Below are positions 1 to 64,000 of a stretch of 64,000 bases of DNA, piece after piece. A program made the position numbers and the translations under genes. Positions within the stretch are counted from its first letter, which is position 1. Each line of letters starts with the position of its first letter. The notes beneath the pieces were generated by a model. That model was not told where the DNA came from. It saw only the letters and a program-made list of their open reading frames with translations, and did no database searches. The stretch lies in the NCBI GenBank assembly GCA_002269645.1, contig NIVC01002089.1, positions 1-64,000 on the forward strand, in the 5' to 3' direction. Source of the stretch: Macrostomum lignano (taxonomy: Eukaryota).

Positions 1-483
1 TACATTAGAAAAACTTTCTTTGTTTATGCCAATAGATGGCTCACGACTAATCTAGATATCAGTAGGCTAAGCCTAATATGTAGATACCTGCATTGTGCTA
101 TCTGCACTAAAAATTAGAGTCAATATATTTCTGTTTTGTGTGGGAAGATTTTCTATAAAATGATAAAATAACATTATCCTCATAGTGTGGATTAGAGCTA
201 GAGGTAAGTTAGGGCCTATTGACATTTTCCTAACTAAGATTAAGAAAAGATGCCTACCTAGAGTTGTAGTCTAGCATGTCTAGACTTTACTATAAATAGC
301 TAAGTAGATAAGCCTAGGTAAGCCTAGGTAAGAATAAGATAAAAGGAATTTAAGCTAATTCAATTTGATATTAATATTAATAACCTCTTTAAATGTTCTA
401 TAGAGCCAATTTTCAATGCAATATAAACCCATGTTAAATGTTAATATTTTTCAAATTTGAAATCAGTGCATAACCTAAATTTA

Positions 484-1251
484 TGTACTAGTGTTATGCC
501 TTTATCATAGTATACTCGAATGTTCTTTCAATGTAATAACTGTATATTCGAATCTTTCTTAGAAACTGAATCTACGCGAACGCCAAATAATAGTTTGTTT
601 TAATGCGCGAAATAAATTGGAGAATTATTTTTTTGTTTTAATCGTATGTGGGGAAAATCACTATATATAGGAGCGGTTTTGCGACAAATATACTCTAACT
701 GTCTTTTACTCGTGAGCAAATAATTGCGAACAGAATAAGCAGTTCAATCTAAACCATTTCAAAGTCTTTGAGCTAAATAGCGACTTATTTATTTGCAAAA
801 CCTGTGAAACGATTCTAAGAAATTTGCTAAGAGAAGGGAATTGGGACTAATTCTTGGAGATATACCAAGAGAGGCGCCGTGACCCTCTAGTCTCGGTGAA
901 CGCCCGATTAGGACTATACACTAATACATATACCAGTACTAGACCGCTCAGGCCATAAGCTACTAGAACGCTACCAGAAAGCAAGCCATAAGCTACCAGA
1001 AACGCTACTAAGAACGCTACCAGAAACGCTACTAAGAACGCTACCCAGAAATATTTAAATGAAATTCTAAGAAATAGTTAGGGAGTAAAAGCAAGTATAA
1101 TCAGGATAACTGTAGTTGGCAAATCGGTGGGATTAAAATTGATAAAGTAAGAGGTGAAAGGCCTGTAACAACTTTGGTGGCAGCTCGTAGGATATTTAAT
1201 AAACACTAATAGTTAGAAGTTTAGAAAGACAGAGCCAAAAGGCCTGTCACA
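484..1251 (+). repeat. 5' LTR (768 bp)
   Basis: Matches 8413-9183 except about 3 substitutions and 3 small indels by eye; TATA-like CTATATATAG near 660; AATAAA at 1198-1203; internal GCTACCAGAA/GCTACTAAGAAC repeats at ~955-1050. Confidence 0.95.
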
Positions 1252-1253
1252 GC

Positions 1254-1264
1254 TGGTGGCAGCG
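1254..1264 (+). promoter_or_regulatory. Primer binding site, tRNA-Leu (AAG/TAG type)
   Basis: TGGTGGCAGCG, 2 nt after the LTR end; complementary to the ...CGCTGCCA-CCA 3' end of metazoan tRNA-Leu(AAG/TAG), recalled from known tRNA sequences. Confidence 0.85.
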
Positions 1265-1352
1265 ATAAGGATTAGAGAAACGGCGCGAACTCTTAAAACT
1301 AGATTCAGAAGAATTCCGAAGAATAATTTGAAAAGTTTTTCGTAGAGAGAAG

Positions 1353-2357
1353 ATGAATCAGAATCAGGCTAATGACGCCATCGCCATGCTGGCAGAAGAA
1401 TTGCGAAACCGACTAGAGATAGGGCCGATGAGACACGTTAAGATTCAGAAATTCACACCTACGCAAGACATTCGGATCTGGCTAACAGCCTTCGATCAGC
1501 GCTGTGAAGTAGAAGGGATAGATGAGGAACATAGGAAGCAGGAATTGCTAGCTAATCTGGACCTGTCCACTGCATTCGCAGCGGTACAGCGCCTAAATCT
1601 GCCCGAGGATCTTGAATACGAAGAGTTCAAAGAGCGACTGATTGAGCGATTCGGAAGAATCGGTAGTTCCGCAGAATTCAGAGAGGAGTTTCGTGGAAGA
1701 ATGCAAGGCAGAAATGAGCCTGTAGAGACTTTCGCAGACTGTTTGATCGAGCTGGCATCGCGTGCATTTCCGAATATGACGGTTGAGCAAAGGGAAGAAG
1801 AAATTGTTGAGCAATTCATCAAGGGAATCAGAATTCCGTCAGAGACCCGTGAGAAGCTAATCTTTGCGCAGCCAGGCAATTTACAAGAGGCTAGAAGAAT
1901 GCTAAGAAGGATGGAGGCTGCGTGGAACATGTCTCACAAGAATGTCAACATGAGAATGGCCAAAGGCGAAGGCGAGAGTGAGCAGAAGGCAGATCAGGAG
2001 AAGCTTGAGGACATCATCAAGAAGCAGAGAGCAGAGTTAGAGCAACAGAAGAAGGCGATTGAGGAGCTGATGGAAGAGAAGAGAGCTAGCCGTCAGCAGT
2101 ATCATCCGCAGAATCAATATCAAACGTACGCTCAGGTCGCTGGACCGCCGCAGCAGCCGAGATATCGGCCGCAGCAGCAGCAGCAGCAGCAGCCAGTATG
2201 GCGCGGTCAGCCTCAGTTCAACAGGCAGCCACAGCAACAGCAGCAGCCTCGAGCCTGCTACAATTGCGGGAAGCTTGGCCACATGGCGAGGAATTGCCAG
2301 AGCGCTAGGCCAAACGGTCAGCGAGTGATGAACTACCAGAAGCAGCAGGGAAACTGA
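1353..2357 (+). CDS. gag: Gag (334 aa) with CCHC zinc knuckle
   Basis: Intact ORF after the PBS; CYNCGKLGHMARNC knuckle; retrotransposon gag-like helical N-terminus. Confidence 0.93.
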   Translation: MNQNQANDAIAMLAEELRNRLEIGPMRHVKIQKFTPTQDIRIWLTAFDQRCEVEGIDEEHRKQELLANLDLSTAFAAVQRLNLPEDLEYEEFKERLIERFGRIGSSAEFREEFRGRMQGRNEPVETFADCLIELASRAFPNMTVEQREEEIVEQFIKGIRIPSETREKLIFAQPGNLQEARRMLRRMEAAWNMSHKNVNMRMAKGEGESEQKADQEKLEDIIKKQRAELEQQKKAIEELMEEKRASRQQYHPQNQYQTYAQVAGPPQQPRYRPQQQQQQQPVWRGQPQFNRQPQQQQQPRACYNCGKLGHMARNCQSARPNGQRVMNYQKQQGN

Positions 2358-2392
2358 GTAGCGAGGGCCGCTTTGCGAGGCCACGTCCCTCT
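2348..2392 (+). promoter_or_regulatory. -1 ribosomal frameshift signal (G GGA AAC + hairpin)
   Basis: Slippery heptamer GGGAAAC (2348-2354) in gag phase, directly before the gag TGA; followed by a GC-rich stem (GAGGG...CCCTC enclosing GGCC-GC-TTT-GC-GA-GGCC); the -1 frame stays open for about 110 codons. Confidence 0.8.
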
Positions 2393-5300
2393 AGCAACAA
2401 TTATCGCGAATTTCAGGCCTCTGAATTTGTAAATAATGCGTATCGAAGTAATGCCAGACAGTATAGTAACAGCAGAACGCATGCCGAATTCAATAAATTT
2501 CACAGAAAACCAAATAAAAATTTTGCACCTCGTGTACATACGCCGCTTGCACCTAGTCATGCGTCTGCCAGCCACAGTAGGCCGAATAATAAAGTACAAA
2601 GTACAGTAATTCCGAATGAGCATTCGAAGAAGAATTCGAAGAAGATACGGAGAGAAAAGGACGAGAAGCAGTCGTCAATGGAATGCTAAGAAACCGAAAG
2701 GTCTACTTCCTGCTAGACACAGGAGCTGGACATAATTTCCTAAGCAAGAGTACTTGGAAAAAGATGTTCAGAAGTGATGAAATTGAGTTGACTACTAGAA
2801 GAGTGACTACGTTTGACGGATCAAGTGTGCGAATTGAAGGAGAAGTCAGAACGAAAATACGATTCGGAGAGATAGAGATTGAGACAGAGTTCCTGCTGTG
2901 CAATCACGAGTGTGACGACATACTCGGGATGGAGTTCTTCATGAACTTCTGCGACAGCATCAGCCTTTCCAGAGGAATGCTTGTATTAAAAGAAGGACCT
3001 GCATCCCAATTCAGTTTACAAAATTACCCGTACGGGTTTGCCGAATCTACAGCCATAACAGCGTGACTATACCAGCGAATAGCGCTCTTCGAATTCCAAT
3101 TAGAATGACTAAAGGATCAGAAGCTAACTATGGAACGCCAATGGTCATTGACACCATTGGAGGCCAAGTGACTACGAAGAAAATTCCTTAGAGATGATTC
3201 CTACTCTAGTGACCATGAACGATGGAACAGGAGTAGTGGAAATAATCAATCGACAGAATGACGATATCAGACTGACAAGATCTACGCTGATTGGAGTGGC
3301 CAAACCCTTGAAGCCAGGAGGCCTGGCCTACTCTATTAACAGCAAAGGTCAAGCCAGTTCAGATGATGCAATTAGGACAGTGAAGAGTGAAGAGAGTGAG
3401 TACAGCTGGATAAACGAGATCGATTTAGGAGAAGAGCTAACATCAGAACAGAAAGGACTAGTGATCGATTTGCTAAAGAAGAACAAGGAAGCATTTTCGC
3501 AGACCAACCAAGACATGGGTCTCACCCATCTTGTGACTCATGAAATATCTCTAAAAGATACCACACCGGTCAGGATTCCAACACGCAGAATTCCACCACA
3601 TCTGCAAAAGCAAGTAGATGAGCAACTTGACGACATGCTTGCTAAGAACCTGATCCGACCGTGCTATAGTACTTATTCGACGCCGCTAGTGATAGTTCCT
3701 AAGAAGGATGGATCCATAAGAATCGTCAGTGACTTCAGGGTCCTGAACTCGAGAGTGAACTATTACCCATATCCATTGCCGAACATACAAGAGACTTTCG
3801 CTCAGTTATCTGGAAGCAAGTACTTCAGTAGTCTAGATTTAAACTCTGGATACTGGCAGGTACCTATCAAAGAGAGCACAAATTTATGACAGCCTTTTCC
3901 ACCCTTACCAGAGGCCAGTTCGAATATCAGGTCATGGCACAGGGCTTGTCTAACGCTCCTGGTACATTCCAGAGACTCATGAATTTGGTGCTGATGGGAA
4001 TACAGCACAAATTCGCAATGTCGTACATAGATGATATTGTGACATACTCAGAGAAATTCGAAGATCATCTCGGTCATCTGCAAGAAGTATTTCAAAGACT
4101 AATCTCAGCAGGACTAAAATTAAGACCAAAAAAGTGCAACTTGTTTCAGAAAGAGCTAAAGTACTTAGGGCATATCGTAGGAAGAGAAGGGATTAGAACA
4201 GACCCAGCTAAGATCGAAGCGATACAGTCATGGCCTACGCCGAAAGAGGTCAAAGAACTGCGAAGCTTCTTGGGGTTGTGTAACTACTACTGCAGATTTG
4301 TAAAGAATTACGCAGAGGCAGCGCATCCGCTATTTCAATTAACTAAGAAAGGTATTCAAAACTTTAGGGAAAAGTGGACCAAGAAGCATGACGAGGCTTT
4401 CCAGCAGTTGAAGCAGAGAATGACATCGACCGAAGTACTCGCGTACCCAGAATTCTCAGAGAACGAAAATGTTCGAATGGTATTAGACACCGACGCAAGC
4501 GAAGACCGAATTGGTGCTTGCCTGGGTCAAATACAATCGGACGGGGTTGAAAGACCCATTGCTTACTTCAGCAGAGCAATGAAAGAGTCTGAGAAAAGAT
4601 ATCCGATTACCAGAAAAGAGCTATTAGCGCTAGTAGATGGCATGAAACACTTCCGATTTTACCTAATTGGCAAAAGGTTTCTGGCCCGCACAGACCACAA
4701 GGCAATTCTATGGTTACTGCGCCAGACCGAAGCCCAAGGAATTCTCGGAAGATGGATTGAAAGACTGAGTGAGTTTCAATACGATATTGAGCACCGCAGT
4801 GGAGCCAAACATTCCAACGCAGATGGATTGTCACGGCGACCCTCGGAACCACCAGTTGAACAGAAAGATGCTAAGATCAAAGAGAATGAGGCCGAAATTC
4901 CTAAGATGACAATAGAAACCAGCGCTGTGAAACAAGTCGTGACTAACAGCGTGAAAGATCAGAGTTGCCAGACCGACTTCACAGAAGAGTATGAATCAGA
5001 TTCCGAAGACGAATTCGCAGATGATGAATACGAGATGCCAGTGATCAGTTCGAAGATGATGATGACATCTATGAAGATGCAAGAGACTATTTCGAAGAGG
5101 AAGAGACAGTGTGCAGAAAGCTTCTGACAGATTACCTCTCGTTCCATTGAAGAAAGAGCAGCTGACTTCAGCGCAGCATGCTGATCCTTCTATAAGAACC
5201 TTGATGGACTGGAAGCAGAAGAAAGTGCGTGAGCCGAAGTTGCCAGAAAATGCATCCGGAGAGTTGAAGAAGATGGTTAAGTTCTACGAGCAGATGAAAA

Positions 5301-6844
5301 TCGAAGATGAAATGCTGACAGTCAGTGAAGACGGTAAACGAAAAGTAGTATTGCCAGAGAGGATTGAGAAAGATGTATTCAAAGAGCTGCATGACAGTCC
5401 GCTAGCAGGCCACCTAGGTCGGGACAAGACGCTACAGCGAGTCCGAGACCGATTCTGGAGGCCGGGGTTAGTGACTGCAGTTGAAAAGTACATCGCAGAA
5501 TGCATCCCGTGTCTGGAAAGTAAAAGCGGAAATAAAGTACGAGCACCGGTGCAGACCTTTCCGATATGTGAGCCATTCCATCGGCTGCACATAGATTTGA
5601 TCGGTCCAATATCAAAGGAAAGCAGAAGAGGACACCGATATGTACTTACTGTCGTAGATAGTACAACAAAGTTCCCATTCGCTTTTCCGGTTCGGAATCA
5701 GAAATCCGCGACTGTTATCAAAACGATACAAGAGAGAATTTTCAGCGAGTATGGCCAGTGTCAATGGATACACACTGATAATGGCAAGACTTTTGTAAGT
5801 CACCAATTTCAGGCATTCTGTACCCTATACGGCATTAAGCATACTTGCACTACGCCTTACCATGCTCAGAGTAACGGGCTTGTCGAAAGATTTAACAAGC
5901 AAATTAAATCGATTGTAACCTGTTTGATTGAAAAGGATCATTCAGATTGGGATCTGCTCATACCCGCCGCTTTGGTAGCTGTGCGAACCAGTGTTAATCA
6001 AACTACTGGGTTCACACCACACTACTTACTATTCGGGAGAGAAGCAGATTTGCCAATAGATAGCATTGTGAAAAGGCCAAGACTATACCGAGACTATCCT
6101 AGCTATGTGCTGGATCATGCGAAGAGAATCGAGGAGACAAAAGCAATTGTGCAAAGACAACTCGAAAAGGTGCGAGAGAAAAGGCAAGAGGACGAAGTTG
6201 AGAATCGTCAGCCTAAAAATGTGCCAGTTGGCTGTCTCGCTCTCATCAACAACCCTCAACTTCACCAAGAGGAGAGCCACAAATTTCATCGAAAGAAAAG
6301 AGCAGCCTATCGAGTTCTTGCGAAGATATCTGATACAGTTTTCCGTGTGCAAAGAGAAATCAATGGCGAAAGGAGCGGAGAAAAACTATTAGTACATAGA
6401 AATAATCTGACTCCAGTGCCGAAATCCGAAATTAATTTACCAGAGGAAATTAATAATAATTTAAAACCAGCACCAGTGCCAACTAAGAAGAAAGAACAGC
6501 CGAAGCCGAAGAAAAGAATTTGCCATAGACAAAAAGAAGTTAGAATTCCAGAAGTTCAAATTTTAGAGGAGGAAAGCTCAGACGAAGAAAACAGAATTCA
6601 ATGGAGAGTATTCGCAGATCCGAATTCGCAGAGTGAAAACGAAGGAAATGAAGAATTGAACAGTGAGAATACAGAGAGAGCGACTGACTCAGATGAGCCA
6701 TCAGAAGAAGAAGAAGGAGCATTAGAGTTAGAGGAGGAACGAGTTCAGCCAGAGAATAGGTATAACTTTAGGATGACTCAGCGAAGGAGAGAAAGAGAAG
6801 GCGCGACAGGATTTGTGCCCGAAGGCGCTACGCGAAATATTTAG
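2354..6844 (+). pseudogene. pol: Pol (protease-RT-RNase H-integrase), broken by about 5 frameshifts
   Basis: PR FLLDTGA (2683-3066); RT SLDLNSGYWQ / YIDDI (3194-3889, 3886-); RNase H LDTDAS, RTDHKAI, NADGLSR; integrase HHCC plus HIDLIG/HTDNG/NGLVER (5111-6844). Frame breaks near 2620-2690, ~3000, ~3170, ~3885 and ~5115. Confidence 0.92.
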
Positions 6845-7160
6845 CACCTTAAATCATGACGTAAGCAATTTCCCATAAGAAACAGTGTTAAATAGTTAAA
6901 ATTCCGTATTAGAATTACTTATCTGCTTATAAAATTTGACATGCTGTACATAGAGCGAATCTGTAAATACCATATTAATCTACAAAATGCGATCTTTAAT
7001 TTGATACTTTACCAAGAAAATCTATCAAAAAATAAAAAAGTTATAAAAAGAAATAGAAAATCCATAAAAATTTAGTTGTCAAATCTGTCAAATCTGGCAT
7101 GCCCCGCCCCACGCGCGAGGGGAGTGCTTCGAAGAGGTCCAGTTTTTCGGCCCGCCAGCC

Positions 7161-7168
7161 TATAAATA
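7161..7168 (+). promoter_or_regulatory. Putative internal TATA box for ORF3
   Basis: TATAAATA in GC-rich context, about 90 nt upstream of the ORF3 ATG, which has an invertebrate-type CAAAATG context. Confidence 0.5.
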
Positions 7169-7251
7169 CGAGCACCCTGCAGGCCCCACAGATCCCATAG
7201 CTCACTGCTAGCTTCCTTTCTATTCTAAGAGCCATTCGCAGAGAAATCAAA

Positions 7252-7932
7252 ATGAACAACTCTATTGACATCTTGGACGAGTTAATTGGCAATCTGTCAG
7301 ACGATATGGAGCCCCAGCCAGCGCCCAACACCGACGAAAATGAGGCACCGCTTCGATGTGCAACACGTCCAAAGGCGCCTGGTGTATCCAGCAAACGGCC
7401 AAGAACATCATCGCCAGCTTCATCGCCTTGCCGCCAAATGAGGGTCGAAGGCCCCGAGCAGAAGCGCGCCGCCCTGGTGGCAGCACAGGCAGCTGCGCCC
7501 GTGCGCTCCTATGTTGTCAAGGCCACGCCAGGATCGTCGACATCAAGCCGAACGCAGCAGTTGGTGTCACCGCCAGCTGCCCCATCATCGAGAAAGACCC
7601 CGGCACCACGGCAGAAGAAATCGACAGCTGCGACACCGCCAGCTCAGCAGCCAGCGTCGCAGCCGAGCCTGCAATCAGCGCAGCAGTCAGCGCTGCAGCC
7701 GAGCCTGCAATCAGCGCAGCAGTCTAGCCAGCCATCAGCACTACAGCCGAGCCAGCAGCAATCGAATTCGCAGAGAGATTTTCATCGCATCGTCCGAGAA
7801 CTTGTGGAGACTCGCGGAGCAGAGGTGGAAAAGCTACGCTTCCACATTGAGCAATACGCACTGAAAGTAGCGTACCACCGATCCGACAGCCGACAGCGCT
7901 ACCCCAATGCTCGCAAATTTGGACACACCTGA
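7252..7932 (+). CDS. Accessory ORF3 of the Gypsy element (226 aa, unknown function, not env-like)
   Basis: Intact ORF between integrase and PPT; acidic N-terminus, P/Q/S/A-rich middle with a short internal duplication, predicted helical C-terminus; no signal peptide or TM segment visible. Confidence 0.6.
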   Translation: MNNSIDILDELIGNLSDDMEPQPAPNTDENEAPLRCATRPKAPGVSSKRPRTSSPASSPCRQMRVEGPEQKRAALVAAQAAAPVRSYVVKATPGSSTSSRTQQLVSPPAAPSSRKTPAPRQKKSTAATPPAQQPASQPSLQSAQQSALQPSLQSAQQSSQPSALQPSQQQSNSQRDFHRIVRELVETRGAEVEKLRFHIEQYALKVAYHRSDSRQRYPNARKFGHT

Positions 7933-8412
7933 AGTTTCTAAGGGATCAATTCAGTTACCAGGAAGCTGTCGCTGTTCTCCAGGACGTCGCCTATCGCCTC
8001 CAGCGAGCTATAAGAGCCAACCCGCCGCCAGCGCTGACGGTCCTCGACGAAGAGTACCGATGGTTTTTCGCTCAAGTCGGCTGGCCCTACTATCGCGACC
8101 TCCCGGAGCCCTGCATGTTTATCTGAACTATTGAGGTGAACTAACTTTTGCGTTGCCTTTAATAACAATTTTGCCTTTTATAATACTTTCATAATAGTTC
8201 GTTTTGCTTCCATAATAGTTCTCACTTTAATGGTTTACCTACATAATAGTTCTATCACAACCATTTTATGCACCAATTGTTTTAGCACTGAATTGTGTTT
8301 TCTGCACCTTGCTTTGCACCTTTTCACCTGCATTTTCCTACGATATCAATTTTTCACTGTATACATATAATATAGTATTTCGTTCAAAATTTGATATATA
8401 GAGGAGGAAAGT

Positions 8413-9183
8413 TGTACTAGTGTTATGCCTTTATCATAGTATACTCGAATGTTCTTTCAATGTAATAACTGTATATTCGAATCTTTCTTAGAAACTGAAT
8501 CTACGCGAACGCCAAATAATAGTTTGTTTTAATGCGCGAAATAAATTGGAGAATTATTTTTTGTTTTAATCGTATGTGGGGAAAATCACTATATATAGGA
8601 GCGGTTTTGCGACAAATATACTCTAACTGTCTTTTACTCGTGAGCAAATAATTGCGAACAGAATAAGCAGTTCAATCTAAACCATTTCAAAGTCTTTGAG
8701 CTAAATAGCGACTTATTTATTTGCAAAACCTGTGAAACGATTCTAAGAAATTTGCTAAGAGAAGGGAATTGGGACTAATTCTTGGAGATATACCAAGAGA
8801 GGCGCCGTGACCCTCTAGTCTCGGTGAACGCCCGATTAGGACTATACACTAATACATATACCAGTACTAGACCGCTCAGGCCATAAGCTACTAGAACGCT
8901 ACCAGAAAGCAAGCCATAAGCTACCAGAAACGCTACTAAGAACGCTACCAGAAACGCTACTAAGAACGCTACCCAGAAATATTTAAATGAAGTTCTAAGA
9001 AATAGTTAGGGAGTAAAAGCAAGTATAATCAGGATAACTGTAGTTGGCAAATCGGTGGGATTAAAATTGATAAAGTAAGAGGTGAAAGGCCTGTAACAAC
9101 TTTGGTAGCAGCTCGTAGGATATTTAATAAACACTAATAATAGTTAGAAGTTTAGAAAGACAGAGCCAAAAAGACCTGTCACA
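8413..9183 (+). repeat. 3' LTR (771 bp)
   Basis: Preceded by purine tract AGAGGAGGAAAG; ends CCTGTCACA, followed by TSD TTTA. Confidence 0.95.
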
Positions 9184-9895
9184 TTTATAGTATAATAAAA
9201 GTTTTTTAATTCTTGGCATGGCCTAACCTGCTAACCATTAGTCTAGGCTTATGTTGTTATCAATTTTTTATTCAGCTTTAGTTTAATTAATAAGGCCAAG
9301 AAATCAAAATAATTGTCTATTAGACTAGGCCTATTAAATTTAAATAGTTTTTGGCTTTAAATCAAAATTAGAAGTTTGGAAATTGGATATTGATAAATGG
9401 TTCAAAGTAAAATAATAAAAGCAAAATACAACTTGAATACCTTATATTTTGAGGCTCTATTCTCTATTCAATAAAAAATTATAACCTTATTATTTGCTCT
9501 AGGCCTATTTGCTTTAATCCATATTTTCAAAGATCATTTAAGTAGTCTACTGAGCCTTAGGAGCCACCAAAGTAGTCTGCTTAGAATCAAAGGCTATCAC
9601 TCATTAGCTAGCTAGAGCAATCTACTAAGCCTTAGAAGCCATTAAAATAATCTATTAAGCTCCAAGTCCATTGATATTATTAGTGCAACATATCATTTTC
9701 ATAGATATTCCAATATATTTTTCAAGTGCTATGCCTAGTGATTCAACAAATGTGAACATGTTAAATGCCTACTTAAATCTGCATGTTCAATGCCTGCTTT
9801 ATAAAGTTTTTGGGTCATTTTAAAGCATAGGCTTTTATACACGATATATAGTATACTGTATAATACACTTATACACTATATATTTATACACTATA

Positions 9896-10784
9896 TGTAA
9901 CAGGGGTTTGCTTCCCTCTTTAGCTATCCCACTGCTGGTACCAAATTGTAACAGTGGTTATTGTTCTCTCTATTTAAATCTCTACTGCTGACACCAAAGT
10001 TGTTACAAGGCTAACTTCCTACACTAATCTTTAATTGTTCTTGTTAAGTTGGTAGCTGCCACCAGGATTATTCCATTAATAAATTATGAGTTTATCAATC
10101 TTAGAATAATCCGATAAATGTTTCTTAGAATAGGTCTGAGTATTTAGTCTGAGTATTTGGTCTGAGTATTTATTCTGAGTATTTAGTCTGAGTATTATTC
10201 TTAGAAAACTGTTAGCCCTGAAAGATTTTACTCCTCTGTTATTCTGGTAGCGTTTCTGTTATTCTGGTAGCGTTCTACTTAATAATTAGGCCTAAGTGGT
10301 ATTTTGGCTTACTGGTATATGTATTTCATGTACTTTGCAAGTCCTTGGGCATTACCGAGATCAGAGGGTCACAGCCTCTGGTTATCTTACACGTATCACT
10401 TCAGATCTACTTTGTATTCTCTTACTACTCAATACTACTGCTTCTCAATAGTATGTACTATATACGCTTCAGTCAATTTCACTCTTACTTCGTAAAAGGA
10501 ATTAACACAGAAAACACTTCTTCAATTCTTATTTTCTCGGAACTCTTACTATTCGCTATCAATTACTTATTGCAGAACCGCGATGCACGAGGTTGGTCTC
10601 TCCTCCACTGAAATTGCTTCTATTTATACTAAAATTTGCTACAGTTTTAAACAAAAATTCGTTAGCGCAAAATATTATAGAAAATACAAGTATTAAAACA
10701 AAATATGTTTCTTAGTTTTTGGCGTGAATTCAAATTGACTAAATGGTGACTATTTTATAAAGAAATCGGGAGGGGCCCTGCACA
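9896..10784 (-). mobile_element. Solo LTR of a related Gypsy family (889 bp)
   Basis: On the minus strand begins TGTGCA and ends CCTGTTACA; flanked by TATA/TATA (9892-9895, 10785-10788); shares AGAACGCTACCAGAA repeats and the TGTAACAACTTTGGTG motif with the LTRs above. The TATA TSD lies in TA-rich sequence, so it is weak evidence alone. Confidence 0.8.
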
Positions 10785-11343
10785 TATACACTATGTACTA
10801 TATACACTATATACTATACACTATATATTTATACACTATATATTGCCTTGCTCATGTTTGTCTAAATGAAAAGCTTGCTTGTCTTTTTGATTTAAGACTT
10901 GCCACGCAATGCAAAATGCTTTCTGACAAGCCACACAATCACATTGAAAAAGCTCAAGGTGTCACTTCTCCAAGAAGTTTGGAGTCCTGTAGTCTATTCT
11001 CAACTGACTCTAGAATAGTTTCAGAGAGGCAAAGTCTAGCACATTTGTTATCAAACTTTGCTTTTGATAAAAACAAGAGAAAAATATGCAAAAAGTAGAA
11101 AAGAGGAGAAACTTGCATTTAGTGATCAAAAAGAAATAAATTGAAATATTTTAGGTCAGAGAGAGAATAAATTTTAATTGCATGTGAAGCAGAGCTATGT
11201 TGCACTAGCCAGGTAAAAATCAGGTTGCACATACGGTAGTGTGTCAAATAGTTCACACATTATGTCTGATGTTTGTAGTTCCTCACACATTAATGCAGTT
11301 TGTAAATTTTTCAGTTAGTGCAAGCCACTTCAATTAGTCAGCC

Positions 11344-12201
11344 ATGTCGACATCTCAGAAGCATAAAAACTTTGTTGCCGAGCCGATGGGTGACAAGCCT
11401 GTCACAGAGTTGCCTGGCATTGGCGAAAAACTTGGCCAGAGGCTGGTGGATCATGGCTGTGATAAGGTAAGGCTGTGGGCATCATCAAGGACGCTAAGGC
11501 TGGCTAGGCTGGGGTAGCAACCCACTGTAAGCCTCATTTGGAGGGTAGCAACCCACTGTAAGCCTCATTTGGAGGGTAGCAGCCCACTGTAAGCCTCATT
11601 TGGAGGGTAGCAACCCACTGTAAGCCTCATTTGGAGGGTAGCAGCCCACTGTAAGCCTCATTTGGAGGGTAGCAACCCACTGTAAGCCTCATTTGGTGGG
11701 TAGCAGCCCACTGTAATCATCATGAGGGAAGGTAGCAGCCCACTGTAATCATCTTGGGGGAAGATAGCAGCCCACTGTAATCATCATGGGGGAAGGTAGC
11801 AGCCCACTGTAATCATAATAGGGAAGGTAGCAGCCCAATGTAATCATAATAGGGAAGGTAGCAGCCCACTGTAATCATAATAGGGAAAGTAGCAGCCCAC
11901 TGTAATCATAATAGGGAAGGTAGCAGCCCACTGTAATCATAATAGGGAAAGTAGCAGCCCAATGTAATCATCATGGGGGAGGGAAGGGGTATCTCAACAT
12001 TGCAAACCAGCATCTCGCATTCAGTAGTCCTCATCTCCCCAACTGCAAACGCAGGCTTACGTTGTCCTTGGCCAGTTTCTGGTCGTGAAGAAAGACGAGG
12101 AGATGTTCACAGACTGGCTGAAGGACCAGTCCGGCGCCAACGCCAAGCAGGCTGGAGACTGCTTCAAAGCTTTGACCGAATGGAGTCAATCCTTCCTCTG
12201 A
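11344..12201 (+). CDS. BANF1: Barrier-to-autointegration factor (89 aa), 2 coding exons
   Basis: join(11344..11466,12055..12201) = [41 protein letters not shown]|[48 protein letters not shown]; GT-AG intron. Not present in the ORF track. Confidence 0.97.
11512..11975. repeat. 30-31 bp minisatellite in the BANF1 intron
   Basis: GGTAGCA(A/G)CCCACTGTAAGCCTCATTTGGAG grading into ...TGTAATCATAATAGGGAA variants. Confidence 0.95.
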
Positions 12202-12812
12202 GCAGCTGGAATGAACTCAGCATTGTCAATGTTAAAAACAAATTACTTACTTGGTTAATAGTGCTTGTATTGGTTACTTGCCTATTGCAAACTATCACTG
12301 TAGATAATGTTGCACAGCTATTCCACCATTGACTGCACTAGCAGCACCCATTAGAAGTAAATATTGCATGGCTAGTTTTATTAATTAATTGCTACTTTTC
12401 TATTTTGTGTGTATTACAGTTTTGTATTTCGCTTATTACCCCAGTAATCTCACAGGTCCAATAATTATTAGGCTCCAAAAATGCGAATTTGGATGCTCTA
12501 GTCTAATATTCTTAAATAGCTTCAAAAAATTTTCTATAAGTTTCTGTTTCTCTCAGTAACAAAAGTCGTTGCAACATTTTTTGTTTCTACTTAAAGTAGT
12601 ATGCGTTTTTCCTTTAATTGCTGAAATATATTTTGCTGTAGTATTTTGAAGCTCGTTTCTGTAAGACTTGAAACTGCGTGAAATCATTCAATAGCATTTT
12701 AATATAATATAATACTGACCGAATCACTTTGTCTGCGTCACATTTTGTATGCTAATGATATGGCGGTCGGCGCTTTGTCCTGTTATTCTTTGACACCTGT
12801 GATAATCAGCTG

Positions 12813-13752
12813 TTAACCAGCCCATAGAATCTCCCTTAACAAGCCCATAGAATCTCCCTTAACCAGTCCATAGAATGTCCCTTAACCAGCCCATAGAATC
12901 TCCCTTAATAGCCCATAGAATCTCCCTTAACCAGCCCAAAGAATCTCCCTTAACCAGCCCATAGAATCTCCCTTAACCAGCTCATAGAATCTCCCTTAAT
13001 AGCCCATAGAATCTCCCTTAACCAGCCCATAGAATCTCCCTTAACCAGCCCATAGAATCTCCCTTAACCAGCTCATAGAATCTCCCTTAATAGCCCATAG
13101 AATCTCCCTTAACCAGCCCATAGAATCTCCCTTAACCAGCCCATAGAATCTCCCTTAATAGCCCATAGAATCTCCCTTAACCAGCCCATAGAATCTCCCT
13201 TAACCAGCCCATAGAATGTCCCTTAACCAGCCAATAGAATCTCCCTTAACCAGCCAATAGAATCTCCCTTAACCAGCCCAAAGAATCTCCCTTAACCAGC
13301 TCATAGAATCTCCCTTAACCAGCTCATAGAATCTCCCTTAACCAGCCCAAAGAATCTCCCTTAACCAGCCCATAGAATCTCCCTTAATCAGCCCAAAGAA
13401 TCTCCCTTAACCAGCCCATAGAATCTCCCTTAACCAGCTCATAGAATCTCCCTTAACCAGCCCATAGAATCTCCCTTAACCAGCTCATAGAATCTCCCTT
13501 AACCAGCTCATAGAATCTCCCTTAACCAGCCCAAAGAATCTCCCTTAACCAGCCCATAGAATCTCCCTTAATAGCCCATAGAATCTCCCTTAATAGCCCA
13601 TAGAATCTCCCTTAACCAGCTCATAGAATCTCCCTTAACCAGCTCATAGAATCTCCCTTAACCAGCCCATAGAATCTCCCTTAATAGCTCATAGAATCTC
13701 CCTTAATAGCCCATAGAATCTCCCTTAACCAGCCCAAAGAATCTCCCTTAAC
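12813..13752. repeat. 22-23 bp minisatellite upstream of the BRMS1-like gene
   Basis: About 40 copies of ACCAGCCCATAGAATCTCCCTTA, ending ~65 bp before the ATG. Confidence 0.97.
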
Positions 13753-13816
13753 AACATAGCAACACATAGCATCGCCCCTACCTTGCTGCATGCCCTGAAT
13801 AAACAATTCATAGAAG

Positions 13817-15403
13817 ATGTCGGAGCCGCCTTTACTGCCTCCGCAGTCTCCACCGCCTAATCTGGTTGCCAACGGGCCCCCCAGTGTTGCCACCGCAGCA
13901 TCCGATGCTTCATCATTCGATCAGTCTCAGCAGCAGCAGCAGCAGCAGCAGGTGTCCATCGAAGAGTCGGATTACGACAAGTGTCGCATAGACTATGTAG
14001 ACGAAATCGCTCATCTTGAGGCGGAATTCTCGCGGCTAAAGTCGCACCTATTCGATGACAGATTAGCATTTCTGCGCGCCAAAGAGCAAGAGGTGCTTGA
14101 TGGCCGGGCGCCAGAGTACCTGGAGCCGCTGGCGCAGCTCACTGAGAACTGTCGCATTCGCCTGCAGGTGGCTAAACTGACGAGACAGTTGAGGACTCGA
14201 TCGGCAAAGTGAGTTTTGCTTGGGGCTCTCAGCTATTCTGATGGCCTGTGCTGATGTGCCAGTTTAGGGCGATTTTCTGCCAATTTGGGGCGATTCCATT
14301 TGCCATTTTAGGGCGATTCTCTGTGCCATTTTAGGGCGATTCTCTGCCAGTTTGGGGCGATTCCATTTGCCAGTTTGGGGCGATTCTCTGTGCCAGTCTA
14401 GGGCGATTCTATGTGCCAGTTTAGGGCGATTCTATGTGCCAGTTTAGGGCGATTCTATGTGCCAGTTTGGGGCGATTCTCTGTGCCAGTTTAGGGCGATT
14501 CTCTTTGCCAGTTTAGGGCGATTCTATGTGCCAGTTTGGGGCGACTCTCTATGCAAGTTAAGGGCGATTCTATGTGCCAGTTTGGGGCGATTCTCTATGC
14601 CAGTTTAGGGCGATTCTATGTGCCAGTTTGGGGCGACTCTCTATGCAAGTTTAGGGCGATTCTCAAAGACAAACTGCTAAATGCTGGTTAAACACTCGCA
14701 GGCACTATCTGGAGTGCGAGCTGCAGTGGGCCGAGACCCAACTCGAATGGGACCGGAAACTGCTTGAAGAGCGGCTTCGAGCACAGATTAATCAGCAGAT
14801 TAGCAACCATCTGGCTGCTGGCTCGCGTCACCAGTCCGGGCAGTTAAACCACGGTAATTGTCTGTGCTTTTTAGAATTACTTTAAATTCTAAATTAGAAT
14901 CTAAATAATGCTGTTAAAATCAGAGAAGCCCAGCGATAAACGCGGCTGACTCTCGCCCAATGACCCCTGGTTCGATTCCGTGCGCGGCCCCACATTCGTT
15001 TGTGGCTTGTTGCACAAAATATTGGCTAGGAGGTTTACAACCATGAGGGCCAACCCCCAAGGCACAGCGAGTGTACATGCCCGACGATTAGATCCCACCA
15101 ATAATGTTGATCCCGTCCGTACCTCTAGCTGTATGCATGTATGTAATTTCATTTTGCCTTGCAGCCGGCGGTAAGGTTCGCCAATCGCAACATCCGCAGT
15201 CCCTGTCGCATCCGGCATCTGCCGCCGCCGATTCTCAGTGCAACGAGTCGCTGGCCTCGCCCACTGCGTCTTCCGTGCAGCTGCCCCGGCCCGTCACCAC
15301 CAGCGGCCCCGTGATTGTCTACCAGCTCACCGAGGCGGAGATTATGGACGATTATCAGGCAATTATGCTGGCGCTGTCTACTTCACTAACTGCGCCCGTG
15401 TGA
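13817..15403 (+). CDS. BRMS1: BRMS1/BRMS1L-like Sin3-HDAC complex subunit (Sds3 family), 3 exons
   Basis: join(13817..14208,14702..14853,15165..15403); motifs EIAHLEAEFSRLKSHLFDDRL...APEYLEPL and SGPVIVYQLTEAEIMDDYQAI; GT-AG sites preserve the frame. Confidence 0.88.
14255..14665. repeat. 23-24 bp minisatellite in BRMS1 intron 1
   Basis: TGTGCCAGTTT(A/G)GGGCGATTCT(C/A) tandem copies. Confidence 0.95.
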
Positions 15404-17270
15404 GATTTATTTGTTTTTACTCATCAAGGACTGCAAACTTCTTAAAAAAATCTTCGAGGGCTGGTTTCACGCGTAAATTTACACTACCGATCAAGTGCAG
15501 AGCCAGTAAAACAGATGCTATTCTAAAGTTTGAGCATTCGATGTCGAAGTGTTTTTTTCGTGTAAAATTAGCTTTCAGAAATTTTCTAAGAAACTGGAGT
15601 TTTCGTCCTAATTAAGTCGTCCCTGATTGTACTTTCGTAGTACAAAAAATATTTGCTCTACATATCGGATAGTTACATATAACTCTGATTTTCTGACTAA
15701 GTAGGCTCAGATGGCCAATTTTTCACTAAGCAACTGTTTAATTTTAATTAAAGTAAATTAATTTAAGGACACGCGTGGACTTACTATATGTTACAAAATA
15801 CGATTCGCACTTGTACATTTACACTGACGTGCGTTTGACCCGAACTTGTATATTAAGCTTTGGTTTGATTTACCTTATGGTTTTTTGTTATTTACTCGTA
15901 CGTGTTTTCGAAGCTCCATATGTTTTAATGAGTGGTCTTTATTGTTGTATAAATTTTTATACTTGTCGTACCTCATTGTTTTGCAGTGTACTTTCTGTGG
16001 CTTGTACATATGATATATGTGCAATATATTTATTATATGAAGTAGTCCAAATCACTTGTTTTGAATTAAAGTGTTGATTCTTTAAAATACGAATAGTTTC
16101 GAAAGTAACGACATTAACATTCTACATACGTTCGTCTTAAGGGCCTGAACCGTCATCAGTTCGTTGTCGAGATTTAGACTTAACGTTTAAATCTATAAAT
16201 AAGTAGGTAATCGAACAGCAAATATACATTTTAGTTTATCTGATACAAGTACTTCAAACTTGGCTTTAGGGGGGTGGGGGATGATTAATATAAATAATCT
16301 GCTTTGCAAAATGTCTTCCGGATTTGGATTACACAAAAGTTATTGCTTTTAATAAATGCTGCTAATGTTTTCAAAGTTGTTAATTCTTCTTTCTTATCTC
16401 CGTATAAAGTTACTGATTTTTAGAACTGACTACTCTCGAAAAGTTATGCTGCGTTAGACAGCTGTTATCGCGGCACGAAAACGAAAACAAAAATATATTC
16501 TTATACGCGGGCTCGTCAGTATTTTTTTCGCTTCAAATTAAATTACGAGTATGCTAACGAATCAACCGATAGACAAATGTGGAGTCGACTTAAAGCTTTA
16601 TTCAGAAAACAAAAATGTGTCTATGCGTTCAACGTTTAATATTAAAAAGTTTAGGAATAGCTCCAGCTTACCAGCTACACTGTACTGTAGCTACTAAGCT
16701 ACACTATAGTCTGTAGGCTGTAGCCTATAGGCCTAGTCAGTTATTTTTCATGTATCAACTCGACGACTTTGTAGTACTAGCTAGCTGTAGTGAAGTCCTA
16801 GCTTGTAGCCCTAGGCACAGTAATGTGTAACATTCCTATTAATTTAGAGCCTCCTGAGTCCTGACTTGGTTTTTTCTCAAAATCTTGGCGCCATTTAGTA
16901 CCAAAAAGGGTGCTAAATCAGAAATCAGGGTGCTAAGTGGCATTAATCAATATTTTAGGTTAGGCCTAACCATTAATGCTCATTTAAAAAAATTAAATTA
17001 TAAAGTTTTTAAGTCTTAAAATGGTTGTTAGACTTGTTATTCATTCAACTTTTTTTATTAACAAAGGTTAAAATGAGACAATCCCTACCCTACACAGCTA
17101 TATTCTATATGCATACTATACTTCAATGATCTTATCTTTATTCTATCCTGGGTTTTTTTGCTGGCACTAAGATGAAAAATTGCATCTAACTTCCAAGGTC
17201 TGATTTTAGAATTTAGTATATTTGGATGAATTGGATTTGGAAAGTCAAGATATTATAGGGCCTATAGCAT

Positions 17271-17446
17271 CATATATGCACAACATTAGGAATCACTCGG
17301 CTATTTCTATTGGCAACATAGACATGCAAGTTGCTATTGGCTGAGAGCAGTTATGTGACTACTATTCTATCTAATAGCAACCTACATGTGTGTGTGTGTT
17401 ACCAATATAAATAGCCAGATGAATCCCTAGGTTGTACCCAAGCATG
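17271..17446. mobile_element. Palindromic hAT MITE (diverged copy of 42356-42527)
   Basis: CAT...ATG termini; perfect 8-bp TSD TATAGCAT (17263-17270, 17447-17454). Confidence 0.8.
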
Positions 17447-17506
17447 TATAGCATTGCTATCTATTGGAATATTATTGCATAAAAAACCTAGTCTAGATCT
17501 AAGGTA

Positions 17507-18758
17507 TTTGGTTGGGGAGAAAGTTCCCGCGGTTTCTAGAACTTTCTGTCAAACTGAGTTTTTTTAAACAAAAAGCCAATTAAGAAATAAAATAATCACC
17601 ATCACAATCAATCACCTTCTGCCATTTTTCGGGCAGACTCATAATACCGTCACTGTAAAATTTCTCTGGCTTTGAAGTGAAAAAGTTGTTCAGCCAGTTA
17701 TCGAGCTCTTCATCATCAGCGAAGGTTTTGTTGTTCAAGGCGTTGGCCAGAGACAAAAACAGGTGATAGTCGCTTGGTGCCAAGTCTGGTGAATACGGTG
17801 GATGGGGCACCAATTCCCAGCCAAGGTCCAGTAGCTTTTGGCGAGTCACCCTAGCAGTGTGTGGACGAGCGTTATCATGGAGGAATCGTACCGGGCCATG
17901 GTTCGGACGCTTCTGTGCGATGGCGGCGGCCAATCGGTCCAGCTGTTGGCAGTATAGGTCGGCCGTAATCGATGTGTTGGGTGGCAGCAGTTCGTAGTAG
18001 ATGACGCCCTTGCAGTCCCACCACACGCACAGCATGACCTTGCGTGGGTGGAGTCCGGCCTTTGGCTGCAGCTCAGGCGTCGCGTCAGCATCAACCCATA
18101 ATCGTCGACGTTTGATGTTGACGTACAGGCACCACTTTTCATCGCACATAACGATGGACTTCAGCCAGTTGTGCGTGCGCCTGTAGGAGAGGAGAGAAGT
18201 GGCCACCTCTGCCCTGCGCTCCTTGTCCCAATCTGACAATTGGTGGGGTACCCATTGTGCCAGCTTGTACACCTTGCCCAGCTGATGCAAATGACTGGTG
18301 ACCGTTTTATGGTCTACATCAAGGACTTGCGCTAACTCACGCGTGGTTTGCCGAGGGTCAGCCTCTACGAGTGTGCGCAGCCGGTCGTCATCAACCTCGG
18401 AGGGACGACCTGACCGGGGCAAATCTTCGAGGTTAAAATTTCCCTGGCGAAACCGCGCAAACCAGTCCTGGGCAGTGCGTTCAGACACGGTACCCGCACC
18501 AAATGCAGCGTTGATGCGACGGCTGGATTCTGCAGCTGACAGTCCAGATTTGAAGTCGTAGAGCAGGAGACCACGAATATAGGCCGAGAGAGATCCATAA
18601 TGCTGGTGACTAGTGAGTAATCTCTTTGGTTTAAATAGCATGTTAGAATCACACACACCCACCCTCAATATATACCCACACAGCCGGGCTCTGGAATGTT
18701 CCAGAAAGTTCTTAGACAGAAAGTTCTAGAAACTGCGGGAACTTTCTCCCCAACCGAA
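17507..18758 (-). mobile_element. Mariner (Tc1/mariner DD34D) transposon, complete
   Basis: 44-bp TIRs TT(T/C)GGTTGGGGAGAAAGTTCCCGC(G/A)GTTTCTAGAACTTTCTGTC with 2 mismatches; TA TSD at 17505-17506 and 18759-18760. Confidence 0.97.
17580..18641 (-). CDS. Mariner transposase (about 353 aa from the first ATG), intact
   Basis: N-terminal HTH; CDEKW, WVPHQL, HDNARPH and HPPYSPDLAPSDYHLF motifs; D-34-D spacing counted by hand. Confidence 0.96.
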   Translation of the reverse strand: MLFKPKRLLTSHQHYGSLSAYIRGLLLYDFKSGLSAAESSRRINAAFGAGTVSERTAQDWFARFRQGNFNLEDLPRSGRPSEVDDDRLRTLVEADPRQTTRELAQVLDVDHKTVTSHLHQLGKVYKLAQWVPHQLSDWDKERRAEVATSLLSYRRTHNWLKSIVMCDEKWCLYVNIKRRRLWVDADATPELQPKAGLHPRKVMLCVWWDCKGVIYYELLPPNTSITADLYCQQLDRLAAAIAQKRPNHGPVRFLHDNARPHTARVTRQKLLDLGWELVPHPPYSPDLAPSDYHLFLSLANALNNKTFADDEELDNWLNNFFTSKPEKFYSDGIMSLPEKWQKVIDCDGDYFIS

Positions 18759-19017
18759 TAGGTTTTTTCTTTTTTGCTAGAATTAGGCCTAAAATGCAAA
18801 ATTGTCTAAAGTCTATGACTAGGTCTAATTTGAGAATATAATTTAAAAAGATATAAAAGGCACAAAAATAAAAGATTCTATTATAAAAATATATTAACTT
18901 CTTTAGCACTATGGCCAATGGGTCCAAATTCAAGGTGCCAAATAAAATTTTGAGATACCATGGCACCCATTTAGCTAAAAACCTAGCATTATAATGTATT
19001 ATCTTAAGATATTGTAT

Positions 19018-19295
19018 CATACATGCGCGACCTCCAAAATTCGGACGGCCGTGCAAGTTAGTTTTAACAAAAATGCAATGTAGTTGTTGGCCAAAAATGC
19101 GACTTACATGTAAAAAACACAATTAATGCAACTTTGGGTAAATGGCAAGAGTAACTATAACTGTCTTATAAAGCCAAAATGCCTCATCAGCTACTTAGTA
19201 ATACTACTTGGTGTTTTTTGGGTGGGCATTTTTGCGACTTCCATGGTTGGCCGCCAAATCGGTCAGCCAGATCGGCCAACTGTTGCGCATGTATA
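19018..19295 (+). mobile_element. hAT MITE, 278 bp (CATACATGCGC termini)
   Basis: 8-bp TSD TATTGTAT (19010-19017, 19296-19303); inverted copy at 21047-21323; partial copy at ~20670-20880. Confidence 0.88.
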
Positions 19296-19784
19296 TATTG
19301 TATTCAGTTTAGCAGTGCATATATGCTTCTTAACTTAGTTAATTTAAGGTCAAAGTACATATTATAATTATAACATGTATCTAGTCCTTTTTATTTTTTG
19401 GTTGTGTTGGATAAAGTTATGCCTATTGTCATTGAACTATTCTAGTGGTAGGCATAAATAATTTATTAAAAAGGGCTTATTTTTTAACCTTTAGTCTTAG
19501 GCAGTCTTAGGCAATATTAGCCTTAGGAACTATACATGGGGCAATTCCCTTGATTTATACTGGCTATGCACCATAGGCAAGATCATGTCAACTATGTACT
19601 AGAATATTTTTAGATAAAAAAGATATATGTGCTATGTGCCAAAAAGCAGATTTACCTTGCGCCAAAAATACTCAATTTTTTATTAGCAATAAATGTACTT
19701 TTTCTAATATCATAGATGTTTTTAATAATAAACATTATTAAATTTTAAGAAAATTAAAATAATGTAGACAATAAAGCAATTTAA

Positions 19785-20405
19785 TAGTGTTCTGCCATAA
19801 AGAGGGTCCATGTACTATAGCCATAAGCAAAACTATGGCTTATTTCAACTCTCCATATTCCATAGTCGTAGGGACCCCAATATTACCATATTCTTATAGT
19901 TCCCATAGCTGTAGCCATAGTTTTAATAAAAAGTCTAAAAAATAAACTATTTTGAATCAAGAAGATAACCTTGTGCTTAAACAACTGCAAATTAAATTAA
20001 AAATAAAAGAAACACTTGATTGCCTTTGTAAGATTATATTTTATCTTTTTACAAAGCAACAATACTTAATCGCTACTGAAAGTACTAATGCAGAACTTTT
20101 TCACATTAATGAAAATTAGAGTTTGCTAGTGTTTTATTGTACTTTATTAGGTATTTTCTTTAAGTTTCTAAGTTGATAATATAGTTTACTAGTATCTTTG
20201 TTTTACTCTATTTCTTTCTAATATTTTTTCAATTTTTTAAATTAAGAACTACAGCTATGGGAATCTATGGAATATGATAGCAGCTACTATATTTCTGTAG
20301 TTGTAGCCATAAGAGCAGCTAGCTACCATAGGCGTATCCATAGCTGCCATAGGCGCCTATTTTACCATATTTGCCATAGGATCCTGTAGCTATGGCAGAA
20401 GACTA
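19785..20405 (+). mobile_element. Non-autonomous hAT element (TAGTGTTC termini), 621 bp
   Basis: TAGTGTTCTGCC...GGCAGAAGACTA termini; 8-bp TSD CAATTTAA/TAATTTAA (7/8); inverted copy at 44212-44869. Confidence 0.8.
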
Positions 20406-21046
20406 TAATTTAAGATTAAAATATTGCATTTAAGTGCTAAAAAGTTTTTTGATATTAGTCCAATAGATTTTGAATTTAAATATACATTTTTTATCTTTTT
20501 TATATTTGATATGCTGCATTTTAAAGATTATGCAGCCTATTCTATGTTGCCCTGCTTTGCAACTGTGCCACTTGCACCAATGTATTGAACTAAAAGGCTT
20601 CTGTGCACTGGAATTTTCTAGACAAAATGGCATCATCCTAAGTGTAGGCTATGCAACTTACTTTTTGACCTAAAATGCAACTTACCTATGAAAGAAATCC
20701 AAAAAATTAACACAATTTTAGGTAAATGGCAGGAGTAACTATGACTCCACTAATTCATCTTATCATCTAATTAGTGCTACCTCTGTATTCCTTTGGGTGG
20801 GCATTTTTGTGACTTACCCCTGGTCTATCACAATTTATAGTGGATTAGCCAGGTTGGCCAGTAGTTGCGCATGTATTCTATATTGGGCACTAGCAACTAA
20901 TTCTGTTAAATAAGCATTAATCTATTATTAATAAGCATTAAGACTTTTTATCAACATTATTAGTTTGTCATTAAGATTTTGTGCACTAACAGATTAGTTA
21001 AGAAAATTTGCATCAATAATTTTGCCCTTTTGCAACCAAAGTCTAA

Positions 21047-21323
21047 CATACATGTGCAACAGTCGGCCAAGTTGGCCGATTTGGCCAACCGATTTGGTGG
21101 CCAATCAAGGAAGTTGCTACCAAAGTAGTAGTACTAAGTAGCTGACGAGGCATTTTGATTTAATAAGACAGTCATAGTTACTCCTGTCGTTTACCCAAAG
21201 TTGTGTTAATTTTGCTTTAGGTTTTTTTACATGTAAGTTGCATTTTTGGCCAAAAAACTACGTCTCATTTTTGTTGAAACTAAGTCGCATGGCCAACCAA
21301 ATTTTGGAGGTTGCGCATGTATG
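21047..21323 (-). mobile_element. hAT MITE, 277 bp, inverted copy of 19018-19295
   Basis: Perfect 8-bp TSD AAGTCTAA (21039-21046, 21324-21331). Confidence 0.9.
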
Positions 21324-22145
21324 AAGTCTAAAATACATTAGATGCCTAGGTATAGGTTCAAATAAGAAGGCAAATGCTTTAATGGCTTGAATGCTCAATT
21401 TTTTATTTAGTGGCCCAAATTTCAATTTGGTGAATGGCCTAGATTTTTCCTCGCTAATGCAAGATAGAAGATACAAAAGAAGTAAAGGTAAAACAATTAA
21501 ATTTTTTCAACATTTTTAATTACTATTATGCCTAATAGTTTTTAGCACTTATAAATAATGTTTAGACAAGTGTCTTTAAAAATTGTGTGGCCCAAAGGCT
21601 ATGCCTCACTCCTGCCACTGTGGATGCCCTCCTTTTTTGTGCTAGACTTTATTAGCATGCTTGACTATGCCCACATTGCTAAGTACTTGTACCAATCTAT
21701 GCTAGATGCTATCTGTAATATTGGCCATTGGCTACAAAAGTGAGTTAAAAACAAATTCATCATTTAGTATTAATGACAATGCCAATGAGACCAAAGATAT
21801 AACAAAAGAACAAAAATAATTGTAAGTTTGTGCTGCATCTGCTAATTAATGCTATTGCTAATTAATTAGCTTTTAAGATTTAAATAAATAGGTTACTTCT
21901 TCCTTTTTTATGCTTATTTCTAGTAGGCCCAGTGTTTTGTATATATAGGTAATTGTATTTTCTAATAAAATTATACTTTTCTAAGAAATTCCTACTATTT
22001 TTGCAACACAGTTTTTGAACTTAGGCCTTAATTTAAGTAAAAAGTTAAGTTACAATTACAATATTTTCAGATGTTTTTTGGCAATTTTTGGCACAATGTA
22101 ATCTTAAAAATGCTCACCTTCATGCACTTGTGGTCCCAACTGTAG

Positions 22146-24635
<2,490 letters not shown>

Positions 24636-24638
<3 letters not shown>

Positions 24639-25255
24639 CCCACTGGCTGGCGTGGCTGGGGCGCTGGCTGACCCACTGACCTACTGATGCTGTGACCCAA
24701 TGACTGACCCACTGACCTACTGATGCTGTGACCCAATGACTGACCCACTGACCTACTGATGCTGTGACCCAATGACTGACCCACTGACCTACTGATGCTG
24801 TGACCCAATGACTGACCCACTGACCTACTGATGCTGTGACCCAATGACTGACCCACTGACCTACTGATGCTGTGACCCAATGACTGACCCACTGACCTAC
24901 TGATGCTGTGACCCAATGACTGACCCACTGACCTACTAAACCCGTGACCCAATGACTGAACTTCTGAACCCATGACCCACGTGGGCCGTGACCCACTGAC
25001 CTACTGATGCTGTGACCCAATAACTGACCCGCTGACCTACTGAACCCATGACCCACGTGGGCCATGACCCGTGACCCACTGACCTACTGATGCTTTGACC
25101 AAATAACTGACCCACTGACCTACTGAACCCGTACTGAACTCGTGACCCAATGACCCATTGACCTACTGGTGCTGTGACCCAATAACTGACTCACAGAGTG
25201 ACCCAATGACCTATCAACTAATCTAACCTTGACCCACTGAGTAACTGCCCCTCTG
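24636..25255. repeat. 36-bp minisatellite starting at the UBE2D stop codon (3' UTR)
   Basis: TGACCCAATGACTGACCCACTGACCTACTGATGCTG tandem copies, degenerating 3'. Confidence 0.93.
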
Positions 25256-27019
25256 ACTAACTTGGTCATTGCCAGCTCAGTCCCAGTGTTGCCAGCCGCC
25301 CTGTCAGCCATGTTGTGTCGGTATGTACAAACGAACACTAAAGATGACATTATTCGCCTTTTCCTGTGCACGATGGGCAACTTAAGCAGAATTAAACAAT
25401 ATGAATATTATTTATTTGAGATTCCCTCCTGTTCCCGCGGTTCGTTTGTCATGGAAAAATAATTCGGTTATTATAATATGATAATGATGACGATTGGACT
25501 GTGCGCTCGTTTTTAAGAATCCTGTTTTAGTTTTAATGTATAGTGTAGTTTCTTATTTATCATCTATATAACAATAATTAACTATCAAATATGCTTTCTT
25601 TGACGTTAAAATAATTCACCGTCACTCTCGAAATCAAATAGTTACGAAGCCTATTATAATAAACAAAAACTATAAAATTTAATAATTTTGTCAGCCGTTT
25701 AAAATAAATTTACCTGTCGATCATTCTACGAGCAAATTAAATTTCATTAATTTTTATTGCCAGTTTTTCTTGCTTAATGCTGCTTCTACTACTACTGCTG
25801 GGTAGCTTAGTAGTGACAGTAGCTTATGATGCAGGGAAGCTAGGCCATACCAGGCATTACTCGTAAATTCAAGTCAAAATTCTCCACAGATACTAAAATA
25901 ACTAGATGGGCCACTTAGGCACATATACTTAGTAAAACAGCTCTCTACTTTCAGTTCAGTAGCAAAGAAGAATACATAAGCTATTTTATAAAATAAAGGC
26001 AGCTGAAATGACTGATAAGTTAAGAAGCCCAAGCTTGCAGGCGTAAACAACTTGCTAATTGGTTCAGCAATAATGTACATTGGCCAGTCCACTGATATGT
26101 ACATGGCAGCTTTAGGCTTGGAATTCCGGGAAAAGGCAATAAAAATTGGGGCGGGGTTGGGGGGTAGAGTGGAAAGGCGCAGTTGGAGGGTTCAGGCTGG
26201 GGGGGGGGGTAAGCAAGGATGATATATAACAACTTGTTAATACATCATCCTTGGGGTAGGAGCCAGTAATTGTGCCTTGGATTTAAAATACGTTAAAAAT
26301 GCTTCTGTTTAACATGCTACTGAACTGAAAGTAGCCTACACGCAAATGTGCTGAATAAAGTCAATTTTGACGTAAAAATTGGTTACAAGTTAGGAGTTCA
26401 AATTCTTTAAATAAAGCTTTGCGGCTTATCTGAGAGTTAAGGCCAGTTTTTCTTATCTATAAGACTTATTGCAACGCGCAGTTATATGTACTATCTATGC
26501 GTGCGTTTATTTTTTCTCATTCGAACACTCTTATGAAATGCGCATTAAAAAAGGTTGAAACAGTACTTTAATTAAAGGCAAAACAGCCGAAAATAATCCA
26601 AAACCAAGCGATGCCGACTGAGGACGGTAAAAGTGCAAACACCGGAATGGACGGACTGACGAGTCCTTGGCTTGAGGATTTTGGCGCTGTGAGTAGTTTA
26701 CCTCGTACGATTGCATGCTTTGCTGTGTAGACTGCGCTTCAGTCATTTTGAGCAGCATTGCATCAGGATGTGTGAGACTATCTGTTAAATCTTAATTGTA
26801 GATAGGGTAATTGAGAACAAAGGTAATTGAGTACATCACGTTTTTTGAAACCATTAATTCTTGCAATTGCCATTCATTGAGATGTGATTACATGTGCATG
26901 TACTCAGACTGTCTCAGAAACCTGTGCACTAGCAAATTTTAATTAAGAATCGATTATATTGGCCTTGAAAATCTTCGATTAAAGTGCAAAAACTATTCTG
27001 AGCACAATAGTGTTTCGCC

Positions 27020-28900
27020 AAAAACCCGAGATGATTAGCCATCAGAAAATTCTTCGCTACGGATTTTCCCTGGAAGTGGCGATGCCTGGCAAACAGCCAT
27101 GACCCGAAAGGGCCATGGTCACCGCCCTGATGTCCCTGCGGTTGAGTCCAAGCAGGGCCCTGTGGAGGGTGGGGGAAGGACATGGGACAGCCGCGCGGGA
27201 TTGCTGGCAGTCTGGGGCGTAAGACCACCTTTCCTTGTGGTTTGAGCCACCCACTGGTTGATCCGAGTAGTGACAACGGCGGTGGGGGTGGGGGCCACAG
27301 GCAGGGACCAGTAAAAGAACCGGTCGGGCCATCCTTGGCCAGGCAATCGGCCAACTCATTGCCTGGGTGGCCCGAGTGCCCGGGGATCCACCTTAGGGAC
27401 ACCTTGTTAGAGGCGTCTAAGCGGTTGAGCTGCCCGATTGCAGTCAAGGACTGTACGCGAGCAGGTGGTGGTGCGCTCAAGGGCGTGGATCGCCGTTTCA
27501 CTGTCCGAGTGGAGGGTAATTTCCTTCCCCCAGACGCGCTGATTGTACAGCTCCATGGCACAGGAGCAGATGGCGAGAACTTCGTTCTGGAAGACGGTGG
27601 AGTAGGTGCCGGTGTGCTGGGAGAAGGTCGCCACAGTTCTCCCTCCAGACACGATGCAGCAGCCGTAGCCAGAGGCGGAGTTGATTTGGGACCCGTCAGT
27701 GAAGCAGTGGATTTCATGGGATTTCCAGTTGTCCCTTGCTTCATGACGTGGTGGAATGCTGGTTTTGAATTTGAGCGGAGAGCAGAGCGTGGACGGGATT
27801 CCGTCCGAGAGGGTCAGCAGGCCTCCTGCTGCTTCCAGGTCTCGCAGGCTGAGGTCGCCGTGCGGCCGGAGGTTCCGCTTTCTGAAGGCGAACTGCTTCT
27901 GGATAACGACCCCGCGTCAAGCAGACGGCGGGTGGTCTTCATTGCCTCCCCTCTGACAGAGGTCAAGGGGAAATGTCCAGGAAGGAGTTCATGCCAGCAA
28001 AAAGCGTAGAGGGAGCCGCGCTCGTGATCAGTGCCGAAGCATATATGGCTGAGTCCACCTCCGACGGGTAATTACGAGCTAAAATTGAAATAATTCATTC
28101 ATTTGTACATGTAGCTGGCGCATCGAATAATTTTTAGTTTAATTAGCAATGCACACTTGCTCAAAGCTCGACAAGCGCGGCCTTGCACCCTGTTAAGAGC
28201 TTCAAGAACCCCTTTCACCCCAAGGGCACTGTTCCAGATGAAGCCGACGAAGATGGCCGGTCTAACAATGGCAGTGTAAATCCACCAGAGGCTGCGGGGG
28301 GTGAGGCCCCAGGTGGCGCCGAAAGCTCTGCGGGTCTGCGCGATAGTAGCGAGAGCTTTGCGGGCTTTGGTTTGGACGTGTGGGGTCCAGCTCAACCTGT
28401 GGTCGAGAGTGAGGCCCAGACATCTGGTTTGTTTCTCCATGGCAACGGGTTTGCCATAGAGGGAGAGCGGTTCGATCCTCCAGTTTCGGCGGCAGGTGAA
28501 CACGATAGCGACGGTTTTAGACTTAGAGAACCTGAGACCGCAGCCGTGTGCCCAGCGCTCGGCACGGTAAATGAAGGCTTGGAGGAGGTCTCTGAGAAAC
28601 GTGGGTGATGGTCAAGCCACAGTGGCGGTAACATCGTCCACGTAACCGACCTGAACCGGATCCGGATACGGGCTGCAGAGCAGCTCGTCCATGATCGACC
28701 AAGTTCCAGAGAATCGGCGTGAGGACTATACCTTTCGGTCCGCCTTTCTGGCCCTCCACAGGGCGGGAGTGTCCCAGGAGGTGCGAGGTGGCAGTACAAT
28801 GGGAGACCATGTACATGATCCAGCAGGTGAGATGCTCGTTGAAAGCACCATCAATGTTGAGGAAAAGCAAGAGCGCGTATCCCCTTCCAAACAAAAACAT
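27020..28900 (-). mobile_element. Degenerate RNase H-encoding LINE (I superfamily, Loa/Lian/R1-like), 5'-truncated
   Basis: Minus-strand fragments: LFLNIDGAFN, LTPILWNLV, YVDD, RCLGLTLDHRLSW...WGL...YTAIVRP; RNase [37 protein letters not shown]; many frameshifts. Confidence 0.88.
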
Positions 28901-28956
28901 GGATGCACATTTATTGGGCTTCAAAAAACAGCTCAACCCGGCAACCCTGCTCGCAG

Positions 28957-31900
28957 AGCTTGCTCCGGCCTGAGCTCGGCGCCTACTCGCCGGCCAGCAA
29001 CCTGTCGCAAAACGACGTCATTCGAGCGCGCCAACGCGCTGGCGAGCCGATCGTCAACCTGGGATTCGGCCAGTCGCCCTTCCCCATACCACAGCCTGCC
29101 GTGGACAGCCTCCGGCAGCACGCAGCCGACGGTCGCTACCTGCCAGCCTGCGGCATCCCGGAGCTTCGCCAGGCCGTGTCGGAATTTCACCGCCGGCTCG
29201 ACCAGCTCGATCCGGACATTTTCACGCCCGATGGCGTGGTTTGCGGGCCGGGCAGCAAAGAGCTGATCTTCCTCATCATGACGGTGTTCCGCGGCACGGT
29301 GTACATCGGGGCTCCCAGCTGGACCACCTACCGGCCGCAGACTCTGCTGAGCGGCCGGTCCTGCGTGACGCTCGGCTTGTCCGCCGCGGACAGTTGGAAA
29401 ATAACACCGGAAATTATTGGCGCCAATTTGACTGGCGACCCGCGCCGGTTGTTGGTCCTGGCCAACCCGGATAACCCTACGGGACAGGTGTACAGCGAGT
29501 GAGTCACTTTGGTATAACCCTACGGGACAGGTGTACAGCGAGTGAGTGAGTGAGTCACTCTGGTAACCCTACGGGACAGGTGTACAGCGAGTGAGTCACT
29601 CTAGTAACCCTACGGGACAGTTGTACAGCGAGTGAGTCACTCTAGTAACCCTACGGGACAGTTGTACAGCGAGTGAGTCACTCTAGTAACCCTACGGGAC
29701 AGTTGTACAGCGAGTGAGTCACTCTAGTAACCCTACGGGACAGGTGTACAGCGAGTGAGTCACTCTGGTAAATCCTACGGGACAGGTGTACAGCGAGTGA
29801 GTGAGTGAGTCACTCTGGTAACCCTACGGGACAGGTGTACAGCGAGTGAGTCACTCTGGTAAATCCTACGGGACAGGTGTACAGCGAGTGAGTGAGTGAG
29901 TCACTCTAGTAACCCTACGGGACAGGTGTACAGCGAGTGAGTCACTCTGGTAAATCCTACGGGACAGGTGTACAGCGAGTGAGCGAGTGAGTCACTCTGG
30001 TAACCCTACGGGACAGGTGTACAGCGAGTGAGTCACTCTAGTAACCCTACGGGACAGGTGTACAGCGAGTGAGTCACTCTGGTAAATCCTACGGGACAGG
30101 TGTACAGCGAGTGAGTGAGTGAGTCACTCTGGTAACCCTACGGGACAGGTGTACAGCGAGTGAGTGAGTGAGTCACTCTGGTAACCCTACGGGACAGGTG
30201 TACAGCGAGTGAGTGAGTGAGTGAGTCACTCTGATAACCCTACGGGACAGGTGTACAGCGAGTGAGTGAGTGAGTGAGTCACTCTGGTAACCCTACGGGA
30301 CAGTTGTAAAGCGAGTGAGTCACTCTAGTAACCCTACGGGACAGGTGTACAGCGAGTGAGTCACTCTGGTAACCCTACGGGGCAGGTGTACAGAGAGTGA
30401 GTCACTCTGGTAACCCTACGGGGCAGGTGTACAGAGAGTGAGTCACTCTGGTAACCCTACGGGGCAGGTGTACAGAGAGTGAGTCACTCTGGTAACCCTA
30501 CGGGGCAGGTGTACAGAGAGTGAGTCACTCTGGTAACCCTACGGGGCAGGTGTACAGAGAGTGAGTCACTCTGGTAACCCTACGGGGCAGGTGTACAGAG
30601 AGTGAGTCACTCTGGTAACCCTACGGGGCAGGTGTACAGAGAGTGAGTCACTCTGGTAACCCTACGGGGCAGGTGTACAGAGAGTGAGTCACTCTGGTAA
30701 CCCTACGGGGCAGGTGTACAGAGAGTGAGTCACTCTGGTAACCCTACGGGGCAGGTGTACAGAGAGTGAGTCACTCTGGTAACCCTACGGGGCAGGTGTA
30801 CAGAGAGTGAGTCACTCTGGTAACCCTACGGGGCAGGTGTACAGAGAGTGAGTCAACCCTGCAGGACAGGTGTCTCATAGGTGGGTGTTGATTGTGACCC
30901 ACCCTCAGCAGCTGATCCCCTTTCACCCCACGCAGCTCTGAACTGGCAGCCCTGGCGGAGTTCCTTCGTCGCGAACGGTTCATCGTAGTCTCGGACGAGA
31001 TCTACGCCAGGCTGAACTTCTCGCTGAGCCACCGCAGCCTCGCACGGCTGTACCCCGAGGGCTGCATCGTCACCAGCGGCCTGTCGAAATGGGCCGGCGC
31101 TGGTGGTTGGCGCCTCGGGTACGCGCTATTTCCGCGCCCACTAGAATCGTTTAGACGCGCGGTGGCCAGCGCCGCCACGCACACCTATTCCTGCTGCGCC
31201 GCTCCGGTGCAACACGCGGCTCTGGCGTTGCTAGGCAACCCCGAGGAGACGGCCAAGCATTCGAATAGGAGCGCCAGAATTTTGGCGGCGCTGGCCAGGC
31301 ACTGTGAACGGCGCCTGACCGAGGCTGGCGCCGTTGTGGCGCCTGCCGGAGGCGGTTTCTACCTGCTGCCGGATTTCGAGGTTGGTTTTTTGTTTAAATA
31401 TCCTTTCAGAATTAACAATTGCAGATTCTTACTTTTCTACTTACAATAGAGCAGCAAGAAAAAGTTGTAGGAAATTGAGTATAGAAGATACACGGGCTTT
31501 CGGGATTTGACGCCAATACGTTTGTACAGCCACCAAAGGATGTTTAAGTACGCCGGCAGCCGCCACCCGTCACGCGTACAAAGTACATCCAGGGAAGCTC
31601 AATCGTGTTAATTAATAATTAATAATTAACTCCTAGTTGCTATGAGCAAAAGTTTAAAGGCACCTCTAGCCATGGCCGGTCTAAAGCGTACCGTACTCTA
31701 TGCAAGGTACATGTATATATTGAAAAGCCCAGAGGAATCTGGAGCGGGGAATTTCTCGTAGGGGTATTCTTTTGTCCAGAGTGCGAGGTTGCATGGCCTT
31801 CCTGACTATCTCCGGTGATAAGCAGAGATGACGCTGATAATTTACATGTACATGTAAATACCACAAAGGTGTGAACGATTCAGTTTAAGACTACTGAGAA

Positions 31901-32563
31901 AAGTAGACGAATAAAGATTTGGAACGTAAAATCTCCCAGAAAGCCAAAAAACGTCGGCAAAAAAAATTCCCGCAAAAGGAGAGTCTGACAGTCTGTAACA
32001 CTGGCTAGTGTCGAGTACACAAGCTCTTCTAGCACATTATATTGAGACTTGTATAAGCAGTAAATTAAAGGCTACGCTCGGAATATTCAAGTCTTTTACT
32101 CATAGTAGGCAAAATCTATCTCTTTAATTGCCATTTCTGTGGATAATTCCATTCCTACTCTTGCGTATCTACTCACGAGTCACCAGTAGACAGAAAACTA
32201 ACAGAAGTATTGAAACAAACATAAAAAATAAAGGTCGCTCGCGAGGGCCTTCGTCGGCTTCTTGGCAGCGCGTCGAAGGAGCCGACCGGCGCCGCCATGT
32301 GCGAGCGAATTCTGTCCGACATCGGGGTGGCGCTCATGCCGGCCGGCCCGGCCTTTCTCCGGCCGGAAAGCGAGCTCACCGTTCGCTTGTGCTTCGTCGA
32401 ATTCGATGGAGCCGCGGCGCTGCAGGCGGTGCGCGAACTGGAGCTGGAGGAGGCTGACAACAGCGCGCCGCTTCCCGACGACTTCGCGGCGAAGTACTGC
32501 GAGCCAACTTATTCGGCTGTTGTGAGACTGGCCGACTGGCTGAGGTCTGTGCAGCAAGCCTGA
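28957..32563 (+). CDS. PLP-dependent class I/II aminotransferase (aspartate aminotransferase-like); start codon/first exon uncertain
   Basis: join(28957..29498,30936..31380,32234..32563); motifs NLGFGQSPFP, GPGSKELIF, NPDNPTG, SDEIY, SGLSKWAGAGGWRLGY (PLP lysine), GGFYLLPDF, VRLCFV. An in-frame ATG exists at 28903; a CAG acceptor at 28956 suggests an unidentified upstream exon. Confidence 0.9.
29471..30855. repeat. ~41-bp minisatellite made of the exon end plus the 5' splice site (about 30 copies)
   Basis: AACCCTACGGG(A/G)CAGGTGTACAG(C/A)GA|GTGAGTCACTCT(G/A)GT; the first copy is the real exon/intron junction. Confidence 0.97.
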
Positions 32564-33054
32564 GCTGCCGAGCTTTTTGACTGCATGCAGATTTACGTGC
32601 AATCTGACTGCGTGATAAAGGAATTATCTGCTTAAATGTAGCAACAGTAATTAAAAACTTATGATCAACTTTATGATTTACTTAAATTATGTGCAATATA
32701 TAAACTGTTTGCTTGAACAGTTTCACAACCGATGCACAAGACATGACATGAGGTGGCAGCCCACAAAGCTCATTTCTAAAGTTCATCTGCACTCTGTTTA
32801 CTTGTTTTCTCTTCCTCTCTGGTTCAATCTTGTTATTCTTATCTCTCTCCCTCGCTGCCTTCTGATTGGCTCTTCAATCTCGCCTGATTTTGTTAGTCGC
32901 GCTCGCTCAACTCCGTTTTATCTTGCACTCTTCTCCCCCCCGCTAGTTTATTGACATAAATATATTCCAGCCCTGAGCCCCTCTGTCTGTCTGGTTCTTA
33001 AACTCTAACACAATGCTCGCATTTTTATATATTGCTATTTTTTCACCAGAGAAA

Positions 33055-33740
33055 ATAGGGTGGCAGTGGCAGCCTACAGATGCGCAGAGGAAATGGGGTG
33101 GCAGCCCACAGAGGCACAGGGGAAATGGGGTGGCAGCCCACAGAGTTGCAGGGGAAATGGGTGACAGCTCACAGAGGCACAGGGGAAATGGGGTGGCAGC
33201 CCACAGAGGCACAGGGGAAATGGGGTGGCAGCCCACAGAGTTGCAGGGGAAATGGGTGACAGCTCACAGAGGCACAGGGGAAATGGGGTGACAGCTCACA
33301 GAGGCACAGGGGAAATGAGGTGGCAGCTCACAGAGGCACAGGGGAAATGGGGTGGCAGCCCACAGAGTTGCAGGGGAAATGGGTGACAGCTCACAGAGGC
33401 ACAGGGGAAATGGGGTGGCAGCCCACAGAGGCACAGGGGAAATGGGGTGGCAGCCCACAGAGTTGCAGGGGAAATGGGTGACAGCTCACAGAGGCACAGG
33501 GGAAATGGGGTGGCAGCCCACAGAGTTGCAGGGGAAATGGGTGACAGCTCACAGAGGCACAGGGGAAATGGGGTGGCAGCCCACAGAGGCACAGGAGGCA
33601 AATGGGGTGAGCACAGCAGCCACAGAGTTGCAGGGGAAATGGGTGACAGCTCACAGAGGCACAGGGGAAATGGGGTGGCAGCTCACAGAGACACTGGGGA
33701 AATGGGGTGGCAGCCTACAGAGGCACTGGGGAAATGGGGA
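33055..33740. repeat. 31-32 bp minisatellite
   Basis: GGGAAATGGGGTGGCAGCCCACAGAGGCACAG and variants; lies between the convergent aminotransferase and UBE2L3 3' ends. Confidence 0.95.
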
Positions 33741-35277
33741 GGCATTTTACTTCAAAAAAACAAGATCAGTTCGAGCGCAAAAATTTGAAAGTCAATTTGG
33801 TGTTTTACAAATAAAAATGTTACTATTGTTATGGCATTCAACGAGCAGTCAGAAATTTTTAGTCAAAATTTCACTCTCCTTGAAATACACACTGCGGTTT
33901 TATTATTACGATTCACATTCATATTTGTTGGAACCAGAAGGCTTTTACGAACCGGAATACGCATTGTCAGCGAGTGCAACTGCTTTGGACTTTGCAGACT
34001 TGCCTCAGCTTTTCACAGGTTGAACCTTGAAATAAATAAAACTGCTTTAAATAATCAAAAATACGGTAAGCAATTAACAAGAGTAAATAATAGACAGGGT
34101 GAATAAGAAAAGAGGCTGACGACAAAAAGCAAAAGTCACGTTTTAAAAATAAGAAAACATAACGAAAAAAATGTTTATTTAGAAACATAGAAAGCGGGTG
34201 TGATCGGGCAGTTAGTCTATTTATGCAAGATATACGCTCATATTTATTAACTGGGATAATACAAAAATGGATCAATCTCAAATCAATCGTGGATTATTAT
34301 AATATATAATTAACTTCTAAATTTCCCATGAATATAATAGGCAAAGAATGGTCAAAATAATTATATGCTTATCTAATATGTAAAAAGGATACATCCAGGT
34401 TGTTTAAGTGCTACATTGACTACTGAATAAGTAGTAAACAATTGTGCCTTATTGCTACGACCGTATTTGAAATTTCTATTACGAGAAAAGACCGGTTGAC
34501 AATTATGCTTTCTATCTATTCTAATATTATCATCACTTTGACCAAGTCATAAAAATTGTAGGATAACCTTGGCATTCTATTATTAAAATTCAAAAACATT
34601 ACTAACGAGTAGGGTGTTACTAGTGTTATTATTGACAACTTTCGGATTTTATATAATTAAAGCCAAGATAAGGTCAGGTGTTTTTTGATAAGAGATAATC
34701 ACGTGGTATGTTTGGCAGCAATTGATGTACATTAAGACAGACAATGTACACTATAGCTTGACCCACACGACGACCCCCGCTTACGTAGAATGGGCCTACT
34801 ACCCTTCAAAACCCTGCAGTAAACTCCATTAGAACTCGCAGGCCCGTGAAGATGGGCAATAAAATGGAATTCTAGAAGCTAGAGCCCCACCACCCCAAAC
34901 AACCCCGCAGTAAAATTGGTAGCCCCTCGCTGGCTCGTGAAAATCAATAAAATGGAATGTGCGTCGAAGACCACATCTCCACCCCAAAAAACAAAATCAA
35001 TTAGCCCCGAGGGGTTGACTAAAGCAAGATATCTAACTACTGAATCGAAAGTAGTTTGATGGCATATCTAATTTTAGACTTGCTAATGTTTAATCCAAGC
35101 CACGCTACTGTAAGTAGCTTAATGCGTAATAAACTGCTACTTCTCCTCCAACACAGACATATTTCAGTGGAGAAGCAGTAGTGCTAGGGTCAAATCATAT
35201 GCCTAAATCTATATACGAAGAATGAGCCTTAAGAACTAAACTTAGTATCTGATATAGCAAAGTGTCAGCATGTCCTC

Positions 35278-38200
35278 TCAGTCCGAAGGCCTTGGCTCGG
35301 CATTCTTTCTAGTGAATTCTTCGGCATTTTTCATAAATTTTTTCTTGTCGCGAAGGAACTCCTCGGCGAGGTCACCGCGCAGCGGATTCTCGGGCTCCGG
35401 ATCGTGGACCATGGCAATCAGGGCTTGCACAACTAGGCGGGGTTGACGATGCGATGGCGTGATTTTAATAATAAGATATTTTAATGATTTGATGGGGAAT
35501 GATGCCTACCTGATGTATTAGAAGGGTTCTGAGTTTTCTAACCGATCTTATTTGTGATAAAAATTCTGTAATTATCTTAGATCCCAATTCTGTAATTATC
35601 TTAGATCCCAATTCTGTAATTATCTTAGATCCCAATTCTGTTATTATCTTAGATCCCAATTCTGAATATTCTCTTATTCACTCACCTTGCTCTGTCTTGG
35701 TGGCCGGCTTCCAATTCTCTGGATTAATAATTGGCAAGCACACCTGGCCTTTCTCATCAACATTGGGATGATAAATCTTTGTTTTAAATGTAACCTTTGG
35801 CGGCTTGAATGGATACTCCACAGGGAAGTCAATGTTGATGCGGAACGCGCCTTTGTTGTATGGGGGATTTTCCGGCACTATGAGGCCGCTCCAAGCCAGG
35901 ATGTTGTTCTCGCTGGCTTGCACATCCCGGAATACTCGCTGGAGAGCCTCCGACTTGGTGATGTCGGCCAGCTCCTGACAGATCCAACATAGATTTTTAT
36001 TGAAGCGTATAGCAATTTGTTGTTACTGCCAGCAAGCAAAACTGATGGATAAAACATTCAATAAACATATGAACTACTTTGAGTAACACTGGGACTTTTA
36101 TCTACCCCTGTCAGCTACGTCTACTAACCTGTGATCTAGCCCTAGTAACCCCTGTCAGCTACCCCTACTAACCCTGCGATCTAACCCAAGTAACCATGTG
36201 ATCTACCCTAGTAACAAGTGTGATCTACCCTAGTAACAAATGTGATCTAACATAGTAACAAATGTGATCTACCCTAGTAACAAATGTGATCTACCCTAGT
36301 AACCATGTGATCTACCCTAGTAACCATGTGATCTACCAATATGGTCTAGAGAAGGCTAATGACATAAACTTATTTGTTTTTGTACAAGTATACACTGAGT
36401 CTGCTGCTGTTTCTAAAAATTTCTGCTTGTCTTATTAATGAGAGCAATATTTTATTGAACTCATTGTACACAGCAAAGATAGGCACATAAATTTTAATGA
36501 GTGGGCTTTCTGAACTGCAGAAAAGGAGTACTTTAATGGTACATAGGTGCTATCTTGTGGCAATTTTTTCCCAATATCAGTGCCCAGCCTAACTGTGCAG
36601 GGGTCATTTGTATATGCCAGAATTTTCTGGCATATGTAACCTTCTAGAGTCTAGGTAGGCCTACACACTTTTTTACATATTTTCATTGCTATATATTGAA
36701 AGCAAGTGCTACATAAATGTCACTCAACTATACATTTCAATGTTGAGTTATATAATAGGCCTATAAAGAAAACTAGTTTACTTCTATTTTAATTTTTGAA
36801 ATTCACAAATTTGTTATACTTTTTGCACTTTTTTGGTCTTGCTATCTTCTCTAATTACCAATGTAATTAATGTAATTAATTAAATATAGCAAAGAGAAGA
36901 TAGCAAACTCATTCATCATTGTTGTTGTTTGTTATTTCAGTGTAGTTGATATAGTGTATATAGTATTTCCTATAGTCTATGTATGTATGTCTACACTTTA
37001 TAAAAAGTAAAGTCTACTCTTTCTTAGAAAATGAACATTTCAAATTTCTGCTAGCTTTGTTTAATTGTTGTTTGTGAATAATATTTTACAAATAACATTT
37101 GTTTTAAATTATGTTTTGACTAAGCCTAATTTAAATAGAAAGCCAAAAGAGACAAGTTAAAATAACAGATTTTACAAAAAGAGTACAAGATTACAAGAAG
37201 TTTATTTAGGTTAATGATTGTGTATTATTATTGCTCATTTTACTTGTTAACTAGCTTGTAAGTTAAATAATTTTATTATTTCTAACATTACAAATTGTTT
37301 ATATTTAAATAATTGGAAACAACATGGGTTTTATAAAAAAATGTTGAAATAACTATATTCTTTTGTGTAGCAAGTTCCTCAAATATTTAACAGAACTACA
37401 TGCATTTCTGCGATAATATTGCAAGCTATTAGCATATAAAGTAGCAAAAGTATAAAAGCTTTACTACAGTATTGGAGCTGGCAAAAAGTTTAGTACTTTA
37501 AATTTAAAGGGTCTTTTAAATACTATTTTTACTGTCAGACTAACAACTACTGCCATTTCTTTTAAACCAGAAAACCAAGTTACTGGGATTAAATGTAGTG
37601 GCTGTTGTAAGCAACCATGGCTTCTGATTCTGAATTGCCTCTTCAAAGTCTGCTGCCAATTTGGTTCCAAAGGCGCTGCTGACCAGCCAATTGAACACTA
37701 TCAGACATATCCCATACAGCTGTAATGGTGGAGACAGATCAGCATAAAGCTGCAGTGATTTGTGGAGCAGCTGGCGGCAGGCATTTCCTTCTATCATGCC
37801 ACTTCTATAATTAGCTCAGATAACTAGCAATCTTCGCCCCCCGATGGGGGACATCTAGATAGAATCTCTGTTCTCTGCAAGTATCAATAAGATGGTCAAA
37901 CAAAGCCTTCACAATTCACATAGTCAATAAAAAAACTGCTCAGATGAAGTGCAATGCAAAAAGAAAACATCCTAAGACAGCAAGCATCCCCCCAGATAGC
38001 AAGCACCTCCAGATAGCAAGCACCCCCCAGATAGCAGGCACCCCTAGTTAGCAAGCACCCCCAGATAGCAAGCACCCCCCAGATAGCAGGCACCCCCCAG
38101 ATAGCAAGCACCCCCAGATAGCAGGCACCCCCCAGATAGCAAGCATCCCCCAGATAGCAAGCACCTCCAGATAGCAAGCACCCCCAGATAGCAAGCACCA

Positions 38201-41200
38201 CCAGATAGCAAGCACCCCCAGATAGCAGGCTCTCCCAGATAGCAAGCACCCCCAGATAGTAGGCTCTCCCAGATAGCAAGCACCCCCAGATAGCAAGCAC
38301 CCTCAGATAGCAAGCACCCCCCGATAACAAGCACCCCAGAAAGCAAGCACCCCCAGATAGCAAGCACCCCCAGATAGCAAGCACCCCCAGATAGCAAGCA
38401 CCCCAGATAGCAAGCAACCAATTGATAGCAAGCAACCAATTGATAGCAAGCACCCCAAGATAGCAAGCACCCCAGATAGCAAGCAACCAATTGATAGCAA
38501 GTATTGATCCTTAAATAGCAAGCATCCACTGGACAATAAGTAGCAAGTGCAACAATTTCTTTAGCTTTATAATGGCTCCTTTGTGATTGGCATGACGCTT
38601 CTTTTTACATTTGAAATTGCGTCTCCTATGTTTGACTTGGTGGCTCTTTACTGTTCGACATAGTGGCTCTTTAATGTTTGACATGGTGGCTCTTCTATTT
38701 TTGACATGGTGGCTCTTTAATGTTCTACATGGTGGCCCTTTAATGTTCGACATGGTGGCTCTTTACTGTTAGACATGGTGGCTCTTTAATGTTTGACATC
38801 ATGCCACATTTATGTTTGACATGGTGGCTCTTTAATGTTCGACATGGTGGCTCTTTTAGGTTTGATATAATGGCTCTTTAATGTTTGACATGGTGGCTCT
38901 TTAATGTTCGACATGGTGGCTCTTTTATGTTAGACATGGTGGCTCTTTTAGGTTTGACATGATGGCACTTTTATGTTTTGACATGGTGGCTCTTTAATGT
39001 TTGACATAATGGCTCTTTTATGTTTGACAATGTGGCTCTTTAATGTTTTACATGGTGGCTCTTCAATGTTCGACATGGTGGCTCTTTAATGTTCGACATG
39101 GTGGCTCTTTAATGTTTGAAATGGTGGCTCTTTAATGTTTGACATAAAGTAACATATATGTTGGACATGGTGGATCTTTAATGTTCGACATGGTGGCTCT
39201 TTTATGTTCGACATGGTGGCTCTCTTTATTATGACATGGTGGCTCTCTTTATTATGACATGGTGGCTCTTCTATGTTTGACATGGTGGCTCTTAAATCTT
39301 TGACATGGTGGCTTCTAAATGTTTGACATGGTGGCTCTTTAATGTTCGAAATGGTGGCTCTTTAAAATTCTACATGGTGGCTCTTTAATGTTCGACATGG
39401 TGGCTCTTTAATGTTCGAAATGGTGGCTCTTTAATGTTTGAAATGGTGGCTCTTTATTGTTTGACATAAAGTCACATATATGTTTGACATGGTGGCTCCT
39501 AAATGTTTGACATAGTGACTCTTTATGTTTGACATGGTGGCTCTTTTATGTTCGAAATGGTGGCTCTTTAATGTTTGAAATGGTGGCTCTTTATTGTTTG
39601 ACATAAAGTCACATATATGTTTGACATGGTGGCTCTTTTATGTTCGACATGGTGGATCTTTTTTGTTCTATATGGTAACTCTTTTATGTTTGATACGGTG
39701 GCTTTTTAATGTTTGACATGTTGGCTCTTTTATGTTTGACATGGTGGCTATTTTATGTTTGACATGGTGGGTCTTTTATGTTTGACATGGTGGCTCTTAA
39801 ATGTTCGACATGGTCGCTCTTCTATGTTTGACATGGTAACTCTTTTATGTTCGATATGTTGTCTCTTCTATGTTTGACATTGCGCTTCTTTTATATTTAG
39901 CATTTTTTGTTTTTTTAAGTGTTTTAATAAAAAAATTTTTTTGCACTACTAAGATTCAAACCTAGGTCGCTACATTAGCATTCCAGTGTGTTCGCATCAG
40001 GGCTATCTCTTTTCAATTGGAGAACATGAATTGTGGCCCTTATAATTCAATTCTTACAGCAAGTCACTTGGAGTAAAAAGTTATGACATAATCAATTTCT
40101 TAGTCAGCCAGTATCAGTCTCAATTTAAGTTAGCAATATTGGTTACGCAATTTAAATCAAGTCGTGTGTGCATTTTTTCGGCACTGTTTTCAACTTGTTG
40201 TGATGCAATCTTTATCACAATCGGAATTCAGTCAGTCAGTTTTTTTCTCTAGCATTCTTACAATGCATTTCAAGTTGAAAATTTGGCTTAACCTTTGCAG
40301 AAAAGCATGTTTTTTGAATATTTAATTCCTTTAACATTGAGCAATTTCTTAGCCAAGATGCATGTACCGTCCCAGGAAAATTTCTGATCGAATGGTGCAA
40401 GTTTGAAGAAAATTGGTTGAGCCATTTTTTCTGATATCTATCGCATAGCTAGTTAGTTACAGACATTTCATTTTTAGTATATAGGATGCCATGCTGATAA
40501 GCCTATTTGAATGCACAATTTGTACCCCAAGCTTTGTTGAGCTTGTCCAGCAGTCAGTTGCTGACTCTAAGGAGCAGGTGCAGCTTGGGTGACAGCAGAA
40601 GCATCAAAACTTTGTCATCATTATCTGGTAGCAGTGCCATGTTGACACAATTTTTAAAGTTCTTTGCCTTTGTATGAACTTGGCCAGCTGCTTGGAACTG
40701 CTGAGCAAACTGCCAAATTCTTGGTTCTTGGTACACCATTTTCTATAAGAGGAGCCAGAGCTTTGCAATAGGGGCAGCAGTATGCAGGAATGAGGTTGCA
40801 ATCCATAGATAATGTTTGCAACTTTCATATCTGCAGTGACTGGGATTTGAAGTTTGTTGAAAGTGATTGCCTTGAGCAGAGCCTGAGGAGCCTCAGGAAC
40901 ATTGTTGACAATTGCAAGCAACAGGATCTTTTTAACACCAGTGTCACAGAATTTCCTGCTGGTGGCTCCTCAAGTTCCAATTTTGGGTTTTGTGTTAGAG
41001 CTAATTATTGAAATGCAAACTTTAAAAAATCTGCCAGCACCATAGAGACCCAGCAAACAGTGAAAGTCATTTAAACTGCATTGCTAAGCAACATGTGCAA
41101 TGAGTTTGACCGAGTCATTGCAGACAATAGTCAGGTGGCAAATAGTGTTGGCTGTGGCAGTAGTTGAGGTTAGCTCTGAGAACTGGAGATTCTAGATGTT

Positions 41201-44200
41201 GAAGTAATATTCCAATGCTCAATCTTGCTATACCAAGATTTTCTTCAAGTTTGACTCAACTGCACAAGATGAGCTTGCACTAGAATGAAGCACTTGAATG
41301 GCCTGTAGCACTTGATTATTGCTCAGATTCAGAGTTGTTTTCAAGTGCATCATAGTGTCCATCCTTGTTAGAGGAAAGCTTGCACTGCTGTTTTGAGCAA
41401 CATGCATAGCAACTCAAATTGGATGGCCACCTCAATGTCTGGCTAGAGTGATCAAATTCAAATCTGACATCAACCCAGCCATCTTTTAGGCAATATTTGC
41501 TGGCCAGCATCTCCCTTGTCCTTGGACTGACTGTTTGCTTGATGTTAGTCACCTTGGCTATCAAGTTGCATTTGTACTGTTTGCCATGCCCAACTGGAGA
41601 ATGACAGTATAAGCAGGAAAGCATAGCCATTGCTCCTTCAGCTGGTGCTAGGGATCTTTCACATGGTTGACCAGGTGGGGCTCAAGCAGGACCTGTTGTA
41701 TAAGGCATCTTTGGATCACTGCCTTTGTGGTGATTGCCACAAGCCATTTTGCATAGTTGGCAGTTGCAATCTGGTCTGCTTCTGGTGGCTAGAGGCAGAC
41801 TTTTCATGTTGGCTATTATCTTCTCGTAATCTGGTCACAATGGCAGAGCACAAGGCATCAGACTTCTTAGTGACAATAAAATGTGCCTGCAGCCCTGGCA
41901 AACTCCTTCAGGTAGAAAGTGCCACACTGCCTCATAGTCCTAAAACAAGTTGGCTACTAGGGGTCAGACGGGATCCTGATCCCGATCCCAAAAACTCAGG
42001 ATCCCAAAGAAAATTGGGATCCCGATCCCGACAACTTTAATTTTGGGAATTGGGATAGGCTAATGTCATTTTTGTTTTTTTTTCTGCAGAGTAGAAGTTT
42101 TTGCCATAGTCATTTTACTAGAGATATTTAAGTGAAACAAATTGTTTAAACTATTGTTTCAAGCCCCTTGCCAAAGAAGTCAAGCTACTGTTACTTCAAT
42201 ATCATGGCAACACGATATAACAAGGTAAGTCAAATGGTTTATTCAAGTGCTGACTGTTTTGAGTTAGTACTAGTTTCAGTCGAATTTGTATTTGTTATAG
42301 GTAGGCATAGAATTTTTTTGTTAGCAATATTGCCAGAAAAAATATTCACGGAAATCATGCTTGGGTGCAACCTAGGGATTCACCCGGCCGTTTCTATTGG
42401 CAACACACACACGTAAGTCGCTATTGGACAGAATAGTAGTCACGTGACTGCTCTCAGCCAATAGCGACTTACATGTGTGTGTTGCCAATAGAAACGGCCG
42501 GGTGATTCCCAAGGTTGCGCATGTATGACGGAAATAAAACATTCTATGTCACTATGCACTACCACAATATATGCTATTACTTAAATACTTATTACACTTC
42601 ATTGGATTTAATTTCGCGGCTTTACGTGCTTATTATTTTCTATTAAATGCTATCTTATCTAGATCCCTTCATAATTTTTAATACATTTTATATGTACATG
42701 TATGTAATGGTACATTACGATTTGTATTCCAAATTTCAAAATTTGGAAGCGTCTAAAAAATCGCTAAATATATACTAATTTTTGCTACATATACATGTAT
42801 TTCATTTTGCAAAAGCAGTAAATCGAATGTAAAAAGTGAGTATTGGTCATACTAAACTTTGTTTTTCTGCATTTTGATTTTGGAAAATTTCAATTTTGAG
42901 TTTGGAAAGTTAACGAATTTTGATTTCGAGGAAACTGCTCTTTCGGGACATCTCTAATAATCCTAAAGTGCAGGAAAATAATTTGACTCTATTCTAAAGC
43001 GCGCATCTGTGGGTTTTCAACATTTATTCCAATAGGGATGATAGGCATAGGCCTACTACTAATAAATACTATTGGATTCATTAGTCATCAATATTTTATG
43101 GCACAACCACAATACAAAAATTCCAGTATTAGAATTTAGTTTCATTTAGAATTTTATTTGATTTGAATTTGATTAGCCTAGGACTGAATTTTTAATTTAA
43201 GAACATTTTCTATCAATGAAAAAATTGTTTAATTCATCAGATTATTGATTATATTAAAAATATTATGAAAAAAGTAACATTTGATTATTGATTTAATTAT
43301 GAACTTGTAATTTACATTTAATTAGTAATATTATGTAAATGTAAATTATGCATATATGCAAACAAGAAATGTTATAAAAGTTATAATATATATTTTATTG
43401 ATTGCCTCATTTATGTTGGTCCAGTGGACCAGTCCTATGGGGTATGGACTAGTCTAATAGTTAGTTATTGGACATTGGTATTGGTTGGATATTGGTATTG
43501 GTACTAATTCTAATTTCTAACATTCATAACATAAGAATTAGGATACAAATGTATTGTTTACCTAGGCATATAGTGGGTATACAATATACATGTATGTATG
43601 ATATGGATGGACTTTGGGAGTTTGGGTATGGTATTTGTATCCATATGGAGTTCATTTGCCCCTATCCCGAATCCCGATCCCGATCCCGATTTTTTTTTCA
43701 ATCCCGATCCTGACCGATCCCGTCCAACCCCTATTGGCTACCACAGATTCAAAATTAGAGCAAGAAAAAATCAGTGCAAAAGCTTGTTTCAAGCAGAGTA
43801 GGCACAAACTTTGCCTGTTCTTGTTATGAGTTTTTTTGTTGTTGGCATTGTGGACAGTACAAGCTATGCAAATAAGCTTATTCAGTTCAGGCACTCACTT
43901 GTTTTAGATTAGATAGAACTAGATCAGACCTTTATAAGTAAATTGAGCAGCATGATAACCAAAAAATAGTTAATGCACCTGGCAGAAATATTACAAAGCT
44001 AAGATACTAACTATAAGATACTATTGATAAGATACTAACTATTATTACAAGTATACTATTGATAAATTTCTCTTATGGCTGCAATTGAAAGGCATAAGCT
44101 ATTTGCTATGCAGTGTTTTATTGCTCAAGCAGATATAGGCAATATTTATTCCCAAAGTCCTTTGTGGTCTATTCATAATTATCACTTAATAAGCAAAAAT

Positions 44201-45254
44201 CCTATTAGAGCTAGTGTTCCACCATAGCCGTAGCTATGGCTATAGGATCCTATGGCAAATACAGTAAAATAGATGCCTATGGCAGCTATGGATACACCTA
44301 CAGTAGCTAGCTGCTATGATGGCTATGACTACAGAAATATGGTAGTTGCTGTCACATTCCATAGATTCTTGTAGCCATAGTTATTAATGTTAAAAATTGA
44401 AAAAAATATTAGAAACAGGTAGAGCAAAACAAAGATACTTTTAGTAAACTGTATTATCAACCTAGAAACTTATAAAATATACTTTAAAAAGGTATAATAA
44501 AACACTAGCAAACTCTAATTTTTATTAATGTAAAGTTTAGCATTAGTACTTTCAGTAACAATTAAGTATTGTTGGTCTGAAAAAAGATGAAATATAATCT
44601 TACAAAGGTAGGCAATTGAGTGTTTCTTTTATTTTCTAATTTAATTTGCAGTTGTTTAAGCACTAAGTTATCATCTAGATTTAAGATATTTTATTTTTTA
44701 GACTTTTTGTTAAAACTACAGCTAGGCCTATGGCTATGGCCATGGGAACTATGGGAATATAGTAATTTTGGGGTCTCTATGGCTACGGAATACGGAGAAT
44801 TGGAATAAGCCGTAGTTTTGCTTATGGCTACAGCTATGGTACATGGACCCTCCTTACGGCGGAACACTAATTAGACGTTAGAGCAATAAAATATTTTGTT
44901 TTAAAGTGTACTGAAACATATATTACTAAATAGTGCCATACATAGCAAAGATAGGCATATGAATTTTAATGAGTGCACTTTCCAAACTACAGAAAAGGAG
45001 TAGTTTAATAGTATATAGGTGCTGTCTTGTGGCAATTTTTCCCCAATATCAGTGCCCAGCCTAACTATGAAAGGCCTTTTAGAGTTAAGTCAAAGTAATT
45101 TAACTTGTGTAGTTTAATTTAAATTATATAGATCATAGATCACAAGCAGAGCCTAAACAGTAGGCCCTAAACCTATACTACATATACAATATAAATATTA
45201 TAGGCCCAGGGGCCCCATGCCTACCTTTTGGAGACGTCGTGTAGATGCACCCAT
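35278..45254 (-). CDS. UBE2L3: Ubiquitin-conjugating enzyme E2 L3 (UbcH7 type, 157 aa), 3 exons
   Basis: complement join(45225..45254,35686..35974,35278..35432): [10 protein letters not shown]|ELADITKS...PFKPPK...[15 protein letters not shown]...KPATKTEQ|[26 protein letters not shown]...; GT-AG sites in frame; exon 1 located by eye. Confidence 0.93.
35565..35665. repeat. ~25-bp x4 repeat in UBE2L3 intron 2
   Basis: AATTCTGTAATTATCTTAGATCCC tandem copies. Confidence 0.9.
36110..36340. repeat. ~21-bp minisatellite in UBE2L3 intron 1
   Basis: TGTGATCTACCCTAGTAACAA tandem copies. Confidence 0.88.
37975..38500. repeat. 16-19 bp minisatellite
   Basis: CCCAGATAGCAAGCAC with a variable C run. Confidence 0.93.
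38630..39880. repeat. 22-23 bp minisatellite
   Basis: ATGTTTGACATGGTGGCTCTTTA, about 50 diverged copies. Confidence 0.95.
40550..41950 (-). pseudogene. Decayed Chapaev/Transib (RAG1-like) DDE transposase relic
   Basis: Minus-strand fragments across frameshifts: [75 protein letters not shown]; upstream C-x2-C motifs ([16 protein letters not shown]). No TIRs identified. Confidence 0.6.
41958..43733. mobile_element. Non-autonomous hAT element (1776 bp)
   Basis: TIR TAGGGGT(CA/TG)GACGGGATC; subterminal GATCCC repeats; perfect 8-bp TSD TTGGCTAC (41950-41957, 43734-43741). Confidence 0.9.
42356..42527. mobile_element. Palindromic hAT MITE (172 bp) nested in the 1776-bp element
   Basis: Near-perfect ~65-bp arms around a central AGTCACGTGACT; 8-bp TSD ACGGAAAT (42348-42355, 42528-42535). 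Confidence 0.9.
44212..44869 (-). mobile_element. Non-autonomous hAT element, inverted copy of 19785-20405
   Basis: TAGTGTTCCACC...GGCGGAACACTA; flanks ATTAGAGC/ATTAGACG (6/8). Confidence 0.78.
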
Positions 45255-45775
45255 TTATTGTTTTTATGTAGGCTAGTTATAGCTAGATTATATTTAAAAA
45301 ATTAAGCAACCACGCTATTAGTATTAGATCGGAAAAATCGGAAGCACAGTTGTGGCACTACGATTTTATAATCCGCGAAATATGTGTAATAAGCCTATCC
45401 TATTTATTATTGTAACTGAAAAGGAAACTGTCCAAGGGGAAGCAAATTTTTCGAGGCGAGAATTTCGTATATCCACTAAATCGAATTACAACGTTTTTAT
45501 ACACTTTATATTGTGATAATCGTATCATTAACTTTGTTTGTGTTTTAGTTACGGTTCATTAATTACTCCTTGTCCTGTTACCAGTCCTGTTGCCCCTGAA
45601 AGTCATACAATAATAACACAATTTTGTTTAACTACTTTTTACCCTTCGGCAATATTTAAATTAGATCCTTTTTGTTCCAACGGGGATCCACTCCGCAGAT
45701 GATGAGCATGCAGACCAAGAAGGATGAGATATTTTTAACATTGCTAGTAGATTCCTAGCAGTCCTATTAGTAGGT

Positions 45776-45875
45776 TGGCTATAATTTTCAGTTGGCTATA
45801 ATTTTCAGTTAGCTATAATTTTCAGTTGGCTATAATTTTCAGTTGGCTATAATTTTCAGTTGGCTATAATTTTCA
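45776..45875. repeat. 17-bp tandem repeat directly 5' of the RTE-like LINE
   Basis: TTGGCTATAATTTTCAG x5-6. Confidence 0.9.
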
Positions 45876-45879
45876 CGCC

Positions 45880-48735
45880 CAACAATGCGTAAAGATGAGT
45901 CAATAGGGCCAGGTGCCAACGGTGTCGCCGTCAACTTGACGGAGCGGCAAACAAAGATGGCGACCTACAGAGGACGGCGGCCGAGTGTGCATGGCTCCGA
46001 AACGCCGAGCACACGCTTTAATGCCCAGCGCAATGCACTGCGCACCATGCTGCCCGCCGGCTCCACCAGGACTCGCGGCCTGCCCAGCCGGAGCCTGCTA
46101 GAGGATTGGACACATTATCCTTGCCAGTCCCCCGCACTGCACCAGCTAGCAGAACAATCGAGACAACCAAAGAAAGTCAAAACCAGTTTGATAACTGCAC
46201 AAGACTTGCTACCTTCAACGCACGAACGCTCACTGCCCCCTGGAGACTGCACGAGCTAACCAAGCTGGCAAAGAGCATGAACATCTCCATTCTGGCTGTC
46301 CAACAACACCGCAGGAGCACCGAAGAGTGCGCTGATCCAGGCCTTGGCTGCAGCAGTTCCGAGCCGCCCCAGCCTCAGCCCAGGGTTCTGGAGGCTTCGG
46401 GTTTCTGCTGTCACCTGGTGCCTCAAGGGCCCTTCTGAATGTGAGCTTCCCAACCGACCGCCTTGGCATTGCCTCTTTTGGCACGAAGGACTTCATGTAA
46501 TCTGCGTCTACGCCCCCACAGCCCCACGCACAGCTACTGATCTTACCGAGACTGAGTCAATGTATGACCACCTGGGATCACTCATCGACTCGGTTCCTGA
46601 TCGCGACCAGCTTTTTGTGGCTGGAGACTTCAACGCGCCACTGTCCCCTGATTGCCGCCTGGTAAAGAACAACTGCGGCTCCACCAACACTAACTCGGAC
46701 TTCCTGTCAACTTTCATTCACTCTCAAGACCTGATTGCAGCCAATGGTGTCATGCGGCAGCGGTACAACAAGCTGCCCACCTTCTTCGGCCCAAATGGAC
46801 GGACCACGCCATCAGATCTCGACTGCGCAAAGTGGTCAATATCCGCCCCAGCTGCGTGAGGTCCGACCATTCTCTGCTGGCCTGCGACATCAACTGCCGA
46901 TGGAAAAAGTACAAGGCTGGCCCACCGCACCTCCTCTGGGCAGATCTGAGAAACCCAGACACGCGCAGTGCGTTCACTGAAAAGCTGTAAAATGCTCTCC
47001 GGCCCTGAATGAATCGGCGGACACCTTCACCAGAGCTATTGAGGAAGCTGTCTCGATCCTACCAAAACGAAAACCGCACCAACCAAAAGCCCTCTGGGAC
47101 TCCGACGAGGAGATCTCCATCGCTAGGCGCGACGTGCAAAGAACAACCGCAGTCTTTGGCCAAGACAGTGAGCAGGCTGAAACAGCCCGGGCCCAACTAC
47201 GCGACACGCATGCCCGGAGGACCGAAGCCTTTGTCCAGGAGACTGTTGCTGAAATTCAACTAGCAACAGACAACTGCCGGCACACAGCGGCCTGGCGCGC
47301 CATCAACCGCCTGACTGGCAGGAAGCAGAGGGCCAATGCCGCTGTAGGTGCTGAGTCCATACACCATCGCAAAGCCCTGCTGGCCACTCACTACCACAAT
47401 GTGCTCAACGCTCCACCACCCTCTGCTGATTTGCTGCCGATCGAAAACTTTACCCCGGCTGAGCCCTCGACTTTCAACTCCGGCCCGCTGACTGCCTACG
47501 AGGTGAACCGAGTGCTCAAGACCATGAGCCCCGCCGCTGCCGCCGGAGTAAATGGCATTCCACCCAGGATGCTCAAGCTGCCGGAGCTGACACAGGACAT
47601 CACGACTTTGCTCAACAAGCACTGTCCGCTTGGAGGCAACCCAGATGCTACTGCTGCTGACAACTGGCGCACCTCTAAGATCGTCTCCATCCCCAAGAAG
47701 GGCGCATCCACCAGTCTGGACAACCAACGCGGCATCGCTCTGGAATGCACTCTGGCTAAGCTGCTCAATGCTATACTGCGTAATCGGCTGCTGCCTGGCC
47801 ACAACCAAATGATCCTGAGCCTCCAAAGTGGCTTCAGGCCCGGCCGCTCGACAACAGAGCAGATTGCAGCCCTTCGAGCAGTCGTCGAGGCCGGTAAAAC
47901 TCACCAACGAGCTGTGTCAATTGTTTTTGCGGACTTCCGCAAAGCTTTTGACTCAGTGTGCCGGCGCGCGATCGCGTGGCTGCTCGAGCACTATGGCGTC
48001 CCCCCGGCTCTTATCTCTACAGTGATGGACCTCTACAACAACAGCAAAGCCTTTGTCCAAACCAGCGATGGCCCAACTGAGGACTTCTGCACCAGCTCCG
48101 GAGTCCTCCAAGTCCAAGGTGACACGTTGGCCCCACTGCTCTTTATCCTTGTCGTCGACTACGTGCTGCGCCGAAGCCTCACAGAGGAGGACAGTTACCT
48201 GCTGGCGTCACGTCGGAGCTCCCGCCGCGGTGCTGCCCCGTTGCCGCCCTCGCGTACGCCGACGACATCGCCCTGCTGTGCCGCAGTCCGACTGCCGCCC
48301 AGAGAGCGCTCTCAAGACTCTATGAGGAGAGCGCCCGAGTCGGATTGCAAATCAACGCACGCAAGACGGAGGTGCTGCACGTGGGCACCGATGCAGCACC
48401 AATCCTAACCCTTCCAGATGGGCAAGTCATTTCAGTCTGCAGAGACTTCCGGTACCTGGGCTCCCTCGTGAGGAGCCCTGACTCCATCATCGCTGACCGA
48501 AGGTCACAGGCCTGGCGCGCGGCTCATCTCCTCAGGGAGGTCTTCAGCTCAGCTGCCAACGACGACCTGAAGAAGCCACCCTCCAGCGGCGCCGGCTAAT
48601 GCTCGTCGGCCACTGCCTCCGCAGCTACGGCAGAGGGGCGCTCACCTTGCTGCATCAGCCAACCGAGCGTCTCCGACGGGGCCAAGGCCGGGCCGCCACG
48701 CTAGAGTCTGACCTACAAGCCATTAACCTGACCCC
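45880..48735 (+). mobile_element. RTE-like LINE (APE endonuclease-RT), frameshifted; boundaries approximate
   Basis: EN: RLATFNARTL, ISILAVQ, VICVYAPT, FVAGDFNAPL; RT (47134-48408): IVSIPKKG, QSGFRPGRSTTEQI, FADFRKAFDSV, QGDTLAPLLF, then YADD after a frameshift. No TSD found. Confidence 0.88.
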
Positions 48736-50124
48736 ACAATCTGTCACAAACTTCTTCCTTCTCGTCTCTCCTGCGAGCGCGTGTGCGCAAGACGCCTACC
48801 ATAATCTTTGCGTCCTTATATATATATATAGTAGATTCCGAAGGCCAATAGGCTTATTTGCATGTTTGAAGATAAAGATTCATATGCAAAAAAGTTTTAA
48901 AAGCATGGCGTCGGTTCAAAACAAATTGTATTATCATATACTTGAACTTTGCGCTTGCATTAACTACCCGTTCTGGGGCAACAAGAAAGTTGCTCTACTG
49001 AGCTATGAACAAACCCCCCGAAAACACCACAGAAGGGCTGCAGGGGACGACCAGTCACGGCCAAGATTGAGTTTTACGAGTAATTTCATTGTACATGTAC
49101 GCTCGTAACATATGGTAGTACGAATAGCGACATGTACATGTATATTCGTAAATTTTTGTTTTTTTGTGGTCGTAAAAGCCTAAATTTAAAAACGCTTTGG
49201 CTTTGGAAAATGAAAAAAAAACAGTAGGGCTTGGCAGTTCTCTGTGAAGTACATGTAGCCAGCCCATAGCTCGTGAGAACTGCACGTAGAATTGCTGAAA
49301 GCGATCAGCAGTCTTCAGGTTAATAATTTATAATTTAAACAAATAAATGTAAATAGAAATGGTGTAAATTTTGAATTTCCTAAACGAAAATTGAATCTAC
49401 ATGCATACTACTCGTATTATGTATCGTGTGTGCGGAATGCAAATTATCTGGCAGCACAAAAGTATCTAGCTAAATTCAGAGCCAGCTGGAGTGAGAGACG
49501 AGAATTCGGAAAGGACGGAAAAGAAATTTTATTTAGCTACTTAGCTCTCACTTCCCATCCATGATGTGGCATGTAATTTTTCTTCCCCATTATGTCGTCC
49601 TATGGCTATACAAACCCTCTCATCAGATCCTGTTCTTCGCATATTTCCAGCCCGCAGCCACGGGAGTGGAGGAGGGAGGCTGCATAAGCTTGGGAAGAAG
49701 ACTATACTGAGTGCTCTTCTGTGTGTCCCAAATCCCATTGCCCTGCGCTTGGATGGACGGGCGCTGCAGAAGCCTCAGGCAGCCCTGCCCTCGCGTGCCG
49801 AGGGTGGATTTTGTTTTTCTATGACGACGGGAAGAGATCTCTTGTCATGCAAGGCGATGGGGACAGACCGAGAGGAGCTGGAAGGGGAGCAAAGAGAAAG
49901 AAGAGAGGCGAGTGTGGGACCTCAAAAGAGAAAAAGGGTTCTCCAGCACTGAGGAGCAGCTGATGACTGCAATGGGAGGGACGCGACGGATTGGGCAGAT
50001 TGAGAGGATTTGGACTCAATCCCCTTCCCCCCGACATATAGAATTAAGAGAGCGCGGAAAGCAGAGGCTGAGGATCCGCCTGCGAGAGGACAAGCAGAGG
50101 GAGAGAAAGAGAGAGAGAGAGTGT

Positions 50125-50170
<46 letters not shown>

Positions 50171-50243
50171 ACTACACCAGGGCAATAGCTGCCGACTTTT
50201 GCGTTCTCAGAGGTGTTTCGTGGAAACTAGGCGTCGTCAGACG

Positions 50244-51485
50244 ATGACGTCGGCAGCGGCTACGTCTACCTCGGGCCATAGGCCCAGCCTCACCCTCATC
50301 AGCACCCGCACGGGTCGGCGAACATCCATCCATCACGACACGGAGTTTGCCGACCGGATGAACGCCTACATTGTCAGCCCGCTCATTCCCCTGCCGAAGC
50401 CGCCGCCGCCGCCGCCGCCAGCCCAAGCGAAGCGTCAACGACGACGCAATCCGACGCTCGACCGGCTGCTGCAGCCGCCGAAGGACGAATCGTCGGGTGC
50501 GTCAAACGGCTCGGCGTCGCAGCAGCTGATCGGGAAGCTGCGCTCGCTGAAGCTCCGGTTGCAGCGGCACGCATCGCTGCACGGCAGGGGCTGGCCGCCC
50601 AGGGACTTCCTGCTCATGCAGGAGGTGGCGGTGAGGTGAGGGCTTGATTGTGCTTCTCAGTTGTACTTTTATCTCACTCGTTTGATCTTTCGGGCTTCCC
50701 GCCTGACAGGAAGGATTCTTGTGCTCTTGTTAAGCCATTAAAAAATCTTGTCTCATAAGAAATACTCTTGTACAATAGGGATTAAGACATCTTGCCAACA
50801 CGTGCAACTGAAAGAACTCCTGAACTCCTGCCTGGCAGCAACAGGACGTCATTTGTTGACGTCAAACCAGGAATGGCTCGTATCCAATATTTGAAACCAT
50901 TGCTAAGCCGAAGACTCCACCCATTTTGCGCTCCACAGTTCGCAGTCCTCGCGCGGAGACCAGCAGCAGCAGCAGCAGCAGCACACCCAACAGTCGCCAG
51001 GTCAGGACACTCAGCCGGTTGACGGCATCGTCTGTACCGAGAGCGACATTCGTCGAATTGTTGGCGACCTTCTACTACGCCAGGAGATCGGCAGCAGCGG
51101 CAGCGGAGGCGTCGGCGTCGGCGGTAGCAGCGGCAGTCAGTCCCAGCAGCATCAGCTGATCGGAGTCGTCCCGCTGCCGCCGCCGGAGTCGCCCAGCCGC
51201 CGACTGGTGTGCTTCATCGATCCCCGGCGAGATAGGCTGGTGCCCGACTCAGGCAGCCTGCAGGTGTGCCACAGCTGCCTCAGGCCGCTTCCTGTTGATC
51301 AGCAGCGGCAGCAGCAGCCCAAGGAGGTGCTGTTCGACGAGAACGGCCAGACCTGGGAGGTGTACGGAGCCGACCTTGACCCCGACCTGCTGGGCCAGGC
51401 CATCCAGAACCACCTGGCCGCCAGGCGAAGGCAATCAGCGGAGACTGCGGATGAAGCTGCGACTGCTGCAGGAGACGCCGACTGA
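50244..51485 (+). CDS. GRIN_C (GPRIN C-terminal) domain protein, about 312 aa, 2 exons
   Basis: join(50244..50635,50939..51485) in frame; C-terminal VLFDENGQTWEVYGADLDPDLLGQAIQNHL matches the GRIN_C consensus (WD..G.TWEVYGA..DP..LG.AIQ.HL). Confidence 0.8.
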
Positions 51486-51614
51486 GAACTGGGAACCGAG
51501 TGCGTTCTTGGCTGCTCGACTTACGTTCAGAATCAAAAATAATTTTTTTATCTCTGTTACTCCTCACTTAGTAAGACAACTTGTCACGGTTTGTAAAGTG
51601 CGATGAACCAACAC

Positions 51615-51945
51615 CTGACTGACCCACTGTCAGTTGATCAGAACACTGACCCACACCTGACTGACCCACTGTCAGTTGATCAGAACACTGACCCATTTCC
51701 AGTTGATCAGAACACTGACCCACACCTGACTGACCCATTGTCAGTGGACCAGATCACTGACCCGATGTCTGACTGACCCATTGTCAGTGGACCAGATCAC
51801 TGACCCGATGCCTGACTGACCCATTGTCAGTGGACCAGATCACTGACCCGATGTCTGACTGACCCATTGTCAGTGGACCAGATCACTGACCTATTTCCAG
51901 TTGATCAGAACACTGACCCACACCTGACTGACCCCATTGTCAGTC
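51615..51945. repeat. ~43-bp minisatellite 3' of the GRIN_C gene
   Basis: CTGACTGACCCATTGTCAGTGGACCAGATCACTGACCCGATGT and variants. Confidence 0.9.
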
Positions 51946-52387
51946 AATGCTGAAACAGTCGCACTCTGAAAATAGTATTAATTGATTTACTTGAAATTGA
52001 GACCACTTGGAATGCATATTACAAATTTGAGAAAATAAATTTGGGAAGGTATTGTTCAACTGTGTAGTTGCTTAAAATAAAAGAAGATTACTATAACTGA
52101 CTAAAAGAGTCTTTTGTATGTGTTTTGCGTACAGAAGTGACTTCATATTTGGTGTCTTCATAGATCATACTGATTGGATCAAATGGCAAAGTATTGAAAT
52201 ATATTTCTTTAAATAGTCTGCATTTTGTTGACTGACATAGCTACTCGTAGATATCAGAGAGGCAAATGAGAGATGCGATCGAGTCACCTTGTTGAACAAA
52301 ATTATATTCATTTTAAACAAGTCGCAAAAAGTACATTTTTTGTTAGTTAGTCAAGAGGCTACTGTCTTTGCTGTCTATGTTGTTTTG

Positions 52388-52590
52388 GGTAGTCAGGAGT
52401 CTAGTTGGATAGTCAGGAGTCTAGTTGGGTAGTCAGGAGTCTAGTTGGGTAGTCAGGAGTCTAGTTGGATAGTCAGGAGTCTAGTTGGGTAGTCAGGAGT
52501 CTAGTTGGGTAGTCAGGAGTCTAGTTGGATAGTCAGGAGTCTAGTTGGGTAGTCAGGAGTCTAGTTGGGTAGTCAGGAGTCTAGTTGGCA
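52388..52590. repeat. 20-bp minisatellite (about 10 copies)
   Basis: AGTCAGGAGTCTAGTTGG(G/A)T. Confidence 0.95.
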
Positions 52591-53479
52591 GCCTAGAATG
52601 TCCCGAAGCACGTCACGAAAAAGTAACCAACGCTTGCTACTAATAAAGAGTAGTCACATTTGCTTATTATGATACGAATGGTTTAATATTAATCAGCAAT
52701 AAAATACAACTTTTTGATGATGCGAATCCATGGATCAGATGCGGTACGGATTGCGGATTAGTGCAGGGCTGACTGCAAAGTCCCTGATAAGCCTGCTGAT
52801 TGCAGTCACGGAGCTCACTGCTGTTGTCATCATTCTGGGATCGAATGTGGAACATACATTAATTTTCTGAGGATTTGCGAACCCTCCCAGCTATTCGTAC
52901 GAGTGCAGAGTATGTTTTTTATCTCAGTGCGAAAATTATGTCCCAACTTCATGATATCTGCCTGGTATTGAGCTTCAAAATTGTTAATTGAATGAATTGA
53001 GATCAGGATCAGGTTGAATGAGATTGAGGGTGGGGTGAGATGAGATTGAGAGTAGTGTGAGATGGGATTGAGAATGGGGTGACATGAGATTGAGAATTAG
53101 ATAAAATGAGATTGAGAATGGGACGAGAGGGAAAAGATGATACGAGTCTCTTAAACCCAATCTAATTTGTCTAATCTCATTTGTGTGCACCTCACCAATA
53201 TTAATGCAAGATTATCCAATCGAATGCTCATTAGGTAAATTGCTCTCTAGGCGAAACGAATTTATCTGAGTTTTGAATCCAAAAAGCCATTCGGCCATCA
53301 AATTGGATGACGGATTGCAATCTAGAGACTGGACTCCTCCGCTGTCAAATATCGGATTGAGATTTTCTCTTCAATAAGATGAGTTGGACGTGCCACACTC
53401 AATTGCCAAAGTGAGCCTGATTGTCCATCCCATTTCCAACCTCTCACATCCCTAGGGTGCCTGCCTCCATCCTTTATCC

Positions 53480-53910
53480 TGTCCTCTCTCTCTCCCTCTC
53501 TACCTCTCTCCGCTCACTGATATACCTCTCTCCCCTCTCTACCTCTCTCCCCTCTCTACCTCTCTCCCTTCTCTACCTCTCTCCCCTCTCTACCTCTCTC
53601 CACTCTCTACCTCTCTCCCCTCTCTACCTCTCTCCCCTCTCTACCTCTCTCCCCTCTCTACCTCTCTCCCCTCTCTACCTCTCTCCCCTCTCTACCTCTC
53701 TCCCCTCTCTACCTCTATCCCCTCACTGATATACCTCTCTCCCCTCTCTACCTCTCTCCCCTCTCTATCTCTCTCCCCTCTCTACCTCTCTCCCCTCTCT
53801 ACCTCTCTCCCCTCTCTACCTCTCTCCCCTCTCTACCTCTCTCCCCTCTCTACCTCTCTCCCCTCTCTCCCTCTCTCCCCTCTCTCCCTCTCTCCCCTCT
53901 CTACCTCTCT
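53480..53910. repeat. Pyrimidine-rich 17-bp repeat
   Basis: TACCTCTCTCCCCTCTC tandem copies. Confidence 0.93.
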
Positions 53911-54184
53911 TTACTCTCCTATAGCTTCTCCGGTCTGCACGACATGCCGCATTGGCAGGGACCAATCCCATTGCATTTCTCCCAATATTAGTCGCCCACT
54001 CAGCCAGTCAGCTTGAAGGATTCCAGTCAATAAATTGTTCAGGTCGTGGGAAAGAATCCGCAGCCCCAGTGATAAAGTTTTCCGGAATAGAAGCACAACT
54101 GATTTCAAACATTACTGTGAAAAGATTGCTCAACGAGTGCTGAGGAATCGGTAAGTATGAGCTCATTGAGGAATAAATTAGAAG

Positions 54185-54860
54185 GGGGAGAAGAAGGGAG
54201 GGAGAGGAGTGAGAGAGAGAGGGATAGAGGGGAGAGAGGGAGAAAGACGGAGGGAGGGAGAGAGGGAGAGTGGGAGAGAGGGATAGAGGGAGGGAGGGAG
54301 AGAGGGAGAGAGGGAGAGTGGGAGGGAGGGAGAGAGGGAGAGTGGGAGAGTGGGAGAGTGGGAGAGAGGGAGGGAGGGAGAGAGGGAGAGTGGGAGGGAG
54401 GGAGAGAGGGAGGAAGGGAGAGAGGGAGAGTGGGAGAGTGGGAGAGAGGGAGAGTGGGAGAGTGGGAGAGTGGGAGAGAGGGAGGGAGGGAGAGAGGGAG
54501 AGTGGGAGGGAGGGAGAGAGGGAGGAAGGGAGAGAGGGAGAGTGGGAGAGTGGGAGAGAGGGAGAGTGGGAGGGAGGGAGAGAGGGAGAGTGGGAGAGAG
54601 GGAGAGAGGGAGGGAGGGAGAGAGGGAGAGTGGGAGAGAGGGAGAGTGGGAGAGAGGGAGAGTGGGAGAGAGGGAGAGTGGGAGAGAGGGAGAGTGGGAG
54701 AGAGGGAGAGAGAGATTGAGAGAGGGAGAGAGGGAGAGAGGGAGAGAGGGAGAGAGGGAGAGAGGGAGAGAGGGAGAGAGGGAGAGAGGGAGAGTAAGAG
54801 AGAGGAAGAGAGGGAGAGTGGGAGAGAGGGAGAGAGGGAGAGAGGGAGAGAGGGAGAGAG
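54185..54860. repeat. Polypurine (GA-rich) tract
   Basis: GGGAGAGAGGGAGAGT-type units. Confidence 0.95.
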
Positions 54861-55354
54861 AATTATCATAGATAATTATGGTTCAGCTGCACAACTCTCA
54901 GGCAGCTCATGAGCAGCAAAATGAGAAGGCTGCTACAATGGCAAACCGTGCAGATCTCACCGGAAGCCAGCAGTTTTCGCTACAAGAAATGCAGCATAGG
55001 CGTCCAGTGAAATCTGCACAGAAACCCTGACAGCGCTCCCAAGAGTGGGAGAATTCATTACTCGAACTTCCGGTGATTTCAGCCAATGTGCCCTGTCTCA
55101 ATAATCCATTTTTCTGCTAGTCCATTCTCTCTCTCTTTCAGAGCGCTGTTAGTACTCGTATATCTTGCCTGTCTCAGTTGGTTTACATAGCCTTGTTTTC
55201 ACACCAAGTCACGAGGCGCAAGTGGCACAGGTTGGCTGCAACACTTTATAGTTATTGACCCAGCTAGCATTGTTGCCATGCAATTTAAGAGTGTGAGACA
55301 GTTGTTGAACTGTTAATATTTATGAAATACGGAGCTCTTTATGGGCCAATCTGC

Positions 55355-56215
55355 CTCCCCCTCCCCCTCTCCCTCTCTCCCTCGCTCCCACTCTCCCTCT
55401 CTCCCTCTCTCCCTCTCTCCCTCTCTCCCCTCCCTCTCTCCCTCTCTCCCACTCTCCCTCTCTTCCTCTCTCCCTCTCTCCCTCTCTCCCACTCTCCCTC
55501 TCTCCCACTCTCCCTCTCTCCCTCTCTCCCACTCTCCCTCTCTCCCTCTCTCCCACTCTCCCTCTCTCCCTCTCTGAATCTCTTCCTCTCTCCCACTCTC
55601 CCTCTCTCCCACTCTCCCTCTCTCCCACTCTCCCTCTCTCCCTCTCTCCCACTCTCCCTCTCTCCCTCTCTTCCTCTCTCTTACTCTCCTTCTCTCCCTC
55701 TCTCCCTCTCTCCCACTCTCCCTCTCTCCGTCTCTCCCTCTCTCCCTCTCTCCCACTCTCCCTCTCTCCCTCTCTCCCACTCTCCCTCTCTCCCACTCTC
55801 CCACTCTCCCTTTCTACCACTCTCCCTCTCTTCCTCTCTCTTACTCTCCTTCTCTCCCTCTCTCCCTCTCTCTCTCTCTCCCTCCCTCCCTCTCTCCCAC
55901 TCTCCCTCTCTCCCTCTCTCCCACTCTCCCACTCTCCCTCTCTCCCTCTCTCCCACTCTCCCTCTCTCCCTCTCTCCCACTCTCCCTCTCTCCCACTCTC
56001 CCACTCTCCCTCTCTCCCACTCTCCCTCTCTCCCACTCTCCCACTCTCCCTCTCTACCACTCTCCCTCTCTTCCTCTCTCTTACTCTCCTTCTCTCCCTC
56101 TCTCCCTCTCTCTCTCTCTCCCTCCCTCCCTCTCTCCCACTCTCCCTCTCTCCCTCTCTCCCACTCTCTCACTCTCCCTCTCTCCCTCTCTCCCACTCTC
56201 CCTCTCTCCCTCTCT
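55355..56215. repeat. Polypyrimidine tract, reverse-complement family of 54185-54860
   Basis: ACTCTCCCTCTCTCCC units, including the rarer CTCTCTTCCTCTCTCTTACTCTCC variant found in inverse orientation near 54790. Confidence 0.95.
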
Positions 56216-56689
56216 TCTTCTCCACCTTACTCGCCATCATTAAATATAATATCACTTTTCCCAGTTCCAGGCCGGCCGCAGTCCAAAGTTCGCCCCTGAA
56301 ACATTTCGAGCAGAAACATGCAATTGTTGCAGTCCAGGCCTTTAATTCTGTAGGCGGGTTGTCAGGAGGCAAAAATTCAACATCAAGAGGGAAGAAGTCT
56401 TTTTTGAAAACAAGAAAACGACTTTGCATTCCGCTGCTACTTGCGTTAAAAGAAGTAAAAAATTGCGAAAGAAAGTCGGCGGCAATAAAAACCTGGGACA
56501 TTTTTTCCGTGTTTTATTGCAACCGAAGTAGGAGCTGCTTGCAATGCTTGCCTGCACTGTAGCCGTTCTCTCCGGCCCGAATTCGCAAATAAACGCCGCT
56601 AGACATTGGGCACCGAGGACTGAAGCTGGCTGAGAGACTCGAACTGGATGCCAGAAATTGCAGATTCGTAAGGCGCCCCCAGACCAAAA

Positions 56690-56985
56690 GAGGCGCACTA
56701 GACAGACACAATCAGGCGCCCTAGACAGACACAATCAGGCGCCTAAGACAGACCCAATCAGGCGCCCTAGACAGACCCAATCAGGCGCCCTAGACAGACC
56801 CAATCAGGCGCCTAAGACAGACCCAATCAGGCGCCTAAGACAGACTCAATCAGGCGCCTAAGACAGACCCAATCAGGCGCACTAGACAGACCCAATCAGG
56901 CGCCTAAGACAGACTCAATCAGGCGCACTAGACAGAATCAATCAGGCGCACTAGACAGAATCAATCAGGCGCACTAGACAGACCT
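56690..56985. repeat. 22-23 bp minisatellite
   Basis: AATCAGGCGCCCTAGACAGACCC and variants. Confidence 0.93.
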
Positions 56986-58097
56986 ATAGACATGGCTCCA
57001 TCAACGGTTCATAAATACGGCAGAATTGGGCCTGAAATCTGCAGAAAAACAACTGAAAAGGGCATTGAAAATGATCAGAGCCTGCATAAGATGAAATGAA
57101 TTGCAGGTAGGCGTCACACAGTTCCTTCTGAACAGACGGCCCGCCTGCAGGTCACAGTGCAGTGTCAGGGCAGCCATATTAAACCGAAGTCTCAATCAGC
57201 CGCATGGTGCACTTTTACATCCCATGCCCGACGGTAGGGTTCGCCTTATCAGCGGTGCCGATCTCGAACACCCCCGGGCCTACCCTTCAAGCGGGCATCA
57301 AAGTCAATCTAATCTGCAGTCCAAAACTGCATCTCTGCTGAAAGCGCCGATTTAGGGATCTTTGGGAATCGGGGGGGGGGGAGAAGGGTTTAAATGGGAT
57401 GGGAACGAAATTTCGGGATAAAAATCCCTGCAAAGCCGGCCCACCTTGCGCTGCATGCGGGCTTGGCCTTCGAACTGGCAGCAAAAGCACAGTTGAAGAA
57501 GCAGACTTCGAACTGGAAGCAGCAAACCAGCGGATGTCTGCAGGCTGGCTAAAGGACCCCCACCTGCCCATCTCTCCTCCCGGGAAAAATAGATTGGGGG
57601 AAAAGGGAGGAAAAATCCCATCGAAGCATATCCCATACAGACAAATTTGTGCCCAGAGAGTCGCTTTGGAACCCCCGGCGAGGCTGAAGGCAACCATCCC
57701 CCGGGCTTTTCAGGAATTCAACCGGAGCGGCAGCAGCAGCAATCAGCTGGGGGGGGGGGAGGGGGCTGCTGCTTTTTGTGGCCGTTTGGCCTCCTTCTTC
57801 AACCTTTGCGATTTTGGTCCAGTTTTGCTCTGCAGTAGCTGGCGGGCACTGATAAACACAGATTGCTGGCCAACTACTGCTTTTGTACCTGCGGTGGGCA
57901 ATTTTGGAGGGGGGGCTTCAGACCTGCCCTGGCCCGCCCTCCGCTGCCGTTCCGAACCCATGCGCGTCTTAATTCTGGCTGCTGCTGATAAAATAACTGG
58001 CGCAGTCAGTAGTATGTGCTGGGCATTGCGACTCGGTCCAATTGTACCCCTTGTCTGCCTCTGTAGCTACTTGATGGCTACCTGTGTCTCAGTCACA

Positions 58098-59110
58098 GTC
58101 TCCCTCTCTCTTCTCTGTCTCCCTCTCTCTTCTCAGTCTCCCTCTCTCTTCTCAGTCTTCCTCTCTCTTCTCAGTCTCCCTCTCTCTTCTCAGTCTTCCT
58201 CTCTCTTCTCAGTCTCCCTCTCTCTTCTCAGTCTCCCTCTCTCTTCTCAGTCTCCCTCTCTCTTCTCAGTCTCCCTCTCTCTTCTCAGTCTCCCTCTCTC
58301 TTCTCAGTCTCCCTCTCTCTTCTCAGTCTTCCTCTCTCTTCTCAGTCTCCCTCTCTCTTCTCAGTCTTCCTCTCTCTTCTCAGTCTCCCTCTCTCTTCTC
58401 AGTCTCCCTCTCTCTTCTCTGTCTCCCTCTCTCTTCTCTGTCTCCCTCTCTCTTCTCAGTCTCCCTCTCTCTTCTCAGTCTCCCTCTCTCTTCTCAGTCT
58501 CCCTCTCTCTTCTCAGTCTCCCTCTCTCTTCTCAGTCTTCCTCTCTCTTCTCAGTCTCCCTCTCTCTTCTCAGTCTCCCTCTCTCTTCTCAGTCTCCCTC
58601 TCTCTTCTCAGTCTCCCTCTCTCTTCTCAGTCTCCCTCTCTCTTCTCAGTCTTCCTCTCTCTTCTCAGTCTCCCTCTCTCTTCTCAGTCTTCCTCTCTCT
58701 TCTCAGTCTCCCTCTCTCTTCTCAGTCTCCCTCTCTCTTCTCAGTCTCCCTCTCTCTTCTCAGTCTCCCTCTCTCTTCTCAGTCTCCCTCTCTCTTCTCA
58801 GTCTTCCTCTCTCTTCTCAGTCTCCCTCTCTCTTCTCAGTCTCCCTCTCTCTTCTCAGTCTTCCTCTCTCTTCTCAGTCTCCCTCTCTCTTCTCAGTCTT
58901 CCTCTCTCTTCTCAGTCTCCCTCTGTCTTCTCAGTCTCCCTCTCTCTTCTCAGTCTCCCTCTCTCTTCTCAGTCTTCCTCTCTCTTCTCAGTCTCCCTCT
59001 CTCTTCTCAGTCTCCCTCTCTCTTCTCAGTCTCCCTCTCTCTTCTCAGTCTCCCTCTCTCTTCTCAGTCTCCCTCTCTCTTCTTAGTCTCCCTCTCTCTT
59101 CTCAGTCTCC
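58098..59110. repeat. 19-bp pyrimidine-rich minisatellite
   Basis: TCTCAGTCT(C/T)CCTCTCTCT, about 50 copies. Confidence 0.96.
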
Positions 59111-59421
59111 CTCTCTCCTCTCCTCCATCTCACTCTCACTCTCCCCTCTCTATTCTCTCCATCTCCATCGCACTCTCTCTCCTCACTCTCCTGTCTCTGC
59201 TTCTCAGTCTCTCTCTTCTCTCTCTTTCTCACCTGCATCCCTCCTCTTCTTTTCAGTCTCCATCTCTTGTCTATCTCTCTTCATCTCTTTCTCCCTTTCT
59301 CTCTTCTTTCATTTCTCTCGACCATTTCCTTTCCGGAATCCACAACGATGCATTCGCATTCCAGCTAATAAATTTTGTAACTTTAACGTAATTTTCAGCT
59401 ACGAAAATAATTGCCAACACA

Positions 59422-62400
59422 ATGCAAGTTATGCTACTGATGCTGGCCGGACTAGCAGTAGTAGTATCGATGGCAGCAGTGCTAGAAGGCTACGATGGAT
59501 TGGATCGCAAGAAACGGCAAACGCCCAGTCGATTGGTCATCGGTAACCTGCTTCTATTTATAGCTTCATTGAAATATCCCCACGTACAGTGTATATTCTA
59601 TTATTAACTCATAGGAAATAGCATTCTTGGGGGAACCTGTGAGGATCCCCTAATGCTACTTATAGTATTTTTGGAATTCCCTCTGCCTACTGTCTTGAAT
59701 CTCTATATCTTGATTCTAACTATAGCTTCCAGAGAATTCCCTCCGCATTTTTGCCTTTACGCTATTTATAGCTCTTGCGGTAACTCACGGGTGGGAATCC
59801 CTGCAAAACCCAACACGCTATTTATAGATTCAAAGAATTCCCCATGAGTGTTGGTTCTAAATATAGCTTTCTTCTTCTTCTTCCAATCGGGCGCGCTCGG
59901 GCCAGGGCCCATGGTACCGAGCGTCAGATGGCGTCCGCCTTCCCGAGGATGTTCAACACCGCGGTGCAGTTCTCGAAAGCTGTCGCGGGCTCCGGGCTTG
60001 GCCCCCAGAGGCGGCAGCGGTGTGATGTCAGGGCGGGGCAGGAGATCAGCAGATGGGCCGCCGTCTCCTCTCCATCGCCACAGAAGCGGCAGGTGGGGCC
60101 ACGTCAACGCCGATGGCGGCCTGGAAGCCCCGCAGGGCCGGGCAGCGGTCGGCGCGCAGCTGGCAAATTCGCGTGAGGTCGCTCGTCGGCGGAGGCGGCA
60201 GGCGGCCCGCCGTGCAGGCAAGGTGCCAGGCCAGCGAGCTCGTGCTCGCCGCCTCGGTGGCCGCCGCGTGGTAGGTCTGGTGCCAGCGGGCGAGGCAGTG
60301 GCGGCGGACGGCAGCCTGCGCAGCAGCCAACGGGACGAGCGCGGCGCCTTGCACCAGCGTGGAGCCTCGCTTGGCGACCTCGTCGAAGGCCTCGTTGCCG
60401 GGGATTCCCGCGTGGCCAGGCACCCACTGCAGGTGGACCGAGGTTCGGCGAGGCTGGTCCAGGTCAGCTTAGGGAGGTGTCGTCGGGACAGCGTGGACGG
60501 GCTGTCGTCCAGGCCCGCAGTGCTGCAGACGCTGGCCGCCGTCTCGCGCCAGCCGCGGGCGCTTTGGAGGCGGCGGCGCGGGCCGACGCTGGCCGCACAG
60601 GCGCGCAGCGGGTTGTCGGGCGGCAGCCTGAGGGCGCGCTCGTGGAGGAGGCCAGCGTGCATCTCCGCACGGACTGCCATCAGCGGCAGCCCAGCCTCGC
60701 GCTCCAGTACCTCCAACCTGGTGTTCCGCGGACACCCGGTGATGATGGCGCTGGGCCCGGTCCAGGTGGTCGATAGCCGTCCTGCAGACCGTCGGCATCC
60801 AAGCGCCGGCAGCGTACTCCAGCACCGGCCGCACGTAGGCCGTGTAGAGCTGGCGCACGTCGCTCTGCTTGGCGCCCCAGTTGCTGCCAGACAGCGCCGC
60901 CAGAACGCCGCAGCGGGCGCAGGCGCGGCCGGCGACGTTGGCAGCGTGCGCCGAGAAGCTGAGCAGCCGGTCCAGGACGACGCCGAGGAAGCGCGGCTGG
61001 CGGTCCGTCGAGAGCGGGGCGTCGTTCTCCGGCGGTGGTGGCGAACAGGGAAGCGGCGCACTTTTTCCATCCGCCACTCGCTCGCCCAGTCGGAGACCGC
61101 GTCGATCGCAGCCTGCGCCTTCGTCTCGGCCTTCTCCACGGTCAGGCCTTGCACTGCGATGGCCAGGTCGTCGGCGTAGAGGAACGGCGTGCAGTCGGAC
61201 GGCAGGTGGTCAGGCAGGTCGTTGATGTACAGCGCAAAAAGCAGAGGGGCAAGGACACTCCCCTGTGGCAGGCCCTCGCGGAAGAGCCGCCAGCTGCTCA
61301 GCGCGCCGTCCACCCTGACGGCAGCACGGCGATCGGCCAGGAAGCTGCTGAGCCAGCGGACGCCGGCCGCTGGGATGCCGGCGTTGTGCAGCTTGTGCAG
61401 CAGGCCCTGCTTCCAGACGATGTCGTACGCCCGCCGGAAGTTGAGCAGGACGACGACCGTCTGCCTGGCAGGGGCCGCCTGGTGGCCGTCGCTGATGAGC
61501 TGGGTGAGCCGGGCAATCTGGTCCTCGGTGCTGCGCCGCTTGCGGAAGCCGGCTTGGGCGGGGTGCAGCAGGTGCCGGGACTCGGCCCACCAGTAGAGCC
61601 GCGCTTGAACCAGACGCTCGGCCAGCTTGGCCAGGGTGGAGGTCAGGGCAATCGGCCGGTATGAGCCGATCTCGTCGGCCGGCTTGCCCTTCTTGAGGAT
61701 TGGCACGACGTGGGCACGGCGCCACGCCGCGGGGACCTCCCCCTGGGTCCAGGATGCATTGATCAGCTGCAGGACCGCCCCGTGGCCGGCAGCGCCGAGG
61801 TGCTGCATGTGTTCGGCGCAGATCTCATCGGGTCCTGGGGCCCTCCTGGCCGGGAGGGAGCCGAGAGCCCTGTCCAGCTCGCGGTGCGAGAACGGCTTTC
61901 TAAAGTCTCTGCTCCCATGGCTGTCAGCGCCGGCTCGCAAAGCGCTGCTGTGAAAGTTCTCGCGGCGGAGGTCTCGCGTCCTGCGGTCTTGCGGGAGGCG
62001 GCTGACGGCGGCATACTCACGGGCGTAGGCCTCGGCGATGTCCTTCAACTGGACGAGCGTCTTCTGGCCGTGTGTTGGGTCTCTTGCAGACACGCCACGT
62101 CGACGCGCAGGTCCAGCAGCAGCCTGCACAGGTCGGGCATCTTAAAGGCGACGCCCCCTGCGTCGTTGCAGTTGCAGGAGGTGCAGGCCACTGGGCGTTG
62201 GCCGTTGAGGCTCGGCGGGCTGGTTCAGGCGTCGGCTAGGCATTTTATCGGCGGGGTGGTTCAGGCGTCGGCTAGGCATTTTATCGGCGGGCTGGTTCAG
62301 GCGTCGGCTAGGCATTTTATCGGCGGGGTGGCCGCCAGATGCCGATTGGGCGGCGAAGAGACTGCGTTGCGGCGCTGGGCATCGGGAAGGGCCCTTTTCT

Positions 62401-63776
62401 GGCCTACATTTCGTGGGCCTTGCGGTCCCCGGAGGGCACCTCGGGGAGGCGCAGGCCGTTGCTCTCCAAATATAGCTTCCTCGGAACTCTACATCGATTG
62501 CCCAGATACTTTTATAGTACTTGTATCGATTTGGGGATAACCTTAAAAATTTTCACAATAATTAGAAAGCTTCCTCACAATTTTCTACCCCATAAAGGTG
62601 CAATCCTGGAGAGCGACGACCCGGTGTCTGAGCTGGCCCTGAAGACCGGGATCGAGGAGGCCAACCAGTACCTGAGCAGCAGCAGAACCCTGGCTGGGGT
62701 CAGTCTGATGGCATCCATAAGAAAAATCGATCGATTCGACAGCTTTCGAGCTTCGAGCGAGGGTGAGGCTGACTGCATGGCTAGCTATAAAAAGCAGGGA
62801 TCTTTGAAGAGATTCTGGAGACCCTGGTGGCGATTTTGATGGTCATTTTATGGGGAACCTTGATGGAGCGACATCGTATAGGGAATATTAATGGGTTTTG
62901 TAGGGATTCCAATTGGGATCGTAGCAGCATCTTGATGACAAACTTCACTCCTTATACGGATCTTGATAGAGATCATAATGGGGATCCTGATGGGGATCTT
63001 GACGAGGATCTTGATGGGGATCTTGATGGGGATATTGATGGGGATCTTGATGGGGGATCTTGATGGGGATCTTGATGGGGATCTTGATGGGGGATCTTGA
63101 TGGGGATCTTGATGGGGATCTTGATGGGGATCTTGATGGGGATCTTGATGGGGGATCTTGATGGGGGATCTTGATGGGGGATCTTGATGGGGGATCTTGA
63201 TGAGGATCTTGATGGGGATCTTGATGGGGATCTTGATGGGGATCTTGATGGGGATCTTGATGGGGATCTTGATGGGGATCTTGATGGGGGGATCTTGATG
63301 GGGGATCTTGATGGGGGATATTGATGGGGATCTTGATGGGGATCTTGATTCGGACATCAAGGGAAACTTGATGGGTTTCCACACAGGGATTGTTCAGCCC
63401 GAATCCCAGGATCACTCAGCTACATTGCAGTGGAACCTTCGCTTCGCTCCCATCTCCACCCCAGCCTGCCAGCTGATGCAGCAGGGCGTTCTGGCGGTGG
63501 TCGGTCCGCCATCCCCGGTAGCCTCGCAGCAGGTGCGCTCCGTGTGCGAGCACCTCGCTGTGCCGTTCATCGAAACCGCCTGGCATCATCGAGGCGGCGG
63601 CGGCGGCGGTGGCCTCGAAGGCGACAACGAGGGTCCGTACTCGGTGAACCTGAACCCGGACTACCGGACCTTCGGGCGGGCGATTCTGGACTACGTGCGC
63701 GCCATCGGGGACTGGGATCTGGCCAAGAATGAAGGCAGCCACGGCGGAGTGGCCATCGTGTACAAGGATCCCGATA
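59422..63776 (+). CDS. Ionotropic glutamate receptor (kainate/AMPA-type), N-terminal exons; gene continues beyond the window
   Basis: join(59422..59542,62598..62762,63465..63776): signal peptide, RKKR, RLVIG|[22 protein letters not shown]...[11 protein letters not shown]|[15 protein letters not shown]...[17 protein letters not shown]...YSVNLNPD; resembles the iGluR amino-terminal domain. Confidence 0.88.
62220..62330 (-). repeat. 36-bp x3 repeat containing the LINE start codon
   Basis: ATGCCTAGCCGACGCCTGAACCA(G/C)CCCGCCGATAAA, giving in-frame MPSRRLN(Q/H)PADK repeats. Confidence 0.85.
62401..62467 (-). ncRNA. HDV-like self-cleaving ribozyme (67 nt) at the LINE 5' end
   Basis: P1 GGAGAGC/GCCCUCC (one A-C mismatch), J1/2 AAC, P2 GGCCUGC/GUAGGCC, P3 GCC/GGU, L3 UCCCCGA, P1.1 CC/GG, P4 GGACC-GCAA-GGCCC, J4/2 A-C-GAAAU; G1 is the first base inside the TSD. 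Confidence 0.88.
62975..63350. repeat. 12-13 bp G-rich minisatellite in iGluR intron 2
   Basis: GATGGGGATCTT tandem copies. Confidence 0.95.
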
Positions 63777-64000
63777 GTGAGCTCAGTGGGTAGCTTAGTG
63801 GGTATCTTTAGTAGGTATCTTAGTGAGTATCTTAGTGAGTAGCTTAGTGAATAGCTTAGGGAGTAGCTTTGCTTAGTGAGTAGCTTATTTGGTAGCTTAG
63901 TTGATATTTTAGTGGGTATCTTATTGGGTACGAGTATCTTAGTGGGTATTTTAGTGGGTAACTTCTAGAAAACTCTATAAATAAATTTCAAATCCCGCCA

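Follow-up and report, generated by a model that had tools for sequence, protein, structure and literature searches.

Ty3/Gypsy retrotransposons encode gag (with a CCHC motif), protease (PR), reverse transcriptase (RT), RNase H (RH) and integrase (IN) in that order, and they are bounded by TG...CA long terminal repeats (LTRs), with a tRNA primer-binding site (PBS), a polypurine tract (PPT) and a target-site duplication (TSD). In textbook reverse transcription, the priming site sets the LTR's 3′ end, and plus-strand strong-stop DNA carries at its end 18 nt copied from the primer and is transferred through pairing at the PBS. The Macrostomum lignano elements described here share this organization, but whereas a single LTR end and a single PBS are expected, they carry 1–10 spare units of LTR end plus PBS inside the LTR, and these are used. 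Retroviruses are known to have their PBS rewritten by the primer tRNA and to switch templates through the PBS. These are the same steps as those proposed below, although there they are known as the replacement of a single PBS and not as the growth of an inherited, exchangeable array within the LTR.

The closest analogue is the multiple PPT of Sireviruses, in which a priming signal for reverse transcription is likewise present in several copies at the LTR junction as a lineage trait (PMC2829016). Those tracts prime the plus strand and lie outside the LTR, whereas the sites in M. lignano are minus-strand primer sites, each of them comes with an end motif, and the ends are used; a full attachment site was found in 0 of 63 upstream PPTs (PMC2829016). 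The Drosophila Gypsy 5′ and 3′ PBSs and the bipartite PBS of Ty3 also provide more than one primer-tRNA site per element and are a possible model for one of the motifs below, c0, but the second site of Drosophila Gypsy pairs with a different region of the tRNA, the anticodon and T stems, is located near the 3′ end and lacks an LTR end (PMC1635307). A bipartite PBS uses different parts of one tRNA, whereas the PBS-like heads analysed here all match the acceptor 3′ end and are arranged in tandem. Finally, 3′ tRNA fragments (3′-tRFs) of 17–19 nt interfere with reverse transcription via the PBS, as shown for mouse elements (PMC12853362), and the internal heads would be candidate targets of such fragments. 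The "two PBSs" of PMC3212995 were considered as a precedent and discarded, as there the term refers to copies that differ in their tRNA.

Exact-word searches of open-access full text returned no description of such arrays; notes in Repbase or GyDB and subscription papers could hold one. In the main text of a survey of M. lignano, the terms "PBS", "primer binding", "tRNA" and "tandem" are all absent, and a 16-nt motif was not found in five of its supplements (PMC12801592).

A solo LTR with internal LTR-end/PBS junctions

The window analysed comprises 64,000 nucleotides of M. lignano (GCA_002269645.1, contig NIVC01002089.1, positions 1 to 64,000). On its minus strand, at 9896..10784, we found a lone LTR of 889 bp with TG...CA ends and no internal region, placed between two copies of the 4-bp TSD TATA (upstream copy 10785..10788, downstream copy 9892..9895). 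The LTRs of two full elements (L175 and L184) show 85–87% identity to this solo LTR over approximately 800 aligned nucleotides. A TATA-box-like motif at 10620..10628 on the same strand suggests a short U3 followed by a long R plus U5, and the array units may be located in R instead of U5.

Reading along the minus strand, the first relevant motif is c0 (10055..10064), which is complementary to 10 contiguous nucleotides of the 3′ end of the host tRNA-Leu-AAG/TAG and has no LTR-end (att) motif upstream. It is followed by the internal LTR-end motif 1 (10001..10010) and by two units. Unit 1 (9947..9996) consists of a PBS-like head (9996–9978), a spacer and LTR-end motif 2 (9956–9947), and unit 2 (9896..9943) of a second PBS-like head (9943–9926), a spacer and the terminal LTR end (9905–9896). 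All motifs that the earlier note had listed were verified at their positions, with att copies spaced 54 and 51 nt apart. The presence of two att+PBS junctions exceeds what is expected by chance, as two were obtained in 0 of 300 doublet shuffles and one in 12 of 300.

Both the unit and its end motif occur elsewhere in the genome. An identical copy of unit 1 is found in an LTR whose U3 cannot be aligned with the focal one (L003) and in a sibling solo LTR (L006). In the latter, the true LTR end, flanked by the TSD TAAG/TAAG, corresponds to the internal end motif 2 of the focal LTR. The spacer class of unit 2 is paired with three different heads among the arrays.

A second LTR family in the same window

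The proposal that a second, diverged LTR family with such junctions is present in the window was borne out. A sister family, hereafter family A, is represented at 484..9183 on the plus strand by a full-length Ty3/Gypsy element with the TSD TTTA, LTRs that are 99% alike and internal junctions at 1164–1175 and 9092–9103. Its 5′ LTR (484..1251) contains one internal junction (end motif 1164–1170, head from 1175), which is also present in the 3′ LTR (8413..9183, head from 9103), and the working PBS (1254..1272) shows an 11-nt match to Leu-AAG/TAG followed by an imperfect tail. The internal head and the working PBS are predicted to pair with Leu-AAG at −25.1 and −25.5 kcal/mol, respectively.

The assignment to Ty3/Gypsy is supported at several levels. 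In this copy gag-pol is split over six frame pieces, and Pfam searches of the window frames identified gag, PR, RT, RH and IN domains, with PR-RT-RH-IN behind gag; an element with a focal-type LTR (L164) is 71% alike over gag-pol. Across 44 full elements we found a TG...CA LTR pair, a PPT and a 4-bp TSD, and the complement of a host tRNA 3′ end lies just behind the 5′ LTR (Leu-AAG/TAG in 73 of 74 PBSs). The best named RT relatives are M. lignano proteins with 58% identity.

Family A also carries an accessory ORF in its 3′ internal region (7253..7932, plus strand). Counterparts of 279–409 aa are found in sister families (L172:1818–2690, L164:1478–2551, L205:7328–8164 and L203:1652–2662) with 35–47% identity across them, the C-terminal part being conserved. 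The ORF is preceded by its own TATA-like motif, is retained in internally deleted copies as well, and gave zero matches in Pfam and Atlas searches. The rest of the window contains a Tc1/mariner-type transposase frame (17580–18725, minus strand), two RT frames (46981–48408, plus strand, and 59766–62141, minus strand), an RNase H fragment (26929–27813, minus strand) and numerous minisatellites. The assembly holds a near-identical second copy of the region covered by the window (G000:C5211).

Arrays of exchangeable units across the genome

A two-junction pattern matched 64 times in the genome and 0 times in a reversed control. Related LTRs bear 1–10 units of approximately 50 nt, each made of a tRNA-Leu PBS head, a spacer and an LTR-end motif. 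Parsing of these loci yielded 116 distinct arrays with 212 distinct units (median 50 nt) and 66 spacer clusters, although head and array counts are phylogenetically non-independent. These data support the proposal that the units are former LTR-end/PBS junctions whose number varies in unit-sized steps, and the presence of arrays in several families of this genome, with similar ones in other hosts, supports a lineage trait.

Heads, spacers and end motifs occur in mixed combinations, and LTR bodies that cannot be aligned over their first 300 nt contain units that are 90–100% alike. The families sharing such near-identical units have Pol proteins that are about 71% identical. Contigs from four sequencing runs show additional head/spacer joins, to which we gave no weight. 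More distant families of the same genome (L261, L263 and L264) also have repeated PBS-like sites close to their LTR ends, where the end motifs differ.

Some growth of these arrays is chromosomal. Four duplicates of one solo-LTR insertion (L249–L252) contain 4, 4, 21 and 22 units of 40 nt, showing a PBS minisatellite that expanded by slippage after insertion. Together with L149/L258 and L166, in which identical units follow one another, this would fit a reading in which the arrays are ordinary LTR minisatellites, born from one duplication across the LTR end and then amplified by chromosomal slippage or unequal exchange, with no involvement of reverse transcription. As a general explanation we consider it highly improbable. 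It does not account for TSD-flanked ends at internal motifs, for the foreign units in both of the 100%-identical LTRs of L110 or for the perfect tRNA copy that replaces a degenerate junction head, and, barring misassembly of these copies, L110, L180 and L006 contradict it.

Internal ends are used, and units are gained or lost in young copies

In 18 of 24 solo candidates we found a perfect 4-bp TSD at ends corresponding to many unit types, the end parser being free to pick among a few candidate ends. The six misses comprise three 3′ LTRs of full elements, one parser split, and two that represent one insertion with three of four TSD bases matching.

Full elements show the same boundary in motion. 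The 5′ array was longer than the 3′ LTR in 4 of 44 TSD-verified full elements, a proportion that cannot be used as a rate given that the sampling patterns favour arrays. The four differences measure 52, 53, 55 and 103 nt and amount to one or two units, each ending at a unit boundary; the elements with these asymmetric arrays are L180, L172, L116+117 and L173. Elements lacking a TSD were left out of this count, including L169 (with +107 nt and a 3′ end off the end motif), L177, L183, L190–192, L201 (whose 3′ LTR is broken off) and tandem elements; the −75 nt of L178 lies outside the array. Tandem elements with a common middle LTR are represented by L118+119, L120+121 and L194/L195.

For one event in family A, all three states are preserved: most copies have the standard array, L180 (TSD CAGC/CAGC) has two additional units in the 5′ LTR only, and L110 (TSD TGCA, LTRs 100% alike) has them in both LTRs. 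In L110 and L180 the head of the first extra unit is a perfect 18-nt copy, whereas L170 and L199 have it in degenerate form. A search for the exact donor of the L110/L180 unit pair found none. A second series runs from L174, with short arrays in both LTRs, through L116+117 (long 5′, short 3′; TSD AATA) to L112 and L113, which are long in both.

The junctions caught in this way also bear on where their heads come from. Three of the four fresh junctions carry a perfect 18-nt Leu-AAG/TAG head, as compared with 6 of 212 units overall, and thus the primer was likely written in. The exception is L173, whose head is degenerate and was not overwritten. These perfect heads, along with the linked CAG heads described below, support the suggestion that the primer 3′ end is written into new junctions. 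Likely, the units gained or lost in young copies and shared between families reflect template jumps during reverse transcription. What is new here, by all appearances, is a Ty3/Gypsy lineage whose LTR boundary shifts in unit steps, with the intermediates preserved.

The arrays are probably a partial, scrambled record of mostly one primer

The earlier note had read the three focal motifs as three tRNA-Leu isoacceptors, each freezing the primer of an earlier cycle. To compare them with the tRNAs of this animal, we searched the genome with a T-loop pattern, which gave 36 matches, and ran ARAGORN on 30 of these loci. The host set, restricted to Leu genes, comprises four 3′-end types: AAG/TAG, CAG, CAA (with an intron) and TAA. 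An Rfam tRNA search of the genome, in which 63 candidates were scored, gave no usable Leu gene. Paired tRNA-like sequences without a variable arm, called as Leu-TAA and Ile-TAT (L037–L039), are probably a tRNA-derived repeat.

Against these ends, the assignment to three isoacceptors mostly did not hold, and the Leu-TAA end on which it had partly relied differs from that of this host. The c0 motif matches Leu-AAG/TAG. The head at 9996 shares 9 contiguous nucleotides with Leu-CAG/CAA and yet has the AAG-type C at position 10, with an edit distance of 3 to CAG and 4 to AAG. The head at 9943 matches AAG/TAG, CAG and TAA equally (15/18 each), with duplex energies of −22.8, −20.9 and −22.6 kcal/mol, respectively. 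A record of three primers in the focal motifs is thus not supported, since the heads are hybrid or tied.

Genome-wide, regular use of several primers was not borne out either. The 73 AAG/TAG-type heads among 74 working PBSs were counted in front of the leader of this group, so that the scope is the families with this leader, and the count includes some assembly duplicates. These PBSs are dimorphic: 22 of the 74 are perfect 18-mers, and most others show an 11-nt match and then an A-rich tail, with three families retaining different imperfect forms (L260 is among the sites seen). Such dimorphism is expected if the tRNA copy becomes fixed in part of the progeny. A genome-wide search for perfect CAG, CAA and TAA sites returned four matches, namely one exact CAG site and three hybrids, and no exact CAA or TAA site. 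The sole exact CAG 18-mer of the genome sits inside an array. The three hybrids (L160, L162 and L163) were rejected as isoacceptor copies, being chance hybrids outside arrays.

Leu-CAG has nonetheless left a trace. Among 90 matches without C10, A10-A11 occurs in five, all of which also have the CAG-type T6 and thus the full CAG signature, distributed over four loci and three spacer types. From this linkage, the Leu-CAG primer was likely copied into arrays a few times, whereas CAA and TAA lack such support: a CAA-type T6 was present in 0 of 12 rows with a CAA-type tail. At position 6, which distinguishes the host isoacceptors, the ratio of transversions to transitions is 19:18 versus 20:104 at the other G positions; this excess would fit partial copying of other isoacceptors, in heads that are related and pattern-selected.

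These results bear on a reading in which the array is an ordered, polarized record, with heads as faithful copies of different tRNA-Leu isoacceptors from successive cycles. The fresh junctions with perfect copies, the linked CAG-type heads and the position-6 excess favour it. So does the polarity that had been predicted, which stood in part: last units are nearer to the Leu PBS than first ones (mean 3.4 versus 4.4 edits, over 71 non-independent arrays). A fixed order did not stand, as 15 of 45 spacer-class pairs are found either way round, and we consider the order component largely refuted, the age gradient being weak. Units move between families, the duplicates of a single insertion differ several-fold in unit number, the working PBSs are nearly uniform, exact CAA and TAA sites are absent from the genome, and the focal heads are hybrid or tied. 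The position-6 test itself is based on related, pattern-selected heads. We thus regard this reading as very unlikely. With a primer that is nearly always Leu-AAG/TAG and rarely Leu-CAG, the array is a partial and scrambled record of mostly one primer, and it most likely represents a tolerated by-product and not a selected device.

A proposed route for unit gain and loss

Taken together, we favour, with a probability of roughly 75%, a reading in which the distal LTR is a stack of former LTR-end/primer-site junctions, where whole units are gained and lost and the heads act as strand-transfer landing or priming sites. Every PBS-like head could serve in either role. Plus-strand strong-stop DNA, ending in the 18-nt tRNA-Leu(AAG/TAG) copy, would pair with an internal head on a minus strand whose template was a co-packaged RNA bearing a different or longer array, and the resulting copy would gain units at the 5′ end alone. 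In the next cycle, primed at the outermost PBS, the extra units would appear in both LTRs. Conversely, priming or transfer at an inner head would give a shorter LTR. New units may arise from short tandem duplications over the end/PBS/leader junction and from crossovers within heads and ends, and heads would decay after capture. From sequence alone, internal priming and transfer between two RNAs are indistinguishable, as are gain and loss in the copies with a longer 5′ LTR.

An element from another host (L339, TSD ATTGA) illustrates the de novo birth of units. Its 3′ LTR carries an extension made of a PBS, approximately 19 nt of the leader and a repeat of the end, which provides a route to brand-new units, but its longer LTR is the 3′ one, opposite to the simple model.

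c0 and arrays in other hosts

A metagenome scan identified at least 112 stretches, of which 80 were fetched and grouped into 38 clusters; LTR status was established for L343/L339 only. Among the matches listed (L269–L348), an att-less single Leu-AAG site of 10–11 nt lies 42–73 nt before the PBS, usually following a C, in about 20 of 38 clusters, although the search pattern demanded a first, c0-like site and cluster proportions thus give no frequency of that site. End+PBS arrays were seen in 4 of the 38 clusters among the same matches (the L288 group, L282/L328, L275 and L322), whereas, by inspection, three others are ambiguous and about 11 are GC-rich repeat noise. Gypsy-type protein matches were obtained in 9 of 80 loci, with 29–45% in RT/RNase H, again among the matches listed. 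The two-site pattern had zero matches in viral contigs. We read c0 as a separate, older and widely shared feature and not as a captured junction; most likely, it is a putative second tRNA docking site.

The breadth of c0 could suggest that the whole array is a selected device, in which extra tRNA sites recruit the primer, bridge or dimerize RNAs, or act as a sink for 3′ tRNA fragments otherwise able to block the working PBS. The exact 10–11-mer in unrelated clusters from other hosts is in line with this, as is the fact that heads are still recognizable between families whose Pol proteins are 65–72% identical. In addition, the internal head of family A pairs with Leu-AAG much like the working PBS does, and an imperfect working PBS is kept in three families though a perfect tRNA copy recurs, which hints at selection on tRNA or tRF pairing. 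Against these points, internal heads are mostly degenerate (mean 3.4–4.4 edits), young copies vary between 1 and 10 units, a single internal unit is present in family A, which is abundant, and several subfamilies in this genome lack c0; the metagenome pattern required a c0 match, so that families without it went uncounted. We consider a selected device unlikely.

Discussion

A wider synthesis, which we put forward tentatively and regard as possible but doubtful, would be a selected multi-site tRNA platform in the LTRs of a tRNA-Leu(AAG)-primed Ty3/Gypsy branch present in several animal hosts. It would combine a conserved att-less second site with an array able to extend itself, to incorporate every primer used (mostly AAG, sometimes CAG, perhaps TAA) and to pass units from family to family; the working PBS would stay imperfect to escape 3′-tRFs. 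If this were true, co-packaging and primer use would be naturally recorded in the arrays.

Beyond that proposal, LTR ends and the PBS are regarded as landmarks that are single and fixed, an assumption on which annotation tools depend. Here, the boundary shifts in unit steps, with intermediates within one genome. The stack of former junctions that we favour would make these arrays a natural read-out of strand transfer, of co-packaging between families whose Pol differs by about 30%, and of primer choice in a living animal. Sequence and RNA data could be used to test the rate of priming by non-cognate isoacceptors, selection against a perfect PBS under tRF pressure, and the role of another acceptor-end site located upstream of the PBS.
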